A stretch of DNA of 64,000 nucleotides from Setoptus koraiensis (lineage: Eukaryota > Animalia > Arthropoda): the NCBI GenBank assembly GCA_048013815.1, contig CM106585.1, positions 19,282,001-19,346,000 on the forward strand, written 5' to 3'. A program made the position numbers and the translations under genes. This document shows, in pieces, positions 1-64,000 of this stretch (position 1 is the stretch's first letter; every line of letters begins with the position of its first letter). The notes below the pieces were generated by a model, which saw only the letters and a list, made by a program, of their open reading frames with translations, had not been told where the DNA came from and did no database searches.

Positions 1-877
1 AGAACCAATCTCTCCGATGTGACATTTGTTGACTACATCCACTGTCGCCCCACCATGTATCTTTAGTAGATACATCGTCAGCTCGATAGCACACAGCTTT
101 AAAGGCGAATTCTTTAGGTTTCGAATGATCTGTTGGCTTGCCATTCTTTTCGTCATTTAATCTACATCTGCATTCTTTCCAGAAGTGCCCAGGCTTGTTA
201 CAATAATTACAAGAGCCTTTCTTCTTTGGTTTGTGTCTTCTATCCATATTCTTAGTTGTTGAAACAAAAGCTGCTGAGTCATGCTTCTTGTTTGATTTCG
301 CCCATTGGTCGATGATATATTCTTCGTTAACGAGATATGATAGAAGATTATTGAATGTCTGGTCATCTTTACCTTTAGCATTCCATGCTGAAACCACGTG
401 CTTGTATTTCTCTGTCATGGTGCAGATTGTCTTTGCAATCAATGCTTTATCTGATATTGGCTCTCCAATATCTTTCAACGACTTTGCTAGTGACTGTACT
501 TTGTTGATGTGAGTCTGTATGTTGTCACCATCAATCATCCTGTAGTCATAAAATTTCTGAAATAGTAAGAATACATTCGCCTCAGACTTATGTTCGTGCA
601 TCTGTTCAAGTTTTGCCCATGTCTCCTTGGCTGTATCACAATCTCTTATTTCCTCTATTATGTTCGGCTCTAATGCTGTAGCGATTAGCATTTGTGCATA
701 ATTATCTCTATCGTTCCAGTTGTCGAATGTTGAACTGTCAGGTTCAGGTTTTGGAGTTGTTCCATCTACATACTGCCAAACTCTCTTGGATTTCAGTATC
801 TTAACAATTAAGAATTTCCATGTGCTGAAATCTTCACCATTGAACTTCTTTATGAGAACTAATTTCTCGTCAGCCAT
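1..877 (-). CDS. Copia gag-pol polyprotein N-terminus (gag, CCHC knuckle, aspartic protease), partial
   Basis: Hand translation from ATG at 877 is open for 292 codons to the window edge (absent from the ORF track because there is no stop). Contains KFNGEDFSTWK, AKETWAKLEQMH, the knuckle CNYCNKPGHFWKEC and the protease motif TWWGDSGCSQQMSHRRDWF. Confidence 0.93.
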   Translation of the reverse strand, partial: MADEKLVLIKKFNGEDFSTWKFLIVKILKSKRVWQYVDGTTPKPEPDSSTFDNWNDRDNYAQMLIATALEPNIIEEIRDCDTAKETWAKLEQMHEHKSEANVFLLFQKFYDYRMIDGDNIQTHINKVQSLAKSLKDIGEPISDKALIAKTICTMTEKYKHVVSAWNAKGKDDQTFNNLLSYLVNEEYIIDQWAKSNKKHDSAAFVSTTKNMDRRHKPKKKGSCNYCNKPGHFWKECRCRLNDEKNGKPTDHSKPKEFAFKAVCYRADDVSTKDTWWGDSGCSQQMSHRRDWF

Positions 878-1010
878 TGCTCTTTGTTCGAATGATTCAA
901 CTGGATGCTATCACTCTTATATTTTGTTTGTTTAATTCTTGCGGTTAGTCAAGAAGTAACTTGATACTTAATTATCATTCGCGGTTAGTCGAAATTAATT
1001 AGTTAGCATG

Positions 1011-1023
1011 AGGACCCATAACC
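1011..1023 (-). promoter_or_regulatory. Primer-binding site of copia element
   Basis: GGTTATGGGTCCT directly after the LTR end. It resembles the GGTTATGGGCCC PBS of Drosophila-copia-type elements primed by a tRNA-iMet half molecule (recalled). Confidence 0.75.
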
Positions 1024-1229
1024 TATTGGGGTTTTTGTATTTATTTATATATAAGAGTACAATATAAGTGTATCGATAAAAAAGCGCGTGAGCGACTCTG
1101 CTCAACCTCGACGTAACACAGTTATCAACTTCCGGTTGCTCGCATAACGTGCAACGGGTTAGCGCGCGATAATTCAAAATGATGCGTTGGTGCTCTCTGG
1201 CAGCGTCTACATGTTTGCTATTCTCAACA
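1024..1229 (-). repeat. Putative 5' LTR (~206 bp)
   Basis: Starts TGTTGAG and ends CCAATA immediately before the PBS. Includes a TATA-like stretch and AATAAA. The partner LTR is outside the window, so the outer boundary is inferred. Confidence 0.65.
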
Positions 1230-1328
1230 GCATTTGCCTTCTTGTTCTTCCTGGTTCTGTTGAAGGGGGGGGGCAAGACAATAATTGCTCGATGTTCTTG
1301 ACTGAGGCGATTTCCCGTTTGGGCATTG

Positions 1329-1583
1329 TCAAAAATTCAATGAATAGGTCGCTGCTTCTCTCTCCTCTCTTGCAACTCTTTCCCAATATTGAACAATCTT
1401 CTCTTGGCACCATCTGAGATTGTAGCTGGGCTCCCAGGTGTCTTCATGCCGTCCTACAGGGGCCCAGCACACTAAATAATAAAACTGGTGGTGTCTGTAC
1501 CTTATTTCATGACTCAGTATTTCATGCACAGGGAATCTCCTTGTGGTGACCGCCACCCTTCTGGCAGCACTGGGGCGCACCAT
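1329..1583 (-). CDS. Standalone chromodomain protein, 84 aa
   Basis: FPVHEILSHE...YYLVCWAP...EDTWEPSYNLRWCQEKIVQYW follows the chromo fold pattern. The ATG is in an A-rich AAAATGG context. Confidence 0.75.
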   Translation of the reverse strand: MVRPSAARRVAVTTRRFPVHEILSHEIRYRHHQFYYLVCWAPVGRHEDTWEPSYNLRWCQEKIVQYWERVAREEREAATYSLNF

Positions 1584-1677
1584 TTTTTTTTATCTTAAAT
1601 TATTTTATTTTTTGTATGTATTCGTTGCACTGATAGCATTTGTTGATAGCGATTTAACTAACTAACTTTGCACAAGT

Positions 1678-1678
<1 letters not shown>

Positions 1679-1716
<38 letters not shown>
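1679..1716. repeat. (CT)n microsatellite
   Basis: About 19 CT units. Confidence 0.95.
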
Positions 1717-1719
<3 letters not shown>

Positions 1720-2297
1720 TCTGCCCATCGCCCCTCTCTAGCACACACACAAAAAAAAACGATCATTAGATGACTAACAGACTACTAAAGTGATTATCGG
1801 TAATAGAACGCCAGATAATGACAGAGAATTGTCTTCACTCGGTGCACTATGTTATGTTTAGTGGTAAACAGAAGAGTGGTAAACAGAAACATTATCATAA
1901 AGTATATAACTGTTGCCACTTGTCTTCTGACGGCAGTATTTCGTTAGAATTCGATTCTTGGGCTGACAGGAGGGGTCGTGAGGTATGAGGGTGCGGTGCT
2001 TCGATCGATGCTATTGGCAGTAACTACGCCAAATCTGTCGTCTCCGATCAAGCTGCTAACATGAAGGCAGCAAGAAAACTGTTGTCAGTAGTGATCGGAG
2101 GAGACCGGGAGACCGTTTCCCAAATAGGAGCTCACATCTCACCTCCCGTTTCAATTGATTGGGACAGGGAGAAAAAATCTCCCCCTCCCGTTTCAAATTC
2201 AGGGAGGGAAAGATGGATCTCCCCCAATCACAGCTTGTCAGTGAAGCACATAAACAGTTTATGATAAACTACATACTAATAATAATCGTAAATACTA

Positions 2298-2396
2298 ATC
2301 ATTAGATATTATTATTATTAGATATTATTATTAGATACCATTATTATTAGATATCATTATTATTAGATATTATTATCATTAGATTATTATTAGATT
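2298..2396. repeat. AT-rich minisatellite, ATTATTATTAGAT-like units
   Basis: About 7 imperfect ATT-run plus AGAT units. Confidence 0.85.
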
Positions 2397-3416
2397 ACAG
2401 CTAGTGTACAGATAGAGGCAACACTTGTTGTCGGGAGCAACGAATAAAGACACAAGAGTGATCAATAACAGCGCATGATGATCATTACGCAACGATGCAA
2501 TGTTGCTACGTTTGCCAGTTGTTGTTGGCGCAATGTGCGTATGCAAATCACAATTAGTTATGATTATCATTACTGGCATTGTAGCGATTGTATCTAATGA
2601 TTCAATTGGAATCACTGGATCACTAGTGATTCCGGTGATATCGTACACATGGCCAGCCATATAGGAATAACGGTAGATAACGGCTTGCTCAATTATCCGG
2701 CCCGGTGAGTCACAGTTGGCCCGCAGGTATGTTGTTGCCAATCATAACCAATCGCACATTGAGTGATGTTTGACGGCGTCACCTGTGTCTCTGTTTTGTT
2801 TCCACTGATTGATTTTTGTGTGAGTGTGAGTGAGCGCTGAGAGAGTGTAAAAAAGTAACCAGTCGACACGATGATACCTGGCGGACAGGTGCATCCATTG
2901 GCCAGGTAGGCATCGTCATAGCGCATTCTAAATATATCCGATTCGATCCACTGCAACCCGAAGCGATCCGAGGCGACGCCACAAACGATGCTGTGATGCG
3001 ATCGGCGATAGTGATATATATATAAATAGCCACGTAAAGAGCGCCGAAACAAGTTGCGTTTTGATTTTGATGAAATGCGCGCCGGCCGAGACCATTATTG
3101 AGCCGGGAGGGGGCAGTCGAGGTGGCGTGCATATCGTTTGAGCAAAGCATCGGACGGCGGCGGCATCGGATAGCAAGCGATGGCCAATTGACAAAATCAT
3201 TAGTTGCGAGCGCCATCTCATGATGTTTTATTAGCGTGATTGAATTAATTTGCCATCCGATCTCTGGCAAACTCTTCTTGCCAGAGCTCGTATCTTGTAT
3301 CTCTCATGTCTCATACGCATGGCCGTTGACTCAACGGCGTTGAGCCGTAATGAGTGACTCGCCGGCCGCTCATTTGTTTCATCTCGTCCGGTCGCGTCTC
3401 GGCGCCGCTCCATTCC

Positions 3417-3476
3417 ATGAGATATCGTGTGATTGTGATGCCATTGGCACGGCATCACAATCGCACGATATCGCAT
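3417..3476 (+). ncRNA. Pre-miRNA-sized hairpin candidate
   Basis: 3421-3442 pairs with 3451-3472 (22 bp, one G-U on the plus strand), 8-nt loop, plus 3 outer bp after a mismatch. No match to a miRNA I can recall. Confidence 0.25.
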
Positions 3477-3704
3477 CCGTCCGGCATCAACGTGAGACGC
3501 GACACAACACAAATATCCGCTTCTTGCGGCCCCAATCGGCGAATCGGCGGGCAACAAATTTTTGAAAGAACAATTTTTGTTCTTTGCCGGTCGCCTCTGG
3601 TGCCTGTGGCGGCGCTTGCGATTGCGGCCGCCCGGCCGCCCGTCACCTGTCAGTCGTCAGCTACGTCAGCTGACGGCGGACGGGTACGCCGGTCCGCCCG
3701 GTGA

Positions 3705-3780
3705 TGATACCGTCACCGTGCGACGATGATATCGTCATCTTACGACGGTGATATCGTCGTCGTGCGGTCCTGATATCGTA
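3705..3780. repeat. 22-bp period array of TGATA(T/C)CGT
   Basis: Motif starts at 3705, 3727, 3749 and 3771. Confidence 0.8.
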
Positions 3781-5432
3781 AATATCGTCGTGCAATAAAA
3801 CAACAGCCGGCACTGACGCGGCAGTTCCAGTGCCGGGCAGCCGATGACTCGGAAACGATTATTATTGGCGAGATGCGGCCAATATGTATTCATGTATTAT
3901 GTCATGTTATTATGTCATATCGCTGCTATCATGTGAGCGATAAAATGACAGCAAGCCGATAAAATAACAGCAAGCGCCAGTGGGCAGCAACAAGCAACGG
4001 TCAGTCGTTGTTGCTGGTCGAGCCACAGAGCTACGGCAACAATTAAACAAATTGATTGGCCGGCGATAGTGACAAAAACAAAGTGATAACAGTGCAATGA
4101 AAATAACGCAAGCCAGCGAGTCATATTGTTCGCTTCCGCTAGCCGGTCACCGCTGAGTCAGAGCCTGTGACCGCTGACCGCGCCAGGTGAGTGGGTGGGC
4201 GTCAGCAAGTTGAATGTCGCTCACGCTGATCTCTCCACTCTGATCTCTCTGCACTGATCTCCGGCAGTTGGCGGTGGCCGCGAAACTAGTTCTGGCACCA
4301 ACAACAACAACAGCGACCGCAACCACAATAATACCCACATTCGACCAGCGACAACGGCAACCACAGCGCGGCAACAACCACAACAGAGACAGCAACGACA
4401 CCAACGACAACTGCAACAACGACAACAACAACAGCAACAACGGCAACGACGACACCAACAACAACGACAGCGACAACGATGATGGTACGAGCTGGTTGGC
4501 AAGCTTACAAGTTGCAAGTTACAACCTTGTTAGCTGGGCGCGCTCGGCCGAGCGCGCTGGCCAACAAACGGCGAAAGTTGTTGCGCAAGCCGACCGCTCA
4601 CAAGTTGTGAGTCACAAGTGCAACGGGCCGAGCTTAATTAAATTAATTAATTGATTATTGTTTCTGTTGTCATGTGCCGGCCGCTGGTGCCCGTTACTAT
4701 CTGTTGCATCTGTGTTTGTGTCTCTGCGTATATCTGATCTGATATCTGCATCACTGGCCGTTCGAGAGCGAGCGACAGAGCAAGTGAGAGCGACAGCGAG
4801 CCGACACAAGGTGAGCTGACAACAACAACAACAACAACAGAGCTTTCGGCCCTAGCGAGAGGGTGAGCCTAATCTAAAGTGATGTTAATGACGCAATCAT
4901 CTTTCTTTTGGTTGCCGGCGATGTGGCTAGCGAGAGTGGTGGCGCCACCGTCTCGTCGTGGGCTCATCTCTGTCCATCTCGGCCGGCTAAATTGCTATCA
5001 TCATCGTCTGTGCATCGCTTGGCATGTCGACCAGAGCGGCGGCAGTGGCAACTATGTAACAACTGTGCCCGCTAATATCATAATATCAAAATGACATAAC
5101 GGCCAGGCGAGTCAGGCGAGCCGGGCGAGTCAGGTGAGTGGACTCACCTTTGATTTTGATGTTGATGTTGATGGTGATTTTGATTTGAATATCCAAGCGG
5201 CCGGCCAGCACAGTGGACAGTGCGTTGCGCAACGCACTCGACAAACAACAGGCCCGAGCGAAGTAACGGGATTAACATTTAACATTCAACATTCAGCATT
5301 CAACATTTAACATTTAATTAGTTGAAAAGCGGTGGCCAGTTTAATGCCAAACAAGCACGCTAAGCTCGGCTCGCTATCGCTCAGCTGATGATGACGATAT
5401 TGATATTATGTTTGAGCGACGCCTTGCAAGAC

Positions 5433-5433
<1 letters not shown>

Positions 5434-5518
<85 letters not shown>
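5434..5518. repeat. (GT)n microsatellite
   Basis: About 42 GT units. Confidence 0.97.
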
Positions 5519-5519
<1 letters not shown>

Positions 5520-5907
5520 TCTCATCATGACAAGACATGATGACACACCGGCCAGGCGGAGACAGAGGCCAATCAACGATGGTCAGCGACAGGTGAGTGG
5601 CAGCGGAAAGCGAGTATCATGACGACACGGGCGGCCGCAGTTGGGTCACATCGGCGCCAGCAACCGAGCGGGCAAGCCAACGAACGAGCAACAAGCAACA
5701 AACAAACGACAAACGACAAACAAGCAACAACAAGCAACAACAAACGGTGATGCAGTTGTGTCATTGTTGGCCTGTGCACTTGTCGCCGTCCTTGTTACAA
5801 GGACCTTGTGTCGCCGCTACGTTGGCCAATGCTGCTAATCGGCTAATCTTGGCCCGAGCTCGCCCCCACTGATACCGACTGATTACGACATGCGCCTTCA
5901 CTCATGG

Positions 5908-6008
5908 ACAGCTGACTGTGACATTCCTATCGCAACAGCTGACTGTGACATTAGCATCAAAACAGCTGACTGTGACATTACTATCAAAACAGCTGTGAGT
6001 GTGACATT
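5908..6008. repeat. 27-bp tandem repeat x4 (ACAGCTGACTGTGACATT core)
   Basis: Units start at 5908, 5935, 5962 and 5989. Confidence 0.9.
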
Positions 6009-9000
6009 AAAAACGAGAATGAAAACGAGAATTGTCGCGAAGCAGAGATGAGCTGCTTATACGAGCCGCGTAATGCGCTCTACGATGATAACAAGAGACG
6101 ACGAGCTTGTCAATCTTGATCGATGCTAATCGGCGCTCATTAAAAGCGATCCCGTATTAAAATTAATTTAGAGAAATGCGCTAATCGCGAGCCGCTCTCA
6201 TCGGTGACTGGCAGCAACAGTTGTCGTCATTTTTGTTAATCGGAATTGCGGTCGTTATTGTTGTGGCTGCCATCTCGATAATAACGTATGGCTTCGAAAT
6301 GGACCGAAATCAATTTCAATGTTACCAGCGGCAAGCATCCGGCCAACGGTTCGCCTGTCAGGCGACTGTCGCTGCAGCGACAGGCGAGCAACAACAAATA
6401 GAAACAACAAACAAAAAGCTTGGCAAGACTTGTCGTCGCTGCGCGAGTCAATTCGGCCGACAATTCGGCTGACCATTCGGCTGCCTTTGCGAATGAGCTT
6501 CGTTTGGCCGCTCGCGAGCCATATTGTTTGCTGTTGTTGGCCATTATCTTACAACTGTACAACTGTCAGACTATTGAGCGCAATGTAAACAAACGCTGAC
6601 AAGCGCACATTACCGGTTTCGCTCTCAACGGATTGTGAGTCACAACGGATGCTTGCGTTGCAATGGGCAACATGCTACCCAATGGCATTGCACTGACCGA
6701 TTACGTAAGACGATTCGTTTTAATTAGCGCCGAGCGCCGAGCGCAACATTGAGCAGCGCTGAGTGTCAGCTGATTGTGGAGAGGATTATTATCATTACGA
6801 CACATTACTGTTATCGGGCGCTGTCTGAGCGCTGTTCAGCTCACACAAATACAGTAGAGATACAAATGCTCGCTCGAACGCTGGCTCGAACGCTGGCTAA
6901 TATACGAATCGCATAATACGATATGTATGATACGACATGTATGATACGACATGTATGTGGCTAGTGTTCGAGCATTGAGTGGCATTAAATTAAAATGCAA
7001 TATATTAGTTATTGGGCTAACACGGCAAGTGGCGCAACGAGGGGCACACCAGATAAAGTGAAACGATAGGCCAGAGATTAGCTGTATGAGAGCAGTTTAA
7101 TTTGATTATTGCATAGCGCGCATATTTGATTAGATTCGTTTATCGCCGTGTCTCACTCGTTGTTGCTGTGGTTGTTGTTGTTTCACTTGTCGTTGTCGTT
7201 GCTGTTTCACTTGTCGTTGCTGTCTCACTTGTAGTGGCTGTCGTGCTCGTTGGCGGAGTCTGGCACCACAAGTGCAGCAACAAGTGGTTTGGGGCGACCG
7301 TCACGTTGTGGCCGGCGTGTCACATATCATAAAGCGATCATCGCAGATCGTATCACACGCCCGACCGGTGGCGCCGCGATCTGACACAATCTACACACAA
7401 TGCTGTTCGGGATATCAGTCAGCACTTGTCAGCCACACAATTGACACAATCCAGCCATTACTGTAATCAGTAATTAGTAATTAGTAATTGTCTTAGTGTC
7501 GCACTGTTAGTGACGAGCCAGCTTTTATCGGCGCCTCAGCTTTTATCGGCTGACATGCGCCCATCAGATGGCAGCGCACTGTCGGCATTGTTGACACTGG
7601 CTTATACTGTATTGAATGTATGATGCTTACATACGCTGCGTTAAACAGTCTGTATCAGTCAAATCTGGCTGTTATGTAATGCTCGCACTAGATAATGCTC
7701 AACGACACTTGTGGGCAAAGCTCCATGAGCAGCCGAATTAACGTCGCGACTCGCGATACCTGTCGACTGTGCGGTGCAAATATACAATCAGTGCATCGCA
7801 ATGCGATCGGCCGAGTCGAGCCTTGCGAGCGATACAATTACAAATACACAGACACAGACACAATTGCGGTCACAACGGCCACCATATCGAGTGTTGTTTA
7901 CGACGGCAATTGTTTCGTTTTGGCTATCGTGGTCGTCGTCTCATTGCGCAACCAACTTTCATTGTGCGGCCAACTTGCATTGTATAAGTATGGCGATAAA
8001 CAACCTTTGACTCACAACACCAATTGTGCCAATGTTGGTCATCAATGCGCAAACATCATTTGGTCATTTGGTTCAACCAAATTGGTTTGCGTGTGCTCGT
8101 GCCCACCCAAACCACCATTGTCTACAATCAATTTTATTAGTGGCTCGTCTATTCGCTTACACTTTGTTAGTCGGTGTGTGGGTTAGGTCGGGCCATAACT
8201 CATGGCCCATAAGTCACACCACCGTCCATCGCTCTATTGTTGTTGTTATTTATTTGTTTGTGCGCCAATTGTGCCCAGCTCACCTGGCCGACGGCGGACA
8301 AAAGATGTTTGTATTGCGTCATCGCGCCTCGCGTCGTCTTGCATCACCGTCTCGTATCGTCGTCTCGTATCGCGTCGCGTCGGTCATTTTCGTCGGCGTC
8401 GCGTCGGTCATTTTCGTCGGCGTCGGCGTCTCTTGAGCCGGCCCGACGATAGAAGCGACCCATTGTAGTGGACGCAATCAAGCGCAACACATGATAGACG
8501 AGCATAGACAGGGGCAGTTATTCATTAAGTGGTCAGTTTGTTGTGTTGCATAATAGCTGATAATTAGCGCAACGGCAACAACGCCTTTCTCACGACAATC
8601 AACATCGATTAGGCAAGACGCGCTTGTTGCTGTTGCTGCTGTTGTTGTTGCTGTTGCGACTCACAACTTGTGAGTTTGATTATGCCGTTGTGAGTTTGAT
8701 TGTGCTGTTGACAACGGCGAGCATCGCCGTCAATACTTTCGCTAGCTACAAGCTCGTTTGTTGTGTGTTATTTGCATGTGTGTCAGGTTGCTCGCTTGCA
8801 ATATAAAAGACACAATATAAGAGGATGTTGCATCATGAAAAGAGTTGCCCCATGAAGAGCGGCCGTAATTGTGTGGCCAGTTCATCTACCACCTACTACA
8901 TTTATCAGGTTAATTGAGGAAACAAAATAGCAGTATGAAATGGTGAATCTCACGGCGCGCATACAACCGTCGCATTACAGTTGTATAGCAGCATAAACAA

Positions 9001-11125
9001 ACACAAACATACAAATACAACCGGTGTAAACCGTTGCTAGTCGTCGGGCCGGCTTACGTAACAATCGTCCACCACAAGCTGCTGTTGATTATCAAGCAAT
9101 ATGCATGCTGCTAATAATAATCGGGTAACTGGAGCCGAAAAAATGATAAACACACTTGGTTATAATAATTAGTAGCGCGACCGGTCGATTTGTTAAAAGT
9201 CGCTTCCTTTGCTCGCTCGCTCGCTCGATGCCTTGATACAAAAGAAAAACAAACTTGATACTTGTTGTGCCCAACTCTCTCACTCTCTCCCATTCTGTCC
9301 CACGTTCTCAGCCACGGCCAACGAAACTAACAATAATTGTTGCTGTCTAGACACACTATCACAACATATTCTCTCGTTGTTTTATATTCTTTTCTTCATG
9401 GCAACTGCCTGTTGCTGTTGCTGCCGCTGTTGTTGTTGTTGTTGTCGTGATGATACCTGCCCAGTTAACAGCAAACGTTTCAAATTTAAATTTAAATGAT
9501 AGCGATAATAACACACTGCTTGCTGTGTGCCACTGGCGTTGGGACAGTTCCGACATACAGTATTACGATATTATTGTATAATGACGCCTCTATCGGCGCT
9601 GTTACTGTAACTATCGCAGATATTCAATATAATTTGCAATAATTATTCAACGCTACCACACTTGCTGCTGACCATTCAAATATCATAGTGCACCCCGTTT
9701 ATTAGCAGCACCGGCGGCAGCGGCAGCAGCAGCTATAAAACGGGTTGTTGCAGTCCAGTGAATAATCGATCGACAGTGTGGTTCGGATTAGATCAGAGCT
9801 GGAGATGGTATCGAAACGGGTGGATTAAATTGATTTTCTTTGCCAACTACGCCAGACTCTAGTGACCAGAGTCGTCTCTTCGATAGGCACAACTTTAGGC
9901 TTAAACTTTACACTCAATCGCAGTGGTGTTAATTTATGCATGCCTAATTAGCAGCTCGCATTATACACAACAATCGGGCGATGATAGTGAACGGCGACGG
10001 CAAAAGGTTAACGGGAAATCATATTCCTCTATCTCAAATGATTCATCATTTTTGCATTCTCATGTTATGTAGCTGGCTGTTACATAACATGAGACGAAGC
10101 GAGAAGCGAAAAACAGAACAAAAACACACACACACACACACGACAACAGGTAGACCAGCGGAGACTATTGAATAGGCAGCGGCAATTGAAACTTTTTGCT
10201 GTTGTTGCTGCAGGTGAATTATAAACTGTCCGCTTTAACTACTGCTCCAAGTTAGAGCCTCTAACGATGTCTAGAAGCATCAATTTCAATTAGCTTGTCG
10301 CCGTTGTTCAACAATCAATCTTCGCTCGGTTTTGTCGGCCGTTTTCATGCTCTTTATCATACGACACTGTCGGCAATCGCATTTACTGACGAGGCTGTTG
10401 CCAGCTTTTTGCATCCATGACGACAATTACTGTCGCAGCTATCTATGACTGGCAGAGGTCAACTCGTTGCCACCAGACACAGTAGCAGTGGCGCCAACAG
10501 TGTAGAAGCACCGATAATATCTTCCTCCTAGATGACATAACGACCAATGCACAACAATAACTGAGGCGTAAAAAACATCGGCCAATCATTTTTTTGCCAG
10601 AAACAATTCCTCAATAATTACCTCTCGAACTTTAACTGAAAATTGAATGAAAATCATTGTTCCGTTACCAATGGCTTCTGGCGCTTGTTAGTTGCAACAT
10701 GTAAATATGTTGCGCCACAATCACTTCCTGCCACTTCCTGGCTCAAAAACTCCACCTGACGACGTTCTTTTTTTCCTACACCTGTATTGACCGGCGTCGT
10801 TACGCAACTAACCTTAACTCATGAGACGCTTCACGTTTCCACTCCATTGTGAGTGGACAGAGGATTTATTTGTTGAATTTAGTGCCGTACGCCGAATTGA
10901 CGACCTGACACGACGCTCGACGAGTGCTCTGGTCACGGTCGAAAATAGACAAATTGTATGTATAAATAGAAACAGAGCGAATATTTCACAATCCAGTGCT
11001 ATTACGTCACACACTGGCACTGTTTCCAATCGGCTGATCGGCGATGAGACCATTCGTCTTGGTGGATTACACCTTGAATAAACTACTGCTTTTCTTTGAC
11101 GACAGCAGCACAGATAAACATCAAA

Positions 11126-12166
11126 ATGAATGCCAAGCAATGCTCGTTGATAGCTGCTGTGGGAGTTCTCACTTTGCTCACCAATGTCTCAGCATCGTTC
11201 CGTAAGCAACAATCGGAAGAGGCCTCAATAGTGGAGAAATATTACAATGATGCCTTTCATTTCTCATCTGTGGAGGACTTTTACAGATTCTATGAAAATT
11301 TCGAGATTGCAAAGGCACAAAACACTGAACTAAAGAAAGGATTCGACGAGAAGATGCAAAAATGCTTCAATGGTGTCAATTTTGAACTGTTGCACAAGAC
11401 AATACTGGAGGGCACCAATTCGGTATGCAGCATGGGGCATGTGGCACGGCTCACCCAATACATCAAAAAACTATTGGCTTTTGAGCCGAGCGTCATGAAA
11501 ACTATACCCAAGTGTAGAGTGTCGCAATTCTTTAAAGTTTACGTTTTGCAAATCCTTTCTCAGTGCCTAAGACATCTGAAAGATCATCTGCATCATGGCG
11601 AAGTGACCGTTCACAAAGAGGACAGAACAAACCTGCGCCAGTATTTAAAAGAGTTGCATAATTTCGGTGTTCAGGGCAAAATTGAACGAGTACCGCAAAT
11701 TTCCAGGGTATATGGCCAGATGGGTATGCATACTAAATTGATGGATCTTATCTACACGGAATTGACTACAGTTTACCGTCTACCCATTATATATGTCTCG
11801 CAAAGTTATTACGACATTACCGAACCACCTCGCAACACATGCTACGCATCTTATCCATACTATTCTGCCGTCTTGGCAGTCGCTAGTCTCTCCCAATTAA
11901 TTTACTCTGGCGGCCCTATGCGTTTTCCTTATCGTGGTTACGAGGATGTCCTCAAAGCTGCCAAAGGGCCCACGGTGGAACGCTGGGTTTCAATTGCTGT
12001 TATTTGCCAAGTGTTTAGGCAACTGCGCCCAACTGGATCGAATGAACTGTTACCACTGGATGTACCTGGTCAATTAACTGTCGAACTGGAGCCTGTCGAT
12101 CAAAGAATACCCAGCTTTGCTTATAAGCACCAAGTTGCGTATTATGTAACGCGAAGTTTTGAGTGA
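11126..12166 (+). CDS. Orphan secreted protein, 346 aa
   Basis: Single-exon ORF with ATG in AAAATG context. Signal-peptide-like MNAKQCSLIAAVGVLTLLTNVSA, normal complexity, six Cys in the mature part, no recognised domain. Confidence 0.8.
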   Translation: MNAKQCSLIAAVGVLTLLTNVSASFRKQQSEEASIVEKYYNDAFHFSSVEDFYRFYENFEIAKAQNTELKKGFDEKMQKCFNGVNFELLHKTILEGTNSVCSMGHVARLTQYIKKLLAFEPSVMKTIPKCRVSQFFKVYVLQILSQCLRHLKDHLHHGEVTVHKEDRTNLRQYLKELHNFGVQGKIERVPQISRVYGQMGMHTKLMDLIYTELTTVYRLPIIYVSQSYYDITEPPRNTCYASYPYYSAVLAVASLSQLIYSGGPMRFPYRGYEDVLKAAKGPTVERWVSIAVICQVFRQLRPTGSNELLPLDVPGQLTVELEPVDQRIPSFAYKHQVAYYVTRSFE

Positions 12167-12254
12167 TCACATAAAATTGTATCAATTTATTCAACAAATT
12201 AAATTCTTATATGTGGAGATAATTTAGATAATATCGCACTTCAATTCCTATTTT

Positions 12255-15200
12255 CTACCAATATTCCTTTTTTGTCTTCCTCAGTCTATGTTGGGCCCAT
12301 GGTAGACATCTGATTTCTGAACTATCTGATTCTGGCTTCTCGCCAACTGGATTTCCGAGTTCGCAGAGATTATCCTTTGCCAGCATGCATTCTTTATTTG
12401 TGGTAGGTTGAGAGATTTGTATTTCTTCGCTATCACTAACTCCAGTTTGTGAGAAATCCGAATTCTTCGTAATACTACTGCTAGATTCATTATTGCTCAG
12501 GGCTTTGGTGGCACCATCTATCGTACTAACAGGTGATCTTTGCCACTGATTTTCCTTCTGGGTTTCATCCGTTTTCATAATTGGTTGCCTATCAGGGGAT
12601 AATCTTCAAATCGATTTGAAAATTATTAGTAATATGGATATCAGAGTTAAATCATTAAGTGAAAAATTGGTTCACCTTTACTCACTTCATAACAACTATC
12701 TGACTTTCTTCATTTATCGCACTTGTTGATGCGGTCATTTTTGATCTAGTTAATTGCCTCTTCCACGCGGGGATGGCACTTAGTCTCTTCTCTTCAAGTT
12801 CGCGTTTGAGCCTCTCTTCGCAGTCCTTCCTGGCTTTCTCAGCTGCTTTCTTCGCCAACATTTGTTTCTTCCATAATGGAGCATCTTTGTCTGGTATTCT
12901 GTCTATGAAATTGTCCACCGTAAATGTTGGCGCCAGTTGCGCCACCATTTTCTTCACCTACAGAGATCGATTTATTTATAGTACAGAGATAAATTATTGT
13001 CACTTGAAGTATTGATGCGAAAGTTTTAGTTTAAAGGCATAAAGTTATTCAACATACCGCGTCCTTATTCCTAATAGTTTCTTTCATTCGTTTTATTCCA
13101 TTTAAATCTTTTGATTGTTTGAGTTCGGCAATTAAATCGTCTTTTGGTACAAAATTTTTTTCTGCACAGGAAAAACATAGTTAGGAATAGTTAAAACATT
13201 TTATCCAAAAAACATTTGTAGAAATAAAATATCTGCCACGTTCGATGAGAAAAGTAGGGGGCTACTTACGTAAGTCAATCTGAAGATTGTCTAGACATGT
13301 GCTCTTCTTTTGAGATGGAGGAATTTTGGGTTCGATAATATTATTGTTTTCATCATATATGGGTTCCAATGTAGCTTTGGCTATTGAAGCTTTTTGTGGC
13401 AATGGTGTAGATGGAGGTGATGAACTGATCGAGCTTGCTCTAGATTTGATAGCCATCATTAGATCTCTATGCTGAATCGCAGCCATTAGCTCGGGTGATG
13501 TTATGGTTGGATTTCTATTCTTTTGCACTACCTCCTGAGAAGAATTTTCGCAATCGTTTATATCTTTAGACTGATCCTTTGAATCGAGATTATCAGCTTC
13601 CTCTGTGTCTGTATTATCCATCTGACTCAGGGCGGAAGTTGACTGCGAGCGCTTCAAATTTTCATGCAAATGTCTGGAGCCCCTGACAAGCTTCTTACAT
13701 CCTTCGTATGAACTTTCACTAGATCTATTTGTCGAATGATGACTAGAGTTTGACATAAACGAGGCCCCGCTTGATGATGATATGGAACCAGTTGGTGTTG
13801 TCATACCGGATACATTTGCTGTAGATCTTGCGGATCGGCAAGCGACTTTTCTAAGATACTCTGACGGCTTAATATTAGTGTCGTTCTCAGGTGGTGATGA
13901 GAATTGTGGTGGTATGAATGTCATCACCGAATTCATAGGCAATTTCTTCGAAATACCACTATTACAGCTGGAAGCATTTGATTTGTTTGAGAGCAGCGTT
14001 CCCCTATTAGACATGGAGGAAGATGAATTGGAAGATGCCATTGATCCGGCAACGCTCATAGCGGCGTCACTGGAGTCACTGTCGGCGCTTGATATCTCTG
14101 ACACCTCGCTTGTGATAGATTGAGCGGGATCGATGTTGTCCATAGCTTCTAGTCTGTGTTGGGGATCACTGGCTAAGTTTCTGTGACCTTGATGAAGTGA
14201 CGCATGATTCTTTGTGGTATTTTGCAAGTTATCATTTGCATTCTTAAGCAATGTGGCAGATATATCAATTTGTCCAGGATTTTTCGCCAAGGCACTCGCA
14301 AACATGGTCATAGGAGGAAGGGGTGGTGGTGGTGGCGGCGGCGGCGGCGGAGGAGGAGGCGGGGGAGGTGGTGGTGGTAGTAATGAAGGCGCACTTGGAG
14401 GCGATAGGGAATTAATAATTTTTACATTGCATCTAGAATCATTATCACTTGTTGAACGGTTGCTGCTGGAATGGGAACCAGATCTACTTCTGTTATTTGA
14501 TTTGCTGTTTGTGTCTTCATGGTGATAGCAGGGACTTTTAGTGTTTGAATGACTTTTGTTCGAAACGTTTTGTTCATTTTTGCTACTATCTTTTATATAA
14601 GTACCTCTATTATTGCTATTATTGTTGTTACTGCTACTATGTATTTCGACGTCGTTGTTATGTTTGACATCTGTGTTGTGCTTGAAAGTATTTAAATCGG
14701 ACGCATCCTCGTCGCTATCTGTAGCTTCTTCGCAGGCGTCTTCTATTGCTTCTCTGCCATTCAGATCAAGGCTAGATTTGACAAGTTTCTCTCTTCTTTT
14801 ATCTGATGTAATTCGTCTATGACGCTGTTGATGATGACTACTGTTATTACTGTTGTTGTTTTTAGTTGTTTTTGGCAAGCTACCACAGGTACAAGTGGAT
14901 TTATGCGAATGATTGTCGTGCGGCGACGAGTTTGTGGAGGATGCTGGCGATGAAGAAGAACAGGAAGAGGATGACGACGAGTTTAATCTTCTAGCTAATC
15001 CGTTACAGGGATACTCAACTATGCTTTGCTGATCATTGTTATTGTTATCTGATTGCTTTATCAGATGGGCCTTCTTATATGCTAATGAGCTAACTTTTGC
15101 ACTGCTATTGATGGCATAGATATTGGTGACGGTATCGCTTGATTTATTGTTGTTGTTGTTGCTGTCGTTGGCTGTTGTGGCTGCTTGTTGCAAATTGAGA

Positions 15201-15334
15201 GTTGCAATGGGAGAGGGTGATGGCGACGATGACGACGACGACGATTCTGACAAAGTTCTTGTTGATTGACGTCGATGATGATTGAGCATAAGCTGGTGAG
15301 TTGTCGCTGCCGGTGACAAATTGTTTCTAACCAT
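12255..15334 (-). CDS. forked: Forked/espin-like actin-bundling protein, ~924 aa, 4 exons
   Basis: Exons 15334-13270, 13161-13058, 12957-12686 and 12588-12255; all introns are GT-AG and phase-compatible. Motifs: poly-Pro, FIPPQF...IKPSEYLR, DLIAELKQSKDLNGIKRMK, PLWKKQMLAKKAAEKAR...IPAWKRQL and LPWAQHRLRKT. Confidence 0.82.
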
Positions 15335-18300
15335 TTTCAATATATTTAATCCTGGCCGTGTCTTGTTTTAATTCTCTGCTGCTTGTTTCTGCATTGATGC
15401 CGATGTTGGCCAGCATAATTATGACGATGCAACAATCGCTCCTCTTGTTGATGGTCGTTGCGTCTAATGAAATGTGTGTCCTGCCGGCAGCAGCATTGTT
15501 TTGTTATCATTGAAATTGTAATCAACTAAATAGAGAATCGTTGTCACTTTTTGGCTGGCCGGCGATCGCCTGATGGTCTGATCATGGCTACTGTTGTTGC
15601 TTGTTGTTCGGTGGTGGCGACGACGACGACGACGACGATATGATATGATATGTTGTAATATGTCGGCTTGGATATATTGCTGCGATCATCCAATCGAATT
15701 ATACTCGACAATAACGATTACACGAATACACTGGCGCCACTGATGCCAACACTAACGAATGCTAAATGACACCATCGATCGCTTTGATTGCGTGTGAGTT
15801 ATTGCGAGCGTCTTATTCAATTATCAAACGGTTAATAAGACCGTCGGCGATAGGAATTCGTCGAGCGCCGATAGAACCAATCGAATAATAACACTTTCAT
15901 CCCTCGCACATATAGGCCGTGTTGTGTGTGCAATGTGCACACAATGGTCATTGAACAACGTGGGAATGCGCCAAGGGGAAAGGGGCTGGCAAGACAAGCG
16001 GCCGCTGAGACGGGGGTCGGCAGCGTCGAATGGGAGGAGCGTTCGATTTCGTTGCCGTTGCTTCTGTTGTAACTGTTTGAGCGAAAGTGACTTGAGTCAT
16101 TGTTGTGCCGTTCATCATGCAACAACCAGTTGCGCACAGCACAGCGCCACAGCACACACACACACACATTGGTGCACTTTTGTGTTGATGACAAAAGTGG
16201 TCGGCACAAAAGTGTGCCAATTCTTCACTAGTGAACCAATTGAAGTGCGCCCGATGTGTGCCGCAATGACCGACAAAATGGCCGACATTCTTGCAGACAA
16301 GTTCGCCCACAGTGAGCCAATTGCAACGGCGCTGTGTGCGGGTTAGACGGCATGCTTCTGTACCAGAGGCAATCTAACAACAAGGGCGCCAAAATATCGA
16401 CTCGTGTGTCCAACACAAATCAATCTCAATATTAACAATTAAAAGCACCGCTAGGGGTTGTGTACTGGAACTGGCATTATGTTGCATTATGTCATGCTAC
16501 ACGCCTGCTGCCCATTGCCCGCTGCCTCACTGTTGGCTTGCTCGGCCGTGTGTGTCTCGGTTGTTTGTCACTTTTGGCCTCATCGCATCAACGGGCATCA
16601 AAGGTCGACTTTAATTTATTAATCATTCATAGCTAACAACAGGCAAATTAATGACAACAACAATATTATGGCCATGATATCATGGTCCATACGGCACCTT
16701 GACATGCCTGCATCACTCGGACGGTTGTCGGACTGGGTGCTGCTGCTTGGCCAGAACTACAACTCACACTGACCGGCAACTTGAATTTGCCAGCCAACTC
16801 ACCAGACACAAACGCATAAAGCCGAACCTTTTCAAGCCTGACTGTGCATTGGATCTCCTGGTTACCTAACACAAAAACTAATTAGTTTTACGTGAGTGGA
16901 TATTGTTTTGAGTAGCGAACACCTAATACATGTTGCATGTTTGCAAAACAAAACGCACAAAGGCCATTTTATACTCATACCTAACAATTTTATCGCAGGA
17001 AAGAATCTATTATATTATATAACAGATAGTTGCACTTCCTATAAGGAACACTGAATTACTTTCTCTCCTCTTAACTGTTTGCCTTTTAGCGCCCGGATCA
17101 TTCTATAATACATATGTAACTCATGTAGTTGATGATGAGCATCTAACAGTCGCCAAAGCCAACCTGACTGAATTAACCATTATACGCTCAATGCAAGCAA
17201 CATGATCATAGCTATTTGCTAATGACAACCGATTGCTTAATTGTTGCTATTAACATGTGATACATTGTACTAATTATAACTAAAACTTATCGCCGATTGA
17301 ACATAAATGCTCCCAATGCATGAAAAAACTCGATAAACAACCAAACTCAGACCACTGTTAGACATGTCGCTCAATAAAACCTGCTATCGGAAGCACACAT
17401 TGGAGAATGGTGAGCATTTCAGTTCAGATTCCTTTTGCAACTCAATCTCATTCAATTAATTGCTGTGAGCCAGACTATATAATCAAGTTATAAAGAAAAT
17501 CGATGCAATCTTTTGAGAACAACAGTTACGAATGCACAGTAAATTCGTTACACTTGTACATTTGTATGTAAATTGCCTTCAGCCTGCTCAAATTAAAATT
17601 TAGTTGTATTTGTTGAGAATTGATACACTGTGTCCATTATTAGATACATTTAAACACACACACCAGAGGAAGGGAGATTCGAAATTGTAATTGGAAATTG
17701 GATATGGAAGAGTTTAAGTGAAACGACTGATAGTTGTGCTTATCTTTGCCTTGCAGCTACACAGAACCACTGGTTACAGATAATGGAAATAATTGATTCA
17801 ATCTCTCATAATCTCATCATCATTAAAGCCACAGTTATCATTATGTTTTAGTAAAGAAGAGGTTCGCTGGCGAGATGTAAACTCAAGCGAGCTAATTATA
17901 TCGAGACGAAAGAACTTCTAGAGATGATATATTGACATGAGCATTCAATGACAGGAGACAAGTAAACATTAGTTCATTCAAAAAAAAAAGAAGAGGATTG
18001 TATGGTAGTTGGGTTGCAAAAGAATGTTGTAAGAGATAGTCTTCGATAGGCACACATTCAGACCTTGCATCACTTGAATCTCAGACCATCCATTGTATCT
18101 AGTAATTATACAACATTACAACGGTTGGTTCAATGAATTGCTAGAGAGTGGATTTTAACCGATGAACATTGCCTATATATACATGGCCAGGACAATCACA
18201 GTTACATTGACCTGTTGGGTAACAGGTCAGCCTTAAGCTAGGCTGCTTCCATTGGTGATTCTGATGATTATTCGATGCTAGCTAAACTTTCTTATCTCAC

Positions 18301-21300
18301 TTGCACTGTTTTAGCTAATGGTAGAAAGTCACATAGTCGCCGTTTTTGCGACATTTCGACATCACTTGGTCAACAGGTTGGAAAGAGCAGCAGTCAGAGT
18401 TGCTACTGTTGCGCAGGCGATAACATTTGGAGATATTACATGACAGAACACATCTAGCCTAGTTTTGGTGATCACTGTCTCGCCAGTTTACGGATGTTTT
18501 TCTGGATGCAAAAAGGTAAATCATATCATAATTAAGACCATTTAAGAGAGACTGAAAGCGAGAGAAATGAAAATCATCTAAAGCGGAAGCACAGTGATTG
18601 CTAGGTCGAGATACAAGGCTGCGGAAATGCACGGATGAAGTGGAGAAATTACCGCCTGATCCATCAAATATTATCTCTTTTTCTCTCCGGGAACAACATT
18701 TGATTTAGTTTGCAGCAGTAGCAGCGGCAGTGTGTCAACATATAAACATATTAGCACACATACCACCACTACTTATCTCTCTTGTTGCATGGATCGCCCC
18801 TAAGCTGCAGTGGCAAGTAAGAAAGCCAACCAGCCAACCTAGTGAGATTCAACAATTATGACGACTGGCTATTATCTTTTGTGTTTTGATTCGTGAAGCC
18901 GACCAGCCTGCAAGATAGTCCATCAATTTCGGCAATAACTTGTAACTAATTTGTGATTTCAAGTTGCCGTTGTCGTCGCCTGACAATCTTTACTTGTCAA
19001 TATAATGAAAATAATGGGCATCGGCAACAGTGGCAATGGCGGCATTTTGTTACGGAACACAACAGGATTACGACACATACAGGCACATGTAGCATACTTC
19101 TGGACATAATGGCCATGAGTGTATTGTCTATTTCTTTTTAAACGCTCATCGGTCATTATTGCTATTACCGCCACTACTGTTGTCGTTGTTGCTGCTGCTG
19201 CTGCTGCTATTATTATTATTAGCGATAAACCAGCGTCTATGAGAGAAAAAATGGTTATTTCTCTCACTTTCTCTGATTTCAATCGTCGATATTGTTGCTA
19301 CGACTGCTAGAGAAATGACAACTGGCCGAGCCTGCAGTAAGTTGAAACATTGGAATCATCACATGCTTACAGGAAGACAAGATAGACGACGACGAAAACG
19401 TTCTCAAATGATTCAATCTATATCATCCATTGTTTATCTCCACAACATCTAATGGTCTATCAGGTAGTGAGTATGTGCAGTAAATATAAGTCTAGCCCGG
19501 TGAGCGCTTCGACAGCTCGCTGCTGGTTGGCTAGCTGAATAGTCTGTTGGCGAATTTGTTTGTCGGCTACAATAGATTTAGCAGTGATGATGTAACAATC
19601 GCTCAATGGAAACTTCCATTACACTATGTGTGAGTTGAGTGCGATGATTGAGCGACGACAAGCAGAAACTAGACCAATGTTGTTTGTTAGGAACATTGTC
19701 ATAATAGTAGCCATGGTTGCAGTAGCTAAACTAACCTTTACTAATCATCTCTCATCATAACAATGTTTTAGGCGGCAAAATGGTTGTAGCCAATGAATGA
19801 GGCGGCGACACTCTGTCTGACAATTGCATAATGCCCACAATGGGCATTGAGACCCATCTATTGGGTCATAGGCAGAGATGGATGCATGGATGGATAGAAA
19901 CGAAAGTATAACATGTGTACAATACACAGACGCAAGATAAACGCAAGTTGAAAGGACCATTTTATGATTCAGTGAACGCAAACATTGTAACAACAACAAC
20001 TACAACCGGGACGGCGACGACGACAGAGCCAGCACCAGCGCATGTAAAGCAATACTGTCTCAACCAATGGCAAGACAGCTTTATGTAACTTGTATAATGC
20101 TCCTGGAACTGTGTTGCTGCAGAGGCAGCAGCTACTGTTGGTTGCGGCAACAAGTGATGGTGCGATATTCATCACAAAAGGCACACACAGGCTAACTCTA
20201 TTTATGTTGTCTAACTTCTGGCTAGTCGTAGTTCACAACAGAATCACTGTGTTTTTCTAATATAAATTATTGGATCTTGTACATGCTGTTTGTGTCATCG
20301 CTTTGGTGTAGTAGGAGAAGGAGAGAGCGTTTCACACAAGTGTCTCGCCGGCCTGTAAGATATCTCGATATGCCAATACCGTGTTATACCATTGATCGCA
20401 AGATATCCCTCAGCGCGATGACATAAACCAAGCTCATATCGACCGAAGTCATGTTATCCGACCCTCTACACGAGAGAAAAGGAACTGCAGCGGCCACTAA
20501 TGCCAACCTCTCTCTCTCTCTCTCTCTCTCACTAGTGCACTTTTCCAAAGGAACATTGAACTCTGCAAAATTTGCTTACTAGAACACATGATACCAAGCC
20601 AGTTTGTAGTTGGTTCGAACATTTGCTGTCTTGTTATGTGTGGACATGAGCCAACTATTTCAATTGATAAGGCACACACTCACAACAATTGATAAAACGA
20701 ATTGTTGTTGTCGATATATAGTCGTTCGCAACAGTAGCGCAACAAGTCAAACAAGCCAACAAACCAAGACATATCCTCAGTGGAGAGACTCCCAGTATTT
20801 ATAGATAGATCGTTACCGTCAGATCGCTTGCAATGGTGACCAGCCAACCAGATGCTGTCAAGCAGACCTGATTTCCACGCCTAACAAGTCAGCAGATCAC
20901 TTTTGCCAGCTAGAGAGCGATTATGAAGGTGCGAAGACAATCTATAAATATAGGGACGATGACAGGTAATTAGCAGAAACTCGCTCTCTACTTGAATATT
21001 TTGTTTCGTCAGATATATATGCTGTGTGTCGATTTTTTTTGCGATGTATGGAAAATTTGATGGCAGATCATAAATCATGATTGTTATCTTGTTTTTTAGT
21101 CTTGGGAACCACCTCTCAAGTCAGCATACCCATGAACGATATGCAGCAGTGTTTTCGTGACAACCGTATCAGTGATAACATTATGTGACATCAGCCATTC
21201 ATTTTGCTTAACAGATTTGGTACGCAATGAACCTGTTGTTGACCAAGTAGCACTACGGCCACTAGTTATTGCTTATTGTTCAAACCATGTATCTGTACCT

Positions 21301-24300
21301 CCAAGTCAAACCATTTTTTATTTTTCAGGGTTCCACGCAAAGAACTTTCTCTTACTGCCATAGAAAGCTACGATAGCTACAGATGGGAGATGTAGATTTG
21401 CGTGTGCTCCAGATAGACCTATGATGCAAGTTATACTCAAGACAGTTGGAATAGCATGCATTATTACTATTTATATTGATAAGTATAGTTGCTGACAACA
21501 ATGGATCGAGCGAGATCTGTTATCCAATGAGCGGACCAACCGTTTGATAGTCATCGCAAAAAAAAGGCTCACTGTTACGCAACGCATGAGTGTTGTGGCG
21601 TAAATCATAACGATGATGTTCATGAAGATATAACAAGATGATATATGGTATGGCTGTCGTCAGTTAGATTCGGTGATGCGGAAAATTTGATTTTCTCATC
21701 TCTGATCTGTTGTTGCTGCTTTTTGGTGGTTTAGGTGCTCTATTCGTGTATATATATATACATCATGTATATATATTGATGAATAGGATTGATATTGACT
21801 TTTACAATCTAAAACTAACTGTTCATAACCATAAATTACCATGTACATGCACTCCGTCACAAATATATGCCGATAACCTCTAAAATGGACTATACATCTA
21901 AGAAACAAACAAGAATATGTTGCATTTCGGCACACTGATGCTCACTGAAGACAGGTGAACATGACTTCTACCATGTATTTGTGTATTGCCATATCAGTGG
22001 TTCCAAACGAGTGGATGTTCATATGAAGTAGATCATCAAGAGCAGCTACCATCTTGATGTTGGTTAATTGACGCAAACAAACTCAAATTATTTGGCCTAT
22101 GCATCGCTATGAAAACTGTCTCTCTTCATCAGTAAAACTCAAAACGGAATAAAGGAGCACATCTCAATAATTTCATGTCAGCGCGTGCAAACTGTTAGTT
22201 AGTTAGCGAGGTTTTGGACAGGGAAACAGAAAGTGCTGAAACACAATGACAACAAAGAGTGGCGTTCTATAGGTCTGATTGAAGCCATAGAAGCAACTTA
22301 GTTGTAGCAACTTGCGGTTGTTGTCCACACTGTTGTTGTTATTGCGGTGTTTCGCAACCGTAGGTAACGACAAAGGAAAAAAACAACAACAATCAATGGC
22401 TAAAATAAGATTGTTGTTGCTGTTGTTGTTGTCATATAATCGATCACAGAGAATTCTCTGCGATTCAAGTAGAAGAAAAAGAAGAAGTGTGTAGTGACTT
22501 TTGTGTGAGAGTCAGTTTGAAATAGTGGCATTAGTAGTGGTAGTGATTGTCAAAGATGTGTCGATTATTATTATAACTTGAATTGACTCTCTCCATTGAT
22601 CCATTGGGCACAGGTGAACTCGTCAACAACCGCACTAACATGGAATAATAAGACGATGCTCCTTTTTCTTATTGGTTTCTCTTGATTCTCTTTCTTTCTT
22701 CTCCTCTTCTTTTCTCCATCTGTTCTTCTTGTCGCTTGCGCTAACAACGCACACAAGTTCTTTTCGAAGCGTCGTCACTCCGGTGCCGATGACATCTCTT
22801 ACGCTAACCGATATAAGCTACCCACTTTCAATAGATCACACCTACTCACTGGCAGTGGTTGACTCTGTTATCGAAAGGTACCCATGGAAAGGAATAAAAG
22901 CCAATGGACTTTAAACGTATAAAAATATAACAAAAGTAGTAGAAACAATAAGAAAGAGAGAGATGACCACCAGTTCAGTGAAAGACAATTGCTAACATCA
23001 GGGGAATCAACCGCAGTAGTGGTAAAAGTCACTTCTTTAGCGAGATTTCTCCTCTAACACTTGTTGCGGCGAAACAACAATGTTTCAACAATTATAAATA
23101 GAAAAGAATCTCTTATCTATCGAAACTCATTCTTCTTTTTTACTGGTGGTTCTTTTCGATGATCAACCACAACTGACTGATCAACGCAATAGCGGCGACT
23201 AATTAGCAACAATAAATAATTGTTCTTGCCATCTTATGTGTTCGCTTGCCACAGTGCGATGATATCATGAGTGGACCGTTTAATGCATCACCTCTGGGCT
23301 AGTAATGTGTTGGAGAGTGATCAATTCTGAGGAGCCAAGATCCGAAGTGCAAAGGTCACTTCGGATAGCAAGTCAGTTTCAAGTGACACCCGTAATTAGA
23401 AACTTTGCTTGCAGGTCACTCTCGAACACCACATCAGGGATACTATTAGTTCAGGTGGACCACCAACAGTAGCGATTCTTACACTAATGTTCTTTTCTTT
23501 CACAATGACTCTTTTATTTAATTCTATTTATTTGCGATTGATTGCATCTTGGATAAATCAATCAATTAATAATAATAATCAATTGATGTAATCAGTTGAT
23601 ACCTGATTGTTGATACCTAGTGATGACCCATGGAGATACCGGAGCAGCAAACCGATGGGCCAGGACGCGTCATCAAGACAATTCAGTATCCATTGTTGAT
23701 GACAACAATTGTTGAATTGCTGAATTGTTATTATTGAATATTATCAATTGAATTGGTTAATAAATCGAGACAGTGCATCGAATACAACGAAAATCTCGAA
23801 ACTATCCCGGTCTCCCCATCTCCCACCGCTCATCTCCCCTAGGTGAACTCCCTTGGATAACACAAAAGGTAAACAACAAACTCATTGGCGTATGAGGGGA
23901 AGAGAAGAGCAATTGCGCACAAATTACCCGGTGTGGAAGGGGGAAAGAGTAATCCCAGTTGAATGTCTCACTATCGTCACTAGATAATGCTTATCACTTG
24001 ATAAATGTATCAATGCACGATCAATAAATTAAACAACAATTATTTTGTGACTACTATTGATCGGTCAAGTGCACCATAATCCGGATGGATTTAATTCACT
24101 TGATGGAGTCTTTATCAGCGCTCCATCGTGACGAGCTTGCGACCAGATAAATCAATCCAGGAGATCAGCTGATCTCACACATTACAGGATGAGCTTCGTG
24201 AAATCGGCAACAAGCCAGCACACGTTGAACTCGTGTTGTAGCCAGGTTTACATCAAGTTATTTATTAGATACAATTATTGTCAGCATTTATATTAGGTCG

Positions 24301-24527
24301 TCATTGTTGTCATCCACATTTTTGTTACAAGATCTAGTCTAGACTCACACGATCAATATTCATGGAATGTCAGTATTGATAGAATATCAAGCGTAACAAT
24401 ATAAATGTATTGAAATAGAAACACAGTCCAAGTGGAACTAGTCAAACAATACAACACAACCAACACTCACCATTTGTTGAAATAATAACTGGCCAGATAA
24501 GTACATTCGATTGATACACTCAACAAC

Positions 24528-25379
24528 ATGTCGCACAAGGTGGAATACACAGCCGACGATCTTAAGAGATATCACGAGTTTGCAATAGATTTAGCCAAAC
24601 AGGCGGGCAAAATAATTAAAGAGGCCAGTGGCAATAGTAAATCAATTGAGTCTAAGCAATCGTTTGCCGATTTGGTTACAGAAACAGACAAGGGCGTAGA
24701 AGAGTTCCTATTTGCATGTTTAAAAAAAGAGTATCCGGCTCACAAGTTCATCGGCGAAGAAAATGTCGCGTTGGGCGGCCACAAGAGTGTCGAGGTCACC
24801 AATGATCCCACTTGGATTATTGATCCCGTTGATGGTACAATGAATTTCGTTCACACATTTCCCTATGTTGCCGTGTGCATTGGTATGATCATTAATCAAG
24901 AGATTGTCCTAGGAGTTGTCTATTGTCCCAAATTGGACCTAATGTATACGGCACGACTAAACAATGGCGCCTATTGTAATGGCGAAAAGCTCAAGGTGCG
25001 ACAATCTAGCTCACTGGCGGATTCGTTAATTTGTGCCGAGCTAGGTAGTGATCGCGATGAAAAGAAACGTCATGCTGTATTTGAAAATTTGCAATCAGTT
25101 GGTTGGCAATCGCACGGAATTAGATCATTAGGCTCGGCAGCCATGAACATTTGCTCGGTGGCCTCTGGTTATGCGAATGCCTACTATGAGTTTGGGCTAC
25201 ACTGTTGGGATATGTGTGCAGCAGGAATAGTTTTACTAGAGGCAGGCGGTTACATTTGCGATACCACTGGACAAAAGTTTGATTTGTTCAATAGGCGTCT
25301 CATAGCGTCTTGCAATGAACAAATAGCCCAAGAATTGTCCAAGGCTCTCGTGATACAGTTAGATCTAACAAGAGACTAA
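24528..25379 (+). CDS. IMPA1: Inositol monophosphatase, 283 aa, intronless
   Basis: DLVTETDK, FIGEE, WIIDPVDGTMNFVH and WDMCAAGIVLLEAGG signatures. Confidence 0.96.
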   Translation: MSHKVEYTADDLKRYHEFAIDLAKQAGKIIKEASGNSKSIESKQSFADLVTETDKGVEEFLFACLKKEYPAHKFIGEENVALGGHKSVEVTNDPTWIIDPVDGTMNFVHTFPYVAVCIGMIINQEIVLGVVYCPKLDLMYTARLNNGAYCNGEKLKVRQSSSLADSLICAELGSDRDEKKRHAVFENLQSVGWQSHGIRSLGSAAMNICSVASGYANAYYEFGLHCWDMCAAGIVLLEAGGYICDTTGQKFDLFNRRLIASCNEQIAQELSKALVIQLDLTRD

Positions 25380-25530
25380 AAATATGACCGTCATCGCAAC
25401 CTGTCTAACCTCCATTAGTTGTGGAAGCGATAAGCTCTAACTGTCTTACAGTGGACAGGTCCACATTGTGCATTATTATTATTACGATTAATTACAATCA
25501 ATTCAGCTATCAGCGTATATAAATAAAGTT

Positions 25531-28500
25531 TTAAACAATGGTCTCTTTGATTACGTTAGCTGTATGGGAAGTGTGGTTTGTCATAGGAGTCATTTCGGGC
25601 GCTTTTGTTTGTTGTTGTGGTCGATCAATTGCCATTTTTGTCCTGTTGATCGTTGTTTCAGCACTCTTACTGTTTGTTGTTTTATCCGATATCAATGTTG
25701 GATCGTTAGCGCCACCACCTACAAGCTGTTCTTGAGCAACTAGGTTTATTTGACTCTGATCCGCATTGTTAGGTGGTAAAGGGGGCGCTACAACAAATGT
25801 CCGTTTCTCGGTAGCCTGCTGAGAATCACCACCTTGTTGATGTTTGTGACGATCGTCATTATTGGCCCCCTGCTGTTCCGGTGGTTGATCTCTGTCACTG
25901 TCGTAATCCTCTTGCTCTGTGTGTATGTTACCTCGGCCATAGCTTATAACAAAGTCATCCGGATTCGTGGTATCTTTTACATTCTTTGGTAGGTCGCGAT
26001 GAATGTAGGCAAAACTTTTTTGAGATTTCTTTGGTTTTATGTGTGCCGGTAAATTGGCCTCAGCTGGATTGTAATCGGGATCTGAATCTGGGTTATCGTC
26101 ATCTAGCTCTCCCAGTTCGTCTTTATTGCCGTGTTTTAGCTTTCTTGATTTCCTGCTACTCGCCGCTCTTCGTCTTCCATTGTCCTGGCGTCGACCAGCC
26201 GCTCTCCTGTTGGCTGCCGGAGTGTCGTCTTCATCGGCGTCGTCGTCATCGCTGGCGTAGGCATGAGTAGAGCCGGGCCTCAACGATTTCATTTGTTTGG
26301 ACGCCTCACTTAGTTGCGGTCTCTCTTTAGTATGCTCAAATTTAAAAGATTTGCCATATCTAGGGGGCCTATAAGGAACTTCCGGTTGCTGGTTTTGTTG
26401 TGGTTGATACCTGTCATAATTAACTCCATGATTAGGCGCCCGATTGGAGTCCGATTGATGATGCGAGCCTCCGTTATACATTCTTCGGTTCATTGCAGCG
26501 TGATTGGGGTAGTTGCCATTGCCATTGCGGTCTCTTGGAGCTTCAAAACCGTTGCGCCTTCCAGCCATTTGGGCTCTGCTATCTGGTTGATTCACTTGTG
26601 GTTGTCGGGAGTTCATTCCTATATTTGTTCTCATATGATTTTGTTGATTTTCGTTCCTTCTAGCAGCCCTCAGTCTGGCTTCTTCTTCGTCGGGATCTTC
26701 TTCGTCGATATCACGATCTTCGTCGGCCACTCTCAATCTGTTGTTGTTATTATTGTACAATTGCCCTTGTCTCCTTTGAGCTTGTTGCTGTTGTTGGGCA
26801 TAGTTGGAATATTGTAATGATGGTGATTTTCTCATTGGTTGTCGTGGTTTATTTTGTTGCACAACTTGTTGCGTATCTGAATAATCTCCATCTTCGTCCG
26901 CGTCATCTGGATCAATTCTTGTGTTGAGCCTCGAAGCGGCACCTTGTTGTCTATTATTGATAGGTCTTTGATTGTTGTTGCGTCTCTTCTTTGGTTGCAC
27001 TTCGTCGGGATCATCTTCACCGCTCGTTTCCGAATGTTGAACGCGTTTCTTTGGATTCTGTTTGCCAGATTTACTTGGTTTGACCTCCATGAGAGAATCA
27101 TCCTCGTCGTCACCATTAATATCAGGATCTTGACCGTTCTTGCTTTGATAAGTCAAAGTGTGATAGGGATTATCCTCGCTAGGTGGACTATAGATCTTCT
27201 CTGCAACAATTTCGTCCTTTTTGCTGCTAGCATAAGCCATCACATCATTGTTATTATTATTAATGATATTGCTAGTCACTTGTCCAGATAATAATGGCAT
27301 AGTGGCGACATTGGTGGTAGCCGGGAGATGATGATTGGCTCGCATGGTTGACGGTTTCAAAGTCATCAAATCACTGTTGGCCATCAGTTGATTATTGTGC
27401 ATGAGGGGCCCACGATGACTTGGATGTTGGTGGTTTTGTGTAGCCGACATAGGCGGTGCTTGCAGTCTAGGTGGCTGAGGCAGTCTCTGCTGGAAAGCCA
27501 GAGGTTTGGGGCCCTTCTGAAGATGTTGTTGATGCTGCTGTTGTTGTTGTTGTTGAATTTGTTGTTGCTGCTGCAGTTGTTGCTGTTGTTGGTGGTGCTG
27601 ATGCTGCTGTTGTTGTTGTTGCTGCTGCTGCAGTTGTTGCTGCTGCTGTTGCTGTTGAATTTGTTGCTGCTGCTGCAGTTGTTGCTGATTATGGAGATTC
27701 CTTTGCTGCTGGCGATATTGTTGTGTAGTCTGGCCGGCAACCAGTCGTTGTCTCGTGCCAGGAAACGCCACATCCTCGGCGATTGGCATCCTTTCGGTGA
27801 CTTTCTCAGAATTTCGAGGCCTCTCAGAAGTGTGAGGGTTGCGAGCTTGCCTTGGACGCGTCGCCATTGAAGCCATTTGGGCAGGCGGGGGCATGATCAG
27901 GGGTCCAGATCGTCGCGCGTAGGTCAGTTCGTTATTTGGCGTCTGTTTATCCAGCATGGGAGGAGCGGACAGTTGTCTCCGATTGTTGTTTTGACTCTTG
28001 ATATTGTTGGTTGCCGCTAGATCCAGATTATTATTATTATCATCGTCTTTTTTTGCTTGTTGTTCGTGTCCACTAGACGACGCTTCTTTGTTGCCATCAG
28101 GCTGTCTAACTTGTTCGTTGATATTAGATGATTGGCTTACTGTTGTTGATTGTGGTGCTTTTGTTTTACTGCCGGATGAGGAGTCTTGATCATTGGGAAA
28201 ATGACACTCTTTTGTCATAACAACACTAGTTATCTTCCTACTGTTGATAAGATTTTTGTCGTTTGCGTCGGTGGATCGTCTTCGGCGACGAAACGATCCA
28301 TAACCGGTCGTTTGGTATTTGTTGTTTGCGCCCGCTCGGCCAAACTGTCCACTATTTGCCGACGGTACACCCAATCCGTTTGTGGGCATCTCTAGCACTT
28401 CTTTGACAACCGTCTTGCAGCCTTTCTGTTGCATCGTGTTGGGATCTATTTCAATGCTGGGCATCTCAAAGGAAGGACTGTGATAGTCTCTTTCTTGACT

Positions 28501-31500
28501 CGAGGCCCCACTCTGATTGAATGGTTCGTCGTCGGGATCAAAAGCGGCCCCCTCATTTTCATCGGCGTCCGCTTCGCCATCTGCATCAGCGTCCGACTCT
28601 TCGGGATCAACGCCCGATTCTTCGCCGTCCGGTTCGGTGGAGTCCTCATTCGATTCGGAGGCGGACGATTCTGGCTCGTCATCCAAATTGATATCGTCGT
28701 CCTTGGAGGCACTTGTACGTCTGCCTTCCGAGGCGGCCGTGTCCAGTGTGTCTGGCTGAGATTTTTTAGCTTGTGTCAACTGTGGAGAGAGGCGCAAATT
28801 ACTCACATAATTGCCATTAGCTGATTTGCTCAACAACCTAGTGCTATTTTTGTTGTTGCGATTGTTATCCATGTTTAACAAATTACTGTTACCCCTGGAA
28901 ACAATATTGGCCTCAACATGATTATTTTGATGCGGGTCCCAGTTGCCGGGCGACACTGTGTTAGTTTTTTGATTGGTCAGTTTTGCCGCAGTCGGTTGGC
29001 CAGACAAACTAACAGATTTGGGCCCTCTGTTATTAGTTGAGTTTTTGAGAGACAAACGGTCCGACGATTCTAGTCCATTCATGACAATAAATTTGTCTAT
29101 TTGATTGGAGTTATCCAATGAGCGCTTGCTCAAAGTATGCCCATTGGGTGAAACGTTGAGTCTTCGACCGTTATTACTGGCGTCAAAGCCAATATTGTCA
29201 TAGTCAGGAGTCGCAGTTGTGGCCTCTGTTGCAGGACGGACGTTTGTCATTGTGTTGATCGTCATTGGAAAATTCAGAAATTTAGGCGAATCGTCCACGT
29301 CATTATTAGTATTCTCAGGTAAATTGTTGTTGCGATTGTTGCTGATCATTGTGAACGACATTGTGTTGCGTCTTGGCGGTTGCACTGTTGGTTGGGGCGC
29401 GTTAGTGTGAAAAGTTGCCGGTCGCACTTGTGGCCTATCAACAAATATAGGCATCTCTGTTGATGTTGAGCCCAGTAAATCAGTGTCAGGTACTAGAAAA
29501 TTGTTTGTTGAAATCATTTGACCAAAGTCTCTGGCCGACATAATAGCTGGCTTGAGGCCGGCTAGTCCACTTGTGTCTATCAAGACCTGATTAACAACAG
29601 GCGATTGTCGACTTTTAGGACCGCCATTGGATACTATTTCTCGTAGTATATTCTTAACTAACGATGGCCTATCTCTATCGTGCCCATACGGTTGTGATGT
29701 CTTTGTTTGAATAATTGCAAACGTCTTTTGTTGGATCTCATCAGCAGGCAGTTGCATACTATCCACGTGTTGTTGTACCTGTTCCATTGTTGTTGATTTC
29801 GGTGGTGTGATTACTGTCATTGAAATCTGCTTGAAGTCGCCCGGCTGATTTTGGGTCATGTTGGAGGCCATCATGAGGACCATCGCATCTTCTTGTTCGT
29901 CCTCTTGATTGCTGGTGGGCGACACTGGACCCTTGTCGAGATCAGTCTTGTTGATCTGTTGTTGTTGTTGCTGCTGCTGTTGTTCCATGAAGTGCATCTT
30001 GAAGGCATCGGTTGAGGCTTGAATCATCTTCATAACCGGATGGTCTAACATTGCTTGTGTTGTCTCATTGATAGTTTCACTTGGTTTTGTTGGCATCACC
30101 TGAATTATCATACGGCCATCGCTTTGTTGTGACACAACAGTCATTTGTTGCGGTGCTACTGGCGACAAATCTTGCTTGTCCGTTTGTTGTTGTTGTTGCT
30201 GGTCTGTAGATGTTGTCTGCTTGGTGTTTTGTTCGCAATCATTAGCCGACTGAGTTGTTTGTTTCGTCGAGGACGACAAAGATGACAAAGGTATCATATC
30301 GAATGGCAGTGTGTTGTTGATTAGTTTGTTGCTCCTATTGACCGGCTTTCGAATGTCCGCACTGCGTCTAGTGAACTGAGCTATATTTGAATCAAATATG
30401 TCCCCTCCATCTGGTGTGTTCGAGTTGCGATTCTCCAATTTAGCAAGCTTCTTTTCAGAGGACAAGGTACCCTGCAATTGTATCGGGAAGTGCATTTGGT
30501 CGCCATCTTGGTTTTTCATATTCACTATCATTTGAATTGGTGGTCTTATCAGATTTGGATCGACACCGTTCTTGAGACTGGCAGTGATATTGCTCAAATT
30601 AAAAGATTGTTGCTTGTTTGTATGGTCAACTAATCGTGTTCTCTTGTCATCATCACTATCACTATTCCTGGTTCCCTCATCCCTACTGTTTTCATTCACC
30701 TCATTGTTGCTGTCATGCAACATCATCAGCATGTTCTTTTTCATTTCCTGGGTCAGCTTCAATGGTTTCATTAAAGGTGGCGGTGGTGACGAGGGGATAG
30801 GCGATATTCTTGGTTGTTGTTGTTGCTGCTGCTGTTGGTGAGGCTGATCGTGGAACCTCATGTTAACGCTTATTTGCTGCTGATCGAACGTAGATTGTTG
30901 ATTGGGATGTTGATTATCACTATGTTGTCGGGTATGATGATCGTTATGATGTTGAGTATGGCGATCATCATGAGGTTGAGTATGATGATCATCATGATGT
31001 TGAGTATGATGATCATCATGATGTTGAGTATGATGATCATCGTGGCGATGGTAATTATCGTCATGGTGGTCTTGGTGGTGCTGGTGGTGATGATGAAAAT
31101 CGTCGCTGGTTTGGTTGTGAGTTTGATTAAAGTGACAGTCTTCATCGAAGCAATCTTTCGTTTGTGAATCATGCTGATGATAGCTAGTAGTGTGATGATC
31201 AAGCTTGGGCTTATTGTCGTCCTGCTGATGAGGGTATTTTGTGGTGGATTTGGTTTGTTCGCCATTGTACGATGATATTGGTGGTCTGTCAAACTCATTA
31301 GGTCGATGATCTTGACTGTAAGCTGAGGCCACTGACGAATAAAATGCCACAGGCTTTTGGGTTTTCGTGGTTTGCTGGTGATGGTGATTACTATTGATTG
31401 GACGAGACGACTGATGCTGCTGATACTGAGCTGCTGATAATGGTGGCTCGCTGTCAACACCGCCAACCTGTTGTTGCTGTTGTTGATAGGATACAGTGGC

Positions 31501-32124
31501 GTACATTGGCACCTGATTGAGATCCTGGCCAACTTGTTGTTGCTGTTCCACAGCAAATTGATTAATACGTGGATCATCATTAGTGTCATGATGTTGACCA
31601 AAAACAGCATTCTCAACCAGAGGGGCTCCATTGTGCGTATGGGCACTCGAAATGTTATCGTGATCTGTTGTTGATGATGCTCTGCGCTCGAAGTGATCAT
31701 GCTGATCTGGCGAATGTTGCTCAGCGCGTTTTATTGACGGAATTGAACGATTTCTGACATTTGATCTGTTTCTGCCAACATATTCAAGTTTGAATTTGCT
31801 ACCATTGTCGCTGTTGTAGTTTGTTTTGTTATTTTGGCCAGTCCCTTCTAATTGGTGGTGTTTTGAAAGTAATGCAGCGCCATTATTTGATAATGTAGAC
31901 CTGAAACTGTTAGCAATTGGTGACGATATCATGACACGATGATTTGTTACGCCATTAATTATATCAACAGGCTCATTAGATAGTTCGGGTTTGGCTGCAT
32001 GACCCGAGGTGGGCACAGATGAGGATGAGTGTGCGCTCTGATATATGGCAAATGCTGGCGAGATTAACAAGATTATGCTAGCGATTGTGCTAAACACAAA
32101 ACTTTGTTTTGCATTGAAGCACAT
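25531..32124 (-). CDS. Very large secreted low-complexity (Q/N/H/D-rich) protein, ~2197 aa, single coding exon
   Basis: 6.6-kb open frame. ATG 32124 is followed by signal-like FVFSTIASIILLISPAFA. Contains multibasic sites (LSKRS, RRRRRS) and no recognised domain. Confidence 0.85.
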   Translation of the reverse strand: MCFNAKQSFVFSTIASIILLISPAFAIYQSAHSSSSVPTSGHAAKPELSNEPVDIINGVTNHRVMISSPIANSFRSTLSNNGAALLSKHHQLEGTGQNNKTNYNSDNGSKFKLEYVGRNRSNVRNRSIPSIKRAEQHSPDQHDHFERRASSTTDHDNISSAHTHNGAPLVENAVFGQHHDTNDDPRINQFAVEQQQQVGQDLNQVPMYATVSYQQQQQQVGGVDSEPPLSAAQYQQHQSSRPINSNHHHQQTTKTQKPVAFYSSVASAYSQDHRPNEFDRPPISSYNGEQTKSTTKYPHQQDDNKPKLDHHTTSYHQHDSQTKDCFDEDCHFNQTHNQTSDDFHHHHQHHQDHHDDNYHRHDDHHTQHHDDHHTQHHDDHHTQPHDDRHTQHHNDHHTRQHSDNQHPNQQSTFDQQQISVNMRFHDQPHQQQQQQQQPRISPIPSSPPPPLMKPLKLTQEMKKNMLMMLHDSNNEVNENSRDEGTRNSDSDDDKRTRLVDHTNKQQSFNLSNITASLKNGVDPNLIRPPIQMIVNMKNQDGDQMHFPIQLQGTLSSEKKLAKLENRNSNTPDGGDIFDSNIAQFTRRSADIRKPVNRSNKLINNTLPFDMIPLSSLSSSTKQTTQSANDCEQNTKQTTSTDQQQQQQTDKQDLSPVAPQQMTVVSQQSDGRMIIQVMPTKPSETINETTQAMLDHPVMKMIQASTDAFKMHFMEQQQQQQQQQINKTDLDKGPVSPTSNQEDEQEDAMVLMMASNMTQNQPGDFKQISMTVITPPKSTTMEQVQQHVDSMQLPADEIQQKTFAIIQTKTSQPYGHDRDRPSLVKNILREIVSNGGPKSRQSPVVNQVLIDTSGLAGLKPAIMSARDFGQMISTNNFLVPDTDLLGSTSTEMPIFVDRPQVRPATFHTNAPQPTVQPPRRNTMSFTMISNNRNNNLPENTNNDVDDSPKFLNFPMTINTMTNVRPATEATTATPDYDNIGFDASNNGRRLNVSPNGHTLSKRSLDNSNQIDKFIVMNGLESSDRLSLKNSTNNRGPKSVSLSGQPTAAKLTNQKTNTVSPGNWDPHQNNHVEANIVSRGNSNLLNMDNNRNNKNSTRLLSKSANGNYVSNLRLSPQLTQAKKSQPDTLDTAASEGRRTSASKDDDINLDDEPESSASESNEDSTEPDGEESGVDPEESDADADGEADADENEGAAFDPDDEPFNQSGASSQERDYHSPSFEMPSIEIDPNTMQQKGCKTVVKEVLEMPTNGLGVPSANSGQFGRAGANNKYQTTGYGSFRRRRRSTDANDKNLINSRKITSVVMTKECHFPNDQDSSSGSKTKAPQSTTVSQSSNINEQVRQPDGNKEASSSGHEQQAKKDDDNNNNLDLAATNNIKSQNNNRRQLSAPPMLDKQTPNNELTYARRSGPLIMPPPAQMASMATRPRQARNPHTSERPRNSEKVTERMPIAEDVAFPGTRQRLVAGQTTQQYRQQQRNLHNQQQLQQQQQIQQQQQQQQLQQQQQQQQQHQHHQQQQQLQQQQQIQQQQQQQHQQHLQKGPKPLAFQQRLPQPPRLQAPPMSATQNHQHPSHRGPLMHNNQLMANSDLMTLKPSTMRANHHLPATTNVATMPLLSGQVTSNIINNNNNDVMAYASSKKDEIVAEKIYSPPSEDNPYHTLTYQSKNGQDPDINGDDEDDSLMEVKPSKSGKQNPKKRVQHSETSGEDDPDEVQPKKRRNNNQRPINNRQQGAASRLNTRIDPDDADEDGDYSDTQQVVQQNKPRQPMRKSPSLQYSNYAQQQQQAQRRQGQLYNNNNNRLRVADEDRDIDEEDPDEEEARLRAARRNENQQNHMRTNIGMNSRQPQVNQPDSRAQMAGRRNGFEAPRDRNGNGNYPNHAAMNRRMYNGGSHHQSDSNRAPNHGVNYDRYQPQQNQQPEVPYRPPRYGKSFKFEHTKERPQLSEASKQMKSLRPGSTHAYASDDDDADEDDTPAANRRAAGRRQDNGRRRAASSRKSRKLKHGNKDELGELDDDNPDSDPDYNPAEANLPAHIKPKKSQKSFAYIHRDLPKNVKDTTNPDDFVISYGRGNIHTEQEDYDSDRDQPPEQQGANNDDRHKHQQGGDSQQATEKRTFVVAPPLPPNNADQSQINLVAQEQLVGGGANDPTLISDKTTNSKSAETTINRTKMAIDRPQQQTKAPEMTPMTNHTSHTANVIKETIV
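30933..31043 (-). repeat. 24-bp coding tandem repeat (HDDHHTQH, ~4.6 copies)
   Basis: Units start at 30933, 30957, 30981, 31005 and 31029 on the plus strand. Confidence 0.9.
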
Positions 32125-32768
32125 AGTTGATTGAGACAAGATATTGTTGTTTCCGGTTATTGTCGTGTTTGATTGTTATATTTGAAAGACGATGATCAGT
32201 TGTCTCCATTCAACACTGGCCATTGCCGTGTGACTTACCTTATGAGATGCATCATGAGTGCTGTTTGATGTTTGCTGATGTATTTTGATGCTGGCCGATC
32301 AGATCGGAAGAACAGATAATTGAGTTTTGCAATAAATTATGTTAATATTACTATACTATGCAGTGGGCTGTTTCTTAAATTATATGAATTTTATTGATAA
32401 TAACAATATAATTGCTATTACATAATAGTTTATAGAGTAACATTGATGACAATTATCTTGATACATGATGCTGATTGTGATATGCTGCTGATATATCAGA
32501 TGAGCACTTGTTGACACTAGATAGATATGATGGTATCAAATGTATAATATCTCATACAGGTAGAAAGGAAATATTATTACTATTGATTGTCGGTGATTTA
32601 TGGTTGACTAATTCAATCAAACAGAGTAAGATTTCTGCTACCGACACACCAATTGGCTCTACCGTAAAACCGAATTAAATCACCTTATCTCACCTCACCT
32701 CACTTCACTTCACTGCACTTCACTTTATGCCGGTACGATCCGCTTCATTTTACTTCACTTCTCCTTGT

Positions 32769-33397
32769 TTCTCTTCTTTCCACTTGACTTCGCTTCGCTT
32801 TGATCTGCTCTAGACATAATTTTACCTCACTGTGAGGAAGCTAACTAAGTGTTAATGGTACTCCATTAAAGTCGACCGCCTGAATCATCTCCAATCACCA
32901 AACTTGTCACTAGTGCTCTAATTCTAATCACTTTGATGTGCACAACTACTACTAGGTCAGTGAGGAAGATTATAATGGTTCAAACGGTGCAATTTGACGA
33001 CATGTTGTTGTGTCTGGATAATAATACTTCAGCAGTTCGACAATGCGAACAATGTGTGTGTGTTCTCTCATCAACACTCAACATCTATTAATTGTTTGTT
33101 CACCCTGTTCTAGACAAGATCCATCCAACTACTGAAGTATTATTATCCAGACACAACAACATGTTGTCACATTGCACCGTTTGAACCATTATAATCTTCC
33201 TCACTGACCTAGCAGTAGTTGTGCACTTCTCAAAGTGATGAGAATTAGAGCACTAGTGACAAGTTTGGTGATTGGAGATGATTCAGGCGGTCGACTTTAA
33301 TGGAGTACCATTAACACTTAGTTAGCTTCCTCACAGTGAGGTAAAATTATGTCTAGAGCAGATCAAAGCGAAGCGAAGTCAAGTGGAAAGAAGAGAA
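32769..33397. repeat. Long inverted repeat (269/271-bp arms, 89-nt spacer)
   Basis: 32769-33037 is the reverse complement of 33127-33397. The outer 157 bp are identical; the inner part has 5 substitutions and one substitution plus 2-nt indel. Confidence 0.97.
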
Positions 33398-33434
33398 CCA
33401 CTCGATCATTGTTGATAATTGATCACTAAACTTT

Positions 33435-34106
33435 TCAATGATGAAACTTTAATGATGAAACTTGATATAATGCATTCGATACAATTTTTATCAATGCCTC
33501 AACGCTTTGAGCTAGTTTATCATAATTATTATCACTCTTTGTTGTTGTTAATGTTGTTTGTTTCAATTCCTTCTTGTAAATGTTGTCACTAAAAATAATA
33601 GTATTAGATAATGCATCTTTAAGATCTTCCAAGTTCTTTTTGTAAATGTTGTCACTAATAATAATAATATTAGATAATGCATCTTTAAGACCTTCCAACT
33701 TCTTTTTGTAACACAAATAACTCTTGTGCCTAGTGGATATAGTATCTAGTGCAGAGGAGACTAACTCTAGAGCTTCGTTCGAGCTTTTTTCCGCTTGTAT
33801 CTGCGAAATTAAATCTTCAATTTTGAGCTCTTCTTCTTCGCGAATCCTTAGCAATGTATCCAGATCGCTCTCAATAATTTCAGACTTGTCGCTTTTTTCC
33901 TTGAATATTGCTTGTAGTTCGTTCAAGTCATCTGTTGCCGTCAAGCCGGGATTCTTCTTTGTCAACAATGTTGACTCCTTTAGAAGATTGATGAATCGCC
34001 GACATAGTGACCCATGTCGAGGATGATAAATGAGGCCTCTCAGATGGGTCTCATTCATGTTAGTCAGGCCTAGATCTTTTTGCATCCATAAAGTTAATTC
34101 ATCCAT
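33435..34106 (-). CDS. Uncharacterised coiled-coil protein, 223 aa
   Basis: Single ORF with ATG in AGAAATGG context, heptad-like E/K/L-rich middle and an internal 22-aa duplication. Confidence 0.72.
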   Translation of the reverse strand: MDELTLWMQKDLGLTNMNETHLRGLIYHPRHGSLCRRFINLLKESTLLTKKNPGLTATDDLNELQAIFKEKSDKSEIIESDLDTLLRIREEEELKIEDLISQIQAEKSSNEALELVSSALDTISTRHKSYLCYKKKLEGLKDALSNIIIISDNIYKKNLEDLKDALSNTIIFSDNIYKKELKQTTLTTTKSDNNYDKLAQSVEALIKIVSNALYQVSSLKFHH

Positions 34107-34234
34107 TTCTTTAACAATATTATTTTGGTTTATCTTGGGTTATAATTGGAGAGCAACTAGTCAAGATTTATCTATAGTAACATCATGAAATCTAATAGCA
34201 ACAGTGATAATAATAATAATATTAATAATAGCGC

Positions 34235-34549
34235 TTGAAGTGGGACAACATGTGGGAAAAGCGGTGTTGTCTCGGCGATCGTGGGGCTGATACTTTCCAC
34301 AACTTTAGGTGCAAAAGAGTATAGTGACCGTAGGGTATCACTCCTCCCTCATGCTCCCACCAAGCAGGAGCCTCCTCTCTCGCTACTCCTGCGGGGAGTG
34401 TGCAAGTTGCACTCCTCATTTCTCATAGCCTTCAGATGCAATTGAGGAGTGTGGGAAAACAGCGACGGGAGACGGTTCTCACGGGAGATCTCTCCCAACC
34501 TAGTTTCAAATTTCCCGGTGAGTGCTGCTTTTGGACTGTCGCGCTTCAA
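34235..34549 (+). ncRNA. Unclassified structured RNA candidate (~315 nt)
   Basis: GC-richer island between AT-rich flanks. The ends pair (34235-47 with 34537-49; 34257-68 with 34521-32, four G-U) and there are several internal hairpins. Most wobble pairs work only on the plus strand. Confidence 0.5.
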
Positions 34550-34686
34550 CAAAATTTTCATTTTCAATTGTATTATTATTGTTTATGATTGTTTCTGCGA
34601 ATGCAATCAATTAAGGGCAGTCGGCCCTGCATTGTATCAAAGAGATTATTTGCGACATTATTGAAGACTTGTAACAATCTTCAAAC

Positions 34687-36405
34687 ATGGATATGGAGCC
34701 CTTGGAGGATTCTACCATACCTGGTAAACAGCATCTTCGCGACGCGCTCACCAACTGCTCCGATCCACTGAGGACAATAGAGGAATTTCAAGTCGAGAAT
34801 GGTATTCTTTTGCCATCGCTCAAGCCAATGTTACCCTTGCTAGATCTTCACGGTGTGAGGAGACTGGAATTCCATCAATCTGTCCTGGAAGAGCTTAAAG
34901 AAAAATTAAAAATACAAACAGAGCGATTAGGTAAATCGGATAGTAAACATGATCACAGGAAATTGCAGGAACTCCTCGTAAGAAGCTTCAGGTTTATCAA
35001 AATACCTACCCTACAATCAGTTGTTATGGCTGTACTCAGAAACGTCAGTAACTTAGATGGGAAAATTCTCAATATGCTAGTGTCGGACAATAATATTTAC
35101 AACGTTTGCGATGTTAGTGTTAAAAGACAAATCTGGCTGGAGCACCAGAGTCTGTTTGGTGATGAGGTCTCGCCTCTTCTACAACAATACATACAAGACA
35201 AAGAACATCTCGTATTTAATCATTCGGAAACTAGTAGCATCTTCTTTAGTCAAACTCCGAAACAACGACGCCAAAGTATATTGGTCCAGAAACTTGTCGA
35301 AATGGTTGGCGACAATGTACTCCTCTATGATACAATTGTACAATTTCTTAGGACGTTATTCTTAAAAACAAAAAATGTTCATTATTGTACTTTGCGAGTG
35401 GAACTTCTCATGGCACTCCACGATAAAGATGTGCAAGAGATTACAACTATGGATCAGACTCACAAATTTGTTTGGTGCCTTGATGCCTGCATAAGAGAAC
35501 AAGCAGTAGACCCAAAGAGGTCCAGAGAATTGCAAACATTCTTGGAGAGCATAAAACCAGGCCAAGAGCATGTGCTAGCGGATATTTCGATGACATTGTG
35601 TGATCCATATGCAGTGAATTTTTTGGCCTCGTCTTCACTCAAGATAATACAACATTTGATAAACAACGAATCTTTACCCAGGGAACACCCAGTGCTTCTT
35701 TTGATATTGAGAGTTCTCAATTTAGGATTACACTCATGGGACATTATTAATTCCTATGTTTACCGAGAGCCGAAGCTTGAAGTTAGACTAATAACGAAAT
35801 TCATGCCGGTCATGATGTCCCTCATGACGGATGATCTTATTCGTGGATTGAATACCAAGATGCCTGCTGACAATCGTGAATCTGCCATATCTGTGATTGA
35901 ACATTCGGGACCACCGCCAGAAACATTTCAGAAATATATTGAAAAAGATAGACTCGCAGCCATTTTAGCGATTGGCTACGTTATAAATTTAGTTTGTCAG
36001 TCAAAAGACAAGCAGGCAATCATGCGAATATTACCGGCTTTATCGTCATCTGCAGGAAACAAAGCCCTTGATGATCATATGTTGCACACTCTAGTATGTG
36101 GGCTAGTGGCGATGTCTGATAATTTTTCCGATTATGACTTTGCCACTGTAGTGTTTGACGAATTTTTATTGGCCAACATAAGATACGCCAATGTGGCCAG
36201 TCATCTAATGAAATTGTTGTTTTACGTGAAAGAGCATCTGCCCACCACTAAGTTGGACAACATCACTTCCTTTTTGCGATCCCTTGCAAAACTTATGAAC
36301 CCAGTGGGTTCACTTCGGATAAGTGAATTACTTGATCTGATAAAAAGTTCCATAGATAACAGAGGCGAAGAAGAAGAGTCGGAAGAGGAGGACGACGATG
36401 CGTAA
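34687..36405 (+). CDS. NELFB: Negative elongation factor B (COBRA1), 572 aa, intronless
   Basis: LRDALTNCSDPLRTIEEFQVENGILLPSLKPMLPLLDLHG and HYCTLRVELLMALHD match NELF-B. Confidence 0.96.
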   Translation: MDMEPLEDSTIPGKQHLRDALTNCSDPLRTIEEFQVENGILLPSLKPMLPLLDLHGVRRLEFHQSVLEELKEKLKIQTERLGKSDSKHDHRKLQELLVRSFRFIKIPTLQSVVMAVLRNVSNLDGKILNMLVSDNNIYNVCDVSVKRQIWLEHQSLFGDEVSPLLQQYIQDKEHLVFNHSETSSIFFSQTPKQRRQSILVQKLVEMVGDNVLLYDTIVQFLRTLFLKTKNVHYCTLRVELLMALHDKDVQEITTMDQTHKFVWCLDACIREQAVDPKRSRELQTFLESIKPGQEHVLADISMTLCDPYAVNFLASSSLKIIQHLINNESLPREHPVLLLILRVLNLGLHSWDIINSYVYREPKLEVRLITKFMPVMMSLMTDDLIRGLNTKMPADNRESAISVIEHSGPPPETFQKYIEKDRLAAILAIGYVINLVCQSKDKQAIMRILPALSSSAGNKALDDHMLHTLVCGLVAMSDNFSDYDFATVVFDEFLLANIRYANVASHLMKLLFYVKEHLPTTKLDNITSFLRSLAKLMNPVGSLRISELLDLIKSSIDNRGEEEESEEEDDDA

Positions 36406-36449
36406 AAATTAAAAATGTGGTCACGTGTATATATTCTTGCTTTTTTGTT

Positions 36450-36908
36450 TCATACAGCCTCTATCTGAGGCCTTTCTTTCTTTATTAAACAATCAACACA
36501 GTTTAGTGTGAAACTAGACTCGTCTAGTAGGCAATGACTATTGACAGCGCAAATGTAATGATACTTTCGTCTACAACGTTTCCCCACACAACCTATGGTG
36601 GCTCCGGTAGTTTTGCACGCGGCACATTTGCGACTCAAGGAATCTCTAATCACTTCTTCCATGGCTCTTATTTTGTTGCCCACTAAGTGCACGCCATCTG
36701 ACCAAATGAGACAGTCTTCATGTATCCATATCTCTTTGCCGGAAGACTTTGGTTGATATTTAGCGTCTTCTGCCGGCGGCGAGAAATCAATAACATACGG
36801 TCCAAAGAGATCTCCTAGTCGTCTGTGGTGTGACATTTTGTGACAAAGTATACAAAGCCAATCATTTTTGTTCTCGTGATGAGAACTTGTGACAGATTGG
36901 GATGCCAT
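36450..36908 (-). CDS. Extended PHD finger protein (TCF20/RAI1-like C-terminal ePHD), 152 aa as seen
   Basis: CILC...LGDLFGPY...WIHEDCLIWSDGV...CAACKTTGATIGC...C...YHYIC. A possible acceptor at ~36920 means upstream exons are not excluded. Confidence 0.82.
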   Translation of the reverse strand: MASQSVTSSHHENKNDWLCILCHKMSHHRRLGDLFGPYVIDFSPPAEDAKYQPKSSGKEIWIHEDCLIWSDGVHLVGNKIRAMEEVIRDSLSRKCAACKTTGATIGCVGKRCRRKYHYICAVNSHCLLDESSFTLNCVDCLIKKERPQIEAV

Positions 36909-38460
36909 TTGTGGGGACCCTAATGTTGTTGTTTGTAAAGCTAGCTTCGAGCTGGATGGATTTGCAGCAGCAGTTTGTTGAGCAGGAGCGGCAGCAACAA
37001 TAGAATTGCCCTGCGCACAGCGCGTTTCTCTATTTACTACTGCACCACTGCTGCTGCTGCTGCTTCAGGCTGGCCGAGTGTTAGAGTTAGGAAGCTGCTG
37101 CAACTCGGCCGCAGTTGCTGGCGCTTCTACTGCAGCAGGCCGCAGTGTGCAACCGTGTTGTGTGTGTGTGTCACACACAGTGTGAGTGTGTGAGTTGCTG
37201 CTTGCGATTGCTGCTGCGACGGTCTCATATAGAATCTGATGTTGGTCACGTCTGCCCTTGTGTGAGTGTGTGTGTGTGTGAGTGCAAATATCGGCGCGTT
37301 GCAAGTTGCATTGACTGTGCGTGTGTATCGCTGCTGCTACGTTCTCTCTGTGTGTCCGTCCTCTTTCATATCGATCACCATCATCATCTCCTTGTTCGTC
37401 GTCGTCGCCACCACCATCTCCTTCATCTCTCCCACAGGTCCAGTGCGTCGCTATTTCGCTACCTATAACACACACACACATTCTATAGCAAAACATAGCT
37501 GTATTGCAAAGTTTGCGAGTATACAAACGGCAACGAACGCGACAATTCTATAATCGAACGAAATCGGCTAGACCGCTCGATTCGGTGTGCATATTGTAAT
37601 ACAGATTATAGGGCAGATCGATTTCGTCGAATCAATCGAATTTTGTATTTTGTGTGTGTGTGTATGCGCCCATACAAAAGAAAGAACTAACGCACACACA
37701 CACACACGCACACACAACACATACAGTCGCTAGTTCGCACACAGACAAGCAAGCAGACGGACACGCACACACACGGTCGGACAGACGGACGGACAAACAG
37801 ACAGACTGAATAGAAGACATTTTTTACCAATAATGGTGCTCATGTCAATTGGTCGTGCTAGGCCGACTACTTCTTACACTTCTAGTGGTAGCAGCAGCAG
37901 TCAACATCGGAAACAGTAGCAGCACTGTTTTTATTATTAATTTCATTAATCTCATTGTTATTATTATTACTATTATCCGATACATTATTGCATTTGTGAA
38001 ACAGTCAGTCGAGAAACATTTTTCAGCGCGACACCAGCAGCAACGCACCGACTGACAAACAATCGGCGAAACTCGATCGTTTATATTCGAATACATCAAA
38101 CCAGCCGAGCCGGACACTCCGGAGCAGAGCATCAGACGCAGGCATTTCACTCCACTCACCCACAAGACTCAGGACAGGCCCACCTTGGACAATTGGACAG
38201 ATTGAAAAATCTCAAAAAATTACATTGTGCGTATTTATTATTATTATTGCATTTGTTTCCCCATTATACACCGATCAAGTGTAACAGAGAGATTTAGTCA
38301 CCAACGACCCAATTTGCAAAGCAGCATCTATTGTTATTGATAGCATAAATTAGAAAAACACACAAAAAACAAAAAATTATTAGCTACAGCACAACGCCAT
38401 ACCAGCTTGTGGTAATACAGTTGTGACAGAACAAGACGAAAAAGAAGAGATAAAATCATC

Positions 38461-40331
38461 ATGAGTGCTCACGCTACTAATGCTAAGGCACAGGTCATCC
38501 CTGCGGCCAATAACGTCGTCGGGCCGCAAAGTGTTGCTAACAACACTAATGGTGCCACCACAGGACTTAACACTAATTACATAATTCAGGCAGCTCAACC
38601 GGCTACAAATCCTGCTAATCACAACAATGTCAACACAAACAATAGCACTGGTACTAACACAACTTGCACTGGTAATGCAAGTAGCAACAACAATCCAATT
38701 GTCAGCAACACAAATAACACTAACAACAATAGTAATAATGGTAGTACTAGTGTTAACGGTAGCAACCCACATCTAGCTAATCATCACCAACACAATCACC
38801 ATCACAACAACCACCACCATCACCAGCAGCTACAACACCAACAACAGCACCAACATCAACAGCAACATCAACATCAACAACATCATCAACATCACCAGCA
38901 ACATCAACATCAGCACCACAGTAGTAATCATCATGAACAATTGAGCAAAACAAATATATACATACGTGGGCTAGAGGTTAACACTTGCGACGATGATCTA
39001 TTTAACATGTGTACCAGATATGGTCAAATAGTATCCACAAAAGCTATATTGGATACCAACACTAACAAATGTAAAGGCTTCGGATTTGTCGACTTTGATA
39101 CACCTGCCGCAGCTGAGAAGGCAGTTACTGAATTAACAAAAATTGGCGTATTGGCACAAATGGCCAAACAACAGGAACAGGATCCAACGAATCTCTATAT
39201 TGCAAATCTACCATTGACCATGACTGAACAAGAGCTAGAGACCTTGTTACGGCCATTTGGATTTGTTGTCTCAACTAGAATTTTGACTGATCACAATCAC
39301 CAATCGAGAGGTGTGGGTTTTGCGCGTATGGAAACTAAGGAGCAATGCGACAATATCATAGCACAATTAAATGGTCGCGCACTAAAAGGGAAAGAACAAT
39401 TGTTGGTTAAATTTGCTGATGGAGCAAACAAAAAACGTACCCATCACTATCAACACAAGCAAGTGGGAGGTTTTGTTGGGGGAGATCACCGTTGGCGTGG
39501 CGCCAGTGACTCAGATCACTTATTGAGCGGTGGTAATTTTCATGCTAACGCTTATGATCACCATCGTACTTCGCACGGCATTTCACATCACAACAACGGC
39601 CTTGCCAAGCATCATCCGATGTCATCATCCATTTCTGGCTATCACCCCCATCACCAAGCTCACCAAAGCAGTCATCATTCTCACTCTAACCCACATCATC
39701 ATCAGCAGCACCACCATCAACAGCATCATCATCATGCTCACAACCACTCAACTCATTCAAATCATAGGAATCAAACTTCTGGACCTTACGGGAATGCTAC
39801 TTCTTACCCAGGATCAATGAACGCCGGAGCTGACGCCTCTCAATGGCTTCATCCTCCGCAAGCAGGTCAACCGTAAGTTTCTCATTCGACTTTCCATAAA
39901 ATTTCATGTATCAAGCACATCTAGCATACATTGATTGCACACTATTTTTATTCGCCTTGACAATAATGACTCTAGGAGTGATAACTAGAATTTAGTGCTT
40001 GTTGTACATTGGTCGGCGATGTGAATTATATATGTGAATCTAACCATATTCTCAACTTGCATCTCTTCCTAATACACCCGACATCAGATATGTTCTTCCC
40101 CCGCAAATGATGCCAACTTCAGCTATGGATCCATCGAGTCAAGCAGCTTTGCATTATGTTACAGGACTGACAGCCCAGATGCAGGGTCTTCAATTAGGTA
40201 ATCCACCAGTGGGAGGGTACTTGTCTCCACAACAGTGGCCTGTTTGGGCTGGAAATGTTGGAAAACAACAGTCCAGTAATCAAAACAACAACCATAGTGG
40301 TAATCCCAGTGGCTATTCTGAAACTGATTGA
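38461..40331 (+). CDS. shep: Alan shepard / RBMS-family double-RRM protein, ~551 aa, 2 exons
   Basis: Exons 38461-39872 and 40088-40331 (GTAAGT...CAG, phase 2). [45 protein letters not shown] and LLVKFADG. Confidence 0.93.
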
Positions 40332-40758
40332 TTTGGAAAACGTTACAGTTATTAGGAGCGTTATTAAGAATGTGATCGTATATTTAAAACAGTAAAAAAT
40401 CGATTATCAAGGTGGATAAATGTAAGATAGAAACGTTGACACTGATGCGCACACTTCATTAGGAATAATGAAGGGACAAATTTGTATTTGAACAAAAGAA
40501 GATTTAAATCTCTTCAGATGCAAGTCCAAATTGGATGATAGCATACTTTTAAAAGTATATTTTTTTGAACATGCCATTGCAGATTGTGCTCTATTGCTGA
40601 GCAAATCTTGAAAGATATAGTTGAACTAAACCGAAAGTTGGGACATCATTTGTATGCTGGATTAAAAATGGATTACTATTTTAAGCAGTTAATAAACAAA
40701 ATTTCTCGATTGTTTCCGTCAATCAATGTTCTCGAATGATGTTTGTTACAGGCGTAGA

Positions 40759-43700
40759 TCATTGGTCGCCGGGCATTGTCATGAGTGATTCTTCCTTTTG
40801 TCTACTGAACCAAGCAATCTCATACAAGTCTACTCTGTAATTACGCATCCAACGACCACCGTCTATCAACTGTTGTCTTAATTCATCTTTCCACAAGCCA
40901 ACAGGTAAATAGATATCTCTATATCTCTTATTTTGAACGAGTATAGGTGCCACAATGATATCATTGCCAATAGCAAATTGATCTTTGATTGTGAAATCTC
41001 TTCTGTCTTCAAGGTACCACAAGGGTCTTATAAGGGGCAAAAAGTTTGTATTTATTAGTGGCGAGCTAGTCTTATTTTTACCATGGACTAATGGTGAGTA
41101 TGGTAGATTCTTCTTCAGATCTGGAACTATCAACATTTGGCGCATTTTAATGAGATTTTGTGCCATCTCTTGAAGTTTGTATTTTTCTATTGCCTCTATA
41201 CTATTGAATTGCAGTATGGGCATAAATGCAGATAATTGTAACCATCTAACGAACAATTCTTCCTCTATTATCTTGGGGAATACGGGTATGACAGGTGTAG
41301 GGTCTGGGTTGTTTGCTTTGTTTGAATTAAGCTCGTTGGCTTGACTAGGGACTGTTCTGTTGATCTGCACCTTGAAGTCGCCACCAACAGAGCCAGGATG
41401 GATGAGCGAGTAACCAATGAGACCCAAATTGAATAATGAAGGTATAATAGATTGTAAGCCTTGCCACGAGGCCGGTCTTGGGGATAATTGAATATAGCTA
41501 AAGGCGCCTGTAAATTGTGTCATAGTGAACAAGCTATGATTGTGTAACATGTCCTCTGCTAACAACCGATAGTCTTCGAGATACCGATCTGACCACAGTT
41601 TTGATGGATGACCACCGACAAGACAAATTCCGTCGGCCTCCTCTCTAAACAGGTTAGATCTTAGAATGTTATCAATCATCCATTGTCGATTCCTATGTTG
41701 AGTCAAATCAATCAATGAACACAAACCGTCCGCCGATTCATTGCAATGGAATAAAAATGGTACCTTCGAGCTGCTGTTTGGATGATTAGAATGAATTTGT
41801 TGATTTAGATTCTCGTAGCTAATCTCATAAAACGACGTTCTTCTAATGAACGATCTAATTGATGATGAAACAGGCGAAGTCGAGGAGAATCCTTGTTCTG
41901 AGTTTACAAATATTCTACCGTCGTCAGTTAAATTTAGCAAATTTGTCATTCCAATATTACAATCAATATAAGGTGTTATGGCCAATATTATCTTAAAACC
42001 CTTGTTGTGCAACAACTCAAACAATAGCTCGGCACCAGGAAATCTGGCCGTATTCAATTTCATGCTGCCGATGTATGTTTCCCAACGTGAATCTATTTGA
42101 ATGATCTTCTTGGGACTCAAGCCAGACCTGACTATCTTGTCCATATACAGTCTTAGTGTTTGACCATCCAATATGGACATATACTCCAGACTAGTTTTAA
42201 ATATTGGCCTCTCAAGTATATCAATCAAATTAAACTCCGCCCTACCGTTCGATTTCTCCTCTTTAATTATTGGTCGCATTATCTGATCATTGAAATCCTC
42301 TTTCAACTCTTGACTTTGGGTGGATATAATATTCGATGTGAGTGTTAGATTGATAACAACCTGCTGATCAATCAGGCTAGACAATGGAGGCGGCTCCTCT
42401 TCGTGTGGTTCCTCTTGTCGATTAGACACTGAGGCCATCAATTCGATATTGTCTTGAACTAATTTTTTGTTTATATCAATGAGATTATTTGAGGAACAAA
42501 TTGAATACTCTAGACGATGAAAAGAATTTCCAATTCGATTGTTACCATTGGACTTTTCGCTGGGCCAAAATTTAGCTCTTGTTTCAAATACAGAATTTTG
42601 TTCTCTATTGTATGATCTCTTTTTGACGCCATAATCACCTATAGACAGACACAATTTCTTATTTCTGGAATGATTCAAGCTCACATAGAGCGGAATCTCT
42701 AATGGTATATCATGTATTAGAATACCATTAGTGGATAGCCATTTTCTACTTGAAGATGAGCCAATTATTAGTCCATTATTACCATAATTAGATTGGCTAT
42801 TATCATTAGATAATGATGAAGTTCTCGATGGCAATCCCGTAACAAATGGTGTCTTTGGCAAGCTTATATTGTTCAATGGCCACGAGGCCACATTCAACAA
42901 GTCGCCAATACCAAACCAATGAGATCCTTGTAGATCATAACAATCAACAAGTGGCGTTGTCAATGAGTCATAACTTTGCCATTTGATATGATAACAAAAT
43001 GACTGTTTTGTTTTATCAAATGGTGTCATATAAACACGCATATTGGCCCTATACGGCCAATCAAGGCATTTCAAGCACTTGCGACCATCTTGTCGTTCAA
43101 ATAAACTATTAGATTTGGTATGCTTCAACAGAATAGACTCGTATTCGTCACAATCGCAAGCCATCGGATTTAGATTGGTGGGAATGCCTTGACCGAACGA
43201 CCCCTTCAATATTTGTTTTGAGCCATGTATTGGGTCTAATAACACTAGTGAACGTTGTATCTGGTCTAATTCAATGCGATCCTGTTCAGCTTGTAAGTGT
43301 TCTTGTTTTTGCATTAAATAACTACTGACTAGTGTCATTATTATCACAAATGCCAACATCAGTATCAATAGTACATGATTAGTGAATTCAGTGATTCTAC
43401 CGGACACCTTTTCACTTGTTGCTTTAGCTTTGGTGGTTGTGTCTTGGTGAGAGCTTTGGTTCTTTGCTTTGGTGGCTTTCTTAGAGCGGCCCTGGAAAGA
43501 GGTGACGAAGATGAAGAGGATGATAATTTTGTCTGATGTGATGAGATGATTTCTTAAAAATTATCATCGAGGTCATCAGGCCTGGCAAGCCGATTGGCAC
43601 GCTGATGATTTGTATGGCTGAGTTTACATGATTCGAAAAGTTCTAGAAGAATCGTCGAGAGATTCTTGGAAAGATTCTTTGCGTTGTAACCTTACGAGGA

Positions 43701-44145
43701 GAGAATTCTGGAAAGATCTGAGAGACTAAGATAGTCTAGACACTTGACAGGCCGACTGACCTGTCAGCCTGAGTGTCAGTGTCGGAATGAATACTCGGCT
43801 ACTAACCCACGAAGGTCTTATATAGGAGAAATCCTCTAAACTGAGAGCAACCGCATTAGTTGGTCTTAATTTTTTCAATCTGCGCTTCCTATCATCAATG
43901 ACTCCGTGTGGCTGAGCCATGGGCGACCAGTTGTATGGCCTGGTTGATGACATATCATGGTCATCGTTTGACGATTCCGAAGTGTCATTGGCCATGAGAT
44001 AATTTGTGATATATAGCCTATCGTCTGTGCTAAGTCCATCGAATAATAAACTATTGGCTTCTTTTTTTGATACACCAACATTGTTTGTTTTGTCCAATCT
44101 TTGTTCGGCGCTTGGAACGCCAAAGAAAGACGTACTATTAGGCAT
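40759..44145 (-). CDS. MYORG: MYORG/KIAA1161-like GH31 type II membrane protein, probably catalytically inactive, ~1023 aa
   Basis: Exons 44145-43807 and 43491-40759 (GTTAGT...CAG, phase 0; exon 1 tentative). TM segment, IQIDSRWE, ARFP, ELFVRWLQLSAFMP and DQFAIGNDIIVAPI..RDIYLP.G.W. Confidence 0.85.
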
Positions 44146-44582
44146 GCCCAATGTATGTATGTATCACGCGCTATTTCATAATCATGAGCTATTAAGATCT
44201 AACTGTTGCTGTTAATTGATTATTATTATCGCTGCTATTGAAAGGATACAGTTTAACGAAGCCAATGTCTTTGATTCGATCTGGTCGGATCGGCTATATA
44301 TTAACTGCGTGTGTGTGTGTGTGTGTGTGTTGTTTTCGGAAATAGGCAAGAGGTCAGACGAGCTGGCTTGTTTCAAAAGGAAAGACGAGAGACTAATGAG
44401 ACTAATTAACTAATAACGCTACTATTGCCGACAAGCAACCTGCTACAAGCAATAGTTAATGATTAGATGAGACACAAACAAATATTGACGACACGCACAC
44501 AACAACTGCAGACTGATGGCTAATCAGTCGCTATCTGTCCGTCTATTTATCTGACTTGTCTTATTGTCTCACCATCTCTAAT

Positions 44583-44604
44583 ACCACTACCACCACCACT
44601 ACCA

Positions 44605-44641
<37 letters not shown>

Positions 44642-44655
44642 CACTACTACTACTA
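44583..44655. repeat. (ACC)n/(ACT)n compound microsatellite
   Basis: Contiguous ACC then ACT triplets. Confidence 0.9.
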
Positions 44656-44887
44656 TTGCCGGCGTCTAGACGGAGCGTGTTCTGATTGTCAATCGCAATT
44701 GTCACATCGTCACTAATCAAGACTGTATCACAAAAGTCATCATTTAATTAATATCATTGTTAATTGTTATTAATAACTCGGTATTAATATCAAGTTGTCA
44801 ACGTCAAGTTGTCAATACAACAAAATTATATCAGCAACAATGATATTGTTTAGCGCCCTCTTGAGTAACATCGCCGAGTTGTAAACC

Positions 44888-44977
44888 ATTGAATTAGATT
44901 GAATTAGATTGGATGAGATTGAATCAGATTGAATTGGATCGGATTGGATTGAATTGAATAAGATTGAGTTAGATTGA
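44888..44977. repeat. Imperfect pentamer repeat (ATTGA/ATTAG/ATTGG)
   Basis: About 18 degenerate 5-mers. Confidence 0.8.
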
Positions 44978-46813
44978 AAGCAAAGAATCTAGAACAACTT
45001 TTCCCAGAGCAAGGCGAAACTTAGGACTGTCTTGGTTGCCATTGCTTGGGATGCGATAATATTCGAGATAAAGAAGCGTTTTTAAGCGCTCATTTATTAG
45101 CATTTATCGGAACACATGGTCCGCGAAAAAACGGGGGACGGCATTGGAGACACATTTCCCACAGCCAGTCAAGTGTAATCAATTGTGATAGTGCGATAGT
45201 GTGATCGAGTGATAGGGTTCGCAACGCGTCCCCCCGCTTTTCCAATCAAGTTTATTAGACAGAAGTTTATCTAGTTTGGTCTAGTCGAAGTTTGGTTAGA
45301 TAATAATAATAATAACTAATTGATCGCGTTGCTGTCCTTGCGCGCCTGTTTGCTCAATTAACATTTGCCGAGACACTCTCAAGTTTGGTTCATCGGCTGC
45401 CTGTTTATTTGTTTGGCTGACTGGCTGGCTGGCTGGCTAAATGAAGAATGTGTGGCTAAACGAATGGAATTGACGACAAAAACAACAACTTGTCTCACTT
45501 GTCCTGCCCGCGCGTAGTTAATGCCGGGCTGGCATTGAAGTTGCCAGCCAGCCCGCCCGCCCGACTGACTGGCTTGCTAGACAGCCGACGACAGCCAATG
45601 GTGTGACATCATAAATACAACTTTTTCAATAAATAACGAACAGGCACTATTATGTGATAATAATATTATACAAAATTGCTTCTTCTATCTCTTATTTATT
45701 ATTTACAAGCTAATCCTTTGCTGTGGTGGCTTTGTTTTTTTGTTCTGTCTGTGGCTCTCTCTTGTGTACATGGCTTGTGTATGTGAGTGTGGCAGTGATT
45801 TGCTGCTTGCAGTGAGCAAAAAAGAATTAGAAAAAGAATTAGATTTAACCAATCTACCTTGAGAGAACATTAATGAAAGAATGACACCGTGCGTCTGTGT
45901 TAATGAATGATTCCAGTCATTAGCAGTGTGCCAGGCAGCAGCATCCAGGTGACTCCTCCCAGAAACTATGTCTCATGATTTACATGATCCAGCGACACAA
46001 TCACAACCAGTGCGACGATACGATACGAAGACACGATAATTATTATGCAATTGCAGATAGTTGCAGAGTTATTACATAAGTAACTACTACGTACCCACTG
46101 TAAGCACTGTAAGTTAGTTACGTAAATGCAGGCGCTTGCATCAACACAATTATACAGTCAGACAGTGAGACAGACAGACAGACAGGCCGACAATTACGTG
46201 GTGAGTTATATAATATCAACCACCGCCGATCAACAACAAATTAAGAACGAACAAACGAGCAAACGAGCAACGAAACAAACGAGGAAGAAAAACAATTCAT
46301 CTTATTCATTGATTAGCTAATCGGTGCTGTGGTCGCCGGCTGGCACAGTCGCGAAGCTAGTGAGCTAGTGAGCTCTGGTGGGTGCCTCCAAATGTTGCCG
46401 GCATGAGCAAATACTAGATCTTCTAGATCTATCTGACAGTGGTTGTTGCTTGAATGAATGCTGTTCGTCTAATGACAGCCGCGACGGCGACGCCAGAATA
46501 AGGCGCAATTGACGAGAAGCGACGACAAGAAGTAGGAAGTGTTTGTTTGCGAGCCATAGCGCCACCAGCAAAAGCGCATCATCGCGCCGACGACAGTAAC
46601 ACATTTATCAAGAATTTATATTTATAATTATTTTTATTTTTATATTTATGCTCATGTTTATATTTATATATTTATATCCATGCCAGCCAAACAAATAGAG
46701 GTGCATAGACACGCATAGACAGATTTATTAACTTGTGTGGCGGTTGTTTTCCTAGGCTCTAGTGGCGATACACTACTCATTCACTCCATCACTGATAGCA
46801 TTGGACTGTGTGC

Positions 46814-46930
<117 letters not shown>

Positions 46931-46980
46931 TTTGTGACAACATGGCTGACATAAATAATGGAAATACCCACTAGCACTAT

Positions 46981-47065
46981 CAACCACCAACCACCAACTA
47001 CCGACCGCCAACCACCAACCACCAACCACCAACCACCAACCACCAACCACCAACCACCAACCACC
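46981..47065. repeat. Heptamer repeat (CAACCAC)n
   Basis: About 12 units, two of them degenerate. Confidence 0.9.
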
Positions 47066-48199
47066 AGACACCACCTATCAGCAGCTAACAACGGCGGCAC
47101 AACAACCGAGCACCACAGCAACTACATCAAATCAACAGCATCGCTGCTAGTCGCTGTTGTGTGACTAACTAGCTATCTGACTAGCTGACTGATAGCTAAC
47201 TAACAGCAACTAATAGATAGATCTAGGCACAATCTTTCTCATTATCACCACAAAATCACCGCAGACGCACTGACACACACACACACACACACCGACATAA
47301 CTAATATACCAAACTAATGGCGTATCTATATGCCGTGTAGTGAGATAGTATTGAAATAATAGTATCGAAATAATAACTAGGCAACAACAACTATTGGTTC
47401 TGGCGATTCTTCTGCGCCGATTTGATTTAGTTGATCGCGTCTAGCTGGCAACTCACTAGCTTGTGAGCCGATCGAGACATTGCTATTCTCTCTCTCCAAA
47501 TATATATATACGCGCTATATGTACATGCGTCTGTCCTGTTGATCCATACCCACATTATAATATATACACAATTATATAGTAAGACCAATTATTATCAGTT
47601 ATCATCACTTGTTTGTTTACTAAGGTGTGTGTATCATGTGTAATGGCTAGTGTATTGTTGTGCACTATGAGTAGTATTTGCAGCGCAGACCCAATAGCCA
47701 ATGCATAGCTGAATGTTTCATCATTTATACAATACCCAACAACAACAATTATCCTATTATTATTATTACTATTGACGCTATTATATTCGAGTTATATATT
47801 AAAAGAGCCTGCTTTTTAGAGGCTCTCGTTCTCTCTCTCAACACACTGATATTGATACAATACTTCCATTGATCACCGCTATTGTCACTGTTAAATCTCT
47901 CTCTCGCTCTCTCTCTCACTATCACTACTGTCAACCAGCATCACTATTACTATCACTTGTGCCACTACTACTACAATTACTACTATCATTTCTACTACTA
48001 CTCCCACTCTCTGCTACTGGCTACAGTACCAACACTACCGTTGTTTGCCATTAATAAACTTAGTATCATTAAATTAATTAACACCTAGGCAACAACAGAT
48101 TGTCGCATACACATACACACACACACTCACACACGCTAACAGTTAGTGCAGAATACAACAACAACAACAACAACAGCAGCAGCAACAATTACTGTCACA

Positions 48200-48546
48200 A
48201 TGCTTACATTAGAGCAACGTTATGAGCCTGCAAAGAGGCGCAAAGAGAAGGCCAAAATAGCCGCAAGAGCTAGGCGCAATCAAGAGTCGGAAATTTTCTT
48301 AGAGATGGCCAACGAATTGTCCATCGGCCAAGAACAAATGCAACGCATTGACAAGGCCTCAATAGTTCGTTTAGCCATTAGTTACATAAAGGCCATCAAG
48401 GCACTAGAAGAGTTGTCGCGCCTCTACAGACAACTACCCAACACAATAGTGCCCAGCCACCAACCAATCGACGCCACCCACAACAACAAAGAAGCAACCA
48501 GCAACAAGTTGAACAACAACAGCCCCAGCATCAGCAACAACAACAA

Positions 48547-48590
<44 letters not shown>

Positions 48591-51427
48591 CCAACAACAA
48601 CAGCAGCGCCAGCAACAACAACAACACACCGGCATCACTATCAGAGCGTCATCATCACGACAATAATACGACAGTTACGAGCGAACACGAACCAGTCTTC
48701 ATAAGTCACCATTCGGCGGATTTAAAATTTATCTACATCGATGAAAATGTCAAAAGCTTTGTAGAGTTCGAGCCCGAATTACTGCTAGGCAAGTCACTAT
48801 TACAATTCATTCACGTATTTGATACTCAACAATTGTATGGTAGCTACAAAGCGCGTAAGTAGACACCATTACTTTTACTTTGTTTATTATTTAACTCTCC
48901 GAGAATTCATCTAATAATCATCAGCCAGCCAGCCAGTGAGCCAGTGAGCCAACAGCTCAGCTATTTGGCCATCAAGTCGGTTAGTTAGTCAGTCAGTCAT
49001 TCAGTCGCTTCACTCATTCACTTTGCTCGTACAACAACTGTATAGTTGTTGTTACTACCAAAAGTATAACTATATCATAATGGTAATAATAACTGACAAC
49101 GATGTAGTTGCTGTCATGGAGACAGTTTGAGGAGCGAGGCAACTCGGCTAGGCCGGGCTCGACGCGGCTCAGCCGATTTACTATTTCTGATGTCACTTCT
49201 AGATTATGTTAGTGTTATAGCATCAGTGGCTTATCTCGTTGCAAGCCTTGCTACTCCTCACTGCACACACAAACACACATAACACAATCTATCCGTATAG
49301 CTCGCCCTGGCAAGCTATACCCGCTATCTATCTATCTCATTTCCTATGTCTTTGTTTCGTTGTCGTTGTCGTCGTCGTCGCCATCGTCGCCGCCGCCGCC
49401 GCAGCCGCCGTGGTTTACGTTCACTTAGCCAACTACTACTACAACTACAAATCGTATATGTGCTAGCTACATAACATTATCATTGCCTATTATGGATAAA
49501 ATACTCTCTATGTTTGTGTCTGCTCATATCAGGGTGTTGAATGGCATTTTTTAGCCAAGAGTGAGAGAGAGTTGTGTGATTATCAAGGCAGCAGTAGCAA
49601 CATTAGAATATGATAGAGATGCCGTTGTTGATCAAGACTATTACACAAATATAATAATAAAACACACACACACACACTCAATTTATCTAGACATATAGTG
49701 ACATAGCCAACTAGTGAAGCAGCTGAGCCTTGCCATTTCGCTGTTGCTGCCGCTGAGCTCTTTTAACACTTGATGAGCAGAGACAACAACAACAACAACA
49801 ACAACAATCATACTTATATATATATATATGTATATATATACATTCAGATATATATATTTTTAGTTATATAAGTATATATTTATATTAGTATATATTTATA
49901 TAAGTGTATATACATATACTTATAAACAATATATATAAATACATAGATATACGCCACACACTTTGTTCATAATTCATTCAATTTGATTTTCTATCTCTTC
50001 TTTTTGTGTCGTGTTGCGTTGATCATAATCATCATTCAATTCCTCCTTTCGTTTCATCAGTGCTCTCGAAGGATCATACCAAGACAGAATATTATCGATT
50101 CATAGCTAAACGTGGAGGCTTTGTATGGTTGCTAACCGAAGCCAGCATTGTCAATAGAGATGATTACGGGAAACCAAAAATAATTGCTTGCGTTAATCAT
50201 GTTATGAGCGGTATTAAAGATAAAAATATTATCATATCTAGTAAGCAAGTGGCAGCGCTATCACCCAATACTCAACAACAATTATCACCATCACCATCTC
50301 CATCACCATCGCCAACGCCACCACCACCACCATCGCCAGAAACAACAACAACAACAACAACAACAACACCGACAACTAATAATAACAATACTAATATCGA
50401 AGACCAACAACAACCAATAGTTGCCGATATACCTGTTACCTGTGTCGTGAATCCATCTTCGACACAACCTAAAGTCACTGATCTATTTCCACATTCTGTT
50501 CCCCATTTGAACACATACAAAATATTTGCACCAAAAACTGAAGATATGAATTCTTGTTTTTTGATGATCAACGACGAAGATGGAGCGGCAATATTATTAC
50601 CAGACACAGAGGTGGAACAAGAGGATCTAACTCATTTGGCTCCGCAAGCCGGCGATGTTTCGGTACCATTAGACGTTGAGCCATTAGATGGAATTATATT
50701 AGATCAGAATAGTCCTTTTTTAGAGGAACCCACTAAAGTTCCCATTATAGATAGTTTAGACATTTTTATAGACGGTTCTATTCCCGACGAAACGGAACAA
50801 CTACAACAGCAACAACATCATCATCAGCATCATCATCACAATCAACAACAACAACAACAAATACACCTACAACCACACATACAACCACACCTACAACAAC
50901 ATCATCATAATCATCAGCACAGTCTATCATTGCAACAATCTTGCGACAAGCAAGATTATTTAATCTATGATTACGCTAGCTGCTTAGGTATTAGTCCATC
51001 GCCACCACCATTGGAGGCCATGTCGTCATCAATTGGTATATTAGACAATGATAGTGACCCAGTTATTATGAATGGAATAATGAATAGTAACATTAACCAT
51101 AACAATAATAATAACAATAAGAAATCATGGGGTGATCACAGAAATCAACAGGTCAATGAAAGCTTCTTATCCGATGAAGATCTACAAGCCTGTATGATGA
51201 GTACACCATTCTCAAATGATATAGGCCTCGATTTTGATCCAATCGAAGAAGAAGATGATATATTAAACCAAGACAAAAGTCAACAACAGCCAGATCAACA
51301 GATCAATACATTTAGACATAGCGTTCTACTTAATCTGCTAGTAGATGGATCTGACATTGCCGCGGGATATACCAGTAAAAATTCCCGAGCTGTAACTATG
51401 AAGCATGTGTGTTCCTCAATGCACTAA
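48200..51427 (+). CDS. HIF1A: HIF-alpha (sima-like) bHLH-PAS factor, ~673 aa, 2 exons
   Basis: Exons 48200-48854 and 50061-51427 (phase 1). bHLH RRKEKAKIAARARR...IDKASIVRLAISYIK; PAS-B FISHHSADLKFIYIDE...YRFIAKRGGFVWLLTEA; ODD IFAPKTEDMN...DLTHLAP; C-terminal SVLLNLLVDG. Confidence 0.9.
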
Positions 51428-51622
51428 CATTAATTGTAATAATCATCAAAGAGAGTGAAGAGAACAAACAATAATCTAGTATTTTTGATTAAAAACATAT
51501 GTTTGAATTTATTTGATTCGGTCATAATGAAGGGAGTAGTTTATTGACCGAGTATTTAACAAACAAGTGATAAATGTGACAATCTTTTGTCAATCACTTA
51601 AATTGTATTCTACAAAAATTTC

Positions 51623-54600
51623 CTAAAATGGTTCTTGTTCTGGCTCCGACAGATACCTGATAAATTTCGGCGAACTATCTCTAGCCTTACTCCATCGAGA
51701 TTCTGTGAACCGTGTTGAAAAGTCTGATTCAGTGAATAAGCCTTCAAAGATCATATGCTCGAAGATATCACCCAGTAAATCTATGTAAAGATGATGTCAG
51801 ATCAAATAGATATATAAGTAAAAGAGTTAATGGTAGAACAAGAGCGGTGGTCAAGTAGTTAAGTGACAATATTTAATCGTACTGGTAGTACTTACGAGTC
51901 GGATAATCTAACTGCTCAACGTAATCTGTTATTCCCATTATTATTGAATCATTGGACACATCGCCTTTATGCAACAGGGAAAGGATTGTCTTGCTATGTT
52001 CGGTCAATCGTTCTTTTTCCAACATAAATTGGCCGTCGTATTCTAAAGAGTATCCGAGCAAAAAAGAGGAGATCAGCAGAGAAGTGAGTTGATAAATAAA
52101 ATTGAAAATCTTAAATACATTCAATAAAATTTCTTTGATAGGAAATACTCACTCGAAACGCAGCCTTTAATCATTTGTATAACCATATCTTGCTGGAACA
52201 AAAATTGATATGATTGTTTTAGATCTCAATTAATTAGCAACAAGTGTTGAAAATTTGAAAAAGATCGGAATACATTGGGTTGTGTCAAGAGCACCCGTGG
52301 CGTAAACACTCACCTTACTTTCAACGCTTTTAGATTCAGTCGATTGATATTCCGTGTGTCTATCTGATGGTATCGGATTAGATATGTTTTTATTCGCGGG
52401 GTTGAGAGATGAAGACCCTTTAACATTAGATTGTGTTGTTATCGGTTTCTGGTTTGTTTGTCGGGAGTCAGGATTAGGTTTTGATGTATTGGTAGAATTT
52501 GGTAGCGGAAGTGGGTTTAAGGGAGCGAGCCTTATCACATCACTGAATAACATCGAAGATCAGAGGGGAACAACATGGTTAGTTCGAATGTTTGTTTCTT
52601 GAAGGGGTCTAACACTTCTAGATCGACAAACAACCACGCGTGTTTCATCTGATCTACAACAGTTAATTGAATTGATTTGAATCACTCACCTATTTTGATT
52701 AGGCGAAGAGTGGTTCATTGGTGATGGTCTGCTATAAGAGTGAGGCTTGAGAGATTGTACCGAGTTGGATGATTCAGTGGTCAAGATGCCCAGGCGACTA
52801 GTCTGATTGTTAGCTGAATTCTTTGTTAATTCATTCAATAAACTCGGTGTTTGCTCATATTGTCGGACGCTGGCTATAGAGCAAAAATGTTGAAAAAAAA
52901 ATAGATCAATTGAAACAGTTAGCTTATGTTGCCGAGAAAAATTCTTTATGACAACCCTTAATCAAATTATTGATACAAACCTTTTCTCCTCATCTCTTCA
53001 TTATTTTTTCTATCAGCTAAACTCCTCTGACTTATGCTATTTTTCAATAAAGTTTCTTGAGCTGCCTCACGGTGAATTTCGTCAATCTTCTTAGGGTTGT
53101 TTTCTTGATTTCTCGGCTTCCAACCTCTTTTACGGAATTCTAAAATGTCAAGAATCTTGAATTTTATTCTAACATCGAGTGAAAGTTTCTCCAAATTTGC
53201 TTTGTTACTCGCTATGTTCTGCATTGCCGTTAAAGTATTACTCAATCCTTCCCTTACTTTTACATCTTCACTTGCGTTGAGCTTGGCTCCTACAGTTAAA
53301 ATCAAGCTGCACAAACATTCAAGATTTTCACTCGTCGGCGATTCAATCAGACGGTGCATACAAACTCCAATAATAACGGGAAGCAGAAGATCGAGCTTAT
53401 ACATTTCTCCTATTAACTTGATTGTACCTAAATATTTTCTTCTTCGTAATCTCTGCTCTTCATATAACTCATCCATAAGTTGTTTGCGCTTTTGTGAATC
53501 GGTGGTTGCTTCAATCTCTTCTTGACGTTCTATCACATTTAATCCATCGTAGATATCCTCGTTCTCGAATTCTTTCTGGCACTTCTTTACCAACGCGTAA
53601 CTGAAGATTGTAGAAGAATCGTCCGTTGTCTTTGTACCTACAACTTTGCATAGATTGGCGTATAATTCACAAAAGTTAGGCTCGTCTACGGCCTTGTCGA
53701 ATACGAGATCAATTACCCTGTTCATTCGATCACTTGTTCCTAAATCAAGTAGCTTAATCTTCTCGATCAATTGATCGTACTTCTGGGGGGTCAATTTATT
53801 CAAGTGGCCTCTGAAGATCTTTATGAGTCGATCAGTATCGATTTTCTCGGCCTCTGTTTCATTGGGACTCTTTGCCAAGTCGGGCTTCCAGGGATTCTTT
53901 GCTGTCTTGAGTTCAACTTCCTGCTGGAAAGAAGTAGTTGCAATGATACGTCGAGGTTTATTGTTGACTTGCTGACTCAGGCGCCTTTGGGCTGTATCAC
54001 GATTAAATTGATTGTATCCGGAGTTCATTAAGAAAGGAGGTGCGAAGTTAGGTGGTTCTTTCAGTTCATTTGATCTAACAGGCGGCCGAGCATGACATGA
54101 TAGACCCATGACTAGAGCAACCTTCCGCAAGAAATCTCTGGAGTATTTTCTCCTTCCATCGGGATTAGTTGGAGAGAACTGTCCTTCTTCGTATGTTAAC
54201 TCGGACTTGGTATCGGGTGTGGCACTTTCTTGCTTAGTTTCTTTTTCTTCGTTTTGGGTTGGGGTCGACGCCTCGGATTGAGGCATGCTCGATAGTTTAT
54301 TCGAGGATGGAAACGACGATGAGACACTGACTTTATCTGCACTCAACTCTTCGCCACCCAAATCTAGATGCAACGCCCTGGAAGCATTCGAACCAACGTC
54401 CGTGGAATTATTTTCAAGCGATTCTTTTCTTGATGAGTCATGATTGGACTGTTTGTCCGAGGTTTCAATGCGGGCATCTTCTTGTCCCTCGGAATTATCC
54501 TCATCGACAGTAGTTTTCTCTTTCGACTGCTCATCACTTGTTTGACTGTCCACTGAGTTTTGTTCTGTTGTGCAGATGTCAGTACCTTGTCTACCAAGCT

Positions 54601-57199
54601 TTTCTGCTACATCACCCGAGATTTCATCAATATCACTTCGTTTTTCTATATTATCAGCAAGATTTAACCTCTGCAATCCAATAGTAATTGTTTCGCTAGA
54701 TGCTGCGGCGTTATCACATACATCTATTGCTTGTGGTTTGCTTGTTTCATCCTTATCTTTTGCTACTTCCGTCTTAGAGATGTCTTGATTTATCTGATTG
54801 GGTTCTGCTGACTTGGATACATCGCAGGTGGATTTTTCTTGGTCCACGGGAGAATCGTCCTCTTCAACTCGGGATATTACTGATTTCTCGGAAATATCGT
54901 CTGACTGAGCTTTATCGACATTCGAGTCTACTTTGTCATCCGGCTTAGTAGGCCCAGCTACTTTAGTTGCGGAGGCGCTACACTCACTAGACTGTTCGAC
55001 TGGGCTAGATGATGAACTGGCACTTGTCGGTCTAACTTCGGGGCTACCAGATATGGACGATCTCGTTAGATCATCTGTTGCTGGTGTAGATGAGGTTACA
55101 GATCCAGTTTTTGGAGTCGGTGCTAACAACTGCTCCTTTGTTAATGCACGCCCAGTCTTAGGATCAACAATGGAAATCTTTTTAGATTCCTTAACTCTGC
55201 CAAATGAGGCTTGATGACTAGATGCCGGTGTAGGATGATTTGAAGTAGGTATATTGGGTTGAGTGATCACTTGATGAAGGGGATTATGAGCAGGCTGAGA
55301 GACAGAGATTGCAGCCATGTGAGATCCGGCAGCAACCGGTTGTGGGCTAGTATAAGCGCTCGTTATGTGCTGATCAACCTCATTTGTCGGTCCATGAGGT
55401 GTTATATAGGTCGAGTTTTGCTGTTGAAAAGGAAACGGCATAAGGTATGGTAAACTATTGTATGTGGGCATATAATAGTTTTGATGATAAATAGGCGGCC
55501 TAGCCGATGGGTCGTGCTGCTGTTGTTGCTGCATTTGGAGAGGTCCTTTTGTTGGAGCTTGCCGCGCTGGGTGCATTTGCGGCGACTGTTGATGAAGTAA
55601 AGGTCCAGAGGCATTAGGCGCGGGTATATTCTGCTGATGTGGAGGGAAATTGGGTTGAGTGATTGATGGAAACTTGGGGGATGTATTGGAATAGTGTATG
55701 TTTGGTTGTGGACCTAGATGGTTAGAACCTAAAGGAACTCCGGTTGGATTCAACGTATTGGGTATTTGATGAAACTGCGACGGGTGTGGTGGACCGTGCG
55801 GAAAACCTACGAATGCAGGATGCATTTGATAATATTGTTGTTGTGGTTGATTTATGAGAGGGTGGTGACTTGGTTGTTGAATGTGAGGCTGGTTATGTGT
55901 AGTAGGTTGTTGCTGCTGAGCTTGTGGCATAGGAGCAACACCTGATGCTGACTGGTGTGTGATCGGATTTGACTGCAAGTTAGCCATGTGAGCCTGGTTT
56001 GAATGGTTTGGGTTTGCCTGCTGATTGATAGGGAGCATTGGAGGATTTGTTTGAACGTTGTGCTGAATTCCAGATGCTGCCTTGTGCTGATGGTCTACAA
56101 TAGAATGTGGACTCGAGACATGCATTGTAGCCTGAGGTGGCTGATTAGATTGTTGCTTTTGTTGCCCAGATGAATCTTGGTTCTGTGTTAGTTGTTGAAG
56201 TACCTGTGGGGGTGGTTTGTTTTGATTTGTCGCGATAATAGAAGGAACGGCCAACTGAGCGCCGACTATTTGACCAGCATGTGACTGAGGATGCGCATTA
56301 TGAGGGTTGTGAATATTGTGATGGTGAGGATTCTGTGTCTGATTTGGCTGATGATGATGATGAATATGATGGTGATGATGATGTGGTTGTTGTTGCTGGT
56401 GATGATGATAAACATGACCATGATGAGGAGCCAGGTGTTGGTGATGAGATAGATTCGGTGGCATGTTAGGTTGCGCTGAAGGCATATGAGATTGATTCAT
56501 ATTGACAGAACCAACTCCGGTATTAGTAGATGTGGGCGTAGGTTGTTGGTGATGTACCATGTGAGGATTGTGAACAGCAGCAGTCGATGTCTTATCAGGA
56601 GCTATGGGCATTTGGATGGTAGATTGTTGTTGCTGTTGTTGTTGTTGTGATGTGTGTTGTTGCTGTAAAACATTGGACGAAGTTTGACTATTCTTATTGT
56701 TGGGTGTGATGCTCATGTTGTTTCCAGCGTTATTGGTCACATTAACAGAATCTGGTATAGAAGCTTGATGATTGTGAGGCGGCTTTTGTTGTTGCTGGTG
56801 TTGTAGTGAAGGCTGTTGCTGAGACGAGACAAACATGGTTGCCGATGGATGCTGTGACGGTTGCGGCAAAGATTGCGGCTGTTGGTGAGAGTTTTGTGAT
56901 GGAGGTGGTACATTATTGTTGTTGCTGTTGTTGATATTATTATTATTATGCTGCTGATTGTGATGATTGTGCTGCCGACCGGGCTGTGTGGTTTGTTGAT
57001 TATTCACTGGTCCTCTTGATTGCCTATGATTTTGGTTGTTGGTATGTGATGGTTTTTGCCGGTAGGATGGTCCATAATTCTTGCTATGGTTGCCTCCTGC
57101 GTAACTACCATGTGATGATGGTCCATGATTGCTACTATTGTTAGGTCGGCTATCTCCACTTTTGTTGACCGTCGCAGCGTTGTTTACAACAGGGCCCAT
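51623..57199 (-). CDS. eIF4G: Eukaryotic initiation factor 4G, ~1658 aa, 6 exons
   Basis: Exons 57199-52981, 52873-52690, 52542-52314, 52192-52153, 52042-51896 and 51780-51623 (all GT-AG, phases match). PABP-site-like KKISIVDPKTG, 4E-site-like YSRDFL, MIF4G (LNKLTPQKY, FDKAVDEPNFCELYANLC, RIKFKILDILEFR) and an MA3-like tail. Confidence 0.93.
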
Positions 57200-57977
57200 G
57201 TTGTATGTTTGTACTGTCTGTGAAATGAGATGAAATGTACCTCTTTTAATATTATTATTATTAATATTATTATTGTTGCTTCTGGTGGCGGTGTTATAAT
57301 AACAATTATTATTGTTGTTGCTGCTTCTGGTGTCGGTGTTGCTGTTGTTGGCAAGGTTAATTGTCGCCTATAATATTAGCAACGATAATGTTCAATTCAA
57401 TTTATTTTGTGCTCTAATAACAAATTGGAATAAGTCGGGTCTCAGTTTATTTGTGTGTTTGTGTGTGTGAGTGTGTGTGAGCGAGTTTATTCTTGCTGTA
57501 ATAGGCTCTCCTATGTGCGGTATAATAGTGACAATCGATGAAGATTACAATGTCTCCAATTTTCGAAAAATATCCTAGTTGCGATACTAATTGATTTCAA
57601 TTAACGTGTATGCCTGTATCTCCGGTGAACAGTAAATTTTTGCTGTTGATTCATTCATATAGACGTATCATAATATATGTATATAGAATTACATACATAC
57701 ACATATATGTATAGCTATGTAGATTTTGCTAGATGTGATGAATTAAATATGTATCAAGACTAATGAGAAGATAGATCAAGTGATAGCGAGAATACAGGTG
57801 ATGATGATGAGATCATTGTGTGCTGTCTCTTTCTACACTATCAAGATTCCTTGCCCGTTCGTCTGTTCGTCTGTGTTTATGCTCTGTCTGCTGCTGCTGC
57901 ACACACACACACACACACACACATTTGCTGTTGCTTTTGCCATTAATGCGTTGCTCATGTAAAGAGAATCGGCTACT

Positions 57978-58009
<32 letters not shown>

Positions 58010-58429
58010 AGCAGCCCTTGCTTTATCAATATTAGTTCGTTTGCTCTTTCTCGCACACTGCTTTGGCCCGCTGTCGTCTGCCTGTGTGCATGTGTCGTTT
58101 TTAAGCAAAAACGCTCCCACTCACACCAAGTATGACCCGGTGCAACAAGCAAACTCTCGTCTGCTTCACTCGTATACACGCTGCCCTTAACACTGCATTT
58201 TTCGCAATCCACACTCAAGGCCGCACACGCACAGACTGTACGCAAGCGTGCTCACACCCAACATTTTGTAATACATTTTTGCGCGCACACTGTGCCCGCG
58301 TCAAATACACGTCTCACAGCTGGGGCAAGCGGCGCACGCTACGCCGTGTGCCCGTGCGCGGCACGACTACTTTCTACGGTGGTGCGACTTAATCCTCACA
58401 CCCCAAATAAATTCATCTTCGGCTGTCTC

Positions 58430-58431
<2 letters not shown>

Positions 58432-58494
<63 letters not shown>
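58432..58494. repeat. (GT)n microsatellite
   Basis: About 31 units. Confidence 0.95.
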
Positions 58495-58495
<1 letters not shown>

Positions 58496-59139
58496 TCGCT
58501 CTCTTTCTAAGCGCGCATACACACACACACACACAGTTCAACTCTCTGCGATACACACGGTGGCCCCATCATAGCACTTCCGAATCGAACAAACTGTGCC
58601 TAACATTCAACGCATATCTCTGTGCAGGAATAACACTGGCGAGGCTTGGCGTACAATAATCAGTTCGAAAAGAATTCTTGACAGCAACAACCTCTTCGCG
58701 TCGTTGACGCACACACCGCGCAAACTAGTGACGCATATCAACTCATATTGCACCCACACGATAAAGGGCCACAATTGTGAAGTCACACTGTGAACTGTCG
58801 GTGTGTGCAGAGCTGCTGTGTTGTGTGCGAGAATAAGGCGGCAAAAGGGGAAGAACAACTCTTATTCCCATGTGCGCAGCACGTGCCCGCGAAACTTGAA
58901 CTAGTTCGCGATTTTTATTCACTGGGCTTGTTGTCAATTAACATCAGTTATACTCGGTGGTAACCATATTGATGATGGTAAAAAAATTAATGAGACAAAC
59001 GTAAACATACTATCTAACATGATTTTGGGACTACTACCAAGGTATAATTTTATATTTTTTATGAATTGTATCATCAGTGAATTATTGTATTCTCGTTTCA
59101 GCTTTTAACTTGTTTAATTTCAACAAGGGTCCCTTTGAG

Positions 59140-59595
59140 ATGACTCTTGACAACAACATTCACGCCGCCACGTGTCAAGAGGAGGCCCAACAGTTTGACA
59201 GAATCAAGATATTTGACACTAGTTTGGAATGGCTCGAACATGATGAACACTGGCTGACGTCTACAAAATCGGCCGATTGTCCTCAATGTCATCGGTGTCC
59301 ACCAACGCCCGGCCTACTCAATCAGACATTTACTTGCGTGCCAAACGTCGTCCATACAACGGCCACCAAAGGCAAGGTGGAGGATCTTATCGATCTCAAT
59401 GAAACATTTGAAGTTAAACAACAAAACCATACTATCAATATTAGTGATACTAGCAATGATACACAACCCCGTCAAAAAGCTCCCGTCAAGCTCAATGTCA
59501 CGCTTAATGGTCCGTCCCGGTCGAAACCATTGACTACCAAAATACCAATGATACCAAGATACAGATTTGGAGCACACCTCAGAAATCCATCGTAA
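59140..59595 (+). CDS. Uncharacterised small protein, 151 aa (may be a last exon)
   Basis: Non-repetitive ORF. A pyrimidine tract plus CAG acceptor at ~59101 precedes it. No recognised domain. Confidence 0.55.
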   Translation: MTLDNNIHAATCQEEAQQFDRIKIFDTSLEWLEHDEHWLTSTKSADCPQCHRCPPTPGLLNQTFTCVPNVVHTTATKGKVEDLIDLNETFEVKQQNHTINISDTSNDTQPRQKAPVKLNVTLNGPSRSKPLTTKIPMIPRYRFGAHLRNPS

Positions 59596-59795
59596 ATAGC
59601 AGTCAATATATATATTCAAACATATATATATGTCTATATAGTGAGAAATCAAGTGTGATATGTTACAATCACCGAAAACGGCCTAAAAATTCAGTTCAAC
59701 TTGTTAACTTAGATATTTCAAAATTTAATACTGTTAAAAAAAAGAAACTATACTTCACGCGCATCCTATTTAATAAAAAACGTATCTTATTAGTG

Positions 59796-61272
59796 CTAAT
59801 GCCACTTTATTATATAGTAATTCTTCTTGCCTATGCGAATAATAGTAGTCTTGTTCGGCAATATTAGATCCGTTGTTATGGTCACATCCTTGGACATCAC
59901 TCTCTTGTTGTTGAAAGACACTCCACCGGCCTGAATAACTCTGAGAGCGTCTGCCTCATATTTGAAACATTTGCACTTCATGACTATATCCAGAGCTGTC
60001 AGTTCGTCGTCGTGTATAATGTCAGTCAAGGCGTTGTCGCAAAACAGTTCCAGCAGCTCTGTTTCGTTTAATTTGCCCAATTCTAATGGATCTTGATCAT
60101 AAAAGACCTTGGTAAGTTTTTTTGCCGATTCCAAGCCCTGTTCGCCGTGCAGTAGCAGACAAACATGTTCGGCGAGTTTTCTCTGACAAAACCAAACATC
60201 GTCGCGCTTTTTCAAATGTTTTATCATCATGTCCTCGATAGTATGATCGTCTATAAAAGTGTATATTTTAAGAAATTCATCAACTTTAGTATCGGGGATC
60301 CTATGAAAGTATTGATATAGCTTGAAGGCGCTGGTCTTTGACCCGTTAAGCCACACAGTTGTGCCGACGTTATCTTGACTATCGTTGGACTTTCCAATTT
60401 TTTTACCATTTTGATTTGTGATTATAGGTGTGAGTAGGCCAAATGCGTCAGTTGCGGACACTTTTTTGATTAGTTCATGACCAGTGTATATGTTGCCAGA
60501 TTGATCCATGCCACCTATTTGTATTCTGCAGTCAAATTGTTGTCTCAGATGCAACCAATCGTAGGCTTGGAATACTTGATAGCAAAACTCTGACAAGTTC
60601 ATACCCGAGGGCGAATTTATTCTCTCCGCTAGAGATTTCTTGTGCAGTAGGGAGCCCACGCGAACTTGTTTGAAATGGTCAGCGATGAAATCGATGACAT
60701 TCTTGTCATTGTACCACTGAGAATTTGTTAGGAACCTGTCAGTATATAACAGTATGTCAGAATATAGTCATATATTTCGGTACATAGTGCTTAGGATTAG
60801 TGTAACTATAGATTAGTGTCAATAGGCCGAGGAGAAGAGCGCCGACTCACCTGGGTTTCTCCATTTTCAGATGATTCGAAATGTATTTTTTGTGATTGTC
60901 GAAGATATGTTTGAGATTATCACAAATTTTGAGCGCATTCTGCTTGATGACGGCATCGTCAATCACTTTGCGGTCCTCTAAATGTCCGCTGGGATCGCCA
61001 ACTTTGGCCGTGGCATCGCCAACAACGCAAATGACACGATGTCCTTGACGCTGAAAATTCAACAAATTCATCACAGTCACCAGATTGCCTATGTGTAAAC
61101 TGTCTGAGGTGGCATCGAAGCCCGCATAGACGGTGGCCGGTTTAACTGCTAATGTCTGTCTGATTTTGGCATGATATTCGGCACTGTCGGGATATGTGCT
61201 GGCTAGAAGTCCGCGATGAAGCAATTTGTCCAGCAGTCCCGCGCCGGTGGCTCGGACAATGGGCGAGGCCAT
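59796..61272 (-). CDS. YARS2: Mitochondrial tyrosyl-tRNA synthetase, 453 aa, 2 exons
   Basis: Exons 61272-60851 and 60735-59796 (phase 2). VYAGFDATSDSLHIGN, YQVFQAYDW, QIGGMDQSGNI, KIGKS and an S4-like tail. Confidence 0.96.
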
Positions 61273-61534
61273 GCCCTCCTGGATATACGATGATAAAGAT
61301 GATATTTGAAGTTAATTTAAATGGGGATTTTATAAAGGATTGTTGCCTTGTGGGGAGCACATTGCCGGATTGCGGCCATATCCAAATGTAAACAAAGCCA
61401 TGGCGCACACACACACACACACATGTGTGCACTTGCCATGTGAGCATGGACGGCGCCGCCGCAATAAGTCATCGCTCTAGTTTGCGCCATTTGACACTTG
61501 CGTAATCCATCGATGATCTGTGATTTCTCACACC

Positions 61535-61569
<35 letters not shown>

Positions 61570-61943
61570 TATCCGTCGTCGTCTATTGCATCAGCCAACA
61601 AAGAGGCCAACCTTGCCACCTCTCTGTTGGCCCCTTCAGTCCTGCTAATCCGGTCGTTTCTGTTGGTTTGCTGGGGCTTGCCAGCGACTGCGCGCCTTTT
61701 CCTGGGCCCATCGCCAAATGGAAGGGATATTTACATCTGTGTTTCTTTCCTCCATATTTCTTCCATTAAGAAGAATATTGACATAATAGATAGTGTTGAA
61801 TTTAGAAAATTTAATCTCCTAGCCGAACACTTCACCACCACTCACGTTTCTCGATCGATTCTCTGTGAACTCAGCGCTGGCGAGCACCTTTAGCGAAGCA
61901 TCTTGTTTTATCGTCAATATAGTCCCAAAATAATAGAGCCACC

Positions 61944-64000
61944 ATGCCCGGGCTACTTGCACAGTTGAATGGAGTGGACACGTTTATCGCGATATCCCTT
62001 CTACTGTTTGTGTACTCAGTTCAAAAAGAATACGTCTCCTTGTCCGTTACGGCATCGTCGCCAATCAATGGAACAGGCGACAATTGTGATCAAGCGCAAA
62101 CCCATTGCGCCACCCGCGACACATTGTTCAATCTAGATAATATATCCAGCGCCAGCACCAGCTCGTCATCGGCCACTTGCAAATCAGGAACAGAATTTTC
62201 ATGCGTATCACGTTTACAATGTATTCCAATGGAGTTTGTTTGCGACAGGCAATACGATTGCCAAGATCAAAGTGACGAGATTGGATGCTCGGCGCCCAGC
62301 GTTATAAGTGAACCTCCCAGAGCGTTGTACGGGCTAGAACACGGCGCCATCAACATAAGTTGTGAGGCAAGCGGATTGCCAAGGCCATCTATACACTGGA
62401 CGCATAATGGGTTTAATTTGACTGGCAATGAAGCGGAAATTTTGTCGTCTTCGACAACACAAATAGGCACCTCAGGAGTGCCAATTATATCGGACGTGTA
62501 CGGCAGCCAGGGCGCCCTCATGTATTATGTCATGTCGACAGTTCAATTTGTGAATTTAAACCAGCAAGACGCGGGCTACTGGGCCTGTCATGCGTCCAAC
62601 AATCAGGGCAACACGTCCAGTTCTATCGAGACACTATTGACCGTACGTCAAAAAGCTCAAATATGCCAGCAGCAGCCTTATTTCAATGATTTAGCTACCA
62701 GCGAGGACGAGTGTCTCAAATGCTATTGCTCTGGCGTTTCTGACACTTGTTTCAGTAGCAGTTATTATCTTTCAAAATTGCACGTTGCAACGCGGCCTAG
62801 AGTGGTTAATATTTTGTCGACAGTGTCGGTTTTACACAGCAGCAGCAGCAGTAGCATCAGCAACAACGACAACGATTATCGTCAGCCCAACAATGGCACA
62901 AATGGCGCAAGCAAGATGATTGGCGAACAGAAAAGATACAGATCTTATGAGGAGGCCGAGACGCAGGATAATTTCGTTCTGCCCGACTACCACAACGGCT
63001 TGAGTCAATATAGGAATGAGGACAGGCAGGCCATGTTGAACAACGTTCACAACGGCCTGTTCTACTATTACAAGATTGAACCGGATGACATCGAGGATAG
63101 TAGAGCCAGTTTTCAGCCAAACGACCAAAACAATGGCAACAATACGGATTTTGCTGCCCGACAGCGCAAGTGGCAGCATAGCGGCGATGGCAAAAGTGCC
63201 GGCCTGTCGCTCATAAGAAGCTACGGCGGTTACATGAGGTTCTCGTTCACTTTCGGCGTTTCGAACCCAACGGTCGGCTCGCCAGTCGATTATGCAACCG
63301 ATTCGAACGACACGGTGCCCGTCAGCAGCGCCAGCAACAATGGCACCGACATTTTCAGTGAAAATCAGTCTCTGTTGCAAGATTTGGCCGATGTAATTTT
63401 GGTGTGCGGCAACGGCGACGTTATTTATCATCATTACGACATTTACAGCACGTCGATTGTCGCCAACCAAAACAATCATTTGAGTGTGCCGTTAACCGAA
63501 AACTATTGGCTGATGGCGATAAACAGGCCGGTATCATCGATGAATCACGAAACGAACAAGTCGAGCGCGACGAGGAACCGCCAGCAAGACAGCACTGCTG
63601 CCAACAAAAAATCCGGCACTGCCCCGTACAACTACGACGTGAACTCACATCAATTGGCATCATCGGCCATCAACGACGTCCAACAAAACAAATTGTCGCT
63701 GCTGTCGCAGCGCCCAATCGAAGCCATCCAGCCAACGGGTCCGCAGCACCGTGTGACAGCGCGACGGTCGGACTATTTCAACGACATGGTGTTTGCCCGG
63801 CACGGAGTGCATCATTTGGCGCCCTCGCGAGATAAATTTATGTTTTGTTTGAGCGACGTGAGGGCGCTCTACATCAGAGCCATTTACGATGTGAGACAGA
63901 TCACGTTCAATGTTAGCAGCATCTACATCGACACGGCCGTCGGCGGGGCCGTATGGAACTCGACGATGGGCTCCGATTTGCAAGCCTCGCTGGTGGAACA
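61944..64000 (+). CDS. HSPG2: Perlecan (HSPG2/trol)-like protein, N-terminal part, runs off window end
   Basis: GCCACCATG start, open for 685 codons (hand translation). Hydrophobic leader, LDLa (CIPMEFVCDRQYDCQDQSDEIGC), Ig (CEASGLPRPSIHW...DAGYWAC), CLKCYCSGVSDTC and laminin IV (YGGYMRFSF, ADVIL, LSDVRALYIRAIY). Confidence 0.9.
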   Translation, partial: MPGLLAQLNGVDTFIAISLLLFVYSVQKEYVSLSVTASSPINGTGDNCDQAQTHCATRDTLFNLDNISSASTSSSSATCKSGTEFSCVSRLQCIPMEFVCDRQYDCQDQSDEIGCSAPSVISEPPRALYGLEHGAINISCEASGLPRPSIHWTHNGFNLTGNEAEILSSSTTQIGTSGVPIISDVYGSQGALMYYVMSTVQFVNLNQQDAGYWACHASNNQGNTSSSIETLLTVRQKAQICQQQPYFNDLATSEDECLKCYCSGVSDTCFSSSYYLSKLHVATRPRVVNILSTVSVLHSSSSSSISNNDNDYRQPNNGTNGASKMIGEQKRYRSYEEAETQDNFVLPDYHNGLSQYRNEDRQAMLNNVHNGLFYYYKIEPDDIEDSRASFQPNDQNNGNNTDFAARQRKWQHSGDGKSAGLSLIRSYGGYMRFSFTFGVSNPTVGSPVDYATDSNDTVPVSSASNNGTDIFSENQSLLQDLADVILVCGNGDVIYHHYDIYSTSIVANQNNHLSVPLTENYWLMAINRPVSSMNHETNKSSATRNRQQDSTAANKKSGTAPYNYDVNSHQLASSAINDVQQNKLSLLSQRPIEAIQPTGPQHRVTARRSDYFNDMVFARHGVHHLAPSRDKFMFCLSDVRALYIRAIYDVRQITFNVSSIYIDTAVGGAVWNSTMGSDLQASLVE

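Follow-up and report, generated by a model that had tools for sequence, protein, structure and literature searches.

Gene content and synteny at the locus

The window analyzed here, that is, the entire stretch of 64,000 nt of DNA under study, belongs to one of the two chromosomes of the mite Setoptus koraiensis (Phytoptidae). The chromosome-level assembly of this species has an N50 of 24.53 Mb, and the text of the paper describing it mentions no RNA-seq (PMC11920263). Altogether, the two pieces of the genome, 24,221,962 and 24,533,333 bases in length, add up to 48.76 Mb. Within the window, an inverted repeat with a total length of 629 bp (32769-33397) is located in the 1.3-kb spacer that separates a gene for a 223-aa protein from a giant open reading frame (ORF), both of which are encoded on the minus strand. 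The repeat is surrounded by the following features:

25531-32124, minus strand: giant ORF, 2197 aa from its first ATG (32124), without a Pfam family
32390-32395, minus strand: AATAAA, the first canonical one on the gene strand, beyond the entire repeat
33296-33301, minus strand: ATTAAA inside the right (first-transcribed) arm of the repeat, 135 nt past the stop codon of the 223-aa gene
33398-33434, minus strand: gap of 37 nt that separates the repeat from the stop codon of the 223-aa gene
33435-34106, minus strand: 223-aa gene, coiled-coil protein without a Pfam family, TGA stop codon at 33435-33437
33448, minus strand: ATTAAA, 13 nt before the stop codon of the 223-aa gene
34687-36405, plus strand: NELF-B (COBRA1) gene, E value of 1.7e-155, used as the synteny anchor

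An earlier sequence-only reading of the window had placed the repeat 37 bp after the stop codon of the 223-aa gene and upstream of the giant gene. Both statements are correct, and the distance to the first ATG of the giant ORF is 642 bp. The giant ORF is intronless and has a signal-peptide-like start, followed by a remainder rich in Q, N, S, D, P, and H, with 0.3% Cys and no Trp; the product looks like a giant disordered secreted protein. For the 223-aa protein, no convincing family was found in Pfam at E values of up to 5, and a search of the ESM Atlas with its 318-aa orthologue from another eriophyoid (see below) retrieved only generic coiled-coil look-alikes. The gene contains a 66-bp tandem duplication (33561-33692, 89% identical) that repeats a 22-residue segment of the coiled coil. 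On the other side, NELF-B is followed by a convergent PHD-like gene of 152 aa, and the stop codons of the two genes are only 45 bp apart (36405-36450). Thus, the 3′ UTRs of this genome have to be either very short or overlapping.

The conserved NELF-B gene allowed us to compare this gene neighborhood with that of a relative. The protein is 98% identical to P0001 and 82% identical to the best named relative, that of Fragariocoptes setiger (P0002), while the identity with other mites is about 57-61%. A scan of metagenomes with an alignment of eriophyoid NELF-B proteins yielded the loci L016 (77% identity, on a 56-kb contig) and L004 (68%). L016 stems from another eriophyoid and has three genes in the same order as the window: the counterpart of the 223-aa gene, an orthologue of 318 aa, then NELF-B, and then the PHD-like gene. 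The orthologue is 37% identical to the 223-aa protein over the first 93 residues only (E value of 2e-18), and the 223-aa protein is about 95 aa shorter. Past the 318-aa gene, L016 lacks an inverted repeat and continues with a spacer of 140 bp, an ORF of 303 aa, and Vac14. In S. koraiensis, a homologue of the 303-aa ORF is found 1.5 Mb away, and Vac14 is encoded on the other chromosome, where it occurs in two tandem copies (C2:7943845-7950058) that are each about 49% identical to the Vac14 of L016. Because the downstream neighbors differ, gene order is broken at the position of the repeat when compared with the L016 species. No DNA similarity was detected between the intergenic repeat region and the L016 locus. 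The repeat is absent from L016, a distant species with a different gene order on that side, the distance being too large for timing either event.

Anatomy of the inverted repeat

Global alignment of the left side of the repeat with the reverse complement of the right side revealed two near-perfect arms around a short loop. Together with a tandem repeat that crosses the left boundary, the parts of the locus are:

32681-32800, plus strand: decayed (TCACT)n pentanucleotide tract, which crosses from the left flank to the left arm in one 5-nt register
32769-33039: left arm, 271 bp, the putative parent, with the pentamer tract in phase over its outer boundary
33040-33124: loop (spacer), 85 nt, with a short (GT)n run
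33125-33397: right arm, 273 bp, the putative flipped and derived copy, with a 2-bp indel at 33230-33231 and a purine-rich outer end that stops abruptly at 33397

A repeat-finding scan reported the same structure as two adjoining pairs of arms, 32766-32936/33230-33400 (171 nt, 99%) and 32935-33040/33124-33229 (106 nt, 94%). No other long inverted repeat exists in the window. The scan and the alignment agree with the sequence-only reading that a near-perfect inverted repeat occupies 32769-33397. The layout that it had proposed could be retained, while the dimensions had to be corrected from arms of 269/271 bp and a spacer of 89 nt to arms of 271/273 bp and a loop of 85 nt. In the same manner, the reported identity of the outer 157 bp was borne out, and in place of six differences in the inner part there are seven substitutions (32926, 32937, 32951, 32994, 32999, 33033, and 33038) and the 2-bp indel (33230-33231). 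All eight differences are confined to the inner 114 of the 271 positions, a distribution that has a probability of 0.0008 under a uniform process. The inner parts of the arms have thus diverged by 6%, apart from the indel. At the outer junction, there is a microhomology of 2-3 nt.

The two boundaries of the repeat differ from each other. The (TCACT)n tract starts about 90 bp outside of the repeat (Tandem Repeats Finder rows 32680-32725), and all positions of the motif across the left boundary are congruent modulo 5, an agreement in register that, taken by itself, has a probability of about one in five by chance. On the plus strand, pyrimidines make up a fraction of 0.75 of the left flank and 0.81 of the outer part of the left arm. 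At the right boundary, the mirrored purine-rich end (0.81) halts exactly at 33397, and the adjoining sequence has a purine fraction of 0.41 and is unrelated. Since the tract is in phase over the left boundary only, the left arm can be regarded as the parent and the right arm as its flipped, inserted copy. From this anatomy, the left arm is probably the original. As expected of a local fold-back duplication with conversion between its arms, there are exactly two adjacent inverted copies, one of which is continuous with its flank.

To define the copy number, the genome was searched with an arm, with the whole repeat plus its flanks, and with a 90-nt piece, at E values of up to 10. In the 48.7 Mb, the arm sequence is confined to this single locus. 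The search has a lower limit, as the 90-nt query retrieved both arms and zero chance matches, so that matches of about 20 nt escape it. Within the window, the repeat and the remaining sequence have no k-mers of at least 15 nt in common. The trans target or further copies that the sequence-only reading had envisaged as the outcome of such an arm search were not found at E values of up to 10, only the two arms themselves. Neither is there a target-site duplication, and the flanks differ from each other. The arms contain only ORFs of at most 52 aa, none of which resembles a transposase. Searches of the repeat region in Rfam (E values of up to 1) and for tRNAs gave no matches. Also, when the region from 32000 to 34300 was searched by tblastn with the 318-aa orthologue, the only significant match was the N-terminus of the 223-aa gene itself, and no coding remnant was found in the arms. 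A spliced plus-strand transcript, which had been suggested on account of a pyrimidine tract in the spacer and a TAG at about 33113, is not supported by any feature found here, and a coding remnant is lacking.

A MITE or Foldback family was therefore rejected because of the single locus, the missing target-site duplication, and the missing transposase remnant, in line with the earlier statement that the repeat is not an obvious MITE. For a solitary relic of a transposable element, either a solo foldback or a MITE-like element, it may be argued that the entire unit consists of an inverted repeat around a short, non-coding center. The same three findings also speak against such a relic, and the in-phase pentamer tract that joins the left arm to its flank would not be expected for an inserted element. 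We regard this explanation as barely credible.

A probable fold-back duplication, with proposed gene conversion and decay

The repeat is not the only local inverted repeat of this chromosome. Five others were examined:

L046: arms of 1107 nt at 99%, extended outward by 231 nt at 94% and by 85 nt at 95%, spacer of 1046 nt
L047: arms of 569 nt at 100% and 160 nt at 95%, spacer of 4065 nt
L052 (1491-1853): arms of 137 nt at 90%, spacer of 89 nt
L053: arms of 106 nt at 82% and 57 nt at 79%, spacer of 310 nt
L054: arms of 113 nt at 88%, spacer of 1 nt

The complementarity of these five repeats is graded, from 100% down to about 80%, and a mosaic of arm identities is common among them. Because the siblings are of graded age and have mosaic arms, a mutational process with partial gene conversion and subsequent decay is favored over selection acting on each hairpin. 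The spacer of L052 (89 nt) is similar in length to the loop described here (85 nt), in two independent fold-backs; this similarity could be due to chance or could reflect a preferred distance of template switching.

We conclude that the locus probably represents a real fold-back duplication of intergenic DNA that is young, occurs only once in the genome, and in which the left arm is the parental one. A fold-back or template switch may have copied about 270 bp of non-coding intergenic DNA in inverted orientation and set the flipped copy at a distance of 85 nt, where it follows the 223-aa gene directly on the 3′ side. Subsequently, the inner 114 bp would have drifted apart, to a divergence of 6% plus the 2-bp indel, and the outer 157 bp would have been re-homogenized, most likely by gene conversion between the arms. 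Such conversion tracts are expected to leave a divergence that is non-uniform along the arms, as is observed here, and the same mosaic is found at two of the sibling loci (L046 and L047). A two-step origin may be an alternative source of the non-uniform divergence. Moreover, the perfect outer 157 bp and the survival of the repeat up to an inner divergence of 6% could alternatively reflect selection for a perfect duplex at the base of the hairpin. In the scenario of duplication and conversion, the locus would be one of a population of fold-backs that are repeatedly produced and then decay in this gall-mite genome. We infer the mechanism of origin, the gene conversion, and the neutrality of the repeat from these features.

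Two further explanations of the repeat have to be weighed against a fold-back duplication. An artefact of assembly or polishing, for example from a long read that was chimeric or contained a missed adapter, or from haplotypes collapsed in a pooled sample, comes to mind because the assembly was produced by Flye, with PacBio CLR reads from a pool of more than 100,000 wild mites (heterozygosity of 1.13%), and was polished with short reads (PMC11920263). However, the sequence on both flanks of the repeat is unique, the repeat lies deep inside of a 24-Mb chromosome, and the inner arms differ by 6% and an indel. The unique flanks and the diverged inner arms also uphold the earlier judgment that the repeat is not a simple fold-back of the assembly. 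Palindromes that arise from missed adapters span whole reads, whereas the arms found here have a length of only 270 bp, and the loop is presumably unlike an adapter sequence. In addition, the existence of older, more diverged fold-backs elsewhere points to a biological process. The coverage of the assembly was about 496x, and the paper text mentions no amplification step (PMC11920263). An artefact thus appears highly improbable.

The duplication might also have created a regulatory module, in which the flipped copy brings along upstream or 3′-end signals. Such a module could separate the two tandem genes as a terminator or an insulator, or could serve as an antisense promoter directed toward the 223-aa gene. 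Each arm contains one inward-reading ATTAAA, and the copy supplies the 223-aa gene with such a motif 135 nt after its stop codon. However, single matches to a hexamer are expected by chance, and the distance of 640-910 bp from the parental arm to the downstream ATG of the giant gene is long for a core promoter in so compact a genome. A function of this kind is, in our opinion, very unlikely.

Potential for hairpin RNA formation and comparison with known systems

Irrespective of its origin, the repeat has the capacity to form a long RNA duplex. The predicted RNA fold is one long stem for either strand, with energies of -513 kcal/mol for the minus strand and -499 kcal/mol for the plus strand, while shuffled sequences reach about -160 kcal/mol (z of about -45). 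With about 270 bp in the stem and 85 nt in the loop, the intramolecular duplex exceeds the 200 bp of double-stranded RNA (dsRNA) that hairpin RNA (hpRNA) loci have at least. The sequence-only reading had predicted about 270 bp of dsRNA upon read-through, and the arms would indeed pair in this way if they are transcribed through. Polymerase read-through from the 223-aa gene would then yield an RNA hairpin of about 270 bp that Dicer-2-like enzymes could cleave. If the ATTAAA at 33296 is used as a poly(A) signal, the transcript of the 223-aa gene would stop before the hairpin is completed, while a transcript terminating at the AATAAA at 32390 would include the full hairpin.

The genome encodes components that could process such an RNA. 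A Dicer-1-like protein of 2134 aa contains platform and PAZ domains (L048:1167-7571). In addition, two Dicer-2-like paralogues of 1737 aa and 1736 aa (L049:1994-7207, at about 6.39 Mb of C2, and L050:1906-7116, at about 23.45 Mb of C2) are 72% identical to each other, and each has a strong helicase domain, two RNase III domains, and one dsRNA-binding domain; no Pfam match to a PAZ or platform domain was obtained for either of them. About 10 ORFs contain a Piwi domain (Argonaute/Piwi). In another eriophyoid, Aculops lycopersici, one full-length Dicer was reported, together with no clear AGO2 or R2D2 and no RdRP, and its siRNA pathway was called absent or non-canonical (PMC7738191). A search of the S. 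koraiensis genome for the RdRP family also gave no match, a weak blank since the control genomes were silent as well. The sole A_deamin ORF of the genome (L051:2781-3719, at about 12.76 Mb of C1) has a length of 312 aa, lacks a dsRNA-binding domain, and looks like ADAT1 rather than ADAR. Thus, ADAR appears to be missing from the genome, and the proposal of the sequence-only reading that the duplex is a substrate of ADAR finds no support in this gene set. Its other proposal, a substrate of the hpRNA/Dicer-2 type, fared better in that two Dicer-2-like proteins and about 10 Piwi-domain genes are encoded, but a second homologous locus that could serve as a trans target was not found.

A functional hpRNA gene, that is, a source of endogenous siRNAs, would require that read-through or a promoter of its own generates the 270-bp hairpin, which would be diced by a Dicer-2-like enzyme and loaded onto an Argonaute. 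Possible targets in this case are transcripts that carry the arms, that is, the 3′ end of the 223-aa mRNA and transcripts from upstream of the giant gene, or a trans target with a short match. The length and near-perfection of the hairpin argue for such a gene, as do its start 37 nt past a stop codon, on the strand of both neighboring genes, the lack of a canonical AATAAA on that strand until the entire repeat has been passed, and the set of two Dicer-2-like, one Dicer-1-like, and about 10 Piwi-domain genes. Furthermore, long dsRNA is diced in spider mites (PMC7796550). However, no homologous target gene was found genome-wide at E values of up to 10, in a search that covers matches longer than about 20 nt. 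The ATTAAA in the first-transcribed arm could end the mRNA early, and a strand bias toward G:U pairs is not seen: of the three transitions between the arms, two give a G:U pair on the minus strand and one does so on the plus strand, which makes this bias uninformative. The repeat is also missing from L016, the one relative locus that has kept the gene pair, and many of the sibling fold-backs look as if they were decaying. Finally, AGO2, R2D2, and RdRP were not reported in the other eriophyoid (PMC7738191), in addition to the RdRP blank in S. koraiensis. Weighing these points, we consider a functional hpRNA gene unlikely. Because no other homologous locus was found, any small RNAs would be limited to cis targets. 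The most far-reaching version of this reading is that the locus is a newborn, cis-acting hairpin-RNA gene, the first one in an eriophyoid mite, whose read-through hairpin would be diced by one of the two Dicer-2-like paralogues and whose siRNAs would dampen the mRNA of the 223-aa gene or transcripts from upstream of the giant secreted-protein gene, and that the fold-backs form a nursery of regulators in a lineage without RdRP and ADAR. We hold this version to be quite unlikely. The repeat is accordingly no more than a putative hairpin-RNA locus, which could fold into a long RNA hairpin.

Considered alone, the locus is a structural variant of an ordinary kind. As a fold-back duplication it is nevertheless clean and datable, the parent and the copy can be told apart, and the process that would have generated it seems to be exceptionally active in this mite, whose genome is very small and streamlined. 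It is also the best-preserved candidate for asking whether eriophyoid mites produce siRNAs from endogenous hairpins, a question that bears on the RNAi-based control of eriophyoid crop pests.

Several known systems have features in common with this locus. MITEs and Foldback transposons share the palindromic overall shape and the lack of coding capacity, but the locus described here is single-copy, has no target-site duplication, and its left arm is continuous with the flank. Inverted repeats in 3′ UTRs, such as the inverted Alu pairs of mammals and the edited hairpins of C. elegans, resemble it in that the repeat follows directly after a stop codon on the strand of the gene. In contrast, those repeats are derived from dispersed elements and act via ADAR and nuclear retention, and no ADAR was found here. 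The hpRNA loci of Drosophila (such as hp-CG4068, hp-CG18854, and hpRNA1, which feed the endo-siRNA pathway of Dicer-2, Loqs-PD, and AGO2) likewise consist of a long inverted repeat, several hundred bp in length, with a short loop, are non-coding and young, and Dicer-2-like enzymes are encoded in S. koraiensis, too. Fly hpRNAs derive from their target genes, whereas for the repeat of this chelicerate no homologous target gene was found at E values of up to 10. A further difference from the Drosophila pathway is that no clear AGO2/R2D2 arm was reported for the eriophyoid A. lycopersici (PMC7738191). A further correspondence is with fold-back (template-switch) inverted duplications and palindromes that undergo conversion between their arms. 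The arms of the S. koraiensis repeat are far shorter than those of the classical sex-chromosome palindromes, and for this repeat the mechanism is a putative one, based on its anatomy; the shared features are two copies of local origin, a short spacer, microhomology, a mosaic of identities along the arms, and siblings of differing age.
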